Origin: a virus | Reading direction: 5' to 3' (one strand) | Virus record (IMG/VR): IMGVR_UViG_3300037445_000039 | Location: 1-40,943 of that record | DNA length: 40,943 nt | Shown: positions 1-40,943 of the stretch, piece by piece | Numbering within the stretch: the first letter of the stretch is position 1 | How the letters are laid out: each line of letters starts with the position of its first letter | Notes under the pieces: model-generated | Databases searched by the model: none | What the model saw: only the letters and a program-made list of their open reading frames with translations | Told to the model about the DNA's origin: nothing | Made by a program: the position numbers and the translations under genes

Positions 1-69
1 CTGGACGAGTGGCTCGATGAGTTGATCAAGGTCGCCGAGCAGGCCGCTACCCCGAAGACCGGCGCATGA
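1..69 (+). CDS. 3' end of the 53-aa lysis-cassette ORF (duplicate of 40817-40885 created by the overlap)
   Basis: In-frame LDEWLDELIKVAEQAATPKTGA then stop. Identical to the end of ORF 40724..40885. Confidence 0.5.
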   Translation: MDEWLDELIKVAEQAATPKTGA

Positions 70-127
70 GCGACACGCCCCCGGTTGCGGCGATTCTCCC
101 CGGCGACGTCCTACTCTACGCCGGCAC
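1..127. repeat. Terminal direct repeat, copy 1 (identical to 40817-40943)
   Basis: Base-by-base comparison: the same 127-mer, ctggacgagtggctcgatga...ctactctacgccggcac, is at both ends. Confidence 0.97.
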
Positions 128-542
128 TGGCGCCAACGATTGGGTCATCTCGATCAAGACCTGGTCGAAGGTGACGCACTGCGAGCTGGCGTTGAGCACG
201 ACCGAGAGCGCGGCGAGCCGGCCCGGGCTGGGCGTGCACACCTACCCGCTGCGCGTAGACGACCTCACGCACATCCTGCGGCCGAACAAGACCCTCGACA
301 TGGTCGGAGTGAAGACCTTCCACCAGCAGTGTCTCGGGCAGGCGTACGACTGGTGGGGGCTGATGCGCTTCTACACGCTCGGCGAACAGTCGCTCGACAA
401 GCAGTTCTGCAGCGAGTACCTGACGCGGCTCCTGCGGCATGGAGGCTTCGAGCCCTTCCAAGCCGAGGACGATGCCGACCTCGTGGCGCCGGGCACGTTC
501 CTCTACAGCTCGTGCCTGCTGCGCGTCTGGTCGCAGTCCTGA
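66..542 (+). CDS. Permuted papain-fold (NlpC/P60, YiiX/C92-like) cell-wall peptidase, putative endolysin
   Basis: 158 aa. GDVLLY...VTHCEL (His) precedes QFCSEYL (Cys), the permuted order of the catalytic residues. ATGA-coupled to the preceding small ORF. Last gene of the holin-like cassette. Confidence 0.75.
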   Translation: MSDTPPVAAILPGDVLLYAGTGANDWVISIKTWSKVTHCELALSTTESAASRPGLGVHTYPLRVDDLTHILRPNKTLDMVGVKTFHQQCLGQAYDWWGLMRFYTLGEQSLDKQFCSEYLTRLLRHGGFEPFQAEDDADLVAPGTFLYSSCLLRVWSQS

Positions 543-623
543 GTGTCACTTCTGGCGGGCCGGGGGGAGCTTGCACTGTGGTCGCTTCAACCGATGTGTT
601 GGCGTCCGGCCCGCCCGATTCTG

Positions 624-664
624 GTGCCCCGCGGGGTGCCCCGTTTCGCTGGCGAAGTGCCCCG
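624..664 (+). promoter_or_regulatory. attP left arm: three direct GTGCCCCG repeats (624, 636, 657), candidate arm-type integrase sites
   Basis: The 8-mer is read at 624-631, 636-643 and 657-664. Copy 2 extends to GTGCCCCGTTTCG, identical to the copy at 807. Confidence 0.6.
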
Positions 665-723
665 CAATCGGGCGCCATGTGTCGCAACCCGTCGTGGGCC
701 GTCTCTCAATTTGCTCAGGAATC

Positions 724-773
724 TGGCGCGCCCGGCAGGATTCGAACCTGCGACCTTTGGCTCCGGAGGCCAA
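724..773 (-). other. attP core: 3' half of tRNA-Arg(CCG), from anticodon arm to CCA; no 5' half present
   Basis: The reverse complement reads TTGGC-CTCCGGA-GCCAA (anticodon CCG), AGGTC, GCAGG-TTCGAAT-CCTGC, CGGGCGC-G-CCA. Upstream sequence lacks the GCGCCCG acceptor strand and a D arm. It abuts the integrase stop codon. Confidence 0.8.
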
Positions 774-787
774 CGTTTCACGTGGAA

Positions 788-1864
788 CTACGAGGCTTTC
801 CGGCGAGTGCCCCGTTTCGGTGCCCCGCTTCGCTGCGCGGCGGCCAGCTTGGGCAGGGCCTTGCTAATGTGCTGCGAGATGGCGCCCATGATGTAGCGCC
901 ACGACGTGCGCGGATCGCGATGATCCAGCAATTCTTGCGCAGCGCGCTGCTCGCTGACGCGATAAGCCTCCGTCGCAAACGAGTGGCGAAGATCGTACGG
1001 CCGTCCGATCTTGACGCCTGCGGCCTGACAGGCCAGAATCCACGCTTTCCGTAGCGAGCTGGTGGAGAAGGTCCCCGTGGCCTTCGCGGCCAGCCACGCC
1101 TTGATCGCGTCCACACCCGCCGGCGTCAGGGGATACCAGCGCCCTTTCGTCCCGCCGCCTTTCCGTCGCCCCTGCACGAAGACTCGGCGCCGGTGGAGCT
1201 CGACGTGGCCTTGGTCGGGGTCGATGCGCATGATCTGCGCCGGCGGAATGCCGGTGTAGGCGATGAGCCCGAGTCGCGCCGGACTCTTCTTGCCGCGGAT
1301 CTTGGAGAGGATCCGTCGGATGGTCGCGTAGGTGTAGCCGCGCGGTTGTGGGTCAGGCTCACGGAATTTTTTGATGGCGCGGACGGGATTTTCCGCGGTC
1401 GGTCCGTCTAACGTCGTGTAGAGGTGGAGGATGGCCGTGCGCCGATGGTTCACGGTGCTGGCGGCGTAGGGCTTTTTCTCCTTGCCCCGCGGTTCCGTCG
1501 CCCAGCGGTGCAGGACGGCGGCGATCTCGGCCCCGGTCACCGTGTGGCGCCGACGGTGCCCAAACTCTGCGCTCCACAAGGCGATGTCCGCGGCGCGCAT
1601 CACGTAGCTGGGCATCGCCTTCACCGCCTCGAGGTACCGGCGCGCGTCATCCGCGAAGGTGCCTGGCGTGGTCGTGCGCGCCTTGTGCCGTCGCCGCAGT
1701 TCGACCCGCCGCTCCTCCTGCCACGCCTTCATCGCCTTCACGTCGGCGGTCAGCGGATAGCGTTTCTCCTCGCGGTGCTTCGCGATTTCCACGCGGACGG
1801 CGTAGCCCAGATCGTCGCGGAAGATCCCCCGCGCGACGCGGTGGCGGCGACTCTGGCGCGGCAT
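788..1864 (-). CDS. int: Tyrosine recombinase / phage integrase
   Basis: 358 aa. C-terminal RPYDLRHSFAT...LLDHRDPRTSWRY gives the R, HxxR and Y catalytic signature. Adjacent to the tRNA-fragment attP. Confidence 0.95.
   Translation of the reverse strand: MPRQSRRHRVARGIFRDDLGYAVRVEIAKHREEKRYPLTADVKAMKAWQEERRVELRRRHKARTTTPGTFADDARRYLEAVKAMPSYVMRAADIALWSAEFGHRRRHTVTGAEIAAVLHRWATEPRGKEKKPYAASTVNHRRTAILHLYTTLDGPTAENPVRAIKKFREPDPQPRGYTYATIRRILSKIRGKKSPARLGLIAYTGIPPAQIMRIDPDQGHVELHRRRVFVQGRRKGGGTKGRWYPLTPAGVDAIKAWLAAKATGTFSTSSLRKAWILACQAAGVKIGRPYDLRHSFATEAYRVSEQRAAQELLDHRDPRTSWRYIMGAISQHISKALPKLAAAQRSGAPKRGTRRKAS
807..827 (+). promoter_or_regulatory. attP right arm: two more GTGCCCCG repeats (807, 820) inside the 3' end of int
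   Basis: GTGCCCCGTTTCG at 807 and GGTGCCCCGCTTCGCTG at 819, in the same orientation as the left-arm copies. Confidence 0.6.
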
Positions 1865-2217
1865 CAGTCCTCATCCAGCTGTACGAATGGTCGGTCATAT
1901 TCCGCCTCGAACCAGCGCTGGATCTCGCCTACGACGGCACCATACTCTGGCATCGGCCCCTGCCCTGAATTAGGTAGTGCCATCGAGAGCCTGGCAAGAA
2001 TCGGACTCACGCGGCGTTTGACATGATCATCAAGGGCGTCCTGGAAATTGGCGGCGAACCGATGCCAGCCCCACCCGTCAGCCAAGCTTTTCCAGAATAC
2101 GTATGAACCGACGGCGGCCAAGCCTAGCCGCAAATCTAAATATCCGAGCAGACTGAGAGCCCATATTGAAAAAGCGACGATCTCAATAACGACACCAACG
2201 GCAATCGAAAATGTCAT
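1864..2217 (-). CDS. Membrane protein (two N-terminal TM helices plus a soluble C-terminal domain), function unknown
   Basis: 117 aa. ATGA overlaps on both sides. GGAG lies 9 nt upstream of the start. GC is lower than in neighbouring genes. Confidence 0.7.
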   Translation of the reverse strand: MTFSIAVGVVIEIVAFSIWALSLLGYLDLRLGLAAVGSYVFWKSLADGWGWHRFAANFQDALDDHVKRRVSPILARLSMALPNSGQGPMPEYGAVVGEIQRWFEAEYDRPFVQLDED

Positions 2218-2342
2218 CGCTGTTTCTCCAGCGCCTCGATGCGCGTCTCTGCTCTGCTGACCCGACGTTCAAGCGCGGTCACCACCACCATCACGATCAC
2301 CCACGCCAGCCCGAATCCACCCCCGACCAGCCAATCGCGCAT
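2214..2342 (-). CDS. Small single-TM protein (42 aa)
   Basis: MRDWLVGGGFGLAWVIVMVVVTAL... An AAGGAG lies 5 nt upstream of this ATG. The track start at 2405 would place a 9-bp hairpin inside the coding region. Confidence 0.55.
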   Translation of the reverse strand: MRDWLVGGGFGLAWVIVMVVVTALERRVSRAETRIEALEKQR

Positions 2343-2360
2343 GGAGACTCCTTGGAGGGA

Positions 2361-2384
2361 AAGCCGCCGGGGGCGCGGCGGCTT
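2361..2384 (-). terminator. GC-rich 9-bp hairpin (AAGCCGCCG / CGGCGGCTT), candidate attenuator or terminator between the repressor gene and the downstream genes
   Basis: Perfect inverted repeat with a 6-nt loop. On the minus-strand RNA it is followed by UUCCCUCC, a weak U tract. Confidence 0.4.
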
Positions 2385-2434
2385 AATTACAGAATAGTGT
2401 TTCATCGAACGTCTTCATTTCACAGCGCCCGGAT

Positions 2435-2454
2435 GGTGGTCGAAGGCGACCACC
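2435..2454 (-). terminator. 8-bp hairpin with a tetraloop (GGTGGTCG aagg CGACCACC) just downstream of the repressor gene
   Basis: Perfect inverted repeat read in the 83-146 nt spacer after the repressor stop codon. No U tract follows. Confidence 0.35.
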
Positions 2455-2488
2455 CGGCCCTGAGACGCCGAGCGCGAGGCCGAAGCGC

Positions 2489-3046
2489 TCACGCTTTTGG
2501 GCCGGTTCCCGTACCCTTGGCCTCCCGTTCTGCGATACCTGCTGCAAAGTTGACGCAATGCACGGCGAAATACTCCCGCCGATGCTCCGGACAAAGCTTC
2601 CACGCGCCACGTATCAGGTCGAAAATATCTGGTTCCCCCACGCGCGCCTCCTGCCCTGCCGGCGTGCTGGATTGAGTAGCCCCGGATGTAGCCGATAACG
2701 GGCTGGCGATGTGCACGCCCGCGGTGACCTCAGGCACCGACACTTTTCCACCGCTCCGCTCGGCGACCAGGAATTGTGCGAGTTCTCCCACGGGCACGTC
2801 ATAAATTTGCGCCAATCCCCACAACACGCCTGCGTCCGGCGCCATGACCGTGCCCTTCTCGTACTCCGACAGGGTTGAGCGATCGAGCTGCAGCCCATAT
2901 TTCACCGCCAAGCGATTCGCAACGTGCTCCTGGCTCCGCTTCTTGTTCCCAATCTTCACGGCCTCTCGAAGCGCTTTGAGCCGGGCACCAAAACGGGGAA
3001 CGACCACGGGACGGGGCGCGCCTGAATTTTTTCGACGGCTAACCAT
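2489..3046 (-). CDS. CI-like repressor: XRE-family HTH with a non-S24 C-terminal domain
   Basis: 185 aa. SQEHVANRLAVKYGLQLDRSTLSEYEKG is an HTH_3-type motif. Divergent from the Cro-like gene. No Ala-Gly or Ser..Lys peptidase motifs were seen. Confidence 0.85.
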   Translation of the reverse strand: MVSRRKNSGAPRPVVVPRFGARLKALREAVKIGNKKRSQEHVANRLAVKYGLQLDRSTLSEYEKGTVMAPDAGVLWGLAQIYDVPVGELAQFLVAERSGGKVSVPEVTAGVHIASPLSATSGATQSSTPAGQEARVGEPDIFDLIRGAWKLCPEHRREYFAVHCVNFAAGIAEREAKGTGTGPKA

Positions 3047-3071
3047 GTGTTAACGCAGAGGTTAGCGTGTC

Positions 3072-3089
3072 TGGTCGCGCGATAGACCA
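3072..3089. promoter_or_regulatory. Inverted repeat TGGTC-N8-GACCA in the switch region (candidate operator)
   Basis: Read directly in the 99-bp cI/cro intergenic region. Confidence 0.35.
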
Positions 3090-3103
3090 CAACAGGCCCA
3101 AAA

Positions 3104-3125
3104 AGTCGTTGACACGTCCACGACT
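3104..3125. promoter_or_regulatory. Inverted repeat AGTCGT-N10-ACGACT overlapping the -35 element of the rightward promoter (candidate operator)
   Basis: 6-bp arms flank and overlap TTGACA at 3109-3114. Confidence 0.4.
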
Positions 3126-3137
3126 GAGGCGTAATCT
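3109..3137 (+). promoter_or_regulatory. Sigma70-type early rightward promoter: TTGACA, 17-nt spacer, TAATCT
   Basis: -35 at 3109-3114 and -10 at 3132-3137. The cro-like ATG at 3146 lies 8 nt after the -10 element and has no SD. Confidence 0.7.
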
Positions 3138-3145
3138 CGTGCCGT

Positions 3146-3388
3146 ATGCCACGAAACACTCACCCGCGACCGCGCTACAACGCGCGTCTCCTTGCCGAAG
3201 ACATGGGGGCGCGCGGCTGGCAAGCCAAAGACATCGCGCGCATCGCTAACGTGTCCTCCCGGCAGGTTTCCCGTTTTCTCTGCGGCGATGTGCAGACCGC
3301 AAAGATGGCGAGGGTGCTTGCCGGCGCGCTGGGCCGGTCCCCGGCCCGCTACTTGATCCGCACGGTTCAGCCGGAGCCAGTTCGATGA
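3146..3388 (+). CDS. Cro-like HTH regulator
   Basis: 80 aa. WQAKDIARIANVSSRQVSRFLCGD is an HTH motif. First gene of the rightward operon. Confidence 0.8.
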   Translation: MPRNTHPRPRYNARLLAEDMGARGWQAKDIARIANVSSRQVSRFLCGDVQTAKMARVLAGALGRSPARYLIRTVQPEPVR

Positions 3389-3828
3389 GCGCCCTTCCTA
3401 ATTCGAGCAACAGGATGCTGCGGGCTGACTCATCAACGCCACGCAATAACGTCGGGAATACAGGGTCAATCGTGATCAAGACGCATGAGGATGAGTCCCC
3501 GCTCGGTCAATTGGATCTCGCCTCGGCCATCTCGATCGCGCTCGATCGGGCGGGTATCTCGCACAAGGCGGCGGCGCTCACGATGGGCATCGACCCCGCG
3601 CAGTGGTCGCGGCAGTTGCATGGCGACGGGCATATCAGCTTTCAGCGTCTGCAGAAGTTGTCGGCGGAGTTCTGGCGTGAGTTCCTCCCGTTACTCGCAA
3701 GCCCCTTGCAACTGACGATGAGCCACCAGGATTTCGCCGACTTCGCGATGTTGAAGATCGCCGCGCTCGTGCAGGAGATCGGCACCTACGTCATTCAGGT
3801 GCGGGCGCAGCAAAGGCGGGTGGCATGA
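3385..3828 (+). CDS. HTH protein, possibly a CII-like early regulator
   Basis: 147 aa. ISHKAAALTMGIDPAQWSRQLHG is an HTH motif. ATGA coupling at both ends. The exact start is uncertain. Confidence 0.65.
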   Translation: MSALPNSSNRMLRADSSTPRNNVGNTGSIVIKTHEDESPLGQLDLASAISIALDRAGISHKAAALTMGIDPAQWSRQLHGDGHISFQRLQKLSAEFWREFLPLLASPLQLTMSHQDFADFAMLKIAALVQEIGTYVIQVRAQQRRVA

Positions 3829-4535
3829 GCGAGCTGCGCTGTTCTGGATGCGACATGCCATTAGGCCGAAACGCCAATCGTTTTTGTCGCGCGTGTTGGA
3901 AGCGACACGTTGCTTCTGCCGCAACTGGCGGCTTGACGGTCGAGCGCACCTGTGAACGTTGCAGTGCTCCCTTCATGGTGAAGCCGTATCGGATACCGCG
4001 CGGCGAGGCCAAGTATTGCAGCGTGAATTGCTATTGGATGGCGCTGCGCGAAGTGTCCGCAGCGGTAGTGATTGCCCAGCGGGCATGCACGCGGTGCGGT
4101 GTAACCAAATCCGTCGCCGACTTTTACAGCACGTACTCAAAGCTACGGATCAAGCGGCCACTTTCTTGGTGCAAGGCCTGCGTGTGCGCATTCCGGCGTG
4201 TCCGGCAGCGCGAACTGTCTTTGCCGGCTGATATTCATGATCGGCTTCGTGCGGGGATGTGTGTTTCAGAGACGGGTTGTTGGGAGTGGCTCGGCGTCAT
4301 CCATCCACATGGGTATGGATCGATCACTGTCATAGGCCGAGTATCACTTGTTCATCGTGTGTCCTACGCGGCGTTCATCGGTCCGTTGATTCCAGGCCTG
4401 CAGGTGGATCACTTATGCGCGAACAGACGTTGCATCAACCCGAATCATCTGGAGCAAGTGACGGCGGCAATCAACACCAGGAGAGCGGTGGCGCGCCGGC
4501 GAAATGCCGCTGCTCTGAGCATTCAGTGCTCATGA
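3825..4535 (+). CDS. HNH endonuclease with N-terminal CxxC zinc ribbons
   Basis: 236 aa. GCWEWLG...HGYG...LVHRVSY...VDHLCANRRCINPNHLEQVT..N is an HNH_3-type signature. Confidence 0.85.
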   Translation: MSELRCSGCDMPLGRNANRFCRACWKRHVASAATGGLTVERTCERCSAPFMVKPYRIPRGEAKYCSVNCYWMALREVSAAVVIAQRACTRCGVTKSVADFYSTYSKLRIKRPLSWCKACVCAFRRVRQRELSLPADIHDRLRAGMCVSETGCWEWLGVIHPHGYGSITVIGRVSLVHRVSYAAFIGPLIPGLQVDHLCANRRCINPNHLEQVTAAINTRRAVARRRNAAALSIQCS

Positions 4536-4726
4536 TCACCGAACTGGCTGCGCTGCTGCGCACCTCGCGTCGCACGCTGGAGCGCCGGCTGAAGGCGGGG
4601 GATGACCTCCCGCCGCAGCTCCCGGCGATCGACAAGCGGCCGCGGTGGACGCGCGCCGCGGTAGACGCCTGGCTCGCGCGGCCGGCCCATGTCGCGACCT
4701 TCGGCCGCAAGCGAGGCTGGCGATGA
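4532..4726 (+). CDS. Excisionase/AlpA-like HTH protein (MerR-superfamily HTH_17)
   Basis: 64 aa. ELAALLRTSRRTLERRLKAGDDLPP...PRWTRAAVDAWL. ATGA coupling at both ends. Confidence 0.65.
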   Translation: MITELAALLRTSRRTLERRLKAGDDLPPQLPAIDKRPRWTRAAVDAWLARPAHVATFGRKRGWR

Positions 4727-4953
4727 TTGGCTATATGACGGTGACGCGCATGTTGCGCCACGACACAAAAGTTGAGGTCTCTACTGTGGATCGTCATCCT
4801 GACGATCATGTCATCCGGATCGACGATGACGGGACCTATTTGACGTTCCATCTAAATGCTGATACCGCCGACGTTGCGGACCGCATTGCCGCGGCGTTCA
4901 CCAAGGCTGCCGCCGGAGCGCGTGCCGCGAAGGCCGCCGAGGTGCTGGCATGA
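4723..4953 (+). CDS. Hypothetical protein (76 aa)
   Basis: ATGA coupling to both neighbours. Confidence 0.65.
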   Translation: MIGYMTVTRMLRHDTKVEVSTVDRHPDDHVIRIDDDGTYLTFHLNADTADVADRIAAAFTKAAAGARAAKAAEVLA

Positions 4954-5201
4954 AGGTGCTCCTCACGGCGTGGTGGCAGCAGGTCACCGGCTACCGCATG
5001 GCCGTGAGCACGGCCTACAGCAAGGGCTACAACGACGGCTTCCTCAAAGGGCTCGCCGCTGGTCAGCGCACGGCACGGGCGATGGCCTTTATCGACGGCT
5101 TCAATGAGGGGCGCGAATCCACGCGCGACATCCCGCTCGACACCGGCAACGTGGACACCTTTGAAGACGATGACGATGGAGGGTGGACATGTTCGCACTG
5201 A
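4950..5201 (+). CDS. Hypothetical protein with a repeated GYNDGF / IDGFNEG motif and an acidic tail
   Basis: 83 aa, ATGA-coupled. Confidence 0.65.
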   Translation: MKVLLTAWWQQVTGYRMAVSTAYSKGYNDGFLKGLAAGQRTARAMAFIDGFNEGRESTRDIPLDTGNVDTFEDDDDGGWTCSH

Positions 5202-5503
5202 TTGCCATTGGGGCCCTCGGGGCCCTGTTGCTCTCGCTGCTCGTGTGGGCGCTCGTCTACGCCAGCGGCGCGGTCTCCACGGCCGTCTACGAAGGAGATG
5301 CCGAACGTGACGATCACGAATTGGCGCTGTCTGCTCAAAGGGCACGACGACGTGAAGCTGACGCGGCACGGGCGGCTGGCGGTGCAGTGCCGGCGCTGTC
5401 TGCGCGTGAGCAAGGGCCTCGCGATCCGGCCATCGGCGTCGATCAGGCCAGAGCCGAAGTGCGCGCGCGCATCCACCGCTACAACAACCGCGAGGTGAGA
5501 TAG
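5189..5503 (+). CDS. Membrane protein (N-terminal TM helix, Arg/Ala-rich C-terminus)
   Basis: GGAGG lies 6 nt upstream of the ATG at 5189. The track start at 5183 is a GTG. Confidence 0.6.
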   Translation: MFALIAIGALGALLLSLLVWALVYASGAVSTAVYEGDAERDDHELALSAQRARRREADAARAAGGAVPALSAREQGPRDPAIGVDQARAEVRARIHRYNNREVR

Positions 5504-5505
5504 CC

Positions 5506-5625
5506 GTGCCGAAGTGGTCGTGGTGTTCGGCGTGCGAACTGTTCTTCCCGTGGCGCTGGGATGTGACGCACTGCCCATGCTGCCACGAGCTGATGAAGGA
5601 CGAGGAATCCGATGCGCGGCCTTGA
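5506..5625 (+). CDS. Possible 39-aa zinc-ribbon micro-protein
   Basis: GTG start after GAGGTGA. CSAC...CPCC pattern. Below the length cut-off of the ORF track. Confidence 0.35.
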   Translation: MPKWSWCSACELFFPWRWDVTHCPCCHELMKDEESDARP

Positions 5626-5935
5626 CGACTACCTCACCCGCGAGCGCGATGACAGCTTCGACGATCGTGAGGATGTGTGCCCAGACTGCGGCTGGCGCGA
5701 GTGCCTGTGCCGCATCAATACGAGGGGTTATTCGATGAAGACGGTCAGCTTCGACGGCGCCTGTCCATTTCTTTTGTGCGTGACGCAGGAGCCGCACGAA
5801 CATCCCGTGTGCGAGACCTGTAACGCGATGAATTTCGGCAATCTGTCCTGTGATGACTGTCGGCGCTGGCGTCCGGCATATGAGAAGCAGGTAATCCAGC
5901 CCGCATTGCGAGAACTACGCAAGGAGATTCGATAG
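5612..5935 (+). CDS. Cys-rich hypothetical protein
   Basis: 107 aa. GAGGA lies 7 nt upstream. Several CxxC pairs. Confidence 0.65.
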   Translation: MRGLDDYLTRERDDSFDDREDVCPDCGWRECLCRINTRGYSMKTVSFDGACPFLLCVTQEPHEHPVCETCNAMNFGNLSCDDCRRWRPAYEKQVIQPALRELRKEIR

Positions 5936-6181
5936 ATGGCGAAGCGACGACCGAACCCCGAGCAGCAGACCAGCGACCGCAGCACCGTGGCGGGCTGTGC
6001 GCAGATTCTCGGCCCGCTGGCCACGCGCTACCCCGCACAGCTTGATGCGGCGTTGACGCTACTGCGCGCCTTTGCCGCCAGCAAGGTGGAACTGCCGGCA
6101 AAGCGCAAGGTCACGAAAGCGAAACAGTCCTTCGACGATGTGCTCGCGGCTGAAGCCGATGTGGCCATCATGCGGGGATAG
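5936..6181 (+). CDS. Hypothetical protein (81 aa)
   Basis: AAGGAG lies 9 nt upstream. Starts immediately after the preceding stop codon. Confidence 0.65.
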   Translation: MAKRRPNPEQQTSDRSTVAGCAQILGPLATRYPAQLDAALTLLRAFAASKVELPAKRKVTKAKQSFDDVLAAEADVAIMRG

Positions 6182-6382
6182 TTCATGTCTGCGGCAGCGT
6201 GGACGGTGACACGCCTGCGTTTCTGCTCACGGACGTTGGGTTGTGCCGGGTCATGACCGGAGCGAGCAACAGCAACGGACGCAGCTTCTGGCAATCGGAA
6301 TCTGACAACGCGTGAGGCGGTCCGATCGTCACGGGAGAGCCGGGTCAGTACCGGCCCGCAGACTTCAGATAGGAGCATGCAC

Positions 6383-7354
6383 ATGGAAGCGGTTCGAGAC
6401 ATCAGCACGCGCGCGCAGCAGACCGGCCTCGTGCGCGCCCTGCCGCAGCCGGAGGCGCTACAGCCGGCCGCGCCGAGCGCCGTGCAGTTCACCGAAGAGC
6501 AGGTCGCGCTCATCAAGCGAACGATCGCCAAGGGCGCGACGGACGACGAGTTCAAGTTGTTTCTGTGGCAGTGCAAGCGCACGCGACTGGACCCATTCGC
6601 GCGTCAGATTTTCGCGGTGAAAAGATGGGACCGCGAGCAGAGCCGCGAGGTGATGCAGACACAGATCAGCATCGATGGCCTCCGTCTTGTGGCCGAGCGC
6701 ACCGGCGAGTATCGCGGCCAGACGCCGGCCCAGTGGTGCGGCCCCGATGGCGCATGGACCGATGTGTGGCTCAACAAAGAGCCGCCGACGGCCGCGCGCA
6801 TCGGCGTCCACCGTCAGGGCTTCGTCGAGCCGGTGTATGCGGTGGCGCGCTACGACGCCTACGTGCAGACGAAGAAGGGCGGCGAGCCCAACTCGATGTG
6901 GTCGAAGATGCCGGACAACCAGCTCGCCAAATGCGCCGAGGCGCTAGCGCTGCGCAAGGCGTTCCCGCAGGAACTGAGCGGCCTCTACACCGGCGACGAG
7001 ATGGCACAGGCGGGCTCCGATCTCGTGAACACCAACACCGGCGAAGTGGTGAACGATGACGGTGCGCTGCGCGTCGTGCACGTCGAGCCCTTCACCGGCA
7101 AGACGAAAACCGGCCGCGACTTTTCGTGCTGGGATGTCGCTTTCAGCGACGGGCGCACCGCGCGCACGTTCTCCCGCACGATGGGCGAGGACGCGATGGC
7201 CTGCTGCGAGGATCGAACGCCCGTCGAGGCCGTAACGGCGACCGCGAAGAGCGGCAAGTTCCTCGACCTTATGGAGCTGCATGCGGTGCTCGATGTCGCG
7301 CCGGAGCCGGGATCATTCGATGGCCCGCAGGACGGAGAGGAGCAGCCGTTCTAA
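6383..7354 (+). CDS. bet: Single-strand annealing recombinase, Bet/RecT family
   Basis: [19 protein letters not shown]...[36 protein letters not shown] is a Bet-type signature. AGGAG lies 7 nt upstream of the ATG at 6383; the alternative ATG at 6377 is only 1 nt from it. There is a C-terminal extension of about 100 aa. Confidence 0.9.
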
Positions 7355-8025
7355 TGGCCTTCGTCATCACCGACATCGAGACGGCGCCGCTGCAGGACGT
7401 GGATGTGTGGCTGCCTGAATTCAAGCCGGCCGGCAACATCAAGGACGCGGAGAAACGCGCGGCCAACGTCGCCGAGAAGCGCGAGAAAGCGATCAGCGAG
7501 GCGGCTCTCGATGCGGACCTCTGCCGAATCGTGGCACTCGGCGCATGGTGGCCAGATGATCCGCACCCCACGATCTACCTCTGTGGCACTGAGGACGAGG
7601 AACGCGAAGCGCTGCGTGAATTCTGGGAGATCTGGACGCTCGAAAAGCGTCGGAACCTCAATCTCCAGTTAACGGGATACAACGTCCTATCTTTCGACAT
7701 CGTCGTGATGCTCCGTCGCTCGCTCTATCTCGGCGTGAAGGCTCCCGTGTTGCACCGCGGCCGCTATCGCCATGATGACGTGTGCGATCTCTGGTCGCTG
7801 CTGTCGGAAGACGGCACGCTGCCGTGGCGCACGCTGTCTTACTACCACAAGCGTCTCGGCTGTCCGCCTGTCGCTGACACCATCACGGGGGCCGACGTTC
7901 CGGCCTGTGTGGCCCGCGGGGAGTGGGACAAGGTCAGAGCTCACCTGCTGGCCGATCTCGTTCGCACGAGGGACGTGGCGCGGCGTATGGGAGTGCTCGC
8001 ACAGGAGACGGTCCATGCCGCATGA
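7354..8025 (+). CDS. DEDD (DnaQ/PolB-exo-like) 3'-5' exonuclease
   Basis: 223 aa. FVITDIETAP (Exo I) and GYNVLSFDIVVMLRRSL (Exo II). TAATG overlap with bet. Confidence 0.75.
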   Translation: MAFVITDIETAPLQDVDVWLPEFKPAGNIKDAEKRAANVAEKREKAISEAALDADLCRIVALGAWWPDDPHPTIYLCGTEDEEREALREFWEIWTLEKRRNLNLQLTGYNVLSFDIVVMLRRSLYLGVKAPVLHRGRYRHDDVCDLWSLLSEDGTLPWRTLSYYHKRLGCPPVADTITGADVPACVARGEWDKVRAHLLADLVRTRDVARRMGVLAQETVHAA

Positions 8026-8287
8026 AACGCCGTATACGGTCTGCACGCCCAGCGGCCAGGAGCTGGCTCGCTTCGCGCTCTCGATGCACGTGCCGGTCTT
8101 TTGCGCGCAGGTACTGGAGGCCTATGGGGAGCTGCGGCTGCACTGTGCGTGCAATTGGTTGGAGGCCGCGAGCGTGTGTGCGGACGAGGGCGAGATGGAC
8201 TTCGTGATCACGGCGGGTGTGTTCGGCGAGCCGTGCTTCACGCGCGTCCTGACGTCCGCGGCGACGCCCGCGCACCATCCGGTGTAG
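8015..8287 (+). CDS. Cys-rich hypothetical protein (90 aa)
   Basis: AGGAG lies 7 nt upstream. 11-nt overlap with the exonuclease gene. Confidence 0.6.
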   Translation: MPHETPYTVCTPSGQELARFALSMHVPVFCAQVLEAYGELRLHCACNWLEAASVCADEGEMDFVITAGVFGEPCFTRVLTSAATPAHHPV

Positions 8288-8290
8288 GCG

Positions 8291-8497
8291 ATGGCCATCG
8301 ACGCGTCCACGTTTCAGTTCGGCAGCGTCCTGGTGACGGTGCAGCGGTTCAGCAGCGGCGCGGTAAACGTGCGCCTCACGGATAGCGAAGGCAAGCACGG
8401 CGGCTGGTCGATGCACGACCCGGAGGCGGCGAAGGAGTTCCTCGCGGAGTTGTGTCGGCTGACGCTGGGCCAGCAGCACGGACGGTTTGAGTTTTGA
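8291..8497 (+). CDS. Hypothetical protein (68 aa)
   Basis: Compact ORF in the operon frame pattern. Confidence 0.6.
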   Translation: MAIDASTFQFGSVLVTVQRFSSGAVNVRLTDSEGKHGGWSMHDPEAAKEFLAELCRLTLGQQHGRFEF

Positions 8498-8537
8498 GTG
8501 TGAGCTTCTTCGGTCGCGACATGAACGAGGACGAATC

Positions 8538-8718
8538 CGGCGCAAGAGTCGCGTGGAGTAGGCCGGCGGGAGTGCTGACGCGGAAAGGGCGGCGCGAGAA
8601 AGCCTGGGGCCAGTAGAGCACAGAACGGCTTGACAGGGCGGAGAGACGCCCATCGCCAGCGCTGAGTGACCGGCGCGATACAAAGCGGGTCACGGTTCGC
8701 CGTTCCCTCACGGCGCGA
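8538..8718 (+). repeat. Iteron-like repeats: CGGCGCGA at 8590, 8671 and 8711, plus CGGCGCAA at 8538
   Basis: Three exact 8-mers are each followed by an A-rich tail (GAAAG, TACAAAG, CAAGG). About 0.04 copies are expected by chance in 600 bp at this composition. Confidence 0.6.
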
Positions 8719-9026
8719 CAAGGGCGGGCCTCTTCCAGGCCCGTGCCGGTCCGACTAAGGGGCAGACAGGATTGGTGGCTTGTGTGCGGGTGCAATTCCC
8801 GCACGCGCGGCGTGAGACCCCGCGCTCCTCCCCGGCGACGCACAGTCAAGAACGCACCAGCGGGCCTGCTACGGCCGCCCGCCTCGCGAGAAGCCCCTAA
8901 CGCTGCGGGGCAGTCGGCAAGAAAGCAGCGGGTATACGTGACCCATCGTCTCACCCGGGGCCTCCGTGGCGCCGCCTTTTGCGCAGGGCTTTTGCGCGAA
9001 CAGGGAATATGCGAAAAGCCACGCTT

Positions 9027-9096
9027 GTACGGTTTTCTGATCTGTACAGAGTTCAAGTACGGAGCGAAGTACACACCATCGGTACTCGTGAGGTAC
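9027..9096. repeat. Six phased GTAC motifs immediately upstream of ORF 9105
   Basis: GTAC at 9027, 9044, 9057, 9069, 9082 and 9093, with spacings of 17, 13, 12, 13 and 11 bp. About 0.2 copies are expected by chance. Confidence 0.6.
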
Positions 9097-9104
9097 AGGC
9101 GGGC

Positions 9105-9488
9105 ATGCCGGAGACACGACGGGAGCGCGATGCAGTCCTCGAGGCACGGTTCGAACGGTTCTGGGCCGCGTATCCCCGGAAGGACGCCAAGTTCCGCGCC
9201 CTTGCGGTCTGGCGGTGGTTAGCGCCAAGCGAGGATCTGCTTGGCCGCATGTTGAGGACACTCGAATGGCAACGCCGGGATCGCCAGTGGCTGGAAGACG
9301 GGGGGTATTGGGTGCCGTACGCGAGGGCGTGGCTCGCGGGACGCCGCTGGGAGGACGAACCGTTCGAGCCGCAGAGCGCGATGGCGCGGCGATCGCCCGG
9401 CCCCCAGACGCGCACGCAGCGCGTCGAGGCACGCAATCAGGAGACGCTGCGGCGGTTCCTGGCCCGCGAACGTGGCGAGGAGCCGTAG
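9105..9488 (+). CDS. Conserved phage protein with an FERFWAAYPRK motif, possibly replication-associated
   Basis: 127 aa from the ATG at 9105. The upstream part of the track ORF lies in the non-coding gap. Confidence 0.6.
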   Translation: MPETRRERDAVLEARFERFWAAYPRKDAKFRALAVWRWLAPSEDLLGRMLRTLEWQRRDRQWLEDGGYWVPYARAWLAGRRWEDEPFEPQSAMARRSPGPQTRTQRVEARNQETLRRFLARERGEEP

Positions 9489-9493
9489 CGGCG

Positions 9494-9769
9494 ATGTTGA
9501 CGGGGCTGGCGGCGGCCAAGAACGAAGATCTCGGCGAGGTGCGGCTCACGGCCTACGTCGAGGCGCTGGGCGGCCTGGAGCTCGATGCGGTGCGTCTGGG
9601 GTGCCAGCGGGCCTTACGGGAGAGCACGTTCTTTCCGCAGGCCAGCGAGTTGTATCAGTGGGCGTCGTGGGAGTGGGGGCGGCGGTGGCGCGAGCGGTGT
9701 CCGCATCACCCCACGTGCGGCACGCCGACGCGATGTGAGTTGGAACGAGAAAGGGAGCGGCGAAGATGA
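9494..9769 (+). CDS. Small protein resembling phage helicase-loader (G39P-like) N-domains (weak call)
   Basis: 91 aa. VRLTAYVEAL...AVRLGCQRALRESTFFPQASEL. Confidence 0.55.
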   Translation: MLTGLAAAKNEDLGEVRLTAYVEALGGLELDAVRLGCQRALRESTFFPQASELYQWASWEWGRRWRERCPHHPTCGTPTRCELERERERRR

Positions 9770-10065
9770 AGATCTACTGCTTTTGCAATACCCCGCCGAA
9801 TCGCGACGAATGGTATGTGGTCATGGCGATCGCCGAAGACGGTCACTGCTTGGCGTCGCATGTCTGTAGCGGCCCGGCGTTCTTCAAGGGCGATATCGGC
9901 TTCGATGAAGACAATGATTGGAGTGGCAAGCGCGAGCTTTTCGAGGCGCATTGTCCGGATGGATTCGAGTGCGAATGGGTGGACAATCCGCGCGCGCACG
10001 AAGGGCTCGCTGCGGCCTTCGCGAAGAATCAACAGCTTCCAAAGAATCAGCCGGCCAACGCGTGA
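9766..10065 (+). CDS. Cys-rich hypothetical protein (99 aa)
   Basis: GGGAG lies 8 nt upstream. ATGA coupling. Confidence 0.65.
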   Translation: MKIYCFCNTPPNRDEWYVVMAIAEDGHCLASHVCSGPAFFKGDIGFDEDNDWSGKRELFEAHCPDGFECEWVDNPRAHEGLAAAFAKNQQLPKNQPANA

Positions 10066-10472
10066 CCTTCCATCTGTCCTGCGTGCCGCCGACCTCATCG
10101 CATCATGCGAAGACGATCGTGCGTGTGCGCGGCTTCGCACGGATGGCGGACAAGCCGGCGCTGGTCGCGGCCAAAGAGATGCTCGACGTGCTGCTGTTGC
10201 CGCATCGGCCGGCAGCGCCGCTCGAAGGGCCACTGACGCTGGCGCTCACGTTCACATGGCCGTGGGCCAAGAGCGCGACGAAGAAGCTGCGGGCGCTGGG
10301 GCGGGCCCCACGGGCCTCGCGGCCCGATGCGTCAAATCTCGCAAAAACGACTGAAGATAGGCTGGTCGCCATGCGGTTCTTGCAGGATGACGGGCAGGTG
10401 GTGCGGCTGGTGGTCGAGAAGTACTGGGGCGACGAGGCCGGCATCACGGTGTCGATCGAGCCGTGGCGGTAG
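10062..10472 (+). CDS. rusA: RusA-family Holliday junction resolvase
   Basis: GTG start overlapping the upstream stop codon. RPDASNLAKTTEDRLVAMRFLQDDGQVV...GITVSI is a RusA signature. Confidence 0.85.
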   Translation: MTFHLSCVPPTSSHHAKTIVRVRGFARMADKPALVAAKEMLDVLLLPHRPAAPLEGPLTLALTFTWPWAKSATKKLRALGRAPRASRPDASNLAKTTEDRLVAMRFLQDDGQVVRLVVEKYWGDEAGITVSIEPWR

Positions 10473-10506
10473 TGGAGAGCGCCGAGCAGGCGCTGGAGGC
10501 GATGCG

Positions 10507-10896
10507 ATGAGTGATATTCAAACACTGCGACCGACGCACGTGGAGCTTCTCACCGAGATTGAACGGCTCAAGGGAGAGTTGGAACGCGAGCAGATTCGGC
10601 TGGCAGCATGCACCGCGGCCGCCCTGGGCAACACCGAGAGCGCCTGCGCGCAGCGGTTGGCACCTGACCACCCGTACTACTCCGCGAGCTACGGCGATGT
10701 GTGCCGGGCTGTCGATCGAGAGATGGCTTACCGCGAGGAACTGGAGATGCGAGTGCGTGAGGCGTGGGAGGCCGGCTTCGCGCTCTGCCGGTCCTACGGC
10801 GACAACCATGCGCACTTCGAAGGCGAGCAGAAAGAGCGCAAGTGGCGCCTGTTCCTGGATCAGCGACCATGCACACCTACGAAGTCGGCCCCCTGA
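10507..10896 (+). CDS. Hypothetical coiled-coil protein (129 aa)
   Basis: Starts MSDIQTLRPTHVELLTEIERLKGELE. Confidence 0.6.
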   Translation: MSDIQTLRPTHVELLTEIERLKGELEREQIRLAACTAAALGNTESACAQRLAPDHPYYSASYGDVCRAVDREMAYREELEMRVREAWEAGFALCRSYGDNHAHFEGEQKERKWRLFLDQRPCTPTKSAP

Positions 10897-11090
10897 GGCG
10901 CGCGGTGCGGGGGTGGGCGCGGGCGAAGCGTCTGGCGCAGACCGAGGCGGTGGCGCGGGACGTGGCGGTGAGCATCTGGACGGTGACCCGCCGGGGGACG
11001 GTGCGCACGCTGACGGTGACGGTGTTCCCCGATGGCAGTGTGGCGCGGCCCCCGGTGCTGCATCGGACGCCGCGGGGGTTTGGGCTGTAA
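10869..11090 (+). CDS. Hypothetical protein (73 aa) in a G-skewed segment
   Basis: ATG at 10869. 28-nt overlap with the preceding gene. Confidence 0.45.
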   Translation: MHTYEVGPLRRAVRGWARAKRLAQTEAVARDVAVSIWTVTRRGTVRTLTVTVFPDGSVARPPVLHRTPRGFGL

Positions 11091-11114
11091 TGCAGACGAG
11101 AGGAGAATAGGCGA

Positions 11115-11624
11115 ATGGCGGAGAACATCGAGCACGTCGTGAATCGAAACGGGTGGCCTGCGGGGCCGTGGGATGCGGAGCCTGAGAATCGCGTGGAGTG
11201 GCGCCACGAGGGCGTGCCTTGCCTGTTGGTACGCCATCCGCACCATGGCCACTGGTGCGGGTATGCCGCCGTTGAGCCGGGGCATCCGTGGCACGGCAAG
11301 GGCTACGACGATGTGCCGGTCGATGTCCACGGTGGTCTGACGTATGCGGACAAGTGCGGTGCCATTCCGGCGGTCTGCCATCTGCCCCAGCCCGGCGAGC
11401 CGGATGATGTGTGGTGGCTCGGGTTTGACTGCGCCCATGCGTACGACCTGTCGCCCGGCACGCAGCGGTATGGCGCTGTGTCAGACGTCTATCGTGACCG
11501 GCGCTATGTGCAGCAGCAGACGGAGGCGCTCGCCGACCAAGTGATTGCGATGCGCACGCTCGCCGCTGCGTCAATTGACACTGATCGTGGAGAGGTGCAG
11601 ACTACAGCGGTCCGGCTTGAGTGA
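11115..11624 (+). CDS. Conserved phage protein (WCGYAAV..HPWHG...VHGGLTY...WWLGFDCAH motifs), function unknown
   Basis: 169 aa. AGGAG upstream. Confidence 0.75.
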   Translation: MAENIEHVVNRNGWPAGPWDAEPENRVEWRHEGVPCLLVRHPHHGHWCGYAAVEPGHPWHGKGYDDVPVDVHGGLTYADKCGAIPAVCHLPQPGEPDDVWWLGFDCAHAYDLSPGTQRYGAVSDVYRDRRYVQQQTEALADQVIAMRTLAAASIDTDRGEVQTTAVRLE

Positions 11625-12085
11625 GCCGTGCCGCGCCCTGCGTTGTGTAGCGGGGTCGCGTCCCGCATCCGCATCTCCACGAGGCAATGCGGGTGCGTTG
11701 AAGCGGCTGGAGTGTCGTGCGGATGGCGTTTTTGCCCTCAGGGTGACTCGCCGGGGCCGCAAGGACGCCAGCCACTTGAGCGCACCTGTAGGCTCCTGCG
11801 GGCTACACGGTCCCCGCGCGCGTCGCTTCGGTTCCCCGCGCTGCGGGCCGCACGGACCACACCGATCAGCTGAGACAGACCTCATGAGTGCGCACTTAGA
11901 TCACATTGGACGGCGGCTCCTGCGCTCCGCCCGTAAAGACCGGCAGTGTTGGTGCCGACGTCATCCACTGAGGCGGCGCCCACCACTCAGCAGGTTCTAC
12001 GTGCGCTGGCAAACTCATGGAAACATCGCAACAGTGGCAATAGCAGAGGGTTATGTCACTCGGAGGGAACCTACGGAGGGTGGAC

Positions 12086-12289
12086 ATGCCTGAGTCTTCT
12101 CCCAACACGGCCCGTTCTACAGGAGCGCAGGCCACAGACCGCACGTATACGGCTGACGAGGTGCGCGAACTGATGGCCGCTGCGTGGTTCGAAGGGCGCG
12201 CGGCCGCGGCTGACATCGGGGAGCTGCTTCGCCGGTGTGACCGCGATGTGGATGGCATCCTCGCCGCGCACGAGGGCGACCGTGGCTGA
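12086..12289 (+). CDS. Hypothetical protein (67 aa), first gene after the second large gap
   Basis: GGAGGG lies 6 nt upstream of the ATG at 12086. Confidence 0.65.
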   Translation: MPESSPNTARSTGAQATDRTYTADEVRELMAAAWFEGRAAAADIGELLRRCDRDVDGILAAHEGDRG

Positions 12290-12749
12290 CGACCAGCCCC
12301 GCATCGAACGCGCCAAGCCGGTCGGCCGCCCGCCCCTCACCCTCCCCGACCGCCTCACCGTCCACGCGCTCCACGCCCGCGGCTACAGCGATGCGCAGAT
12401 CGCTCGCGCCCTCAACCTCCAGCCGTCCCAGTGCCGTAGCGCCCTGGACGACGCCCGCGCCGTGCTCGAAGCCAGCGCCGTCGCCCTCGTCACCGACTAC
12501 CTCACCGCCTCCGATATCGCCGCCAGAAAGGGCGACCACCGCCCCGCCCGCGATATGCTCGACCGCCTCCACGTCACCGAGCCTACCCCCGTCGAACAGA
12601 CCACCGTGGGCATCGCCGTCCAAATCAGCGGCTTCACCCTGCCAGGCCTCCCCGTGCAGCTCCAGAACAGCCAGCTGCCGCAGGGCGCACCAGCCCCAGC
12701 CATCGACGTGGTCGCAACCAACGCGCGCAGTACGGAGACCAACGAATGA
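12282..12749 (+). CDS. HTH protein, candidate terminase small subunit (or late regulator)
   Basis: GTG start overlapping the upstream stop codon. GRPPLTLPDRLTVHALHARGYSDAQIARALN is an HTH motif. ...ARKGDHRPARDMLDRL resembles TerS helical cores. Confidence 0.6.
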   Translation: MADDQPRIERAKPVGRPPLTLPDRLTVHALHARGYSDAQIARALNLQPSQCRSALDDARAVLEASAVALVTDYLTASDIAARKGDHRPARDMLDRLHVTEPTPVEQTTVGIAVQISGFTLPGLPVQLQNSQLPQGAPAPAIDVVATNARSTETNE

Positions 12750-13105
12750 AGCGACCGCGAACGCTGAGCGCACGGTGGTCCAAAGCACGCGAGCATGGTG
12801 TCAGCCGCATCAATGGTCAACAAGGCGACATCCTTTACGAATGGGGCGATGGCGTGGGTCATGCCGATGGTCACCTTCTGCACTACGCCCTTGGCTGTGA
12901 ACGCATGCGGCTCGCCTCCAGCGCCGAACAGGCCGCTTCGGGACTCGTATGGGACTTCGCCCCGAGCTTCTTGCAGGAGCTGCACGACCGCGGCTATGAC
13001 CTCACCACGCTCAGGTTCAGCATCCAGAAGCGGCAGTCTGTAACTGCAACAGATACTGATTCAAGGCCCGCCTCCCCGAGCGCTCCCCATGCCCACTCCG
13101 ACTAA
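12746..13105 (+). CDS. Hypothetical protein (119 aa), reduced third-position GC
   Basis: ATGA coupling. GGAGA lies 8 nt upstream. GC3 is about 68% against about 90% in core genes. Confidence 0.6.
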   Translation: MKRPRTLSARWSKAREHGVSRINGQQGDILYEWGDGVGHADGHLLHYALGCERMRLASSAEQAASGLVWDFAPSFLQELHDRGYDLTTLRFSIQKRQSVTATDTDSRPASPSAPHAHSD

Positions 13106-13334
13106 CTGCCGTCGCGTTACAGTCTGGCGGCCTGTCGTGACCTCTGTGCGCAGGGCTGAGCCACGGCTGGTAATCGAGGAGCCGCTGGACGATAGCCCGA
13201 CACCTTCGCCAGCGAAACCGCAGGCTCCAAGCGAAACACAGCCGGAACAGGCCGAATCACCCCTCGGGTCGCATAAGACACGTTATGTTAACTCACAAGA
13301 TGCAGGCAAGTGCTGATGCTGCAACAGCTTAGCG

Positions 13335-13363
13335 ATGACACATACACCAACGCTGGTTATGTT
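13335..13363 (+). promoter_or_regulatory. Candidate sigma70-type promoter: ATGACA, 17-nt spacer, TATGTT
   Basis: Lies in a low-GC (about 47%) island. The -10 element sits inside the repeated motif GGTTATGTTAACT. Confidence 0.4.
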
Positions 13364-13464
13364 AACTGTGTCGGTGGTTCGACAATGCGCAGAGATGCGC
13401 GGGAGTGGCGAGCCCCGATCGCCCAGCGCCAGCCGAAGGGGCCAGGCCGGCGCGCGACCCGGAC

Positions 13465-13515
13465 CAGGGGCCCCGGCCCTCGAGCACGGGCCCGGAGTGC
13501 CTGTAATTTTTTGTT
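13465..13515 (+). terminator. Candidate intrinsic terminator: long imperfect GC hairpin followed by TAATTTTTTGTT
   Basis: CAGG..CCGGCCC / GGGCCCGG..CCTG pair with about 11 bp, followed by a run of six T at 13507-13512. Confidence 0.45.
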
Positions 13516-13556
13516 CTACACAGAGACAGTCAGCTAGCTGAGCTATAGGAGAGCCC

Positions 13557-14030
13557 ATGATTCGTATCGCCCCGAGTCCGACTGCCGATACCCGCACCTG
13601 TGATTTCACGAAGGTCACGAAGGAAACGCTGCTGGCAAGTTCTGAGCAGCACATCCGTGATGTCCGTGCCGCGCTGCAGTGGTTCGGCGCGGAACTGCAC
13701 AAGGCGGCTAGGAATCACGATCCCGACAAGATCACGGACATCGACGGCTTCCACCGCGACTTTGTGACGGGGTTCACGCGCACGGAATGGTGGGACGCGC
13801 ATCGTAAGCTGAACCGCCATCATCTGCAGCAGGGGGATGGCATCCCGGCTGATGTAAACCTCATCGACGTGCTCGACTTCATCGCCGACTGTGTGATGGC
13901 GGGCATGGCGCGCAGCGGCAGCGTCTACCCGCTTGCGCTCCCGCCCGAGTTGCTGGAGCGCGCGTTCCAGAACACCGTTGAAATGCTCAAGGCGCAGGTG
14001 GTGGTGGAACGTGAGTCGGTCACGGCCTGA
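13557..14030 (+). CDS. Conserved phage protein with an HDxxK motif (DUF5662-like, recalled from memory)
   Basis: 157 aa. AGGAG upstream. NHDPDKI...W.AHRKLNRHH...LIDVLDFIADCV. Confidence 0.75.
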   Translation: MIRIAPSPTADTRTCDFTKVTKETLLASSEQHIRDVRAALQWFGAELHKAARNHDPDKITDIDGFHRDFVTGFTRTEWWDAHRKLNRHHLQQGDGIPADVNLIDVLDFIADCVMAGMARSGSVYPLALPPELLERAFQNTVEMLKAQVVVERESVTA

Positions 14031-14296
14031 TGCCCCTGACGCCTGGGCGGGTGGATCGGCGGGTGGCGGTGACGCGGAGTGTGGCGCTGGAGCCGGAGGC
14101 GGGGCGCGAGGTGGTGGCGACGCGGACGGGGCTGGTGCTGGTGACGCGGGAGGCGCGGTGGACGTGGTATCGGTGGATGCTGGCGGGGGAGCTGTGGTCG
14201 GTGGTGGTGGAGCGGCCGCGGACGCAGGCGCAGGCGCAGCGGGAGGGGGCGCGGCTGTATCGGGCGGCCCGGGAGCGGTGGAGACAACGCCGGTAG
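14030..14296 (+). CDS. Hypothetical Arg/Val/Trp-rich protein in an extremely G-skewed segment
   Basis: ATGA coupling. The alternative frames give only Gly/Ala or Pro low-complexity products. Confidence 0.5.
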   Translation: MPLTPGRVDRRVAVTRSVALEPEAGREVVATRTGLVLVTREARWTWYRWMLAGELWSVVVERPRTQAQAQREGARLYRAARERWRQRR

Positions 14297-14301
14297 GGGC
14301 C

Positions 14302-14424
14302 GTGTTTCGCGTGGGGGCGCAAACCTGTGCGGGCTGCGCGAGCGAGGAGATCGTCCTTGGCTTCGTCGCTGGCCGCTGGCTGTGCGCGTGGTGCCGAGTG
14401 GCTGAACGGATGAGGAAGCGATGA
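14302..14424 (+). CDS. Possible 40-aa zinc-ribbon micro-protein
   Basis: GTG start after AGGGG. CAGC...CAWC pattern. Its stop codon overlaps the next ATG (ATGA). Confidence 0.4.
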   Translation: MFRVGAQTCAGCASEEIVLGFVAGRWLCAWCRVAERMRKR

Positions 14425-14675
14425 CTGACGAGGAGCTGCAGGCGATTCGGGCACGGCATCAGCATGACCACGTCGAGGATGGTGGGGTCGCCTGTCCGTG
14501 GTGCGAGCAGGACGTGCCCGCGCTCCTCGCCGAAGTCGAACGGCTCAAGGCCGCGCTGACGACGGCCTACAACGAAGGCTGGGAATCCTGCTGCGATCGT
14601 GCGCTCGCGACGATGCCGGAACGCGAAGAAGCGCGACGGGACGCGACGATCACCGCAATTCTGAACGGCTCATGA
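14421..14675 (+). CDS. Hypothetical protein (84 aa) with CPWC and a coiled coil
   Basis: GAGGAA upstream. ATGA-coupled to TerL. Confidence 0.65.
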   Translation: MTDEELQAIRARHQHDHVEDGGVACPWCEQDVPALLAEVERLKAALTTAYNEGWESCCDRALATMPEREEARRDATITAILNGS

Positions 14676-16150
14676 GCACGGGATTCCTCGAGGGCGGCGA
14701 GGTGCGCATCAACGGCAAGGTCGTCTACCAGCCGTTCGCGAAGCAGGTCGCCTATCACAACAGCCCGGCGCTGTATCCGCTCTACGGCGGCTCGAAGGGC
14801 TGCGGCAAGTCCAAGGCGCTCCGCTGGGATCACTACCTGCCGTCGCTCGCCGTCCCCGGGATGAAGTCGCTCATCCTGCGGCGCAAGTTGGTGGACCTGC
14901 AGCGCTCACATCTCCGATTCGTCCCTGAGGAGGCGCAGCTCGTCGGCGCGCGCTGGGTCCCGTCCGATGTCGGTGCCGGCGTGCTCTACTTCCCCAACAA
15001 AGCGCTCATCGAATTCGGCCACTGCCAGCACGAGCAGGACATCGAGCAGTATCTGTCGGCGGAGTACGACCGCGAATCGTTCGACGAAATCGTGACCTTC
15101 ACCGAGTATCAATACCTGATGATCGGCTCGTGCTGCCGCACGACCATCCCGGGCCTCATCCCGCGGATCGGCGGCGCCACGAATCCCGGCGGCAAGGCCG
15201 CGCTCTGGGTCAAGCGCCGGTGGATCACGAAGGACCTGACGGTCGATGACGACGAGGACTATCGGCCCGAGGATTACCACTACGTGCCGGCGCTGCCGAC
15301 CGACAACCCGCACCTGAACTGGGCGCAGTACATGCGCCAGTTGAACCGCCTGCCGCCCGAAATGCGCCGCGCCTACCGCGATGGCGATTGGGACATTTTC
15401 ATCGGCCAATTCTTCCCCGAGTTCCGCCGCAACCCGCGCCCCGACAAGGACGGCGTGCTGCAGCCGGCGCACGTCAGGGAATTCGACTACGCGCCCAAGG
15501 ACTGGCCGCGCTACGGCGGCCTCGACTGGGGCTACAGCAGCGAGGGCGCCTATCTTTGGGTCGTGCAGCACCCCGACGGGTTCCTGGAAGTCGAGGACGA
15601 ATACATCTTCAACGGTCCGCGCCGCGACAAGCAGATCGCCAAGGAGGTCGCGCAGGAGATCGTCCGCCGCAACGTGGCGCGCGGCATCCGTGTCCGCCGC
15701 ACCTACGCCGATCCGTCGATGGACGAGAAGCGTGGCCACGAGACGCACGAAAGCTACTTCGACACGTTCCGCAAGCACGGTGTCCCGCTCGAACGCGGCG
15801 ACAATGATCGCGTGCAGGGCCTCGCCCGCATGCGCGCGTGGCTGCGGAATCGTCCCGATGGCCAGCCGTTCTTGCGCGTGCATCCACGGTGCACGTACCT
15901 GATTCGCACCTTCGGCGAGGTCGTGATGGATGAACAGGAACCGGAAGACATGGACAGTGACGGTCCCGATCACGCGCTCGATGCGCTCCGCTACGTGGTG
16001 GCCGCGCGGCCGCAAGCGCCGGGGGCGCCGGCGCCGGTCGCCTACCCCGCGGGATCGGCCGGCGCGCTCAAGCAGCAGATCATGGCCGCCGAACACGGCC
16101 GGCGCGTGCTGGGGAGCGAGTCGGTTCGCCGGCGGCCGTACGCGTACTGA
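14672..16150 (+). CDS. terL: Terminase large subunit
   Basis: 492 aa from MSTGFLEGG. Walker A YGGSKGCGKSK. A nuclease-type acidic C-terminal half. Followed by the portal gene. Confidence 0.9.
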   Translation: MSTGFLEGGEVRINGKVVYQPFAKQVAYHNSPALYPLYGGSKGCGKSKALRWDHYLPSLAVPGMKSLILRRKLVDLQRSHLRFVPEEAQLVGARWVPSDVGAGVLYFPNKALIEFGHCQHEQDIEQYLSAEYDRESFDEIVTFTEYQYLMIGSCCRTTIPGLIPRIGGATNPGGKAALWVKRRWITKDLTVDDDEDYRPEDYHYVPALPTDNPHLNWAQYMRQLNRLPPEMRRAYRDGDWDIFIGQFFPEFRRNPRPDKDGVLQPAHVREFDYAPKDWPRYGGLDWGYSSEGAYLWVVQHPDGFLEVEDEYIFNGPRRDKQIAKEVAQEIVRRNVARGIRVRRTYADPSMDEKRGHETHESYFDTFRKHGVPLERGDNDRVQGLARMRAWLRNRPDGQPFLRVHPRCTYLIRTFGEVVMDEQEPEDMDSDGPDHALDALRYVVAARPQAPGAPAPVAYPAGSAGALKQQIMAAEHGRRVLGSESVRRRPYAY

Positions 16151-16183
16151 AGAACATACCAACCGGTCAGTATGGAGCGTAGA

Positions 16184-16492
16184 ATGAGCGATATGGCCGA
16201 GCAGGTCACGCATGACCAGATCGACGCGCTGATCGCCTCGCTGGGTGATTTCAGTACGGAGCCGCCGCCCTGTGTGCCCGCGATGCGCGCGCGGTTCAAC
16301 GACAGGATGCGCGGCAAGGGCGTGGCGGGTTTGCCCGCGTACTTTGAAGCCACTCCGGAAGAGATCGACGCCTATCGCGATTGGCGCTGGCCGAATGGAT
16401 GCGCGTGGGTGATCACGGGGCCCGACGGCCATCACGGCATTCCGTTCAAGGGCGTGCCGCTCACGCTCGCCGACGGGAAGGAATACCTCTGA
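16184..16492 (+). CDS. Hypothetical protein (102 aa)
   Basis: GGAG lies 6 nt upstream of the ATG at 16184. TGATG overlap with the portal gene. Confidence 0.65.
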   Translation: MSDMAEQVTHDQIDALIASLGDFSTEPPPCVPAMRARFNDRMRGKGVAGLPAYFEATPEEIDAYRDWRWPNGCAWVITGPDGHHGIPFKGVPLTLADGKEYL

Positions 16493-18507
16493 TGATGGAC
16501 ATGGCCCCGCCCGCGCCGCCCTCCCCGCCGCCACCCACGGCCCCACCGCCCGAAATGCCGCGCGACATGCTCGCGAAGTGGTGGGCGCGCATCGAGGCTA
16601 GCGACCAGGCGATCACCACCTACAAGGCCGAGTGGCAGAAAAACATCGCCGCCTACATGGGCAAGGTGCTCGACGCCCTCCCGAAAGACCATTTTGTCAA
16701 CGTCCCGCTGGAGTTTGCCTACGTCGAATTGAAAAAGGCGCAGCTCGCCTTTCAGGTGCCCGAGTTCTACCTCAAGCCGATGCTCCCCGGGCTGGAGGCG
16801 GCCGTCCCGGTGTTTCAGGGCGCCGTCAATCACGAACTCGGCCCCGACGGCGCGGACCTGAAGACCACGATCGACGAAGCGACGACGGACGCGCTCACCT
16901 GCTCCATTGCCGGCACCGAGATCGGCTACACCTGCGACCTCCGCACGCGGCAGGTGCCCGTCATGCAGCCAGGGCCGCCCGACCCGATGACCGGCGCGCC
17001 GGGACCGCCGACGCCGGCGGTCGATCCCCTCACGGGCCAGCCGCAGCTGCAGGACGAGCAGTACTGTGCCCATGAGGAGTACTTCTGGACGCGCTTCCCC
17101 GTCGAAGATCTCCTCATCCCGACGGACTTCACGAAAAGCGACTTCGACAAGGCGCCGTGGCTGGGCGTCCGCTTCACGCAGGACCTCGCGTCGGCGAAGG
17201 TCCAGTACGACCTGCCGCCGGACTTCGGTGCCACCATCAGCCAGCCGCGCGAAACGCTGTCGTCGGCCGAGCGGCCCGATCCGGGCCAGCCGACCTACCT
17301 CGAAGTCGAGATTCTTCGCATCTGGTATCAGACGAAAATCTTCGAGCCGGATTCAGACGCGCTGCCCGGCCAGTACTCGCGGCTGGTACTGATCAAGGGC
17401 TTGCGCGATCGCCCCGCGAAGTGGGAGCGCTCGCCGTACCAGCAGGTCGGCCCCGACGGCAAACTGACCGGCATGAAGGGCAACCCGATTCACCCGCTGA
17501 CGCTGCGCTTTCTGCCGGGCAGCGCCTACCCCGTCGGCGATGTCTCGATCGCGCGGCCGATCAGCGCCGAGTTGAGCATCGGCCGTACGCAAATGATCCA
17601 GTTCCGCGATCGTGCGCTACCGATGCGGTTACTGAACCGTGACGCCATCGACATCGAGACACGCGATAAGATCGTCAACGGCGAGATCATGGCGAACGTC
17701 ACCGTGGACGGCAAGCCGAGCGAGGTCGCCTCGATGCTGGCCCTCCCGCAGATGCCGCGCGAAACCACGACCACGAACGACATGGTCATGCATGACTTTC
17801 AGCGGACGTGGGCCGTCGGCGCGACCCCTGGCGGCATCGTCGAACCCGAGGCGCGGACCGCAACCGAGGTGCAAAACGCACAAGGCACTGCGGATGTCCG
17901 CCTCGATGCCGAGCGCACGCGCATCCTGAACTGGCTGTGTAAAGGCGCGCGGAAATTCGGGGCACTGTTGCAGCAGTTCAAGGACACGAAGGGCTACGCG
18001 GAGATCGTCGGCCCGGACGGCGTCAAGGCGCTCCAGGCGTGGGACATGCACGCGATTCAGGGCGAGTACGCCTTCAAGGCCAAGCCCGATAGCGCGCTCC
18101 GCGTCGATGCCGATGTCGAGCGCAAGCAATCGCTCGCGCTCTACAACTTGCTGGGCAAGGATCCGAACGTCAACCGTGTCGAACTGCTGAAATCCGTCCT
18201 GCAGAAGCACAATCTGGACCCGAACAAGATCGTGGTGCAAACGCCGCCGTCGCAGCCGCACCCGGATGCGCTGAAGATCTCGCTGTCCATCAAGGCCGAC
18301 GAACTGGGCAATCCGATGGTGCTGGCGATCTTGCAGCAGCAGGGGATCGTGTTGCCGACAAAGGAAGAACTCGCTGGGATGCCGAGCGCACCACCGCAGC
18401 AGCCACCGCCAGGCCAGCAGCCCTCGCCGCCGCATCCCGGCGCGATGCCGCAGGCGTCTCCGATCAACCAGCACGCCCTCGACCAGCAAGTCGGGAAGGT
18501 GATGTAA
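16492..18507 (+). CDS. Portal protein
   Basis: 671 aa. Position immediately after TerL, size, and a Pro-rich N- and C-terminus. Confidence 0.8.
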   Translation: MMDMAPPAPPSPPPPTAPPPEMPRDMLAKWWARIEASDQAITTYKAEWQKNIAAYMGKVLDALPKDHFVNVPLEFAYVELKKAQLAFQVPEFYLKPMLPGLEAAVPVFQGAVNHELGPDGADLKTTIDEATTDALTCSIAGTEIGYTCDLRTRQVPVMQPGPPDPMTGAPGPPTPAVDPLTGQPQLQDEQYCAHEEYFWTRFPVEDLLIPTDFTKSDFDKAPWLGVRFTQDLASAKVQYDLPPDFGATISQPRETLSSAERPDPGQPTYLEVEILRIWYQTKIFEPDSDALPGQYSRLVLIKGLRDRPAKWERSPYQQVGPDGKLTGMKGNPIHPLTLRFLPGSAYPVGDVSIARPISAELSIGRTQMIQFRDRALPMRLLNRDAIDIETRDKIVNGEIMANVTVDGKPSEVASMLALPQMPRETTTTNDMVMHDFQRTWAVGATPGGIVEPEARTATEVQNAQGTADVRLDAERTRILNWLCKGARKFGALLQQFKDTKGYAEIVGPDGVKALQAWDMHAIQGEYAFKAKPDSALRVDADVERKQSLALYNLLGKDPNVNRVELLKSVLQKHNLDPNKIVVQTPPSQPHPDALKISLSIKADELGNPMVLAILQQQGIVLPTKEELAGMPSAPPQQPPPGQQPSPPHPGAMPQASPINQHALDQQVGKVM

Positions 18508-18747
18508 ATGGATTCCGCTCGCGAGATCATGTGGGCGTTGGCGACCGCAGCCGCGCCAATGTTCCCAACAGATATTCAGCGGGCGACGAAGCTGTGGGCT
18601 GGGACTCTGTATCTGGGGCTGATGCAGTTGGAGCGAGAGGGCCTTATTCAAAGCGAATGGTCTGAAACCGAAGGACACAAGAGACGGATATATCGCCTCA
18701 CCGAAACAGGAGCGAGCGATGCCCGCGCAATACACCGCGATTCGTGA
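18508..18747 (+). CDS. Minimal PadR-like winged-helix regulator
   Basis: 79 aa. GTLYLGLMQLEREGLIQSEWSETEGHKRRIYRLTETG matches the PadR wHTH core. Confidence 0.7.
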   Translation: MDSAREIMWALATAAAPMFPTDIQRATKLWAGTLYLGLMQLEREGLIQSEWSETEGHKRRIYRLTETGASDARAIHRDS

Positions 18748-18943
18748 CGAACTCGAAACCGAGAAGGGCATGGACGAGAACGAGGCCCAAGCCCACGCCG
18801 CCGCGATTTATAACGCGATGCCATCGCACAAAGGAGCGCCCGTCACGGGCAAAGCCGAGCCTCCGGCACATGCCGTGCATCAGCATCTCCGCAAGCACAT
18901 GCGGCGCCACGCGCTGCTGAAACAGATGGGCACGAAGTCCTAA
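18719..18943 (+). CDS. Hypothetical protein (74 aa)
   Basis: AGGAG lies 6 nt upstream. Confidence 0.65.
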   Translation: MPAQYTAIRDELETEKGMDENEAQAHAAAIYNAMPSHKGAPVTGKAEPPAHAVHQHLRKHMRRHALLKQMGTKS

Positions 18944-18957
18944 AGGAGATCGATCGC

Positions 18958-19335
18958 ATGACTGACAAACAAACCGCCGCCGACCCGAAACCCCACACGC
19001 CGCCGCCGGCACATACGCCACCGCCGCCGCCTCCGGGCAAGCCGACGGACGCGCCGAAGGGGCCGCCGACGCCGAAGAACGTCATCAAAGAGGACGCGCC
19101 GCACACGATGCCCGCGCTGAAGACCAAGGCTGAACCCGAGGCGCCGATTCTGCCCGGCTATGAAGGCGACGGGACCGCCTACGACACGGTGATTCTCACG
19201 TCGAGCACGCTCGACCAGGGCACGCCGTTCCGCATCGCCAAGACACCGGAGCTGCCGCTCTCGCTCGCGCACGGCGGCGCGCGCTATCTGATTTCCAACC
19301 ACGCGCAGAAGCTGTACGTATGGCAGGTGAAGTAG
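18958..19335 (+). CDS. Hypothetical protein with a Pro-rich N-terminus (125 aa)
   Basis: AAGGAG upstream. Confidence 0.7.
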   Translation: MTDKQTAADPKPHTPPPAHTPPPPPPGKPTDAPKGPPTPKNVIKEDAPHTMPALKTKAEPEAPILPGYEGDGTAYDTVILTSSTLDQGTPFRIAKTPELPLSLAHGGARYLISNHAQKLYVWQVK

Positions 19336-19487
19336 AAGAGCCGATCATCTACGTCCATCTAGTCGCGGGCGTCCTGTGCCCGTGCGGAGAACCAGCGTCG
19401 CGCCTGCCGAGCGGAGCTTACGAGTGCTCCATCTGCGGGCGCACGTTCACGCTGGAGCGCAAGCCGTGGGAGCCACCGAGGCCATGA
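19320..19487 (+). CDS. Possible 55-aa zinc-ribbon protein
   Basis: CPC...CSIC pattern. Its stop codon overlaps the next ATG (ATGA). Below the length cut-off of the ORF track. Confidence 0.45.
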   Translation: MAGEVEEPIIYVHLVAGVLCPCGEPASRLPSGAYECSICGRTFTLERKPWEPPRP

Positions 19488-19696
19488 ACGACGAATTCAA
19501 TCAACTGCGTGCGCCATACGACAGCAAGGTCCTTGGCCCTGATGGCAAGCCGTTCAAGTTGTTCGCGCCGGTGGAGTTTGATCGCGATTGTCCGCGCGGC
19601 GCGCTGTTCTTTGTGAAGAAAAACAAGCCCGGCGATGAAGGGCCGCCGCTGCAGGTTGTCGGCGTGGTGACGGATGTCGCATGGCCGAAGAAATGA
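19484..19696 (+). CDS. Hypothetical protein (70 aa)
   Basis: Starts MNDEFNQLRAPYD. ATGA coupling. Confidence 0.55.
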   Translation: MNDEFNQLRAPYDSKVLGPDGKPFKLFAPVEFDRDCPRGALFFVKKNKPGDEGPPLQVVGVVTDVAWPKK

Positions 19697-20067
19697 CCTG
19701 CCAGAAGTGCGGCCACGAAATGACCGTGTCCGATTGGCCGTGGTGCCCCCATGGCCGCGGCGTGACCAGCGCGATCGGCGATGAGTTCATTGGCGGCCGC
19801 ATCTACGAAAATCTCGGCCATGAGGCCGTCTATATTGAGTCTCGGTCGCACCTGAAGCGCGAGCTGAAGGCGCGCGGGCTGGTCGAGATGGTGCGCCACG
19901 TCCCCGGCAGCCCTCACACCACCTCATGGGCGTCCGTCGATCTCGACGCCGCCAAGGCGCTGGCTGAGCGGCAGGCGCATACCAGAGCCACCAACAGCGA
20001 GCCAGAGCCCTCCGCCGCCACGGTGGCCGCCGTCAAGCGGGCATTCGAAGAGCTTCGCGCGCGGTAA
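19681..20067 (+). CDS. Hypothetical protein with an N-terminal zinc ribbon (CQKC...CPH)
   Basis: 128 aa. Confidence 0.65.
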   Translation: MAEEMTCQKCGHEMTVSDWPWCPHGRGVTSAIGDEFIGGRIYENLGHEAVYIESRSHLKRELKARGLVEMVRHVPGSPHTTSWASVDLDAAKALAERQAHTRATNSEPEPSAATVAAVKRAFEELRAR

Positions 20068-20288
20068 AATCAGTAAATGTCCTGGGATTTGTCCGGTCTG
20101 TCCAATGTGCCCCCGGCGCGACTCCAAGAACTAGCGGTCGCTGCACAGCGAGACCATTCCCGTATGGTCGATCGCCTTGTCCGCTCAAATAGACTGGAAG
20201 CGCGACGGTTACGGGCCAGATGGCGTCGGCGCCACCCGACCCGTCGCGCCCCCTTGCTGCGGTTGTTCCTACGCGAAGCCCAAACCTC

Positions 20289-20317
20289 CTGACTAGTCAA
20301 AATATTGACCGTATAGC
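20289..20317 (+). promoter_or_regulatory. Candidate promoter P1 (CTGACT, 17-nt spacer, TATAGC) with palindrome GTCAA-aata-TTGAC in the spacer
   Basis: Read in the 303-bp low-GC gap upstream of the scaffold gene. Confidence 0.4.
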
Positions 20318-20326
20318 GCCATAGTC

Positions 20327-20355
20327 TTGACACTCTGCCAAACAGAGTGCATTAT
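20327..20355 (+). promoter_or_regulatory. Strong sigma70-type promoter P2 (TTGACA, 17-nt spacer, CATTAT) with inverted repeat CTCTG-ccaaa-CAGAG in the spacer
   Basis: -35 at 20327-20332 and -10 at 20350-20355. The scaffold ATG is at 20371. Confidence 0.65.
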
Positions 20356-20370
20356 CCGGTCAGTCGCTTC

Positions 20371-21357
20371 ATGGCTGACCTCGCGCCCGACACTGCTGCT
20401 GCTCCCCCGGCCTCGACCGAGTCTCCACCGGCTCCGTCCGCCCCGGCTACGCCGTCGCCTGCCGCCGCGCCTGCTCCGTCTGCCCCGAAGTCGATCGCTG
20501 ACGAGACGGCCGCTGCCTTCCGCGCTGCCCGCGAGAAGACCGCGCCCGCGGGGTCGTCGCCCGCGGAACCCGACGGCACAGCTCCCGCCCAGGCCGCGAG
20601 AGTGCCTGCTGCTGCTGGCGAGGCCACACCGCCCGTTCGTGGACCGATCCCCTACGACCGCCATGAGGCGGTACTGACGCGGGCTCGGCGCGAGGCGCGA
20701 GAAGAGGCCGAGAAAGAACTCCGGGGAAAATTTGGCTGGGCAGAATCGCTCACGCCGGAGGATCAGGGCACCCTGCAATGGCTGCTGAAGGATCCTGCCG
20801 GCGCGATCGCGTATCTGCAGCAGAAGCATGCACGGACTCAGCCGGCGGCCCCGCCGGAGGATCCCGAGCCGCAGGCGGATGTCAGGCTGGAAGATGGCTC
20901 GACGTTCTTCTCGGCGGCGCAGCAAGCGAAGTGGGCCGAGTGGCGGGAACGGAAGCTCGAAGAGCGCATCAACGGCCGATTCGGGCCGATGTTGCAGGAG
21001 GCCGCGCTGAGCAAGCTCAACGCGCAGGCCACGAGCGAAGCGACGCAGCTCCGGCAGTACTACCACACCAATTTCCCGATGTTCAAAGAGCTCGAGTCCG
21101 ACATCAAGGACTTGATGCTCAAGCACCCCTCCCTCTCTCCCGAGCACGCCTACACGCTGGTCTTTCGTGACAAGGGCCTCGCGAAGCAACGCGAAGCCTG
21201 GGAATCGGAACGCGCGGGTCAACTCGCACGCAAAGCGGCAGCGTCCGTCGCCCCTCCAGGCGCGGCGCAGCCGGGAACCCCGCGGCCGAATCGCGACAAG
21301 AGCACGCTCGAAATCACCCGAGAAGTCTTTGCGCGAAAGCGAGCAGCCGCGGGCTAA
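20371..21357 (+). CDS. Putative scaffolding protein
   Basis: 328 aa. Ala/Pro-rich N-terminus followed by a charged helical region. Immediately upstream of the major capsid gene. Confidence 0.65.
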   Translation: MADLAPDTAAAPPASTESPPAPSAPATPSPAAAPAPSAPKSIADETAAAFRAAREKTAPAGSSPAEPDGTAPAQAARVPAAAGEATPPVRGPIPYDRHEAVLTRARREAREEAEKELRGKFGWAESLTPEDQGTLQWLLKDPAGAIAYLQQKHARTQPAAPPEDPEPQADVRLEDGSTFFSAAQQAKWAEWRERKLEERINGRFGPMLQEAALSKLNAQATSEATQLRQYYHTNFPMFKELESDIKDLMLKHPSLSPEHAYTLVFRDKGLAKQREAWESERAGQLARKAAASVAPPGAAQPGTPRPNRDKSTLEITREVFARKRAAAG

Positions 21358-21369
21358 AGGAGCCCGCCC

Positions 21370-22320
21370 TTGGCCGACCCGAATTTAGGCGAACTCGCCG
21401 CAACGGTATTTGAGAATGTCGTCGCGCGCGACCCCGCTGACAACGTCTTTACTTCACAGCAGCTCCTCAACCTCCTGAAGTCCACCGGGGGCTTCGTCAA
21501 GGAGGATGGCGGCTCACAGATCGAAGAGCCGCTGATGTACTCCGAAAACACCACGATGAAATTCGTGGCGGAAATGGACACGCTGGATACGACGCGCATT
21601 CCGGTGTTCGATGCCGCGCGCTTCCCGTGGCGCATCGTCGGCGGCACGATCGTCTTCTCGCAGCTCGAAAAGGAACGCGCCAGCGGCGACCACCAGAAGA
21701 TCGAACTGGTCGCAAAGAAGGTCGAGAACGGCAAGAGTTCGATGTGGGCGATGATCAACCGCGCCCTCTACGCGGACGGCACCGCCGCGAACAGCTTCGG
21801 CGGCCTCGCGCTGCTCGTGAGCAGCACGCCGACCACCGGCACCGTGGGCGGCATCAACCGCGCGAACTTCCCCTTCTGGCGCAACCGGCAGGTGTCCGGC
21901 GCGGGCACCGCGTTCTCGATTCTGCGCGCGTCGATGCGGACGATCTACAACTCGTCCTCGAAGGGCGCGGCGTCGGAACATCCCGACATCTTCATCTTCG
22001 ATCAAGCCTCGTTCGAAGGCTACGAAGGCACGCTCACCACGAACGAGCGCTTCACCACCAAGGACAAGGGCGACGGCGGCTTTGCCTCCGACGCGCTGCT
22101 CTTCAAGGGCGCCAAGGTGACGTTCGATGAAGACATGCCGGCCGCCACGGGCTACGCGCTCCAGACGCGGAATCTCAAGTTCCGCTATCTGCAGTGGTGC
22201 AAGGCGTTCCCCGCGGTCGATCCCGCCAATCAGCTGATCGAGGTCACGAAGCTGATGACCATCGGCAACATGACCATCAACAACCCGCGCCGGCTCGGCG
22301 TGATCACGGCCATCGCGTAG
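21370..22320 (+). CDS. Major capsid protein
   Basis: 316 aa. TTG start 7 nt after AAGGAG. Position, size and composition are typical of an HK97-fold capsid protein. Confidence 0.8.
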   Translation: MADPNLGELAATVFENVVARDPADNVFTSQQLLNLLKSTGGFVKEDGGSQIEEPLMYSENTTMKFVAEMDTLDTTRIPVFDAARFPWRIVGGTIVFSQLEKERASGDHQKIELVAKKVENGKSSMWAMINRALYADGTAANSFGGLALLVSSTPTTGTVGGINRANFPFWRNRQVSGAGTAFSILRASMRTIYNSSSKGAASEHPDIFIFDQASFEGYEGTLTTNERFTTKDKGDGGFASDALLFKGAKVTFDEDMPAATGYALQTRNLKFRYLQWCKAFPAVDPANQLIEVTKLMTIGNMTINNPRRLGVITAIA

Positions 22321-22333
22321 GAAGGAGACGATC

Positions 22334-23065
22334 ATGCCGAATTTCACCGCCGATCCTGAGGCGTATGCCTCGCAGCTCTTCTCGTCCAGCGCGACGCAGC
22401 AGGCGCAGCTGGGCCAGCGCGCCGTGACGAATGACGGCCGCGTGTTCCGCTACTGCCTGGCGGGCGCCGCCGACCTCGTCGTGGGCAACGTCATTCAGGC
22501 CCCGGCGCAGATCGCGAACCATCAGCAGTTGACGCCGGTCGCAGCCGCCATTGGGGCCACACAGATCACCGTGGCGCTGGGCGCGACGCTCGCGACGGCC
22601 AATCAGTACGCGGGTGGCTGGGCCATCATCGACACCACGCCGGGGCTCGGGTACGCCTATCCGATCCTGAGCCATCCGGCGGCGGCGCTCTCCACGTCGG
22701 TGGTGCTCACCTTGCCACCGGACAGCCCGATCCAGGTGGCGCTGACGACGTCGTCACGTGTCTCGCTGCAGGCCAATCCGTACAGCGGCGTGATTCAGGC
22801 GCCGATCACCACGCTCACCGGCGCGGTCGTCGGCGTGGCGTGCTATCCCATTACCGCGGCGCAGTACGGCTGGATTCAGGTCCAGGGTCCGGCGGCGGTG
22901 CTCATCGCGGGCACACCCGCGGTGGGTTCAGCGGTGGTCTCGCCGGGTTCTGCGGCCGGCGCGGTCGTCGTGGACGGTGCGGCGGCAGCCACCGAAGTCA
23001 TCGGCGCCATGATGGTCACCGGCGTTGACGGGAAGGTTCAGGCGGTGCGGATCCGCATCAACTGA
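22334..23065 (+). CDS. Capsid-associated (decoration or cement-like) structural protein
   Basis: 243 aa. GGAGA upstream. Ala/Gly/Val-rich beta-type sequence directly after the capsid gene. Confidence 0.6.
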   Translation: MPNFTADPEAYASQLFSSSATQQAQLGQRAVTNDGRVFRYCLAGAADLVVGNVIQAPAQIANHQQLTPVAAAIGATQITVALGATLATANQYAGGWAIIDTTPGLGYAYPILSHPAAALSTSVVLTLPPDSPIQVALTTSSRVSLQANPYSGVIQAPITTLTGAVVGVACYPITAAQYGWIQVQGPAAVLIAGTPAVGSAVVSPGSAAGAVVVDGAAAATEVIGAMMVTGVDGKVQAVRIRIN

Positions 23066-23082
23066 CATGAGCGAGTACGACC

Positions 23083-23123
23083 GGGCGGACGAATTCCAGG
23101 GCAATCGCTGGCGTCGTCCGCCC
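23083..23123 (+). terminator. 10-bp perfect stem-loop (GGGCGGACGA / TCGTCCGCCC) after the capsid genes, without a U tract
   Basis: Read in the 77-bp gap between 23065 and 23143. The loop is 21 nt and contains an inner CCAG/CTGG pair. Confidence 0.45.
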
Positions 23124-23142
23124 AGTCGTCGAAAGGACTCCG

Positions 23143-23751
23143 ATGCCGAAAGAGAAAGTGACCGACACGACCGAGACGAGCGAGCCGATCGCGCTGACGT
23201 TCGATCAGCGCCTGAGTCTGGCGCGCACCGGCCTGACCCTCGCTGACATCACGGAATACCAGAAGCTCGGATTCGACTACGAGCAGCTGTTGGAGATCGG
23301 CGCGGCCATGCAGGCGGCGAAAGTTGCCGGCGCGGGCGGCGGCGCGGCGGAAGTCGCGCAGGCGATGGCGAAGGCGCAGATTGAGGCCGCCGACTTCCTC
23401 GCTGATCGCGACCGTAAAGAACGCCACGGCCCGAACGTCTCCGTTTTCAATCCGAAGGGCGAGCGCGATCACCCGCGGCCCGATCTGGTGGGCGACATCT
23501 TCTACCTCGGCACGAAGCTCCACAAAGAGGAACTGACCGAGGCCGAGATTCACCTCCTGAACCTGCTGAAGCCCGGGCTCTATCACGGTGGCCAGTGGAA
23601 AGTGACGGACCAGGCGCAGGGCACCGGCGCGCGCAATCTCCTGATCTGGTTCCCGAACGAGGAGCATCACGATCGCGACAATCTGCCGCCGTCGATGGTG
23701 GCGATGCTCGAGGAAATGGTCGGCGCGACGGCGACGCCCGCGTTGGCGTGA
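23143..23751 (+). CDS. Virion-associated hypothetical protein (202 aa)
   Basis: Long ORF of normal composition within the structural operon. Confidence 0.7.
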   Translation: MPKEKVTDTTETSEPIALTFDQRLSLARTGLTLADITEYQKLGFDYEQLLEIGAAMQAAKVAGAGGGAAEVAQAMAKAQIEAADFLADRDRKERHGPNVSVFNPKGERDHPRPDLVGDIFYLGTKLHKEELTEAEIHLLNLLKPGLYHGGQWKVTDQAQGTGARNLLIWFPNEEHHDRDNLPPSMVAMLEEMVGATATPALA

Positions 23752-23757
23752 GGCCCC

Positions 23758-24714
23758 GTGACGTTTCAACAACTGCAGGACGATTGTCTTGACGCCCTGG
23801 GCTATGCCGTGACCAGCGGCGCCCAGAGCGAAGCGCGCGTCCGCATCAAGCGCGGGCTGAACGCGTGGCACCGGCGGCTGCTCACGCGCCCGGGCTACGC
23901 GCGCCTGCTGCGCGACTACCAGCAGACGCTGACAACGGTCGCGGCAACCTCGACCTACGGCTTCAGTGAACCCATGGGGCGCCTGAGCGGGATGTACGAC
24001 ATCACCAACCGCTGGCCGCTCGATCGCAAAGAGCTGTCCTGGCTGCGCACGCAGGATTCCGCTGTCGCGACCAGCGGCAACCCTCGCGCGTACGTACCGC
24101 TGGGGTGGTTCCCGGTCGCGCAGCATCCGACGAGCGCCGCCGCGGTCTTCGCCGCCTCCAGCGCCGCGGATACGACACAGCTCGCCTGGGATTTTCTGCT
24201 GAGCGACAACACGCGCATCTCGGGCGTCACGGCGCTGAACGGCACGACCGCCGTGCAACTCGGATCGGCCTCTACCGTGGTGCAGGTCCTCGCGCTCACG
24301 TATCAGGCACCGAGCACTGGCCTGACGATCACGATCCGCATGACCAGCGGTGCCGGCACGGTGCTCGGCCAGATCGGCGCCGGTCGCACGAAGGCGCGGT
24401 ACTTCCAGGTGCAGCTCTGGCCCACGCCGGCCTCGGCACTGACGTACGCATGCGACTTCACCGCGGAAATCCAGGACATGGCCGCCGATCAGGACGAGCC
24501 ACTGCTCCCGCCGGATTTTCATCATGTGCTCTCGCTCGGCGCGCAATGCGATGAATTGAAACGCCGCGACGACAACCGCTACTCGCTGGTGCGCAACGAC
24601 CTCGAAGGCGAGATCAAGAACCTGAATCGCTGGCTCTGGGATCTCCCGGAGCCGCAAATCCGTGACCGTGGTCGCCCGTCGCAGCTTGGCGCATGGTATC
24701 CGAGCGGTACGTAA
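23758..24714 (+). CDS. Putative head-tail adaptor / tail tubular protein A-like
   Basis: 318 aa with a GTG start. The call rests on its position between head genes and the large nozzle-like gene. Confidence 0.55.
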   Translation: MTFQQLQDDCLDALGYAVTSGAQSEARVRIKRGLNAWHRRLLTRPGYARLLRDYQQTLTTVAATSTYGFSEPMGRLSGMYDITNRWPLDRKELSWLRTQDSAVATSGNPRAYVPLGWFPVAQHPTSAAAVFAASSAADTTQLAWDFLLSDNTRISGVTALNGTTAVQLGSASTVVQVLALTYQAPSTGLTITIRMTSGAGTVLGQIGAGRTKARYFQVQLWPTPASALTYACDFTAEIQDMAADQDEPLLPPDFHHVLSLGAQCDELKRRDDNRYSLVRNDLEGEIKNLNRWLWDLPEPQIRDRGRPSQLGAWYPSGT

Positions 24715-24716
24715 AA

Positions 24717-26693
24717 ATGCTGGAACCGTCGAAGAACGGGCTCGCGTGGATCGATGACCTCACCGGGGGCCTGAACACCACCGATCCGCCCGAGAAGATC
24801 GCGGACAACCAACTCCAGATCGCGCAGAACATCGAGTGGACGCAGACTAACATCGCGCAGCGCCGACAGGGCGGCCAGAACAACATCGGGACCGAGCCGT
24901 GGGCCTCGGGAGCCTCGCTCCTCGCCGTGTTTCGGCACATCCCCGGTAACAGCGAGACAGGCGCGGAGATGTTCGCCGTCTCGACAGGCTCCCCGAACGC
25001 GCTGGGGCGGCTGACGGCCAGCGCCAATTTTGCCTCGGTGACCGTCGGCGATGCGATCGATGCAGCCAACGATGGCAAGTTCGCGGACGCGGTCAGTTTC
25101 AACAGCAAGTGGTTTTTTGCCTACGACAGCGCGGTTGATCGGCTGCACGTATGGAACGGCACGAGCCTGCGCCGCGTCGGCCTGCCGAAGCCGACAGCGG
25201 CGCCCACAGTCGCGAACACGGGCGGCGGCACCTACGCCGCGGTGCAGCGCTGGTACAAGGTGCAGTGGTTCAACGACACGGAGCGCGTGCTCGGGCCGCT
25301 CTCGGACGCGGTCGCCTTCACGCCCTCGGGCGCCGGCACCGCTGCGCGCGTGACGCGACCGACCGCGGCCGGCGAGCATGAAACCAAGTGGGTGCTCTAC
25401 GGGTCGCCCGACAACGTCAATTTCTACCTGATCGCCAGCGTCGCGATCGGCACGACGACGTTCGACGACTCGACCGCGCCCTCGGCGTATGCGACTGTTG
25501 CGTCCTCCGGGTTGTCGGCGCTCTCCAGCGACCTTGATTACTACACGACGCCCCCATCGCCGAAATATCTGCTCGTCGATGGCGCGCGGCTGCTGCTGCT
25601 CTCCTCGTGGGAGACGGCGGCCTACACGAGCCGCGTCTGGTTCACGCCGATCCTGCACACCACCTCGGCGGATATCGCCGACGATGAGCGCGTCCCCTCG
25701 ACGAACTATTTGGATCTGGACCCGTCGGAGGGCGGTGGCCTAACCGGTGGGGCGATGCTGAACGGCACGCCCTACATCTTCAAGACGGCGCGCACCTATC
25801 GGCTGAATGCGACCACCAACGCAACGAAGCCGTACACGCGCGCGGTCATCAGCCGCATCGTCGGGGCGCTGTCGCATCGCTCGATCGTGCTGGGCGAAGA
25901 CGATCAGGGTAATCAGTGCCTCTACTTTCTTTCGCGGCGCGGCCCGTATCGCTTGAGTGACTACGGGCTCGAATATCTTGGCCACGATCTGGAGTTCGGC
26001 ACGTGGTCCACGGTGAACAAGACCGGCATCAATGTGCCCCCGTTCGGCATCTACTACGAACAGAAACACCAAGTCTGGTGGTGGGTGACGACCGGCAGCA
26101 ACAGCAACCCCGATACGGTGCTCGTGCTCTCGATTCCGCACGCGCGGCGCGCCGGAGACGGCAGCATCCGCGGCGGGTGGACGACGTTCACGGGGGATCT
26201 CGGCGCGGGGATCGCGGCGGTGATGTTCAGTAAGACGCTGGCCGCGACGATGTCACTCGACCTCAAGCCCTACGTCGCGCAGGTCAATAACGCCGCGGGG
26301 GACCCCGACGGCCCCCTGGTGCAGTACGACGCCGACGCCGTGTACACCGACGGCGGCGCGCGCGCGACGGCCTACACCGGCAAGTTCAAGACGAAGGCAT
26401 TCAATCCCGGCGGGCGCGACAAGCGCGGCGGCGTGCTCGAAGGCTTCATCACGGCGAAGGCCACGGGTTGCACATTCAATCTCAGTGCGATCCGTAACTA
26501 CGGGCAGGAGACGATCCCGGCCAGCGTCACGATCAGCGGCGACACAGCCCTCAGCCGCGACGACGTGAAGATCGAGAACTTGACACTGGGCGAAGCCAAG
26601 GCGCTCGAACTGCAGATCGATGACGGTGGCGCCGCGCGTGCGTGGACCATCGACACGATCGGGCTGCGCATCGAAGCCGAGGGCGAGCGATGA
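24717..26693 (+). CDS. Putative tail tubular protein B / nozzle-like protein
   Basis: About 658 aa and beta-rich. The start is ambiguous (ATG at 24693 or 24717). Confidence 0.55.
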   Translation: MLEPSKNGLAWIDDLTGGLNTTDPPEKIADNQLQIAQNIEWTQTNIAQRRQGGQNNIGTEPWASGASLLAVFRHIPGNSETGAEMFAVSTGSPNALGRLTASANFASVTVGDAIDAANDGKFADAVSFNSKWFFAYDSAVDRLHVWNGTSLRRVGLPKPTAAPTVANTGGGTYAAVQRWYKVQWFNDTERVLGPLSDAVAFTPSGAGTAARVTRPTAAGEHETKWVLYGSPDNVNFYLIASVAIGTTTFDDSTAPSAYATVASSGLSALSSDLDYYTTPPSPKYLLVDGARLLLLSSWETAAYTSRVWFTPILHTTSADIADDERVPSTNYLDLDPSEGGGLTGGAMLNGTPYIFKTARTYRLNATTNATKPYTRAVISRIVGALSHRSIVLGEDDQGNQCLYFLSRRGPYRLSDYGLEYLGHDLEFGTWSTVNKTGINVPPFGIYYEQKHQVWWWVTTGSNSNPDTVLVLSIPHARRAGDGSIRGGWTTFTGDLGAGIAAVMFSKTLAATMSLDLKPYVAQVNNAAGDPDGPLVQYDADAVYTDGGARATAYTGKFKTKAFNPGGRDKRGGVLEGFITAKATGCTFNLSAIRNYGQETIPASVTISGDTALSRDDVKIENLTLGEAKALELQIDDGGAARAWTIDTIGLRIEAEGER

Positions 26694-27274
26694 CGATCGG
26701 CACCGTCTATTCCGCCTCGAAAAAGGACCTGCAATCACTCGCGCAGTGGACACAGGAGCAATTGACGACGCTGGCGAGTTCGATCGCGGCGGGCTGGAAC
26801 GCGGAGCATGATGGCGACGGGCACCACACCAATATTACCGCCTCCAGCATCACGACGCGCGCGCTCGCGTTTCGATCCTTGCTCTTCCCGGCGAATCTGG
26901 CAGCGGGCTTCGGCAGCATTGTCGCGCCAGGCGCGCAACGTGTGGAGTTGCCCTCGTCAGGCACATACAACGACCTCGCAATCTTGCCCGGCTTGAGCCT
27001 GGTGTACATCAGCGTCATCGGCGGCGCCACGCTCACCGGACTGGAGAGCACCTATTACGCGCCAGGCAGTGCCGTGATCCTGGTATCGGACTGCGTGACC
27101 GACAACGTGGTGTTGAGCCAGGAAGATAGCGGATCACGGACTGAGAATCGATTCGCCGGGAACGGCAGCACGCCCGGCACGACGATCACGATTACGCCGG
27201 GTCGGTTCGTCGTCTTGCTGCGGTCGTATCGCTACGGCCTGTCACAGCCGCGGTGGCTGATCTCCTTCTCCTAG
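26690..27274 (+). CDS. Virion protein (194 aa)
   Basis: ATGA coupling. Confidence 0.65.
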   Translation: MTIGTVYSASKKDLQSLAQWTQEQLTTLASSIAAGWNAEHDGDGHHTNITASSITTRALAFRSLLFPANLAAGFGSIVAPGAQRVELPSSGTYNDLAILPGLSLVYISVIGGATLTGLESTYYAPGSAVILVSDCVTDNVVLSQEDSGSRTENRFAGNGSTPGTTITITPGRFVVLLRSYRYGLSQPRWLISFS

Positions 27275-27280
27275 ACGCCC

Positions 27281-28546
27281 ATGGCATATCTCAACCCCTA
27301 CGGCGACGATAGCAGCCTCGATCCGGATGCAGCCCGGCGGAAGGCGCTGCTCGACTTGATGGGCACGCCGGCGCAAGGCGCCACGCCCACGGCGTCGCAG
27401 GCGCTGCCCTCCTCGCGTCCCGCACCGATCTTCCCGACCGGCACGACCCGCGCGACGGCGGCCAACGGCGCCGACACGCCCGACCTGCCGGATCCGCCCG
27501 CGGCCGCGGCGACGAGCCCAGCGGTGAATCCCTACACCAGCACGGACAACGGGCTGCAGTACGGGAGCAAGATTCTCGACCTTTACAGCGAGCCGTACAA
27601 CCGGCGCGGCGGCGGGACCGGCGGCATCGGCTCCGGCGCGCTCACGGGTGCCAGCATCGGCAGCACGGCGGGCCCGATTGGCGCCGGCGTGGGCGCGGCT
27701 GTGGGCGCAATCGTAGGGGCGGCGCGGAAGCATGCGGAGACGGCGCCGACCGACTTCAGCGTGAACGACGCGCGCGAGATTGTCCGGGGCGCCTGGCGCG
27801 ACATGTTCGGACGCGAGGCCACGGACCAGGAAGTGAACGACGCGCTCGCGGGGCAAGGGCTGAAGGCCGGTGGCGAGTGGGTCGGCCAGCAGGGGCTCAT
27901 GGGCGTACTCGGCCATCTCGGCGAGAACGCGGCGGCGGAACGGGCCGCGGGCGGTGGAACAGCCGCCAGCGCTACCAGCGCTGGTGCGACACCGGGCGGG
28001 GCACTGGCCTCGAATCCGAATACCGGCTTCGCGGGTGGCATGAATACGAGCGTCAGCGGCCCCAGCGGCGCGACCGGCGGCGGTGGAGGCGGTGTGCCCG
28101 GGAACGTCGAAGGCGTGGACGCCGGCAAGTGGAGCGACCCGAACAAGCACGATCCGAAGTACGACGTGCTGCACCTGCTGGCGCAGTACGGCAGCCTCGA
28201 CGCGGCGCTGCCCGAGATTCAGAAGCTCTACCCGAACGCCAAGAAAGTCGGCGGGGACGCGATCGACATGGGCGACGGCGTCGGCCCGGTGGATATTCAG
28301 CGCGATTCCGATCATGGCGGCCCGTTCCACTGGGAACCGGTCTCTGGTGCCGCCGACCAAAGTGCCGCGAGCTCGGCTCCCGTGACCACGACAGGCTCTT
28401 CGCCCCTGGCGTCTCCCGGCGCGGCCCAGCTCGCGGCACCCCTCGGCAACAACGACGTGCTGCAGCAGATCATGGAAGAACTGCGTCGCATTCAGAGCGG
28501 TGAAGCGCCGCGCAACGCGCTGTTGCAGCAGATGGGGCTGGCGTAA
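27281..28546 (+). CDS. Internal virion / ejection-type protein with a glycine-zipper segment
   Basis: 421 aa. GGGTGGIGSGALTGASIGSTAGPIGAGVGAAVGAIVGAA. Confidence 0.65.
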   Translation: MAYLNPYGDDSSLDPDAARRKALLDLMGTPAQGATPTASQALPSSRPAPIFPTGTTRATAANGADTPDLPDPPAAAATSPAVNPYTSTDNGLQYGSKILDLYSEPYNRRGGGTGGIGSGALTGASIGSTAGPIGAGVGAAVGAIVGAARKHAETAPTDFSVNDAREIVRGAWRDMFGREATDQEVNDALAGQGLKAGGEWVGQQGLMGVLGHLGENAAAERAAGGGTAASATSAGATPGGALASNPNTGFAGGMNTSVSGPSGATGGGGGGVPGNVEGVDAGKWSDPNKHDPKYDVLHLLAQYGSLDAALPEIQKLYPNAKKVGGDAIDMGDGVGPVDIQRDSDHGGPFHWEPVSGAADQSAASSAPVTTTGSSPLASPGAAQLAAPLGNNDVLQQIMEELRRIQSGEAPRNALLQQMGLA

Positions 28547-29688
28547 TGGCTGACCAGTGGACCCTCGACGACTACAAGGCGGGCGCAATCGGGCATGACG
28601 ATGCCCGCACCGACTGGACGCCGGACGACTGGGTCGCGTACGCGAACCGGTACAACCCGAAAGCGCAGCTCACGACGAATCAGCCGCCGAGTGCGGCGAC
28701 CCCGACGGCGCCCAGCTCGAATCAGTACACCGGTTCGGTCGATCCCTCGCTGCAGACGGTGAAGCCGGCGACCACGCAGCTCCAGCCGTCGCCGATGCCG
28801 ACGGCCCAATCGATCCCGCTGGGGCCGACGACGGGCGGCAGCTATCCGGTGTCGCAGAGCCTCGGCACGACGACCCCGGACGGCGTCTACCACTTCAACA
28901 TGGGCGACCCGACGCAGCCGGCGGCGGGGAGTCAAGGGGCGATGGATGCGCAGGTCCGGCAGCGGCTGCTCGAGCTGCTCGGCACGGACACGAACAACGT
29001 CAGCACGCAGGATGCCGATGTCGCGCCGCAGTCGCGGGCCTTCAACGCGCAGGTCGATCGCGAGGCGGCGGCCCAACGCGCGCAGATGCTCGAGCAGGCG
29101 AACGCCGAGGGCACCTCGAGCAGCGGCGCCACGCAGGCGGGGCTGAGCAATCTCGGCTCTCAGGCGGCTGTGGCCAAGGGCGCGAACGATGCGTCGCTCA
29201 TCGGCCAGAAGCAGCAGCAGCGCATCCAGCAGCTGCAGAACGCGATTCAGGTCGCCTCGTCGCTCGGCATGACGCAGCAGGCGAACGACCTCCAGCGGCA
29301 GCTCGCGAACCTGCAGGCACAGGTCACGCAGCGCGGGCAGGATGTGACGCAGGCTGGCCAGCAGATTCAGGTGGGGCTCGCGAACCTCGACACCAGCAGC
29401 AAGCTCTACCTCGCCGACCTCAACGCGAAGCTGCAGCGCGAGGGCTACTCGACGCAGGAACGGCTCGCACAGCTCGACGCCGAAGTGCGGAAGATGGGCA
29501 TCCAGACGCAGGGCGACCTGGGACAGCTCGACATCGCGCTGCGGTCACAGCTCGGCATGGGCCAGCTCAATCTGGGCCTGCTCTCAACGTTGCTTTCGAA
29601 TAATCAGGCCAACAATCAGCTCGGCCTGAGCATCGCGCAAATTCAGGCGCTCTTGAACCAGAACGCCGTCACGGCCGGAGGTGGGTAA
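28546..29688 (+). CDS. Internal virion / ejection-type protein, Gln-rich coiled coil
   Basis: 380 aa. TAATG coupling. Confidence 0.65.
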   Translation: MADQWTLDDYKAGAIGHDDARTDWTPDDWVAYANRYNPKAQLTTNQPPSAATPTAPSSNQYTGSVDPSLQTVKPATTQLQPSPMPTAQSIPLGPTTGGSYPVSQSLGTTTPDGVYHFNMGDPTQPAAGSQGAMDAQVRQRLLELLGTDTNNVSTQDADVAPQSRAFNAQVDREAAAQRAQMLEQANAEGTSSSGATQAGLSNLGSQAAVAKGANDASLIGQKQQQRIQQLQNAIQVASSLGMTQQANDLQRQLANLQAQVTQRGQDVTQAGQQIQVGLANLDTSSKLYLADLNAKLQREGYSTQERLAQLDAEVRKMGIQTQGDLGQLDIALRSQLGMGQLNLGLLSTLLSNNQANNQLGLSIAQIQALLNQNAVTAGGG

Positions 29689-30345
29689 ATGGACTGGGGC
29701 GCGATCATCGCCGCCGGCGCGCAGATTGCCGCACAACAGGCGCAGGCGCGCGCGCAGGCCAAGCAGCAGGAAGCGCTGCTGAATCACCAGAACGATACGG
29801 TAGCCCAGCAGGGTTACGCGACCGACAAGAGCACCAACCTGCAGGCGCTGGCGGCCGCGCAGAACTCACAGAACGCGCGGGCTGGCGGCATTCTCAACGA
29901 ACAGGAGCTGGCACTCTCCGCACCGCGCACGCGCGCCCAGAACAGCGTGCGGGGGTCGATCCTCGCCAACGCGCAGGATGTCGGGGTCAGCGGCTTGCCG
30001 AAGGGTGTGCCGAACATCCAGTTCACCGGCGGGCTGCGGCCGTCGATCTTCAGCGGCGATACGCGGGCGCTCGGTCAGCAGATGACGCGCGACGCGCTCC
30101 TCAGCCAGATGGCGCCGCAGGTCACACCCTACAGCGACATGAAGCCGCTGGATGTCTCGAGCATCACCGGCATGAAGGCGCCAGGCCCGACGCCGCTCCC
30201 GCAGGCCTCGACGCTCGATTCCATCCTCGCCAACATCGGGATGTATGGCGGGCTGGCCGGCGTGGGCCTCGCCGCGGCGCAGCAGAAGCAGCAGCCGTTC
30301 ACCGAAACCCGCGGCGGCACCACCGTGCCGTCCTTTGTGGAGTGA
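29689..30345 (+). CDS. Internal virion-type protein (218 aa)
   Basis: GGAGG upstream. Gln/Ala-rich. Confidence 0.65.
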   Translation: MDWGAIIAAGAQIAAQQAQARAQAKQQEALLNHQNDTVAQQGYATDKSTNLQALAAAQNSQNARAGGILNEQELALSAPRTRAQNSVRGSILANAQDVGVSGLPKGVPNIQFTGGLRPSIFSGDTRALGQQMTRDALLSQMAPQVTPYSDMKPLDVSSITGMKAPGPTPLPQASTLDSILANIGMYGGLAGVGLAAAQQKQQPFTETRGGTTVPSFVE

Positions 30346-30348
30346 CGC

Positions 30349-31326
30349 ATGGGCACCGGATGGGCAGACGCCGCAGGGGCGCAGTCGCTCGCACAGAACG
30401 CCGGGGACATCACGAGCCTGCTGTCCGCGCGGCTCATGGCGCAAAAGCTGGCGTGGGCGCAGCAGAACGCGCAGGCGATGAACCCGAGTGCGGTCGCGCC
30501 GCCGGCGGCCAACGTGGCCGCGGAGAAGCTGTATCAGGACCAGCGCAAGACCTTCGAGGACCGCCTGCAGCAGCGCGATCAGTTCGGCGCGAAGCTCGGC
30601 GAGGAGAAGCGCCAGTTTGATACCGGCATGGGCTTCAAGCAGCAAGAGGCCGGGCGTGACCAGGGCAACTTCGAGCAGAAACTGCAGACCGATATTGCGC
30701 AGTTCCAACAGGGCATGGGGCTGAAACAGGCCGAGTTCGGCGAGACGAAGCGCAGCAACCTCGCGGATGAAGCGCTGAAGGGCCGGCAGATCGACGCGAC
30801 GTTGCAGGGCAAGATGATGAAGCCGGCGACGCCCGCCGAGCGGCAGTCGCTCGCGTTCTACAACCGCGCGCAGGACGCCGTGAAGACGTTGACGGAGGCG
30901 CCAGGCGGGAAGCCCTCGCTCGAAATGCAGATCGCCAAGCAGAGCACGGCTGGCCAACTGCGGGGCCAGTACGCCCCGAACATGCTGCAGACCGGGGAGC
31001 AGCAGGCATATCGACAGGCGCAGCGCGCGTTCACCGAAGCGCGGCTCCGCAAAGAATCGGGCGCCGCGATTCCGCCGCAGGAGTTCGAGAACGACGCGCG
31101 GATGTACTTCGCGCAACCAGGCGACACGCCGCAGACGATCGCGCAGAAACAGAAGGCACGGGAGACGCTCCTCGCCGGCATGAAGTTCGCTTCGGGGAAA
31201 GCGTTCGGCGAGTTCTACGGCGATGAGGGTGGCGGCTCCCCTGCGCCAGCCGCTGCCCCGCCGCCACCTGGAGCGCCTGCGACGAAGCCCTCCGGCATCA
31301 AGTCCATCACGCTGGTGACGCCCTGA
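30349..31326 (+). CDS. Internal virion-type protein (325 aa), coiled coil
   Basis: GGAG upstream. Confidence 0.65.
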   Translation: MGTGWADAAGAQSLAQNAGDITSLLSARLMAQKLAWAQQNAQAMNPSAVAPPAANVAAEKLYQDQRKTFEDRLQQRDQFGAKLGEEKRQFDTGMGFKQQEAGRDQGNFEQKLQTDIAQFQQGMGLKQAEFGETKRSNLADEALKGRQIDATLQGKMMKPATPAERQSLAFYNRAQDAVKTLTEAPGGKPSLEMQIAKQSTAGQLRGQYAPNMLQTGEQQAYRQAQRAFTEARLRKESGAAIPPQEFENDARMYFAQPGDTPQTIAQKQKARETLLAGMKFASGKAFGEFYGDEGGGSPAPAAAPPPPGAPATKPSGIKSITLVTP

Positions 31327-32600
31327 TGCCTGACCAGACCTACGAAGTCGTGATGCACGACGGGCGCAAGTTCCACGTCGTGGCCGACCACGCGCCGACG
31401 GAGGAGGAAGTCCTTGCCCATCTGCCGGCGACCGAGGCCGCGCCGGCGCACCTCATGGCGAGTCACGAGGCACCGGTGGACAGGGCCGGCCTGCTGGATA
31501 CCGCGCTCGGCGTCGTTGGGCGCAGCGTCGGCATCCCGGGCGTCGGTGGCGGCGGTCCCGTCGGCGAGAGCGCCGCGCAGTTCACCGGCAACCCGAAGAA
31601 CGCGCCTGCGATTGCCGCGATGGCGGCCGCGCCGGCCACAGCCGGTATGAGCCTGCCGGCCGCTGCGGGAGTGGCAGGGCTGGCCGGCGGTGGAGGATCG
31701 ATCGCGAAGAACGCCGCGGAGTACTTCCTCGGCAAAGGGCCGTCCTCGCTCGGCGAGGCGGCCACGGACGTGGCGAAGGATGCGGCGGTTCAAGGCGGCA
31801 CACAACTCGCGGGCGGGCTCATCAGCAAGGGGCTGGAAGCGGCGGCACCGCGGGTAATGTCGGCGGTGTTGAAGCCGACGCCGACACTGCGCCGAAACAA
31901 TCCCGGCATGAACATCCCGCTCGAGGCGGTCAAGCAGGGCGCCGTCGTGTCGAAGGGTGGCCTCGCGGCGCAGGCCGACAAGGTGCGCGGGCTGAACGAG
32001 GCCGTCAACAACGCCATTCAGGCGAGCGATGCCACCGTGAAGCCCAGCGTCGCCGCGTCCTCGCTCGGCGAGTTGTTGCGCGAGCGGCAGGGCCTCGGGC
32101 CGGTGGCGTCGGGCGATGCCTCCAAGATTCAAGATGCGCTGGTGAACTTCATCGGGAACGATGCGCCGATGCCGGTGGCCAAGGCGCAGGAGATCAAGAA
32201 GTTCCTGGGCGCGAAAGTCGCGAGCAAGTACGGGTCGCAGATCGCGGACCCTGTTTCGGTCGATATCAATCAGGCGCTGCGCGCGGGCACCAAGGGTGCG
32301 ATTGCGCAAGCCGTCCCGGAGGTGGATGCCCTCAATCAACAGCTCTCGCCCGCGATTGCGGTGAGGAAGGCGCTCGAGCAACGACTCGGCACGGCGCAGA
32401 ACACGCACATTGTCTCGCCGCGCTGGGCGTGGATTCACAACCCGATCCTGGCGACGGCCAGTGCCATCACCGGGGCGCCGTCGATCGCGTCGCGGGGGGC
32501 CAACGTGATGTATCGCGCAGGACAAGCGGAGGTGCCTCCACAAGCCATCCGAGCGGCGCTGCTCGCGATGATGGGCGGCGACGAGCCGCAACAACCGTAA
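31326..32600 (+). CDS. Internal virion-type protein (424 aa)
   Basis: TGATG coupling. Confidence 0.65.
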   Translation: MPDQTYEVVMHDGRKFHVVADHAPTEEEVLAHLPATEAAPAHLMASHEAPVDRAGLLDTALGVVGRSVGIPGVGGGGPVGESAAQFTGNPKNAPAIAAMAAAPATAGMSLPAAAGVAGLAGGGGSIAKNAAEYFLGKGPSSLGEAATDVAKDAAVQGGTQLAGGLISKGLEAAAPRVMSAVLKPTPTLRRNNPGMNIPLEAVKQGAVVSKGGLAAQADKVRGLNEAVNNAIQASDATVKPSVAASSLGELLRERQGLGPVASGDASKIQDALVNFIGNDAPMPVAKAQEIKKFLGAKVASKYGSQIADPVSVDINQALRAGTKGAIAQAVPEVDALNQQLSPAIAVRKALEQRLGTAQNTHIVSPRWAWIHNPILATASAITGAPSIASRGANVMYRAGQAEVPPQAIRAALLAMMGGDEPQQP

Positions 32601-32636
32601 CCGTTCTATTGCCCCGCAGGATGCGGGAGGGCCGAC

Positions 32637-32936
32637 ATGACCGATGACGGGCGGAACTTCTGGCGGGCGCTCTTCAGCGTGCCCAACATCGTGGCGACGG
32701 CGTTCTTTCTCATCGGCGTCGGGGGCTGGTGGGCCGATCAGCAAGCCTTTCGGAGTCGCGTGGATGAGCGCCTGATGCACATCGAGAATCGCCTCGACAC
32801 CATCGATGGCGCGAACGCGGCGATCTACGTGCGGCGCGATGTGATGACGGAGCAGCTCTCGAAGATTCAGCAGGACGTGGGCGCGCTCCGGGACGAGGTC
32901 CACGATGTGAAGAACGAAGTGCGGAAAATTCGGTAA
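32637..32936 (+). CDS. Type II membrane protein: N-terminal TM helix plus coiled coil
   Basis: 99 aa. GGGAGGG upstream. NIVATAFFLIGVGGWWA followed by a heptad-rich helix. Confidence 0.7.
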   Translation: MTDDGRNFWRALFSVPNIVATAFFLIGVGGWWADQQAFRSRVDERLMHIENRLDTIDGANAAIYVRRDVMTEQLSKIQQDVGALRDEVHDVKNEVRKIR

Positions 32937-32949
32937 CTGGAGATTCTGA

Positions 32950-33177
32950 ATGGCGCAACAGGAACTGCTCGATATCGTGACGGAAGAATTCATCACGGCA
33001 CTCGTGGACCGGGGCATTCTCCCGGCCGGCACGACGAAGGGCCCTGTGTGGGCGGGCAACGTCTCTGGCGTCAGCCACATCAAGATCTACTTGAACAACA
33101 CCAGTTTTGATGATCTGACGCCCGTGCCGGTGTCTGCGGTGAATGTGCCCGCGGCGATCGAGGCGCTGGGCCTGTAG
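32950..33177 (+). CDS. Hypothetical protein (75 aa)
   Basis: GGAG upstream. Confidence 0.65.
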   Translation: MAQQELLDIVTEEFITALVDRGILPAGTTKGPVWAGNVSGVSHIKIYLNNTSFDDLTPVPVSAVNVPAAIEALGL

Positions 33178-33180
33178 CCG

Positions 33181-33912
33181 ATGGCGATCGCGTTCGACAC
33201 CGCCGTCGATGGTGGCAACAACACCGGCACGAGTCTGACGTGGAGTCACACCTGCACGGGCTCACTCGGGCTGTTGATCGTCGGGTTCGCGGGCGACAAC
33301 ATCGGCGGCGCGGACGATATCACCTCGGTGACCTACAACAGCGTCGCGATGACGCTGGCCGACAAGCAGGTCAATCCGAGTAGCGGTGGGGATCGCAACA
33401 CCTACCTCTACTTCCTGCTGGGGCCGGCAACCGGGGCGCACAACGTGGTGATTAGCTGCAGCGGGTCGCATCTGCTGCAGGGCGGATCAGCGAGCTATAC
33501 CGGGGTGAAGGCGAGCGGCCAGCCCGACGCGCATACGGTGAACGCGGAAACGGTCAGCAGCAATAAGACGCTGACGACGTCGGTCACAACGACAGCCGAT
33601 AACTGCTGGACGGTGCTCGTCGAGAACTGTTACGACGGCGGCACGCCGCCCGTGGCCGGCACCGGATCTACGCGGCGCACGTTCGATGCGACCAACGGCG
33701 GCTGGGGCATCTTTGACAGCAACGCCGTCGTGCATCCGGCCGGCTCGAAGAGCATGACGACGACACGCGGCAGTGATCCCTTCGGGCTGGAGATCCTGCA
33801 CGTCATGGCGAGTTTCCAGCCGGACACCGGCGCTGGCGCGACGGTGACCTATCCGCAGCTGGAACGTGGGACGCGCGGCTTGAATCGCGGGATTTGTTTG
33901 GGAGCTTACTGA
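33181..33912 (+). CDS. Putative receptor-binding / lectin-fold tail protein
   Basis: 243 aa, beta-rich. TSLTWSHTCTG...SVTYNSVAMT. Confidence 0.55.
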   Translation: MAIAFDTAVDGGNNTGTSLTWSHTCTGSLGLLIVGFAGDNIGGADDITSVTYNSVAMTLADKQVNPSSGGDRNTYLYFLLGPATGAHNVVISCSGSHLLQGGSASYTGVKASGQPDAHTVNAETVSSNKTLTTSVTTTADNCWTVLVENCYDGGTPPVAGTGSTRRTFDATNGGWGIFDSNAVVHPAGSKSMTTTRGSDPFGLEILHVMASFQPDTGAGATVTYPQLERGTRGLNRGICLGAY

Positions 33913-33913
33913 C

Positions 33914-35002
33914 GTGAGTGCGTTCATCAGCAAATACGGCGTCGCGGTGCACGTCTACATCCCGATGATCAAGCGGGGTGTGGTGGACTTCGCCGTCTCG
34001 GCTGACTGGACACCCGCGGCTGGCGACGTGAAGGTCTCGAAGGATGGCGGCGCCGCGGCGAACGTCACGAACTTGCCCGTCGCGATCACCATGGGCAACA
34101 CGGCGATGTGGGACTACTCCATGACGGCGACCGAGATGCAGGCCGCGAAGGTCATGGTCACGATCGCCGACAGCGCGACGAAGGCGGTCGAGGACAGCAT
34201 GTTCATCGTCTGGACGCACGGCAACGCCAGCGCCCAGTATCAGGTGGACCTCGCCGACTCCGTGCGCGCGGGCCTGACGGCCCTGCCGAATGCGGCGGCC
34301 GAAGCAGCGGGCGGCCTCTACACGCGCGGCTCCGGTGCGGGCCAGATCAACCAGCCGGCCAACGGGCAGATCGACGCGAACACCGTGAAGGTTGGCGGCA
34401 CGACACAGACCGCGCGCGATCTTGGCCTCAATATCGACGTGGCCACCAGCACACGGCTGGCGCCGACGGTGGCCGCGCGCACGCTCGACGTGAGTGCGGG
34501 CGGTGAAGCCGGCGTGGACTGGGCGAACGTCGGCAGCCCGACCACGGCGGTGGGCCTGACCGGAACGACGATCGCGACTTCGCAGGTCGTGGCCAGCGTG
34601 ACCGGGGCGGTCGGATCTGTCACTGGTGCGGTGGGCTCAGTCACGGGGGCCGTCGGCAGCGTCACCGGCGCCGTGGGTTCAGTGACCGGCGCGGTGGGCA
34701 GCGTCACCGCTGCGGTCGCGACGACCTCGAACGTCAAGAAGAACCAGGCGCTCGCCAGCTTCCAGTTCCTGATGACGGACTCGACGAATCACGCGCCCGC
34801 GACGGGCAAGACCGTCAGCGTCACGCGCGCGATCGACAGTGGCGCGTTTGGCGCCGGCTCGCTGAGCGCCGTGACGGAGATCGCGAACGGGCTCTATCGC
34901 GTGGACTTTGCGGCGGCCGATCTGAACGGCAACGTCATCACCCTGCGGGCCACGGCCAGCGGCTGTGACGACACGTTCGAGCGCATCGTGACGCAGCCAT
35001 GA
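33914..35002 (+). CDS. Tail fibre-like protein with a central (VTGAVGS)n heptad repeat between two related beta domains
   Basis: 362 aa. GTG start 8 nt after GGGAG. Confidence 0.7.
   Translation: MSAFISKYGVAVHVYIPMIKRGVVDFAVSADWTPAAGDVKVSKDGGAAANVTNLPVAITMGNTAMWDYSMTATEMQAAKVMVTIADSATKAVEDSMFIVWTHGNASAQYQVDLADSVRAGLTALPNAAAEAAGGLYTRGSGAGQINQPANGQIDANTVKVGGTTQTARDLGLNIDVATSTRLAPTVAARTLDVSAGGEAGVDWANVGSPTTAVGLTGTTIATSQVVASVTGAVGSVTGAVGSVTGAVGSVTGAVGSVTGAVGSVTAAVATTSNVKKNQALASFQFLMTDSTNHAPATGKTVSVTRAIDSGAFGAGSLSAVTEIANGLYRVDFAAADLNGNVITLRATASGCDDTFERIVTQP
34598..34723 (+). repeat. 21-bp coding tandem repeat: five copies encoding VTGAVGS plus one degenerate copy
   Basis: The units start at 34598, 34619, 34640, 34661, 34682 and 34703. 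The amino acids are identical across the five copies while wobble positions differ. Confidence 0.9.
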
Positions 35003-35232
35003 TCGCGACGCTCTCGAAGCAGGGCGGGCGGCGCTACCCGCAGATGCGGAGCAGCACGCCGCGGGCGCTCTGGCTCCCGAGCGTGGGCACCACCGTGGCG
35101 CCGCCGGTCATCGGACCGACACCGGCCACGCGCACAGCGATGATTCCGCCGGAGAACCGGAACGTGATCGTCGCGTCCGAGAGTCGGTCGGTGCTGGTGC
35201 CGCCGGAAAATCGCACGGTGGTGGTGAGGTAG
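34999..35232 (+). CDS. Small protein with repeated PPENR(N/T)V(I/V)V motifs
   Basis: 77 aa. ATGA coupling. Confidence 0.55.
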   Translation: MIATLSKQGGRRYPQMRSSTPRALWLPSVGTTVAPPVIGPTPATRTAMIPPENRNVIVASESRSVLVPPENRTVVVR

Positions 35233-35234
35233 GC

Positions 35235-35534
35235 ATGTCCGTCATCAAAGAGTTCGAGAAAGACCCGGCTGCGAAGAAGGACTACCTGCTGGACTGGTCG
35301 GCGTGGCTGCCGACGGGCGACACCATCAGCTCGTCTGCGTGGGCGATCGACGTGGCGCCGGATGCCTCGCTCGCAATTGCGGGCTCTCCGGCGCCCTCGA
35401 ACACGACAACGACCGCGACGGCCTGGCTCACGGGCGGGACGCTGGGCCAGCGCTATGTGCTGCGGAACCGGGTGACCACCGCCGGCGGTCGTACGGATGA
35501 CCGATCGGTGGGTATCACAGTCAAGGACTTGTGA
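35235..35534 (+). CDS. Conserved small tail-associated protein (99 aa)
   Basis: GAGG upstream. KKDYLLDWSAWLPTGDTISSSAW...GQRYVLRNRVTTAGGRTDDRSV. Confidence 0.7.
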   Translation: MSVIKEFEKDPAAKKDYLLDWSAWLPTGDTISSSAWAIDVAPDASLAIAGSPAPSNTTTTATAWLTGGTLGQRYVLRNRVTTAGGRTDDRSVGITVKDL

Positions 35535-35549
35535 CAGTACCGAATGGGG

Positions 35550-35578
35550 TTGCGGCTGAGATCTGATAGGACTAGGCT
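35550..35578 (+). promoter_or_regulatory. Candidate promoter: TTGCGG, 17-nt spacer, TAGGCT
   Basis: Lies in the 50-bp lower-GC gap. The -10 element ends 6 nt before the GTG at 35585, which has no SD. Confidence 0.35.
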
Positions 35579-35584
35579 ATCAAC

Positions 35585-36007
35585 GTGCGAGAGGGCTTTC
35601 TCACGCTCCATCAGGCGGCGGCACTCGCAGGCGTAGGGCGGAATGTCGCCTACGCCCGGGTGCTGGATGGCCGCTGGCCCTCGGCGCGCGGTCCGCGGCG
35701 CGTCTACTGGATTCCGGAAGCCGAACTGTTAGAAGCGATTCAGCGCGAACGGGACGAGGCCGCGCGACAAGCGTTGATCGTGCCGCCCACCGCCGAACGG
35801 ATCCTGCGCGAACTCAGTGACGTGATCTGGGTCATCGAACAGACCATGCGCATGGAGGGCGCCTCGTGGATGGAGGCGCAGGAGCGACTCCGCATCCTGC
35901 GTGCGAGTGCGGTCCATCTAGCCGAGCACGCGCAACGAGCCGCCATCCGCCGCGCCATGAAGGGACAGGGACATGAGGCTGATCCTCCCGCTGATCGCGC
36001 TGCTTAG
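35585..36007 (+). CDS. Second excisionase/MerR-like HTH_17 DNA-binding protein
   Basis: 140 aa. LTLHQAAALAGVGRNVAYARVLDGRWPSARGPRRVYWIPEAEL. Confidence 0.6.
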   Translation: MREGFLTLHQAAALAGVGRNVAYARVLDGRWPSARGPRRVYWIPEAELLEAIQRERDEAARQALIVPPTAERILRELSDVIWVIEQTMRMEGASWMEAQERLRILRASAVHLAEHAQRAAIRRAMKGQGHEADPPADRAA

Positions 36008-36614
36008 TCTCGCCGGTCAGGCGCAGGCGCTGTCGGTGACGGGTGCCACGTCCTCGACGGTGACGCTGGCGTGGGACGCCAATACCGAGCCCGACGTGGA
36101 CACCTACGTCGTGCAGCAGGCGACGAATGCGGCCGGTCCCTTCAGCACCTCGCTGACGACGGCGGCGACGGCAGGGGTCGTGGCGGGCTTGGCACCGGGG
36201 AACACGTACTACTTCGTGGTGCGGGCCATCAACACGCGCGGGTTCTGGTCGTCACCGTCCAACGTCGTCTCGATCACGCTGCCGGGACAGGGCATCGATG
36301 TGTGCGCGCCCATCACCGGGCAGTACGCCATTTCGATCTTCCCGACCTCGCTGCTGAAGACCGGCAGCGGAGGTGCGAACAGTAAGACTCGGTTTGACTT
36401 TCAGGTGTCCTCGCCGAACAGCCCGGTCACCTCGATCATCATCAAAGGCGGCAGCACGGTGCTGTCCAGCATGGCCGGGAGCGATCTCGGCGCGCTCGCG
36501 GGGATGTGGTTTGCGATGCCCACCAGCGGGACGTACACCCTGAGCGTCCTCGCGGCCAACAGTCAGGGCTGCACGCGCGCCGTGTCGTACAACGTGCCGC
36601 TGGTGGTGCCGTGA
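35973..36614 (+). CDS. Secreted protein: Sec signal peptide, fibronectin type III domain and a second beta domain
   Basis: MRLILPLIALLSLAGQAQA then LS. LAWDANTEPDVDTYVVQQ...GNTYYFVVRAIN is an FN3 signature. Confidence 0.75.
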   Translation: MRLILPLIALLSLAGQAQALSVTGATSSTVTLAWDANTEPDVDTYVVQQATNAAGPFSTSLTTAATAGVVAGLAPGNTYYFVVRAINTRGFWSSPSNVVSITLPGQGIDVCAPITGQYAISIFPTSLLKTGSGGANSKTRFDFQVSSPNSPVTSIIIKGGSTVLSSMAGSDLGALAGMWFAMPTSGTYTLSVLAANSQGCTRAVSYNVPLVVP

Positions 36615-36621
36615 GGATCCC

Positions 36622-36948
36622 ATGCGTATTGATGTCTACGTTCACGCCTCCGATGACCCCGTCACATCCCTGTTGACGAAGGTCACGGCGGCCCTTCAGA
36701 AGATGGAGCAGACGATGAGTGCATTGAGCGACAAGATCGACGCCCTGACCGATGAGGTCACGCAGATGAAGACGGTGGAGCAGAGTGCGGTCACCCTGCT
36801 GAACGGCCTCACGGCCATCATCGCCGACCTGAAGAACGGCGTCACGGACCCGGCCGTGCTCGCGAAGATCGACGCGGCGGTGGCTGCGCTCGATGCCGCG
36901 AAGAACGATCTGGCCGCCGGGATCTCGGCCAACACGCCCGCAGCCTAA
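36622..36948 (+). CDS. Coiled-coil protein (108 aa)
   Basis: GAGGA upstream. Confidence 0.65.
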   Translation: MRIDVYVHASDDPVTSLLTKVTAALQKMEQTMSALSDKIDALTDEVTQMKTVEQSAVTLLNGLTAIIADLKNGVTDPAVLAKIDAAVAALDAAKNDLAAGISANTPAA

Positions 36949-36952
36949 GCCT

Positions 36953-38209
36953 GTGGCGATCTGGACCGCCCCCTTCGCCGACGGCTGGAACGCCGAGCAG
37001 AACTCGCGCGGCGATCTCGGCTGCGGCGGGGGTGGGACCCGTACCGATCCGCCGATGGTGCGGCTCATCTCGGCCGACCGGCAGCGCGTCGTCGAGATCG
37101 GTCCCGGCCGCGCGGCGGGCTGGCTGAATGACGTGCTCTTCGCCTACCGGCCCGAGGGCACCGACGATCTCTGGGTCGCCTCGTTCGAGGTGCCCCCCTC
37201 CCTGCTGGCGTCGGACGCGGGCGGCAACACCATGCGGGCCGCTGATGGTCACTGGATGGCGGTGCGCGCCCAAGAGGGCCTCGCGGTGGTCTGGTACGAC
37301 GACCATCTGCTGTTCTCCGGCCGTGGCTATGACGGCGGCGCGGTGGCTGGCGAACAGTTGATCCACGTCGGCGTGGACGATGACGGCTGGCCGCAGTTCT
37401 GGCACTACACCGGCGGCGCGATCAAACGGAAGGTGCGCATCCCGGCGAGCGGGAACGCGCTCACGCTCGACGCGCAAGGGAACGTCGGCAGCGGCTACAA
37501 CAGCGAGTCGTGGTTCTCGCGTGCCGGCGCCACCGCGAATGAACTCGTGACGGTCACACCGTGGCGGCAGGAAAGCCCGCCGGTGCCCGTGCAGGCACCG
37601 GACGGCACGCTCTGGCTGTGGACCGCCACTACCAGCCCCGGCGGTCGCTCGCTCGTCCTGGGGCGACCCTACGGCGCGCAGGACTGCATTGTCGTGGACT
37701 TGGTCGCGGCGTGGCTGCGCGTGCGGCCCATCGGCGAGCTGTGGTCGATCGTCGCCGTGGACGGCGGCGGCCAACTGCGCACGACGACCGTGCCGCTGAC
37801 GGAGGCGCGCCGGCCGGTGCCGCGTGATGTGATCACGCCACCGCCACCCCCGCCGCCACCCGATCCTATTCCGATCCCGAATCCGCCCAAACCGCCGGAG
37901 CCCAAGATGGTGACCCCGCAGCAGATTCTTGCCTCGGCCCAACGGTGGCCGTGGGATTTCGACGTGCAGTTCCTCGCGCGCTTTCGCGATAACGTCTGGC
38001 TCCGCGATCAGGGCGGCGACGTCCCGAGCCGCGGCGCGCTGGCCTACTACCATCGCGGCATCAATGCGGCATTCGTGCAGCGCTGCATCGAGGTGGGTCA
38101 CGACCTCGTCTCGCCGGACGACTGGGGCCCGGTGTTTGAACGCGGCACGCGCGATGCCCTGGCCGCCTACAAACGCGAGCAGGGCCCGGGCCCCGAGGAC
38201 CCCCAGTAG
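36953..38209 (+). CDS. Two-domain protein: beta-rich N-domain, poly-Pro linker and an alpha-helical C-domain
   Basis: The start is uncertain (GTG at 36953 or ATG at 37055). Linker sequence PPPPPPPPDPIPIPNPPKPPEP. Confidence 0.6.
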   Translation: MAIWTAPFADGWNAEQNSRGDLGCGGGGTRTDPPMVRLISADRQRVVEIGPGRAAGWLNDVLFAYRPEGTDDLWVASFEVPPSLLASDAGGNTMRAADGHWMAVRAQEGLAVVWYDDHLLFSGRGYDGGAVAGEQLIHVGVDDDGWPQFWHYTGGAIKRKVRIPASGNALTLDAQGNVGSGYNSESWFSRAGATANELVTVTPWRQESPPVPVQAPDGTLWLWTATTSPGGRSLVLGRPYGAQDCIVVDLVAAWLRVRPIGELWSIVAVDGGGQLRTTTVPLTEARRPVPRDVITPPPPPPPPDPIPIPNPPKPPEPKMVTPQQILASAQRWPWDFDVQFLARFRDNVWLRDQGGDVPSRGALAYYHRGINAAFVQRCIEVGHDLVSPDDWGPVFERGTRDALAAYKREQGPGPEDPQ

Positions 38210-38298
38210 ACCCACCAGATCCAGGCGTCCCGCCTGTTGGGTCGATTCAGGGACGGTTCCGCATCGAGAACGGTCGCCCGCGTGACGATGCCGGTTAT

Positions 38299-39384
38299 AT
38301 GACTGTGCGCGCAATCAGCGAGTTCTCGTTTATCCACCTCGCACGCACCGGTAATCTCGCCGAGGTGCAGCGACGGTTGACCCGCGCCGTCACGGTGGGC
38401 CGCCGCAACTTCGTGCGCGTCTTTGCGCGGGCGAAGAACCTCTTCAATCTCGACGACACGCTGGATAATTACTGGCCGGCCGGCGATCAGGCGCTGGATC
38501 TCGCGGCAGCGGCAGGAGTCCGGACGCTCCTCTCGCTTGGGCAGGACACGACCGGCATGTCCTGGGACGAATTCGTCACGTTTGTGATGGCCTGTGTTGA
38601 CCGCTGGGGCCACCGCCCTGATATGACCCTGCAGTTGTTCAATGAGCCAGGGCTTCGGGACCAGGCGATCGTATCGGGTGCCGACGACCCGGACCTCCTC
38701 AGGCTGGCGGATCGCGTTGCAGATCGGCTCGGCCATCGTGATTTTCTCATCGGCGATGTCCTCGACGACGACAACCCGGATGCGTCCGCCGACATCGTGG
38801 CGCGCTACGTCACGATTGCGAAGCATGCCAACATCCTGAATAGGCATCCCTCGCGTAAGGGCGACGCGCAGCCGGACGGCGACCGCTTTCGCCGCTGGAT
38901 CGACCATCAGGAAGGCTCCTACGACATCGTCTCAGAGGCTCGCAAGGTCAATTCAGACGCGTGGATGTGGATCGATGAGGCGATGGGCTTCGCAGGCTCG
39001 CCGGTCGTCGCGGGCCATGTCCGAGAAACGGATCCTGAAGCCGCTGTTGCGGGCGAAGCGACCGCCCTCGCCGCCGAATGTGGCTGGTGCTTCCACTACA
39101 TCAGTGAGCAGGATGACAACGTCGAGGCGTGTCTTGCTCAACTCGGCCCGGTGACGGAACAGTTCCCCGCCGATCCGTCGTACGCGTACCACAACGATAG
39201 CTGGCAGGGCTCGGCCACTCGCGGCTTCACGCCGGGCGGCAAGATGCGCTCTCTGGTCAATGGACGGGATGGCGTGGTGCTCGGAGATGGGACAGTCAAA
39301 CCCTCGCCAACATGGGCGAATGGTTATGGGCCTGACGGACAGCTCTTCAACGGCGCACACGTGGATATCTGGCATGTCTCGTAA
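38299..39384 (+). CDS. TIM-barrel glycoside hydrolase, clan GH-A (GH5-like); candidate polysaccharide depolymerase
   Basis: 361 aa. LQLFNEPG (acid/base NEP motif) and WMWIDEAMGF (candidate nucleophile Glu). Confidence 0.6.
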   Translation: MTVRAISEFSFIHLARTGNLAEVQRRLTRAVTVGRRNFVRVFARAKNLFNLDDTLDNYWPAGDQALDLAAAAGVRTLLSLGQDTTGMSWDEFVTFVMACVDRWGHRPDMTLQLFNEPGLRDQAIVSGADDPDLLRLADRVADRLGHRDFLIGDVLDDDNPDASADIVARYVTIAKHANILNRHPSRKGDAQPDGDRFRRWIDHQEGSYDIVSEARKVNSDAWMWIDEAMGFAGSPVVAGHVRETDPEAAVAGEATALAAECGWCFHYISEQDDNVEACLAQLGPVTEQFPADPSYAYHNDSWQGSATRGFTPGGKMRSLVNGRDGVVLGDGTVKPSPTWANGYGPDGQLFNGAHVDIWHVS

Positions 39385-39994
39385 GAGGAGCAAGAACGCG
39401 CTCGGTCGGCCAGCCATGCTCGACACGACTCATGATCGTGCCGTAATTCAGGCCGGTGACCGCCGCCCATTCTGCAGGGCTCATCGTCCGCCCGTTGTGA
39501 GTGAGGCGCACGCAGGCGCGCCTATTTCTCGCCTGTTGCAGCGCGGTCGCCCAGCGACAATTGCCCGGTTCGTAATTGCCGTCGTTGTCAATGCGATCGA
39601 TCGAGTGGCGGCGAGACGGACGCGGCCCCATATCCTTGATGAAGGCAGCCAGCGAATCGCGCCACCGCTGGCATACCGTGATGCCGCGCGCGCCGTAGTT
39701 CTTATAGACCGGCAGGTTCGCGTTGTAGCAACGGTCCTGAATCGCACGCCACGCTTGATATTCCGGTGTCTTCGAGAGGCCGTGCCTGGAGTTGATCTGT
39801 CGGGTCACTTCCGAATGGAGGCATCCGCAGCTCTGAGTCGTGCCGTTGCGAAGATTCCCCAACTGCGCGATCGATTCACCGCCGCAATCACAGCGACAAC
39901 GCCACAGCTTATTCCGGGATGGCGTCATGCCTTCGTACGAGACGACAGTGAGGCGGCCGTATCGGTGGCCGGTCAGGTCCATTCTTGGTGGCAT
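39347..39994 (-). CDS. HNH-like / homing-endonuclease-like DNA-binding protein
   Basis: 215 aa. WRCRCDCGG...SCGC zinc ribbon. YGARGITVCQRW...SIDRIDNDGNYEPGNCRWAT. The only late-region gene on the minus strand. Confidence 0.7.
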   Translation of the reverse strand: MPPRMDLTGHRYGRLTVVSYEGMTPSRNKLWRCRCDCGGESIAQLGNLRNGTTQSCGCLHSEVTRQINSRHGLSKTPEYQAWRAIQDRCYNANLPVYKNYGARGITVCQRWRDSLAAFIKDMGPRPSRRHSIDRIDNDGNYEPGNCRWATALQQARNRRACVRLTHNGRTMSPAEWAAVTGLNYGTIMSRVEHGWPTERVLAPLTRHARYPRVRR

Positions 39995-40053
39995 CTGATC
40001 CTATTCTACTACGGCCATTCCGGAATAAAACACTATCTAACTTGGAGCGCTGA

Positions 40054-40239
40054 ATGACTCTCATCGGCCTGCTCATCACTGTCATCATCCTGGGGCTGAT
40101 CTACTGGGCGGTGCTGCAACTGCCGCTTCCCGCACCGTTCGGGACGGTCGTACACATCATCTTCGTGATCATCCTGATCCTGATTCTCGTCCAGGCGCTG
40201 GGCGTCTACGGCGGTGGGCCGCTCATTCTGAGGCGCTGA
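40054..40239 (+). CDS. Holin-like small membrane protein (two TM helices)
   Basis: 61 aa. GGAG lies 7 nt upstream. Very hydrophobic with a charged C-terminus (LILRR). Confidence 0.7.
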   Translation: MTLIGLLITVIILGLIYWAVLQLPLPAPFGTVVHIIFVIILILILVQALGVYGGGPLILRR

Positions 40240-40241
40240 CC

Positions 40242-40694
40242 ATGGCCTCGTCTGACTGGACCTTCGAGACGCTGAAGGAATACCTGGACGAGAAGATCCG
40301 TGGCGTCGATGTCAAGGTCGAAAGCAACGACAAGCGCTACGCGGCCGTCTTCAATGCGCAAGAAAAGGCCACGGTCGCCGCCTTGGCCGCCGCCGAGAAG
40401 GCCACGACCAAGGCGGAAGAAACCGCGGCCAAGAAGGCCGACGCGCAGAACGAATGGCGACAGGCCATGAACGATCGCGAGCGCATCCTGATGCCGCGAC
40501 TCGAACAGGAGAGCCTCAACCGGTCGATCGACGTGCGCGTCACCGCCCTGGAGCAACTGCGATTTCAACAGGCTGGTCAAGGGACTGGCACGCAAGCGGG
40601 ATGGATGTGGGCCGTCGGGGCCGTCGGGCTGATCCTCACGGTGATCACCATCGTGGCCGCCGCGATGGCGCTGATGCGGCAGCTCCATCCGTGA
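40242..40694 (+). CDS. Tail-anchored coiled-coil membrane protein
   Basis: 150 aa. C-terminal WMWAVGAVGLILTVITIVAAAMAL. Confidence 0.7.
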   Translation: MASSDWTFETLKEYLDEKIRGVDVKVESNDKRYAAVFNAQEKATVAALAAAEKATTKAEETAAKKADAQNEWRQAMNDRERILMPRLEQESLNRSIDVRVTALEQLRFQQAGQGTGTQAGWMWAVGAVGLILTVITIVAAAMALMRQLHP

Positions 40695-40723
40695 TGAACA
40701 CGAACGAAGGACGCTAGGAGACC

Positions 40724-40885
40724 ATGCACATCGACCTCGGCCCCATCCTCGCGAAGCTGCTGCCGCTGCTGCTGCCGGAGCTGAAGCCCATCCTGAAACA
40801 GATCATCCTCGACCATCTGGACGAGTGGCTCGATGAGTTGATCAAGGTCGCCGAGCAGGCCGCTACCCCGAAGACCGGCGCATGA
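40724..40885 (+). CDS. 53-aa amphipathic protein of the lysis cassette
   Basis: AGGAG upstream. ATGA-coupled to the peptidase gene. Below the length cut-off of the ORF track. Confidence 0.5.
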   Translation: MHIDLGPILAKLLPLLLPELKPILKQIILDHLDEWLDELIKVAEQAATPKTGA

Positions 40886-40943
40886 GCGACACGCCCCCGG
40901 TTGCGGCGATTCTCCCCGGCGACGTCCTACTCTACGCCGGCAC
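40817..40943. repeat. Terminal direct repeat, copy 2 (identical to 1-127)
   Basis: See copy 1. Confidence 0.97.

What the first reader, a model, noticed from the sequence alone, without database searches (positions are those of the whole stretch)
8498..9104. 607-bp ORF-free gap with CGGCGCGA iterons and serial GC hairpins: candidate origin and/or structured RNA
Genes in this genome are otherwise packed with 4-nt overlaps. This stretch has stop codons in all three + frames, and the only minus-strand ORFs are Arg/Ser/Pro-rich shadow ORFs. It contains CGGCGCGA at 8590, 8671 and 8711 and CGGCGCAA at 8538, each followed by an A-rich tail. About 0.04 such 8-mers would be expected by chance. It also contains a chain of local helices: 8636-8651, 8666-8693, 8698-8715, 8725-8743, 8784-8804 (7-bp stem with a T-loop-like TGCAATT loop), 8805-8825, 8860-8882 and 8901-8930. 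A direct repeat CTTTTGCGC occurs at 8976 and 8989. Two of the iterons sit inside hairpins. The gap lies directly upstream of the only replication-like genes.
Basis: partly seen in the sequence, partly recalled or inferred. Interest (0 to 1): 0.75.

Follow-up and report, generated by a model that had tools for sequence, protein, structure and literature searches.

The report
Mosaic phage intergenic region with RNA hairpins
The gap is a real non-coding stretch in a temperate phage, but it is a patchwork: a widespread, previously undescribed two-hairpin RNA motif, one further conserved hairpin, about 280 bases that cannot be tested, and a cluster of GTAC repeats just before the replication gene; the proposed CGGCGCGA iterons are not supported.

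Summary
The gap 8498-9104 is non-coding: it has no codon-position GC signal and no gene relic. CGGCGCGA does occur at the stated sites, but the repeat is not significant (29% of 607-bp windows hold some 8-mer three times) and only the 8671 copy is conserved in relatives.

The gap is a mosaic of four parts.
- M1 (8498-8652) ends in a two-hairpin motif, GGGAA-P1-UGACA-P2 with a GAGAGA loop. The motif occurs in more than 33 unrelated phage contigs, covaries strongly and matches no Rfam family.
- M2 (8653-8696) is a hairpin (8666-8693) with compensatory changes in two relatives.
- M3 (8697-8975) is unique, so its hairpins cannot be tested. Its folding energy is not unusual.
- M4 (8976-9104) is AT-richer and holds six GTAC sites spaced 11-17 bp apart. 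This is the only such cluster in the window, and it recurs in relatives.

Eleven related phages carry a roughly 230-nt covarying, pseudoknotted RNA with a terminator in the same slot. My models of that RNA do not detect the window.

Verdict: "structured RNA" is partly supported, the CGGCGCGA iteron origin is not, and the GTAC array is an untested origin or operator candidate.

The parts
8498..9104 (.). Non-coding intergenic gap, 65% GC overall, between the recombination module (RecT 6377-7354, exonuclease 7354-8025) and the replication module
   Evidence: No GC3 periodicity. No relic of relatives' accessory ORFs by tblastn. Flanking genes assigned by Pfam and PHROGs.
8521..8616 (+). Possible 31-aa ORF (40 aa from TTG 8494); weak and unsupported
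   Evidence: GC3 is 0.80 in this frame over 8500-8619. The ORF is listed. No homologue was found.
8461..8652 (+). Patch 99% identical to L131 (an otherwise unrelated 56.8-kb phage contig). Identity stops at the last base of hairpin P2.
8594..8654 (+). Two-hairpin GAGAGA-loop motif: GAGAA 8596-8600; P1 8601-8604 with 8627-8630; UGACA 8631-8635; P2 8636-8640 with 8647-8651; loop 8641-8646
   Evidence: Model R3 scores 50.8 bits here, but the window was in the seed alignment. Family covariation is shown. The 22-mer is unique in the window, with 0 expected by chance.
8653..8696 (+). Conserved block shared with L001 and L109. Hairpin 8666-8671 with 8688-8693; 16-nt loop containing GGCGCGAUAC.
   Evidence: blastn: 29 nt at 93% identity, E 1.8e-4. 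Stems are GTGACC/GGTCAC in the window, CTGACC/GGTCAG in L001 and CCATCC/GGATGG in L109.
8697..8975 (+). Lineage-specific spacer, 70.6% GC, with predicted hairpins. Untestable: the only homologue, L100, is identical.
   Evidence: No significant similarity to relatives. MFE not significant. GC content.
8976..9000 (+). Hairpin formed by the CTTTTGCGC direct repeat, at the place where relatives carry an intrinsic terminator. It has no U-tract.
   Evidence: (no + strand terminator found).
9027..9096 (.). Array of six GTAC-core sites at 9027, 9044, 9057, 9069, 9082 and 9093, in a 52.7% GC segment that abuts the start codon
   Evidence: Genome-wide rate is 0.2 per 100 bp, and no other 80-bp window holds more than 3. 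The equivalent clusters are the densest in 9 of 11 relatives' loci that carry the slot.
9105..9488 (+). Replication gene: only the C-terminal domain of phage initiator / primosomal protein I families
   Evidence: PHROG 9474, 9327 and 270 match only their C-terminal halves. The start Met-Pro is invariant among homologues.

Best explanation
The gap is a non-coding, mosaic control region inside the early operon of a temperate phage, probably of Usitatibacter. It is read on the + strand together with its neighbours.

Shown:
- It begins with a two-hairpin RNA motif (GGGAA-P1-UGACA-P2 with a GAGAGA loop) that many unrelated phages carry in short intergenic spacers. In some of them it sits directly in front of tRNA genes or other structured RNAs.
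- A second hairpin follows, with a conserved loop and covarying stem.
- The gap ends in a GTAC repeat array at the replication gene.

Inferred:
- The motif is a protein-recognised RNA signal for processing, stability or antitermination. It marks the 5' edge of a structured leader or 3'-UTR RNA.
- In relatives, that RNA ends in an intrinsic terminator and so gates read-through into the replication genes.
- The GTAC array is the DNA site (origin or operator) of a phage DNA-binding protein.
For: Non-coding.

Motif:
- P2 is paired in 100% of cells, with 10-11 compensatory changes at each of the three free pairs.
- P1 is found in 16 of 24 sequences against 7.0 expected, exceeded in 0 of 1000 permutations. 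The fourth P1 pair, which was not used for selection, is complementary in 13 of 16.
- In the model-based alignment 98.5% of cells are paired, 8 of 9 pairs show compensatory change, and 0 of 500 shuffles reach the observed score.
- P1 loop length varies from 8 to about 60 nt, and the T/G before GACA covaries with its partner. Both argue for RNA rather than a promoter.

Context: the motif lies 12-70 nt before start codons, or 8-20 nt before tRNA genes.

Hairpin 8666-8693: compensatory changes in L001 and L109.

Same slot in 11 relatives:
- The 5' domain is 94.6% paired, 16 of 26 pairs are compensatory, and 0 of 500 shuffles reach the score.
- The + strand is favoured, 94.6% against 87.1% paired.
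- The pseudoknot partners match over 9-12 bp within a sequence, mostly 4-7 bp between the main subgroups.
- A terminator is present.
- The gap elements are 88-96% identical between phages whose flanking genes are about 76% identical.

GTAC array.
Against: - Models R1 and R2 and an nhmmer profile of the relatives' RNA do not detect the window.
- 8697-8975 has no homologue and no unusual folding energy.
- No terminator or promoter was found in the window's gap.
- There are no expression data.
- The motif collection was seeded with patterns that fixed the loop and flanks, and the model-based alignment is fitted to the structure.
- The function of every part is inferred.
Confidence: 0.45

Rival explanations
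1. The GC-rich part is a free-standing, trans-acting stable non-coding RNA. It would be cut out of the early transcript at the motif, and would not be a cis-acting leader.
For: In relatives the RNA starts 5-15 nt after the upstream stop codon and ends in a terminator hairpin, as 3'-UTR-derived RNAs do. It has an elaborate pseudoknotted fold with conserved loops. The motif also precedes tRNA arrays.
Against: No target, no partner protein and no expression data are known. The window lacks a terminator.
Confidence: 0.25
2. The functional element is DNA: the GTAC array with its AT-richer flank is the replication origin or an operator. The GC-rich stretch is recombination debris without a function of its own.
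For: The GTAC cluster is unique in the window and recurs in relatives next to the replication gene. The gap is mosaic, with a sharp homology breakpoint. 8697-8975 is not conserved.
Against: Non-coding elements in this slot are more conserved than the flanking genes in relatives. Covariation shows selection on pairing. The 127-aa protein lacks the DNA-binding N-terminal half of its family.
Confidence: 0.2
3. One reading: the CGGCGCGA/CGGCGCAA copies are iterons of an origin.
For: Four copies lie within 180 bp of each other, 0.4-0.6 kb upstream of the replication gene.
Against: A threefold 8-mer occurs in 29% of windows of this size. The 8-mer occurs 13 times across the window. The copies at 8538 and 8590 lie in a patch shared with an unrelated phage, and 8590 overlaps the motif's GAGAA/P1. 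Copy 8671 is a conserved hairpin loop. Copy 8711 is not conserved.
Confidence: 0.04
4. The 22-nt motif is a promoter, with TTGACA as the -35 box or a sigma-32/ECF-like geometry, and not an RNA structure.
For: L127 reads TTGACA-N18-TATAAT in front of a tRNA array. The motif lies upstream of genes.
Against: Most copies read GTGACA and have no -10 box. The T/G before GACA covaries with its P1 partner. The distance from GGAAC to CGT varies from 14 to 20 nt and more. In L004 and L108 the downstream RNA helix starts 1-2 nt after P2.
Confidence: 0.08

Closest known systems
Lambdoid nut sites (boxB hairpin bound by N) and HK022 put RNAs
   Same: A 5-bp stem with an all-purine loop. A cis RNA element inside an early operon, upstream of a terminator and of the replication genes. 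put consists of two hairpins. (These comparisons rest on my own knowledge.)
   Different: The loop is a GAGAGA hexaloop, not a GNRA-like pentaloop. No boxA lies nearby. The motif also occurs between head genes and before tRNA arrays. No N-like protein was tested.
Iteron origins (lambda ori, plasmid rep-proximal iterons)
   Same: Short repeats at roughly helical spacing beside the initiator gene, with an AT-richer flank.
   Different: The repeat core is only GTAC plus 2-3 flanking bases. Relatives arrange the sites as a large inverted repeat. The initiator lacks a DNA-binding domain. No binding or replication data exist.
Leader attenuators of rep genes (pT181/pIP501) and P4 CI RNA immunity
   Same: In relatives, a structured leader with alternative pairings and a terminator lies ahead of the replication genes.
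   Different: No antisense transcript or target repeat was identified. The window has no terminator. A CI-like repressor protein is present at 2489-3046.
Large phage-associated RNAs in Rfam (GOLLD, ROOL) and other Rfam families
   Same: Ornate, covarying RNA encoded by phages.
   Different: No Rfam match, either at the gathering threshold or at E<=1-10, in the window or in relatives.
Start-associated sequences and boundary sequences of mosaic phages
   Same: A conserved short intergenic element near gene starts, sitting at a homology breakpoint between modules. (The comparison rests on my own knowledge.)
   Different: Here pairing, not only sequence, is conserved. The element is usually single-copy.

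Membership tests
Any Rfam 15 family | Covariance-model score at or above the gathering threshold, or at least E<1 | tested here: not met
   The only hit is a tRNA at 727-796. The gap gives only chance-level hits with E>=1.8. Relatives give none.
Iteron-type origin (CGGCGCGA) | Repeats more frequent than chance and conserved in relatives | tested here: not met
Iteron-type origin (GTAC array) | A clustered repeat next to the initiator gene, conserved in relatives, with an AT-rich flank | tested here: inconclusive
   The cluster is unique in the window and recurs in relatives. Segment GC is 52.7%. Binding and replication were not testable.
Slot RNA of related phages (B-type, models R1/R2) | A significant match to the 5'-domain and 3'-domain covariance models | tested here: not met
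   No hit in the gap even with filters off. nhmmer gives none. Only 36 nt are shared with L108.
Two-hairpin GAGAGA motif (model R3) | GGGAA, P1, UGACA, 5-bp P2, GAGAGA loop | tested here: met
   All parts are present at 8596-8651. The window was part of the seed alignment.
Intrinsic terminator | A GC-rich hairpin followed by a U-tract on the + strand | tested here: not met
   None in window 8200-9400 on the + strand. Present in relatives.
Decayed protein gene | Residual codon bias or similarity to relatives' proteins | tested here: not met
nut site | boxA (YGCTCTTWA) near the hairpin, and an N-type antiterminator | tested here: not met
   No boxA within 1 mismatch in 8300-9200. The N protein was not tested.

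The most novel reading that the evidence does not exclude
The GAGAGA-loop two-hairpin element is a new, widespread phage RNA signal read by a conserved host or phage factor. It would define the 5' boundaries of tRNA arrays, structured RNAs and mRNAs, or make transcription terminator-resistant. The slot between the recombination and replication genes would then house a new class of pseudoknotted RNAs that gate phage replication.
Probability: 0.3. Interest if true: 0.75.

Novelty: new variant of a known kind. Interest (0 to 1): 0.55.

Why it matters
If real, the two-hairpin motif would be an undescribed RNA signal shared by very different phages (42-69% GC). The slot RNA would be a new regulator of entry into phage replication. 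Both can be tested directly with the models built here. The result also shows that conserved hairpins can mark the exact breakpoints of phage mosaicism.

Tried and rejected
- tRNA/tmRNA and Rfam searches found nothing in the gap.
- blastn against cultured phages found no match for the window gap or for the relatives' RNA.
- I tried to place the window in the relatives' RNA family. Models R1 and R2, an nhmmer profile and Smith-Waterman against shuffles were all negative beyond the first ~40-70 nt of homologous sequence (8627-8696). The similarities I saw by eye (ATACG..., TCGTC.CACC, TGCAATT loop) are therefore not claimed.
- Pseudogene reading: rejected.
- The pattern GCGNNGANNNNCCGGCGCGATAC gave only spurious hits in coding sequence.
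- A pseudoknot partner for the 8672-8687 loop: only GC-rich 6-7-mers at non-equivalent positions.
- RNAalifold on the three A-type sequences was not decisive.
- The small ORF has no homologue.
- A literature search for the motif sequence found no papers.
- Promoter reading of the motif: judged unlikely (see rival explanations).

Full report
**Setting.** The window is a temperate phage or prophage with 65% GC. It carries an integrase (788-1864, - strand) next to a tRNA-like site, then RecT (6377-7354) and a PolB-exonuclease-like gene (7354-8025). Small ORFs run up to 8497 and are followed by the gap. At 9105-9488 lies a 127-aa protein that matches only the C-terminal half of phage replication-initiator / primosomal protein I families. 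The exonuclease is identical to a protein of a Usitatibacter sp. MAG. L100 is the same phage from another sample, and its gap is identical.

**Observation.** The quoted sequences and coordinates are right. The gap has no codon-position GC signal, whereas its neighbours reach 0.8-0.95. It also holds no relic of the accessory ORFs that relatives carry here. One short ORF (8521-8616) sits in a frame with GC3 0.80, but it has no homologue.

The CGGCGCGA "iterons" do not stand up. The 8-mer occurs 13 times in the window, and 29% of 607-bp windows hold some 8-mer three times. Only the 8671 copy is conserved in relatives. Folding energy is ordinary on both strands, with z about -0.5. No Rfam family matches.

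**Relatives.** Phages with the same gene order (exonuclease, small ORF, gap, replication gene) were collected through the replication protein and the exonuclease. Eleven of them carry a non-coding element of about 230 nt in this slot, which I call "B-type". Its features are:
- a long-range helix that encloses three hairpins;
- a pseudoknot from the first hairpin loop to a 3' segment;
- two further helices;
- an intrinsic terminator.

The 5' domain is 94.6% paired, 16 of 26 pairs show compensatory change, and 0 of 500 shuffles reach the observed score. Slid controls are about 40% paired. The 3' domain is 86% paired and also exceeds all shuffles. G-U pairs favour the + strand, 94.6% against 87.1%. 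Pseudoknot partners match over 9-12 bp within a sequence, mostly 4-7 bp between the main subgroups. These elements are 88-96% identical between phages whose exonuclease genes are about 76% identical. Rfam has no match.

**The window is not a detectable member of that family.** Models R1 and R2 (filters off) and an nhmmer profile miss it. Region 8697-8975 resembles nothing in the relatives beyond chance. Only two short pieces are shared:
- 8627-8662 with L108 and L004 (E 7e-6 and 0.005);
- 8653-8681 with L001 (E 1.8e-4).

**Mosaic structure.** Positions 8461-8652 are 99% identical to L131, an otherwise unrelated 56.8-kb phage contig. The identity stops exactly at the end of the hairpin 8636-8651. 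From this and the other comparisons the gap falls into four parts: M1 (8498-8652), M2 (8653-8696), M3 (8697-8975) and M4 (8976-9104).

**The hairpin 8636-8651 belongs to a wider motif.** Two pattern scans of IMG/VR gave 17 and 16 contigs. Their GC ranges from 42 to 69%, and the motif sits in varied contexts: between head genes, before terminase genes, before replication genes, and 8-20 nt before tRNA genes, including a 13-tRNA array. The positions left free in the patterns were always complementary, giving eight different stems.

An upstream helix, P1, follows a conserved GGGAA. It was found in 16 of 24 sequences against 7.0 expected, a count reached in 0 of 1000 permutations. Its fourth pair, which was not used for selection, is complementary in 13 of 16. 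In the alignment made with model R3, 98.5% of cells are paired, 8 of 9 pairs show compensatory change, and 0 of 500 shuffles reach the score. That alignment includes new variants and tandem copies.

Two observations argue for RNA structure rather than a promoter. P1 loop length is variable, and the base before GACA covaries with its partner. Caveats: the scan patterns fixed the loop and flanks, and the model-based alignment leans towards the model.

**M2.** The hairpin 8666-8693 keeps its pairing in L001 (outer G-C changed to C-G) and in L109 (TGACC/GGTCA changed to CATCC/GGATG). Its loop keeps GGCGCGAUAC. The L001 and L109 gap elements are 94.5% identical, against 75-80% for their flanking genes. 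A closing helix, CGCCAG with UUGGUG/UUGGCG about 112 nt apart, is possible in both the window and L001, but it is unproven.

**M4.** Six GTAC sites lie at 9027-9096, spaced 17, 13, 12, 13 and 11 bp apart, in a 52.7% GC segment. The genome-wide rate is 0.2 per 100 bp, and no other 80-bp window holds more than three. In nine relatives the densest GTAC cluster of the locus lies at the same place. There it is arranged as a large inverted repeat plus a conserved GGTACTCG. This array is the credible origin or operator candidate, but nothing here tests binding or replication.

**Conclusion.** The gap is a composite non-coding control region. Two RNA structural modules have comparative support. The remaining GC-rich 280 nt cannot be judged. 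The CGGCGCGA iteron idea fails. The GTAC array is the repeat feature worth testing. All functions are inferred. I favour a co-transcribed cis-acting or processed RNA followed by a DNA site for replication control, with confidence 0.45.

Noticed in passing
L119-L151; window 8594-8654; L004 2102-2160; L108 4674-4727: A two-hairpin GAGAGA-loop RNA motif is widespread in unrelated phage contigs. It occurs in tandem copies in L137 (3), L139 (2) and L148 (2), and directly before tRNA genes in L127, L133 and L120. No Rfam family or paper matches it.
   Followed up: partly
window 8461-8652 vs L131 1306-1497: A 190-nt patch is 99% identical between otherwise unrelated phages and ends exactly at the hairpin. 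This looks like a recombination breakpoint at a conserved element.
   Followed up: partly
L002, L003, L004, L009-L011, L013, L099, L107, L108, L118 (e.g. L010 60-300): A roughly 230-nt covarying, pseudoknotted RNA with a terminator lies in the slot between the recombination and replication genes. Its 3' segment is complementary to two loop sites and to another helix strand, so alternative pairings are possible.
   Followed up: partly
window 727-796 (-) and 788-1864 (-): A tRNA-like sequence (Rfam 40.6 bits, not called by ARAGORN) overlaps the end of the integrase gene. It is probably the attachment-site copy of a tRNA.
   Followed up: no
L116 5230-5340: A related phage has GTCACG/GTAACG direct repeats in the equivalent gap instead of an RNA-like element.
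   Followed up: no
L127 (oriented 2436-3734, then the motif, then tRNAs): A Ro60/TROVE-like RNA-binding protein gene (PHROG 850) is followed by the motif and a 13-tRNA array.
   Followed up: no
window 9105-9488: The replication protein holds only the C-terminal domain of its family. The DNA-binding N-terminal half found in PHROG 9474/270 members is absent.
   Followed up: partly
L128, about 20-200 nt after its motif copy: A duplicated CTAGACCTAA...GCGCGTATATTC element of unknown meaning.
   Followed up: no

Follow-up and report, generated by a model that had tools for sequence, protein, structure and literature searches.

To our knowledge, few RNA regulators of temperate-phage development have been described (put, c4, the P4 CI RNA and antisense RNAs of the sar/oop type) and all of these come from phages of enteric bacteria. 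C4 is a structured small RNA that lies upstream of the genes it represses, on the same strand and transcript. It is about 77 nt long, and its exposed loops can pair with a complementary box located at the ribosome-binding site (RBS) of the first downstream gene: loops a' and b' have the targets a2 and b2 plus upstream copies, a1 and b1, and loop and target co-vary between related phages, from which specificity arises. RNase P excises C4 from its precursor, and C4 then controls icd-ant (antirepressor) in trans, which results in immunity. The put RNA of phage HK022 is about 70 nt long and has two stem-loops. The C4 antisense RNA belongs to the immI region of phages P1 and P7 and is catalogued as Rfam RF01695 (Citron & Schuster, 1990, as cited in PMC8201110).

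The locus described here lies in a 40,943-nt stretch of viral DNA (IMG/VR record IMGVR_UViG_3300037445_000039, positions 1 to 40,943), which we call the window. It resembles C4 in that there is a leader upstream of the genes and on the same strand, and in that the loop of one hairpin (P4) is complementary to a box (M2) at the RBS of the gene starting at 12086, with which it covaries; the arrangement of the sequence suggests that leader and genes are co-transcribed. In contrast with C4, the leader folds into a four-way junction of about 170 nt, to which a variable arm is added, there is one supported loop-target pair and no upstream decoy of the target (M2 is unique in the window), and there is no match to the Rfam C4 model. 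The downstream genes are also different, encoding a 67-aa protein and a helix-turn-helix (HTH) protein in place of icd and ant. The features of the locus are listed in Table 1.

Table 1. Coordinates of the leader RNA, its predicted promoter and the downstream features (positions in the window)
Feature	Position	Strand	Description
Sigma-70-type promoter, predicted	11575..11603	+	-35 TTGACA 11575-80, 17-nt spacer, -10 CAGACT 11598-603
Structured leader RNA	11604..11859	+	Full-length match to covariance model R1; core of ~170 nt plus variable arm
P1, 5'-terminal hairpin	11613..11628	+	CGGCTT/GAGCCG, loop GAGT; final 3 nt overlap P0
P0, 5' strand CCGTGC	11626..11631	+	Pairs with GCACGG 11850-11855; closes the four-way junction
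P2 hairpin	11632..11660	+	11632-41 with 11650-60; T11656 bulged; 8-nt loop GTTGTGTA (11642-49)
Invariant 5' segment TCCCGCATCCG-NN-TCTCCACGAGGCAA	11661..11687	+	Identical in 12/12 except the NN dinucleotide
P3, long variable hairpin arm	11688..11790	+	Contains TGCGGATG and the T5 run
Invariant 3' junction segment AGGCTCC-NN-CGGGCTACACGGTC	11791..11812	+	3' strands of GAG/CTC, Pa and Pb; includes GCTACAC
P4 hairpin	11813..11847	+	11813-22 with 11837-47; apical loop TCGCTTCGGTTCCC (11823-36)
Variable ORF slot between RNA core and M2	11884..12093	+	In the window a 69-codon orphan ORF, doubtfully coding
Box M2 GGAGGGAACCTACGGAGGG	12062..12085	+	GGAGGGAACCTACGGAGGG at 12062-80; P4-loop target GGGAACC 12065-71; Shine-Dalgarno GGAGG 12075-79
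Box M3 CCTGAGTCTTCTCCCAACACGGC	12089..12111	+	Nucleotide-level conservation regardless of translation
First conserved operon genes	12086..12749	+	67-aa protein 12086-12289; HTH protein 12282-12749

The original prediction had singled out 11625 to 12085 as a gap between genes. This gap is real: the upstream gene stops at 11624, and no well-supported start follows until the ATG at 12086, which is preceded by GGAGG. The ORFs within the gap lack the coding signature of the genome, with GC3 values of 0.72 (11628-11873) and 0.54 (11884-12093) in comparison with 0.84-0.87 for the HTH and TerL genes. Within the RNA core GC content is flat over the three codon phases and no coding frame is conserved among homologues.

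The family sample comprises 16 loci, which represent 12 distinct sequences of about seven types, all from uncultivated phages. Searching the window with the covariance model R1 gives one strong match (168 bits, E = 1.5e-40), the next best scoring 14 bits. The fold begins with a 5' hairpin, P1, and continues into a four-way junction formed by P0, P2, the Pb/Pa/P3 arm and P4; it includes five covarying helices, and the nucleotides of the junction and internal loops are invariant. The model-based alignment has 98.1% of its cells paired, with compensatory changes in 23 of the 40 pairs, which none of 500 shuffles reached. In an alignment made with MAFFT only, 94.7% of cells are paired (84.4% after shuffling), there are 20 compensatory pairs (8.0 +/- 1.7 in shuffles), and sliding the partners by 1-3 columns lowers pairing to 32-56%. 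RNAalifold independently recovers the same helices de novo. Pairing falls to 89.1% when the - strand is read, and there are 46 G.U cells as against 3 A.C cells; the RNA strand is therefore the + strand. Single-sequence folding is uninformative because of the GC content here, the window folding no better than shuffled sequences (z = -1.57) and L029 giving a z value of -2.47. These data make it very probable that there is a real structured RNA in the gap and, on sequence comparison, this + strand leader is a previously undescribed family.

P1 forms in all eight distinct versions despite their differing sequences (-8.5 to -11.7 kcal/mol), and its 3-nt overlap with P0 makes it and the outer 3 bp of P0 mutually exclusive. 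P0 is 97% paired, with compensatory changes in L044 (CTGTGC/GCACAG) and L048 (CCGTGT/ACACGG). Six of the ten pairs of P2, which is 98% paired, have compensatory changes, as have six of the ten pairs of the P4 stem. Three 5' strands lie in the invariant 5' segment, namely those of Pb (CCG 11663-65, which pairs with 11808-10), Pa (TCCGCA 11668-73, with 11797-802) and GAG (11681-83, with 11793-95). Pb and GAG/CTC are predicted by RNAalifold and never vary in sequence. The variable dinucleotide covaries perfectly with its partner (CA/TG, GG/CC or CG/CG), the pair C11685-G11791 becomes U-A in two sequences, and GCTCC..CGGGCTACACGGTC on the 3' side is unchanged in 12/12. At the base of P3 seven of the eight pairs covary. 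Its interior is unrelated even between close relatives and ranges in length from 16 to 125 nt, with remainders of 0, 1 or 2 on division by three, so that the reading frame shifts. P3 is nevertheless always a near-perfect hairpin (-42 to -67 kcal/mol), reduced in L052 to a stem of only 5-6 bp (-6.9 kcal/mol); the P3 extension is apparently freely replaceable. A pairing of the P2 loop with CUAC of M2 or with the invariant GCUACAC is possible, but it shows no covariation and is mismatched in several members.

The motifs to which the original prediction drew attention are all present where it placed them: GTGTAGC (11645-51), GCTACAC (11802-08), the two copies of CCGCAT (11663-74), ATGCGGG (11687-93), TGCGGATG (11718-25), the T5 run (11729-33), TCCCCGCGC at 11811 and 11833, and the palindrome AGTGCGCACT (11887-96). 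Several of these nucleotides do belong to the fold, the second CCGCAT being the 5' strand of Pa, ATGCGGG the 5' strand of P3 and GCTACAC part of the invariant junction segment, but the pairings that had been proposed for them are not upheld. Comparison of the relatives shows that those helices are not conserved; the long-range helix between GTGTAGC and GCTACAC shows zero covariation, and 4 of 12 relatives have a mismatch at one of its positions. What had been read as direct repeats of TCCCCGCGC are the two strands of P4. The palindrome AGTGCGCACT and a further motif at 12049 exist as described but are not conserved.

There is a predicted promoter in all 12 family members, with a -35 of TTGAC(N) or TTGTCA, a spacer of 17-18 nt that is variable in sequence, and a -10 of NANNNT ending 0-6 nt ahead of position 1 of the model. 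In the window the promoter sequence predicts a transcription start at about 11610, and a palindrome, GTCAATTGAC (11570-79), overlaps the -35.

Downstream of the RNA core, an ORF of about 200 nt intervenes before M2 in five members. In close relatives the start context and stop of this slot are shared and the sequences between them are unrelated. The 69-codon ORF in the window has no Pfam or PHROG family match and no homologue was found for it. In L041 the slot (11884-12093) contains a DUF551 gene, so that a homologue does carry a bona fide gene in the 3' 200 bp of the gap, but not in the RNA core. The conserved RNA and its target box flank a hot spot where unrelated small genes swap in and out. 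An anti-CRISPR/Aca-type locus, in which variable small ORFs are followed by a conserved HTH gene, was considered and set aside; nothing was found in its favour, and the RNA would be left unexplained. Beyond M2, box M3 encodes the N-terminus of the 67-aa protein in the window and there is a similar sequence in the untranslated leader of L044, L047, L048 and L054. A hairpin between M2 and M3 that would hide the start codon is unstable (z = +1.9) and, on inspection, not kept in L047.

The GTG start of the HTH gene overlaps the preceding stop. The distance from the RNA core to the start of this gene is 77-98 nt in L043, L044, L046 and L052 and 137-138 nt in L047 and L048. The HTH protein has sub-threshold Pfam HTH matches only and consists of a generic HTH plus a long helix; a PDB profile search and a Foldseek search with an AlphaFold model gave generic HTH matches, none of them informative. 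The protein may resemble small-terminase motifs. The downstream proteins match HTH_38, HTH_23 and PHROGs of unknown function only, and none has a match to the Ant, KilA or Icd families.

The HTH protein has 19 homologues and each contig recovered for them has the RNA upstream. Relatives of the 169-aa gene upstream of the gap are found at 28 IMG/VR loci; the RNA is absent from all 28, and the element is therefore not linked to this gene. The window shares two blocks with L029 at 100% identity; in the flanking coding DNA identity is about 81%, and the two differ in their upstream gene. RusA and nin-type genes are located upstream in relatives, with no conserved Q-like gene adjacent.

There are no close relatives among 50,697 GenBank phages (megablast, blastn) and no match to the element in this set. 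TerL is at most 33% identical to that of any deposited phage, and no annotation is therefore transferable from these. Rfam 15 (4227 models, including C4, riboswitches and self-cleaving ribozymes) gave, at the gathering score, only a tRNA-like match at 727-796 in the window. At E <= 10 there were two chance matches only (13-16 bits) between 11500 and 12150, and at E <= 5 there was nothing at the element in eight relatives. An exact-pattern scan with GGCTCCTGCGGGCTACAC found chance coding matches plus L039, and a scan of IMG/VR with GCTCCNNCGGGCTACACGG found nothing further. One genome scan and one metagenome scan with the invariant 22-mer yielded domain V sequences of group II introns and chance matches in coding DNA, and nothing else.

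There is a second level of covariation, between the P4 loop and M2. GGTTCCC (11830-36) in the apical loop is complementary to GGGAACC (12065-71), and every family member has a single copy of M2 downstream of the core. The Shine-Dalgarno GGAGG lies 6 nt ahead of the ATG at 12086 and M2 adjoins both. Loop and M2 are paired in 87% of cells, in comparison with 76.3 +/- 2.3 in shuffles (0/500), and four of the seven pairs have compensatory changes, the variants being GGUUCCC/GGGAACC, GGUCCCC/GGGGACC and GCCCCC/GGGGGC. RNAduplex finds M2 to be the best downstream site for the loop in 9 of the 12 sequences, and in the window the duplex reaches over GGAG of the Shine-Dalgarno (-16 kcal/mol). Registers are shifted in three members: those of L047 and L054 are off by one, and pairing in L048 requires a bulge. 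Pairing between C-rich loops and G-rich boxes is promiscuous: the matrix of cognate and non-cognate loop/box energies is not diagonal, and a slide of +1 still leaves 74% paired. Independent covariation events between loop and M2 are few (3-4 lineages) because there are only 12 distinct sequences of about seven types. The 3' strand of P4 was also considered as a mimic of a CRISPR type I-E repeat (an RNA anti-CRISPR), which is ruled out by covariation favouring the long P4 stem over a repeat-like local hairpin.

It is likely that this RNA is a cis-regulatory leader of the operon, and it probably sets the timing of operon expression. The reading that we favour, tentatively, is that the gap contains a promoter and the 5' leader of an operon that extends from 12086 past the HTH gene in the direction of the terminase genes, and that this co-transcribed leader would occlude the RBS at 12086. 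The RNA would be transcribed from its own promoter along with the genes under its control. The pyrimidine-rich apical loop of P4, CUUCGGUUCCC, would pair with the purine box M2 (GGGAACC-UAC-GGAG), including the Shine-Dalgarno of the first conserved gene, either as a long-range pseudoknot in cis or, following processing, as an antisense RNA in trans. This pairing would bar ribosome entry, and polarity would reduce expression of the HTH gene and of later genes. Whether the loop is presented would be decided at the invariant four-way-junction core by a factor, which could be a protein, RNA polymerase or a small ligand. Occlusion of the RBS by the P4 loop, taken as a claim of its own, is plausible but somewhat doubtful. 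In the short-leader relatives there is no obvious start codon after M2 and the HTH gene begins 55-106 nt beyond it, so RBS occlusion may not fit these members. In the window type, the slot of about 200 nt between core and M2 makes for a weaker case for a simple cis pseudoknot.

As a counterpoint to occlusion, the elaborate invariant junction exceeds the needs of a simple antisense loop. Such invariant cores have repeatedly proved to be binding sites for ligands, proteins or polymerase. It is conceivable, although we consider it rather unlikely, that the leader represents a new class of large phage RNA with a complex fold, the core of which would directly bind RNA polymerase (as put does), the ribosome or a small ligand, or would be catalytic. 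It would then need no protein to act as a master switch into the late (packaging) programme, with the swappable P3 and the covarying loop and box providing phage-specific addressing.

One specific form of polymerase binding is processive antitermination, in which the nascent leader would bind its own RNA polymerase and bring about read-through of downstream terminators into the packaging and structural genes with no phage protein. As with HK022 put, the element is promoter-proximal, would act in cis on its own operon and has no dedicated adjacent protein gene, and the genome has a temperate lambdoid style. The element directly follows the promoter and occupies the place of the late promoter, qut and tR' of lambdoid phages, and there is no adjacent conserved Q-like gene. 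The locus is like the late leader of lambda PR' (qut, 6S RNA, tR') in lying after replication and nin-type genes and before packaging genes, with a promoter that looks constitutive and a non-coding leader after it; it is unlike it in having no Q-like gene and in that the leader, which here is highly structured and conserved, does not end in a conserved terminator. The insertion of unrelated ORFs between the element and the conserved genes is tolerated, as a modification carried by the polymerase would predict, and the invariant unpaired nucleotides could serve as a contact surface for a protein or polymerase. A terminator-like hairpin with T6 is found at 13486-13514, 1.6 kb downstream and ahead of the terminase region, and is conserved in four members (the window, L029, L040 and L041); the site is weak, however (6 bp, 7-nt loop), and the same scan did not find it in L044, L046, L048 and L052. 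We regard antitermination of this kind as unlikely, since a four-way junction of 170 nt has neither the two-stem-loop form of put nor any sequence similarity to it, and since the covariation of the P4 loop with M2 has no counterpart in put and is left unexplained.

The core could instead be a riboswitch-like sensor that binds a small ligand or host factor and so sets the pairing of the P4 loop with M2, its expression platform, to time expression of the HTH regulator. The layout is typical of an aptamer, with covarying helices around invariant junction and internal loops and a peripheral arm, P3, of free length. The element is in a 5' UTR and has a loop complementary to the RBS region, as in the pseudoknot riboswitches that sequester the RBS (SAM-II, preQ1-II/III types), and the exclusion between P1 and the outer part of P0 provides a possible switch. 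In contrast with these riboswitches, the platform can be 200 nt away from the aptamer, past an inserted ORF in five members. No Rfam riboswitch family is matched even at E <= 10, the phylogenetic range is very narrow and the neighbouring genes suggest no ligand, and we find a riboswitch distinctly unlikely.

A catalytic or processing RNA is less credible still. This could be a new class of ribozyme or a module for RNase III or RNase P that frees a stable small RNA from the mRNA, and in its favour are the complex fold, the invariant junction nucleotides and P3, which as a near-perfect duplex of 20-45 bp is a type of substrate for RNase III. Self-cleaving ribozymes are also abundant in phage genomes. 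Against this, no known ribozyme family is matched, the long duplex is dispensable, as L052 indicates, and nothing points to a cleavage site; such a role is improbable.

An element acting as DNA (pac/cos, an origin or an array of protein-binding sites) would suit a position upstream of packaging genes, and a degenerate group II intron fragment on the minus strand was suggested by 11662-83, where that strand fits 20/20 specified positions of a 22-nt pattern (actinobacterial domain V junction plus 5' strand). Both are very improbable. The asymmetry between G.U and A.C indicates a + strand RNA, and the compensatory changes keep pairing rather than sequence. For the intron, there is no Intron_gpII match at E <= 10, a reverse-transcriptase ORF is lacking, as is the second half of domain V, and about 1-5 chance matches are expected per 20-mer of this composition in 1.2e12 positions, several unrelated coding matches having been seen.

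Finally, the attenuator originally proposed, in which the CCGCAT tandem would alternate between mutually exclusive partners, one of them forming a T5 terminator, is almost certainly wrong: the complementary segments and the T5 run do exist in the window, but these helices are 76-92% paired with no compensatory change, CCCGCAT/ATGCGGG (76% of cells) breaks wherever its 3' side varies and competes with the P3 base, with which its 3' nucleotides do covary, the terminator half (TGCGGATG plus T5, 11718-33) lies inside the hypervariable P3 arm and is common to the window and L042 only, and in none of the members did a terminator scan detect an intrinsic terminator, with its GC hairpin and U-run, inside the element. 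The attenuation mechanism is thus unsupported; the part of the original prediction that stands is that the gap is non-coding and contains a structured + strand RNA of a regulatory type.

If the leader does regulate the operon, it would add to the known RNA regulators one that is structurally far more elaborate, from uncultivated high-GC phages, found by sequence alone and well supported by covariation. Its loop-target pair is defined and open to testing, and its invariant core is compact. The covariance model can be used to annotate the element, which would spare gene callers the spurious ORFs there. As to the host of the phage, the window gives two clues, a tRNA-Arg(CCG)-like attachment fragment and a GC content of 65%.

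The gap between the upstream gene and the next convincing start codon (11625-12085) has flat GC over the three codon phases. As the original prediction held, the ORFs in the gap lack the GC3 signature of the genome (0.72 and 0.54 against 0.84-0.87), and the motifs it listed are all present where it had placed them. The fold of the window sequence alone is no better than that of shuffles (z = -1.57), so single-sequence evidence decides nothing.

The HTH protein encoded downstream is 86% identical in the viral contig L029. This contig and the window share two blocks, 11594-11697 and 11783-11888, at 100% identity; the intervening 85 nt are unrelated, the adjacent coding DNA is only ~81% identical and the gene upstream of the element differs. 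The contigs of 19 HTH-protein homologues found by search were taken as the family set, and the element lies upstream of the HTH gene in every homologue contig having DNA. These 16 loci from uncultivated phages (designated L029, L040 and so on) give 12 distinct sequences, all metagenomic, on which the comparison rests. The element is absent from 28 loci encoding relatives of the upstream 169-aa protein and it therefore belongs with the downstream genes.

In a first alignment, made with MAFFT after removal of the P3 interior, 94.7% of 474 cells (one pair in one sequence) are paired in comparison with 84.4% in shuffles (0/500 reach this value), and both sides have changed in 20 of the 40 pairs (8.0 ± 1.7 in shuffles). 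When the 3' partners are slid by 1-3 columns, pairing is 32-56%. The same helices were predicted independently by RNAalifold, with the additional pairs CCG/CGG (11663-65 with 11808-10), GAG/CUC (11681-83 with 11793-95) and C11685-G11791. A covariance model built from the alignment has full-length matches (121-175 bits) only in family loci and a single match in the window, 11604-11859 (168 bits). Aligned to this model, the full-length sequences have 98.1% of cells paired and compensatory changes in 23/40 pairs. There are 46 G.U cells and 3 A.C cells, so the RNA is read from the + strand, which is the gene strand. The core is non-coding, because the differences in P3 length shift the reading frame among relatives. 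Public gene calls include ORFs that cover the element, namely minus-strand ORFs of 81 and 101 aa in the contig of P0002, a 178-aa ORF in L054 (2296-2832) and, in P0011, a long N-terminal extension; the GC-rich non-coding RNA has probably misled the gene callers here.

Taken together, the alignments show a structured leader RNA on the + strand, representing a new family, behind a conserved putative promoter. The promoter-like pair is found at a fixed distance in 12/12 members, with a spacer of variable sequence. A perfect 10-bp palindrome, GTCAATTGAC (11570-11579), overlaps the -35 hexamer and is a possible operator for a dimeric regulator; in the relatives GTCA(A/G) is kept upstream of TTGAC, but the halves are 4-7 nt apart. 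P1 forms in all eight distinct versions despite their different sequences, and the two variable nucleotides of Pa covary perfectly with their partners (CA/UG, GG/CC, CG/CG). The P3 interior is swapped wholesale between relatives, from 16 nt (L052) up to 125 nt (L029), and P3 is a near-perfect hairpin in every case.

Features of the window in and around the leader RNA
Feature	Position	Remark
Integrase-sized ORF	788-1864 (-)	adjoins tRNA-like fragment 727-796
Upstream gene	ends at 11624	169 aa, PHROG 2164
Promoter-like pair	11575-80 and 11598-603	TTGACA, 17 nt, CAGACT
P1 hairpin	11613-28	at predicted 5' end
P0	11626-31 with 11850-55	
P2	11632-41 with 11650-60	loop GUUGUGUA
Invariant strand		UCCCGCAUCCG-NN-UCUCCACGAGGCAA
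Pa	11668-73 with 11797-802	
P3	11688-11790	base covaries
Second invariant strand		GCUCC-NN-CGGGCUACACGGUC
P4	11813-22 with 11837-47	apical loop 14 nt
Slot ORF	11884-12093	between RNA core and M2
M2 purine box	12062-80	GGAGGGAACCUACGGAGGG; carries Shine-Dalgarno of gene 12086
Next convincing start	12086	ATG, GGAGG before
Large terminase (TerL)	14498-16150	

The P3 arm occurs in a few module types that are common to phages which are not each other's closest relatives: TTGACCGTGGGCT...AGCCATCG.TTCA is found in L041 (2379-2450) and L048 (2728-2792), and GCGTGTTCCCCCGAACCT in L043 (2734-2837) and L046 (2743-2849). This suggests recombinational exchange of the arm, or a specificity residing in the arm itself.

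The original prediction proposed attenuator-like or antiterminator-like logic here, in which a CCGCAT tandem would form two mutually exclusive pairings, one of them with a T5 terminator. Comparison with the relatives refutes this specific model. For CCCGCAT/ATGCGGG the paired share is 76% of cells, and pairing is lost where the 3' side has changed; the nucleotides of that side belong to P3 as its 5' strand, with 11785-90 as their covarying partner. The alternative half, TGCGGATG with the T5 run, sits in the replaceable P3 interior and is common only to the window and L042, and no terminator-like site was found inside the element in any member. As the helices are not maintained, the T5 half is replaceable and an internal terminator is absent, attenuation is unsupported. 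In the proposed enclosing helix, GTGTAGC/GCTACAC, the two sides are mostly complementary only because both hardly vary; compensatory changes are lacking, and 4/12 members have a mismatch at one position. This pairing could be a tertiary contact of the P2 loop with the junction. The prediction thus led to a structured RNA that is real and had not been described before, although the reasons given for it were wrong.

The distance from the core to the HTH start is 77-98 nt in L043, L044, L046 and L052, 137-138 nt in L047 and L048, and 394-468 nt in the window, L029, L040, L041 and L042 (L054 is similar, 447 nt). The 394-468-nt stretch holds an unrelated small ORF and then a 59-73-aa gene. In the window, L029, L040, L041 and L042 these slot ORFs all begin at the same place, in a common context (GACAGAC-N-NCATG or AATATG), and their stop overlaps ATG 12086; they differ in sequence in phages that are otherwise near-identical. 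The L041 ORF encodes a DUF551 protein and the others are orphans, including that of the window (GC3 0.54), for which a search found no homologue. The slot, flanked by two conserved RNA elements, resembles an insertion hot spot of the moron type.

M2, the second of these elements, is present in every member as a single copy downstream of the core. A further box, M3 (CCTGAGTCTTCTCCCAACACGGC, 12089-12111), shows nucleotide-level conservation. The N-terminus of the 67-aa protein (MPESSPNTA) is encoded by M3 in the window, and M3-like sequence falls in the untranslated leader in L044, L047, L048 and L054. M3 may be another RNA-level element. Pairing of M2 with M3 was tried and is not stable. The most likely start of the HTH gene is GTG 12282, which overlaps the stop of the 67-aa gene (GTGGCTGA, 12282-12289) and suggests translational coupling of the two; the mechanical ORF start, 12237, lies upstream of where the HTH homologues begin.

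M2 has in its 5' part a sequence complementary to the 3' part of the P4 apical loop, and changes in the one go with changes in the other. Loop and box are GGUUCCC/GGGAACC in the window, L029, L040, L041, L042 and L044, GGUCCCC/GGGGACC in L046, GCCCCC/GGGGGC in L043 and L052, GC(U)CCCC/GGGGGC in L047 and L054 (register shifted by one) and GGUCCUC/GAGGA(A)CC in L048. In a pairing-blind alignment containing few independent lineages, 87% of cells are paired in comparison with 76.3 ± 2.3 in shuffles (0/500). Both sides have changed in 4/7 pairs, and slid partners give 30-74%. When RNAduplex was given the whole downstream stretch, M2 was the best site of the loop in 9/12 sequences, and in the window the duplex runs on over the Shine-Dalgarno GGAG (11 bp, 3-nt bulge, -16 kcal/mol). 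The matrix of cognate and non-cognate loop/box energies is not diagonal, because C-runs and G-runs pair promiscuously.

From these patterns we infer a function for the RNA, in which the leader would regulate the operon that it heads. The loop-box pair suggests that the ribosome-binding site of the first conserved gene is occluded, which could occur through a long-range pseudoknot or, in the case of a processed RNA, by antisense pairing in trans. The invariant junction suggests a bound partner. The proposed occlusion logic is that of pseudoknot riboswitches and of the c4 RNA of P1/P7, which is described as lying upstream of its target in the same transcript (PMC8201110, citing Citron & Schuster 1990); the likeness to c4 is in design only.

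Put-like antitermination by the leader is a serious rival to occlusion. The element is at the position of a lambdoid late leader, no Q-like gene adjoins it, inserted ORFs are tolerated, and a terminator-like hairpin with T6 (13486-13514), conserved in the window, L029, L040 and L041, precedes the next gene block (13557 onward, then TerL). The available tests place the element in none of C4, put, any riboswitch class or any ribozyme class: Rfam 15 had no match to it in the window or eight relatives, even at permissive thresholds, and blastn had none in GenBank phages. Group II intron identity was rejected. A 22-nt invariant-core pattern on the minus strand (window 11662-11683) matches the domain V region of actinobacterial introns (loci L055-L143) at 20/20 specified positions, but only one domain V strand (junction and 5' strand) is matched, there is no model hit or reverse transcriptase, the pairing statistics favour the opposite strand and unrelated chance hits occur at about the expected rate. 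Genomes of Streptomyces, Solirubrobacterales and Acidimicrobiia are rich in such introns (up to eight matching loci in one MAG), and we judge the match, though striking, to be a coincidence that the copy number of the introns has amplified.

The repeat GTTATGTTAAC occurs in two exact copies (13282-13292 and 13356-13366), 74 bp apart, in a lower-GC gap; next come the hairpin ACGGGCCCGGAGTGCCTGT with T6, a ribosome-binding site and ATG 13557. L040 and L044 also have the repeat pair, with the same spacing. The short operon of the leader probably ends in the region 13282-13514, which would also hold a regulated late promoter or operator. The GGTTATGTCACT motif at 12049, listed in the original prediction, has only GTTATGT in common with the repeat.

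The window (65% GC) has the gene layout of a temperate tailed phage, with almost all genes on the + strand from ~2.2 kb onward. It has no DNA-level relative among deposited phages, and TerL is at most 33% identical to that of any of them. The tRNA-like fragment (minus strand) matches Rfam tRNA at 40.6 bits and is not called by ARAGORN; on visual inspection it comprises the 3' two-thirds of a tRNA-Arg(CCG), with anticodon arm, T arm and acceptor end CGCGCCA. As it abuts the integrase-sized ORF, the fragment probably represents the attachment site of the phage or a prophage junction.

Follow-up and report, generated by a model that had tools for sequence, protein, structure and literature searches.

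To our knowledge, the switch to late gene expression is known in detail for few phage lineages, those governed by Q, AlpA/GafZ, RinA, Mu C or P2 Ogr. The 6S RNA of phage lambda is about 194 nt long. Antitermination is not restricted to Q: AlpA of P. aeruginosa (PMC7969949) and GafZ/GafY of the Caulobacter GTA (PMC11150451) are DNA-binding processive antiterminators unrelated to Q. AlpA and GafZ recognize DNA sites in the promoter region, and polymerase then bypasses terminators before lysis or particle genes; intrinsic terminators are located just upstream of the target genes in these systems (PMC7969949, PMC11150451). A different solution is found in Gram-positive temperate phages, in which the late activator RinA is encoded just upstream of the packaging operon (PMC3152322).

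Here, we analyzed a stretch of viral DNA of 40,943 nt (IMG/VR record IMGVR_UViG_3300037445_000039; the window), in which a noncoding stretch upstream of the terminase genes had been predicted, from the sequence alone, to contain a promoter and a terminator and to specify either a small RNA or a lambda-like switch. The genes are arranged in the order integrase, CI-like repressor, Cro-like gene, RecT, exonuclease, RusA (in relatives), HTH gene, noncoding element and late genes, and all genes from the Cro-like gene onward are on the + strand. This order, in both the window and its relatives, bears out the predicted location at the head of the packaging and head (late) gene block. As with lambda Q, the position is between early (nin-type) genes and lysis and packaging genes. 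We suggest that 13194-13515, together with the leader up to 13556, is a cis-acting region through which the adjacent HTH protein controls the late operon of a lambdoid-style temperate phage, a reading to which we give a little less than an even chance.

Extent and composition of the conserved element

Comparison of the window with 14 other phage genomes revealed a conserved, single-copy noncoding element at 13194-13515 (~320 nt; Table 1). Alignments and an nhmmer profile search located it in 15 distinct phage genomes and, judged by sequence, the region as a whole is clearly conserved beyond chance. The element varies little in length (302-322 nt in 12 of the 13 full-length copies; 361 nt in L038), and three parts are near-invariant: block A at the 5′ end, the GC-rich block B and the run AATTTTT. 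The original prediction had drawn narrower bounds; the conserved unit begins upstream of the low-GC island (46.8% GC at 13270-13380 vs 65.5% in the whole window).

Table 1. Features in and around the element (positions in the window; a dot marks palindromic features)
Feature	Position	Strand	Remarks
HTH DNA-binding protein gene, 155 aa	12282..12749	+	presumed cognate factor of the element; weak HTH_38/HTH_23 matches
Block 0, junction	13060..13106	+	ends variable upstream gene; contains ATG of ORF X
ORF X, 75 aa	13089..13316	+	doubtful small gene; conserved ends, non-homologous core
Block A, near-invariant 5′ block	13194..13293	+	alignments A2 and A3; nhmmer profile
Palindromic site 1, GTTATGTTAAC (GTTA-N3-TAAC)	13282..13292	.	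relatives read TTAnGTnAACT
Hairpin just 3′ of ORF X stop (GCUGA-U-GCUG-CAA-CAGC-UUAGC)	13312..13333	+	weak fold support
Sigma-70-like match ATGACA-17-TATGTT (originally predicted promoter)	13335..13363	+	promoter scan; consensus may not be that of the host
Palindromic site 2, GTTATGTTAAC	13356..13366	.	second copy of repeat
Inverted repeat TGTCG-N6-CGACA	13369..13384	.	unique in window
GAGA-loop hairpin (13386-13400) and second hairpin (13407-13423)	13386..13423	+	lineage-specific linker
Block B, near-invariant GC-rich block GAAGGGGCCAGGCCGGCGCGCGACCCGGACCAGGGGCCCCGGCCC	13435..13479	+	stem-loop GGGGCC/GGCCCC plus CCGG/CCGG possible
Compound GC hairpin (13465-13503), then UAA and U6 (13507-13512)	13465..13512	+	terminator-like signal
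Short leader of first late gene	13513..13556	+	Shine-Dalgarno sequence (AGGAG)
First gene after element, 157 aa	13557..14030	+	weak DUF5662; exchangeable cargo, replaced by other genes in relatives
Late gene, 88 aa	14030..14296	+	conserved, always before TerL; synteny in relatives
Terminase large subunit (TerL)	14672..16150	+	phrog_979 and phrog_2

The element and the HTH gene strictly co-occurred. Profile matches were confined to HTH-bearing loci, and a homologue of the HTH gene was present at every element locus with enough upstream sequence. In minimal genomes, the distance from the HTH gene to the element was 59 nt (L044) or ~70 nt (L290), and these cargo-free genomes still kept the order of blocks and the link to the HTH protein family. 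The position upstream of late genes (cargo or lysis genes, the conserved 88-aa gene, TerL and portal) was also constant; the late block of L044 comprises a 119-aa gene, an endolysin-like Hydrolase_2 gene, an 88-aa family member, TerL and portal. The AF2 model of the 88-aa protein was of low confidence and gave no fold match. TerL identity did not exceed ~33% with any counterpart in the phage collection and was ~32% with the nearest cultured phages.

Occurrence of the element elsewhere was limited. A metagenome scan with the block A pattern gave 113 matches, four of which were real (L056, L060, L061 and L068). No match was obtained by DNA similarity against 50,697 phage records, and scans of GTDB genomes with TerL peptides and with the block B pattern yielded no true match and no host. 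A lone nhmmer match from the GTDB scan, L174, was located inside a coding region and was discarded as chance.

Several palindromic motifs were found in the element. Block A contains CGACACCTTCGCC, the palindrome TTCGCC-AGCGAA, AAGCGAAA, GGGTCnnATAAG and the first GTTA-N3-TAAC site. As predicted, GTTATGTTAACT is present in exactly two copies, at 13282 and 13356 (74 bp apart), and no further occurrence of GTTANNNTAAC was detected in the 40.9 kb window when up to one mismatch was allowed. The repeat GTTATGTTAAC is an imperfect palindrome and resembles a protein-binding site. The centre of site 2 is flipped (GTTAACATAAC) in L033, L056, L068 and L290 and reads ..AACATAA. in L061; the site is degenerate in L038, L043 and L044 and shifted by ~20 nt in L060. 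For TGTCG-N6-CGACA, half-sites are conserved and the centre is variable; T/A variation in the 5′ arm is unmatched in the 3′ arm, with no compensatory changes. Within the window, the GTTA-N3-TAAC pair, TGTCG-N6-CGACA and TTCGCC-AGCGAA are all unique and, being palindromic, are consistent with protein-binding sites.

The GAGA-loop hairpin and the second hairpin noted in the original prediction are both present, but this linker is lineage-specific: it is shared only with L061, differs in sequence in other genomes, is missing from L044 and is ~45 nt longer in L038 and L043. Block B is near-invariant in 14 genomes, with 100% identity to L033 over ~70 nt, and pairing in its possible stem-loop is kept in 92.5% of cells, via invariance only. 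Block 0 (TTCAAGGCCCGCC..CCCCATGCCCAC.CCGACTAAC) is common to the window, L037, L038, L040, L043 and L052, and part of it is found in L036 in another context.

Some additional observations concern the surroundings of these blocks. The element is flanked on either side by insertions of variable genes, and blocks of 24-50 bp, including part of block A and block 0, reappear in L036 in a different order. Four Logan contigs break in block B; contigs of the L044 family run unbroken through the element. Since sibling samples hold two phage variants that share block B, and since the L044-family contigs cross it, we rejected a reading of these contig ends as cos ends in favor of de Bruijn graph branching at shared sequence.

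The terminator-like signal and the HTH protein

The long GC hairpin followed by TAATTTTTTG that had been predicted at 13465-13512 is present. The hairpin (13465-13503) has a fold energy of -23.9 kcal/mol, and the 3-nt spacer before U6 is slightly atypical. The window thus contains the layout of an intrinsic (Rho-independent) terminator, a GC-rich hairpin with a U-tract, and this signal is the only + strand T-run of at least 5 nt in the window that is both intergenic and preceded by a strong hairpin. In genomes of ~65% GC, AATTTTT was kept in 13 of 14 full-length copies, including L290 (the exception, L044, reads GATTTTTT). The preceding hairpin is strong in seven genomes (the window and six relatives) and elsewhere weak, offset or different in sequence: weak or offset in L040, L041, L052, L061, L068 and L290, and in L044 a hairpin and U-run are retained at this location, but the stem is unrelated in sequence. 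A terminator scanner made no + strand call in L041 or L044.

The distance from the T-run to the next start codon is only 17-44 nt (17-33 nt in relatives other than L056, L060 and L068), which leaves no room for an independent promoter beyond the signal. Late genes would therefore need either read-through or a promoter that overlaps the signal. In this respect, the predicted terminator-like signal in the path of late transcription is conserved. The leader recurs before a different gene, identical in L056 and L060 and near-identical in L068. The cargo gene that follows it in the window occurred in 31 IMG/VR contigs whose upstream DNA was unrelated.

Two early ORFs had been put forward for readthrough tests. 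The ORF at 12746..13105 was not conserved in relatives; the HTH gene at 12282..12749 was conserved and is the obvious candidate. Its HTH_38/HTH_23 matches cover residues 19-55. We identified 19 homologues at 50-94% identity, and public data contain ~290 clusters of the family (50% identity), none of them annotated. The AF2 model consists of the HTH, a long helix (48-82), a further helix (87-95) and a disordered tail. The protein matched no known antiterminator or late-activator family: 2 of 20 homologues matched Q-like phrog_79, with an E of just 0.013, and searches of Pfam, PHROG and NCBIfam gave no Phage_AlpA or GafZ match in the protein or 106 family members. When the recognition helix was compared with palindrome variants, the correspondence was no more than partial (QVR with GTTAGGTCAAC in 2 of 3 genomes) and not usable.

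Given the constant pairing with the HTH gene at the head of the late genes, the element is most likely involved in control of late-gene transcription rather than being a free-standing small-RNA gene. Transcription from the early region would meet the hairpin and U-tract directly before the first late gene, and this signal would keep those genes insulated up to the point at which a phage factor intervenes. The HTH protein is the candidate factor; it might bind the invariant DNA blocks and palindromes and then either make RNA polymerase terminator-resistant, like lambda Q, AlpA and GafZ, or activate a weak promoter overlapping the T-run. Where an element contains a promoter, in the window perhaps at 13335-13363, a short terminated RNA (compare lambda 6S and the StxS RNA of Stx phages) could be a by-product. 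We infer termination at the hairpin and T-run, binding of the HTH protein to the element and the direction of regulation. It is possible, if rather doubtful, that the HTH family represents a new class of late-gene antiterminator that loads on polymerase at the element, or that the block B stem-loop acts in cis on polymerase in a put/nut-like manner.

In weighing the control-region reading, we counted against it the lack of a conserved sigma-70 promoter, the uneven hairpin, the lack of covariation and of a match to a known family, as well as a layout of the HTH protein compatible with small terminase and the lack of another identifiable TerS in the late block. The last two points lead to the main rival, a pac region, which we consider unlikely. 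Here, the HTH protein would be the small terminase; TerS would assemble at the element, and TerL would make its first cut of a headful series there. Two invariant blocks ~240 bp apart would flank a variable, palindrome-bearing centre, and the hairpin with its T-run would be either incidental or an insulator of its own. Strict co-occurrence and closeness of the HTH gene and element fit this reading, as does the near-constant length of the latter. In addition, the protein appears TerS-like in size and layout, with an N-terminal HTH, long helices and a conserved, putatively strand-like GFTLPGLP segment, and profile and fold searches identified no TerS among the other late-block genes. The nearest cultured TerL relatives, Arthrobacter phages, carry an HTH protein directly upstream of TerL, in the TerS position, and their genome records begin at, or one gene before, this gene, which we take, following SEA-PHAGES convention, to indicate circularly permuted headful genomes. 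One of the 106 family members matched a TerS PHROG and three matched DUF5681.

Other evidence argues against packaging. Known pac sites (P22, SPP1 and P1) are within or at the 5′ end of terS, whereas the element is downstream of the candidate gene. The T-run signal, the exchangeable cargo and, in L044, lysis genes between the HTH gene and TerL would be unusual for terS. The HTH protein itself matched no TerS family, profile and fold searches yielded only generic HTH matches, and hhalign to the Arthrobacter phage HTH proteins was not significant. The gene for P0030, a distant family member, precedes RecT-type early genes and is not near any TerL, from which it is far removed. Finally, the L044-family contigs cross the element without breaks, and for the contigs that break in block B, assembly-graph branching is a better explanation than a packaging cut.

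Control of late transcription could also take the form of an activator-dependent promoter overlapping the T-run, though we think this improbable. TAATTT would serve as a poor -10, the HTH protein would bind as activator at block B, whose centre is ~50-60 bp upstream of the putative start, and the hairpin would only stop incoming early transcription. Such a promoter would account for an invariant block B next to a segment (block B to T-run) that varies freely without compensation, and for retention of AATTTTT even with a poor hairpin; the 17-44 nt to the start codon would form a short leader with a Shine-Dalgarno sequence. Mu C and P2 Ogr provide precedents for late activators. RinA-type activators are a further one (PMC3152322). 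However, by our own reading xAATTT fits TATAAT at only 2-3 of 6 positions and has no -35 element; the run itself resembles a U-tract, and in most members one strand of a stem ends 3-4 nt before it.

Less probable still is a passive boundary that lacks a regulator of its own. In this case, the blocks would be a recombination linker flanking two cargo slots and the T-run a leaky terminator, in line with the variable genes on either side, the reordered blocks in L036 and the four contigs that break in block B, as expected if co-occurring phages share sequence. Linkers, however, leave a 300-nt unit of near-constant length unexplained, as well as the invariant block order and the link to one protein family, which persist even in the cargo-free L044 and L290.

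Promoter match, RNA structure and coding potential

The predicted promoter, ATGACA-17-TATGTT, was called by the promoter scan as the sole match in 12000-15000. Matches of this kind occur in the window at chance frequency (4, vs ~4.5 expected from shuffles). Among 14 genomes, the match is full only in the window and L037, weak in L052 and L061 and absent in ten, and no conserved sigma-70 promoter was found anywhere in the element across the compared genomes. It follows that no conserved start exists for the predicted transcript of ~140 nt. Palindromic site 2 of the window overlaps with the candidate -10, and ~100-140 nt further downstream comes the terminator-like signal, but the promoter itself is not conserved.

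Searches for conserved RNA structure were largely negative. No Rfam covariance model matched the element at gathering score (best sub-threshold scores 12-20 bits, vs gathering scores of 40-100), and fold energies compared with shuffles were not unusual (z +0.4 to -0.9). No covariation was found for the terminator or other helices: the RNAalifold term was +0.94, with one compensatory pair, and pair counts equaled those of shuffles. Weak structural support was limited to the small hairpin at 13312-13333, which is formed at this place in most members from differing sequences (z about -1 to -2 in 9 of 15). We considered a riboswitch-like antiterminator/terminator switch, for which conformers in the window are near-isoenergetic (-35.0 vs -33.8 kcal/mol); it was rejected because the terminator is the MFE structure in the closest relatives and covariation is lacking. 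Long-range pairing of CCGACAC with GTGTCGG, proposed by RNAalifold, was also rejected; its central pair is mismatched in several genomes (four by our reading), and repeated half-sites are therefore likelier.

These data bear on a free-standing phage small-RNA gene of ~140 nt, from ~13370 to 13512, acting in trans, which we regard as very unlikely. Promoter-like and terminator-like sites are correctly spaced for it in the window and L037, and in Stx phages the RNA made from PR′-tR′ functions as an sRNA, StxS (PMC7547250). However, 10 of 14 genomes lack the promoter, the putative RNA is least conserved at 13386-13430, its fold-energy z is 0 to +0.4, it has neither covariation nor an Rfam family, and the conserved blocks reach well upstream of the putative start. 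An sRNA moron also fits poorly, because the element is core, single-copy and syntenic in the phage group and is not cargo. In general, a noncoding stretch at the head of the late genes, with a terminator-like end and an upstream regulator candidate, stands from the original prediction; the promoter, the sRNA moron and the extent of the unit are not supported.

That the stretch is noncoding, as predicted, is indicated by nucleotide-level constraint, lack of codon periodicity, homologous bases in two frames and low GC3. Three ORFs cross it: GC3 is 0.58-0.67 for 13310..13537 and 13335..13541 and 0.85 for 13405..13506; the range for real genes here is 0.78-0.92. Third-position-like substitutions pointed to an ORF through block B (PARDPDQGPRP...), but this ORF was rejected since, in 4 of the 13 genomes, the frame of 13405..13506 contains no start codon before block B. 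ORF X has a recurrent start (MPTPTNC) and tail (PTPSPAKPQAPSE) and a frame open in most relatives; called homologues numbered only 3 among 5.8 billion proteins. It is very unlikely that the stretch serves to encode protein, either ORF X or an ORF through block B (13405..13506 or longer versions): some ORF X versions have a CxxCG zinc ribbon and, by our own count, substitutions in the block B core are mostly on one codon phase, but ORF X has a GC3 of 0.58, no codon-phase periodicity and a 1-nt indel that places its conserved 3′ part in two frames, and no start codon is available to the block B frame in the 4 genomes mentioned. As ORF X ends at 13316, 13317-13556 would be noncoding even if it were translated.

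Significance and comparison with known systems

In this study, we describe a compact, sharply bounded cis element that is strictly paired with one unannotated HTH family in phages with no cultured relative. If the two are regulator and target, they would form a ready two-part system (about 320 bp and a 155-aa protein) that could be tested with reporters, and would aid annotation of the early/late boundary in similar metagenomic phages. Should the antiterminator or put/nut-like reading be true, it would be a previously undescribed late switch in widespread uncultured soil phages. If the element is instead a pac site, the packaging origin would be placed and the small terminase of the phage group identified.

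The element shares with headful pac regions (SPP1 pacL-pacC-pacR and P1 pac) a size of a few hundred bp, conserved flanking blocks, repeated or palindromic motifs and an HTH-bearing small protein. Unlike SPP1 and P1 pac, it is downstream of the candidate gene and is followed by a terminator-like signal and by cargo or lysis genes before TerL. As in RinA systems, and also those of Mu C and P2 Ogr, a candidate activator gene is immediately upstream of the packaging/morphogenesis promoter region; in contrast to these, no homology was detected, a terminator-like signal separates the regulator gene from the operon and the motif is single-copy. Block B, a stem-loop-capable block on the transcribed strand immediately upstream of a terminator, resembles HK022 put and lambda nut, but has no sequence similarity to them, and its stem-loop lacks covariation support.

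The closest parallels are with antitermination. As in the lambda Q/PR′/tR′ system (PMC7547250, PMC6266700), a regulator gene at the end of the early region is directly upstream of a noncoding stretch, with a signal resembling the intrinsic terminator tR′ just before lysis and packaging genes, and cargo follows right after the terminator as the stx genes follow tR′ in Stx phages. Unlike in lambda, the HTH protein is not of the Q family, no constitutive promoter is conserved, terminator quality is uneven across members, and the unit is ~320 nt, compared with the shorter PR′-tR′ unit, with invariant blocks upstream of any candidate start. The HTH protein has no detected sequence or fold relationship to AlpA or GafZ, and their binding element is between the -35 and -10 of a defined promoter, whereas no such promoter is defined here. 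Nevertheless, AlpA and GafZ show that new protein families can fill the role of Q.

Distribution of the element among related phages

The window is a temperate-phage genome of 65.5% GC, whose gene layout is listed with other features in the table. An HNH endonuclease gene (3825-4535) lies in the early region, directly after the Cro-like gene and not beside the terminase. Rfam detected a full-length tRNA at 727-796 on the minus strand (40.6 bits), where ARAGORN called none; because this position adjoins the integrase-like ORF, the call may represent a tRNA-derived attP core.

Cultured phages showed no DNA-level similarity to the window, and identity between its TerL and those of Arthrobacter, Pseudomonas and other phages is approximately 32%. 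A search of GTDB genomes for relatives gave no true match, and therefore no host was assigned. Relatives were collected through homologues of the HTH protein encoded upstream of the studied region and the contigs carrying them, one IMG/VR contig and a metagenome pattern scan, yielding 15 distinct phage genomes, window included. An equivalent of window 13194-13515 (the element) was present in all 15, and a profile of the element, compared with approximately 290 loci, matched only in these genomes. The HTH gene was found in every element-bearing genome with enough upstream sequence. Element length was nearly constant (302-322 nt), with a single copy at 361 nt.

L036 (IMGVR_UViG_3300045391_001905) shares blocks of 24-50 bp with the window at 80-98% identity and in a different order; these resemble junction sequences within a mosaic phage group. 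In addition, four independent Logan contigs (L042, L043, L053 and L054) end within approximately 10 nt of one another inside block B of the element. These ends probably reflect assembly-graph branching at sequence common to co-occurring phages and, with less likelihood, a physical end of the DNA.

Features of the window, with conservation in the nucleotide alignment of element copies (A3) where available
Feature	Position	Strand	Remarks
Integrase-like ORF	788..1864	-	
CI-like repressor	2489..3046	-	
Cro-like HTH gene	3385..3828	+	
RecT	6377..7354		
Exonuclease, then more plus-strand genes	after RecT, before HTH protein gene		
HTH protein, 155 aa	12282..12749	+	Before the studied region
Block A	13194-13293		Near-invariant (A3); holds CGACACCTTCGCC, TTCGCC-AGCGAA, AAGCGAAA, GGGTCnnATAAG and the first GTTA-N3-TAAC site
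Short motifs	~13308 and ~13329		Near-invariant (A3)
TGTCG-N6-CGACA	13369-13384		Half-sites near-invariant (A3)
Two small hairpins	13386-13423		Common to window and L061 only; absent in L044; ~45 nt longer in L038 and L043
Block B	13435-13479		Near-invariant (A3)
Contig ends (L042, L043, L053, L054)	~13468-13477		Equivalent window positions
Long hairpin, 3' half	~13480-13503		Variable (A3)
T-run	13507-13512		AATTTTT in 12/13 aligned copies (A3)
TerL	14672..16150		Followed by portal-like gene
Blocks common to window and L036	13083-13106, 13196-13237, 10475-10514, 10868-10917, 11861-11888, 12277-12314, 14511-14551		

Sequence features of the element and its flanks

Every feature named in the original prediction was recovered in the window: a low-GC island (13270-13380, 46.8% GC), the repeat GTTATGTTAACT at 13282 and 13356 and nowhere else in the window, a GAGA-loop hairpin (13386-13400) with a second hairpin (13407-13423), and a GC hairpin (13465-13503, -23.9 kcal/mol) followed by UAA and U6. 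The proposed promoter, ATGACA-17-TATGTT at 13335-13363, is also present, but such matches occur no more often than by chance (four in 40 kb versus approximately 4.5 expected). Nor is it conserved: among the other genomes L037 alone has it in full, L052 and L061 have weak versions and ten lack it. The 140-nt RNA expected to start there was likewise unsupported as a conserved feature. The sequence GTTATGTTAAC is an imperfect palindrome. In its second copy the centre is flipped to GTTAACATAAC in L033, L056, L068 and L290 and reads GTTAACATAAT in L061, and this copy is shifted by approximately 20 nt in L060; such variation fits a protein-binding site, not a -10 element.

Seven plus-strand T-runs of at least 5 nt occur in the window, and only that of the element is intergenic behind a strong hairpin. 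A strong hairpin ends 3-4 nt before the T-run in the window, L033, L037, L038, L039, L056 and L060. In L041 and L061 a 4-bp CCUG/CAGG hairpin, itself behind a separate GC hairpin, takes this place, L044 has an entirely different stem (GUUGUCG..CGACAAC), and L040, L052, L068 and L290 have a weak or distant hairpin. From the T-run to the first gene past it, which has its own Shine-Dalgarno sequence, the distance is 44 nt in the window, 17-21 nt in L038, L039, L040, L041 and L044, and 32-33 nt in both L033 and L052. The space past the run is too short to hold an independent promoter, so late genes must be transcribed either through it or from a promoter overlapping it.

In the leanest genomes, the element comes directly after the HTH gene, at a distance of 59 nt (L044) or approximately 70 nt (L290). 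Late genes of L044 are, in order, a 119-aa gene, a Hydrolase_2 endolysin-like gene, a member of an 88-aa family, TerL and portal; in L290 the 88-aa gene comes first, then TerL and portal. Other genomes carry cargo genes in two slots, one on each side of the element. In the window, a 157-aa gene (13557-14030, weak DUF5662) matches genes at 63-79% identity in 31 IMG/VR contigs that have unrelated upstream DNA; since these contigs share the gene without the element, it is exchangeable, mobile cargo in the slot directly after the element. A 119-aa ORF that follows the HTH gene and precedes the element (12746-13105; low GC3, 0.675), for which no IMG/VR homologue was detected, is assigned to the first slot as cargo because other small genes replace it in relatives. 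Directly before the HTH gene, L037, L039, L040, L041, L043 and L290 have 300-700 nt without called genes; the window counterpart (~11624-12282) holds a 78-aa ORF, 12053..12289 (phrog_20928).

Candidate functions of the element

A late-operon control region is the best-supported explanation, and we put it forward tentatively. A conserved terminator-like barrier directly before the late genes would sit in a DNA element to whose invariant blocks and palindromes the adjacent HTH protein probably binds, and this protein would act as an antiterminator like Q, AlpA or GafZ (PMC7969949, PMC11150451, PMC7547250) or, alternatively, as an activator like RinA (PMC3152322). In the protein, an N-terminal HTH precedes a long helix and a second helix, and a GFTLPGLP segment is conserved. 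Fold and family searches returned generic HTH matches only, and an exhaustive profile search found similar proteins, all unannotated, in approximately 290 clusters. Late regulator and small terminase are both candidate roles for the protein.

A pac-region role for the element, in which the HTH protein would be TerS, seems unlikely. Cultured phages with the nearest TerL do encode an HTH protein where TerS would be expected; however, hhalign comparison with those proteins was not significant, and a distant homologue sits among early genes. The other TerS candidate is the product of the 88-aa gene (14030-14296), a real conserved beta-plus-helix protein always upstream of TerL, for which fold searching gave no match; this gene may encode a small terminase or hold a pac site. 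Its DNA is 94-96% identical to that of L033, L037 and L038, versus only ~76-89% for TerL, and it shows strong G skew and contains GGCGGGTGG twice (14046 and 14058).

More doubtful still is a passive mosaic boundary with a leaky terminator.

A free-standing sRNA appears very improbable. Rfam contained no family matching the element, fold energies equalled those of shuffled sequences (z +0.4 to -0.9), and RNAalifold gave 25 pairs, nearly all invariant, with a covariation term of +0.94. Pair counts for the terminator helix, and for a candidate antiterminator helix joining GGGGCC 13438-43 to GGCCCC 13469-74, equalled those of shuffles; in the window, unlike in its closest relatives, the two conformers have nearly the same energy (-35.0 versus -33.8 kcal/mol). 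Past the stop of ORF X (13089..13316, 75 aa), a small hairpin at 13312-13333 is re-formed from differing sequences in most genomes, with weak support (z approximately -1 to -2). The negative Rfam, fold-energy and covariation tests therefore lend no support to a highly structured RNA, although their power is low because only 14-15 sequences, some closely related, were available. The original prediction had offered either an sRNA or a leader whose terminator must be overridden, and the leader fares better, shorn of its promoter and 140-nt transcript.

A protein-coding stretch is the least probable reading. ORF X has a conserved start (MPTPTNC) and tail (PTPSPAKPQAPSE), and in most genomes its frame stays open across cores that are not homologous, some with a CxxCG zinc ribbon. 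Against coding, codon-phase periodicity is absent from block A (0.47, 0.50 and 0.57 bits), the bases conserved past a 1-nt indel in the ORF X region fall in two different frames, GC3 of ORF X is 0.58 versus 0.78-0.92 in real genes, and only three homologues were called. A reading frame through block B, coding-like in its substitution pattern, was rejected, as it has no start codon in 4 of 13 genomes. Together these findings imply that constraint acts on nucleotides, and 13317-13556 is non-coding even if ORF X is translated. Counterparts of ORF X (start MPTPTN, Pro-rich tail) occur in L037, L038, L056, L060, L061, L036 and P0020-P0022, and ORF X stays open despite a composition unlike that of genes. 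In the invariant core of block B (13447-13476; A3 columns 307-336), 4-5 of 5-6 substitutions fall on one codon phase, although no conserved ORF occupies that frame.

As a late-operon control region, the element would work like the Q, AlpA, GafZ and RinA systems, but it falls outside them: the HTH protein is a member of none of the Q, AlpA and GafZ families, and no conserved promoter was found in the element. In lambdoid phages, Q, PR' and tR' hold the same position, between the early region and the late genes, and this position is matched here by the HTH gene and the element.
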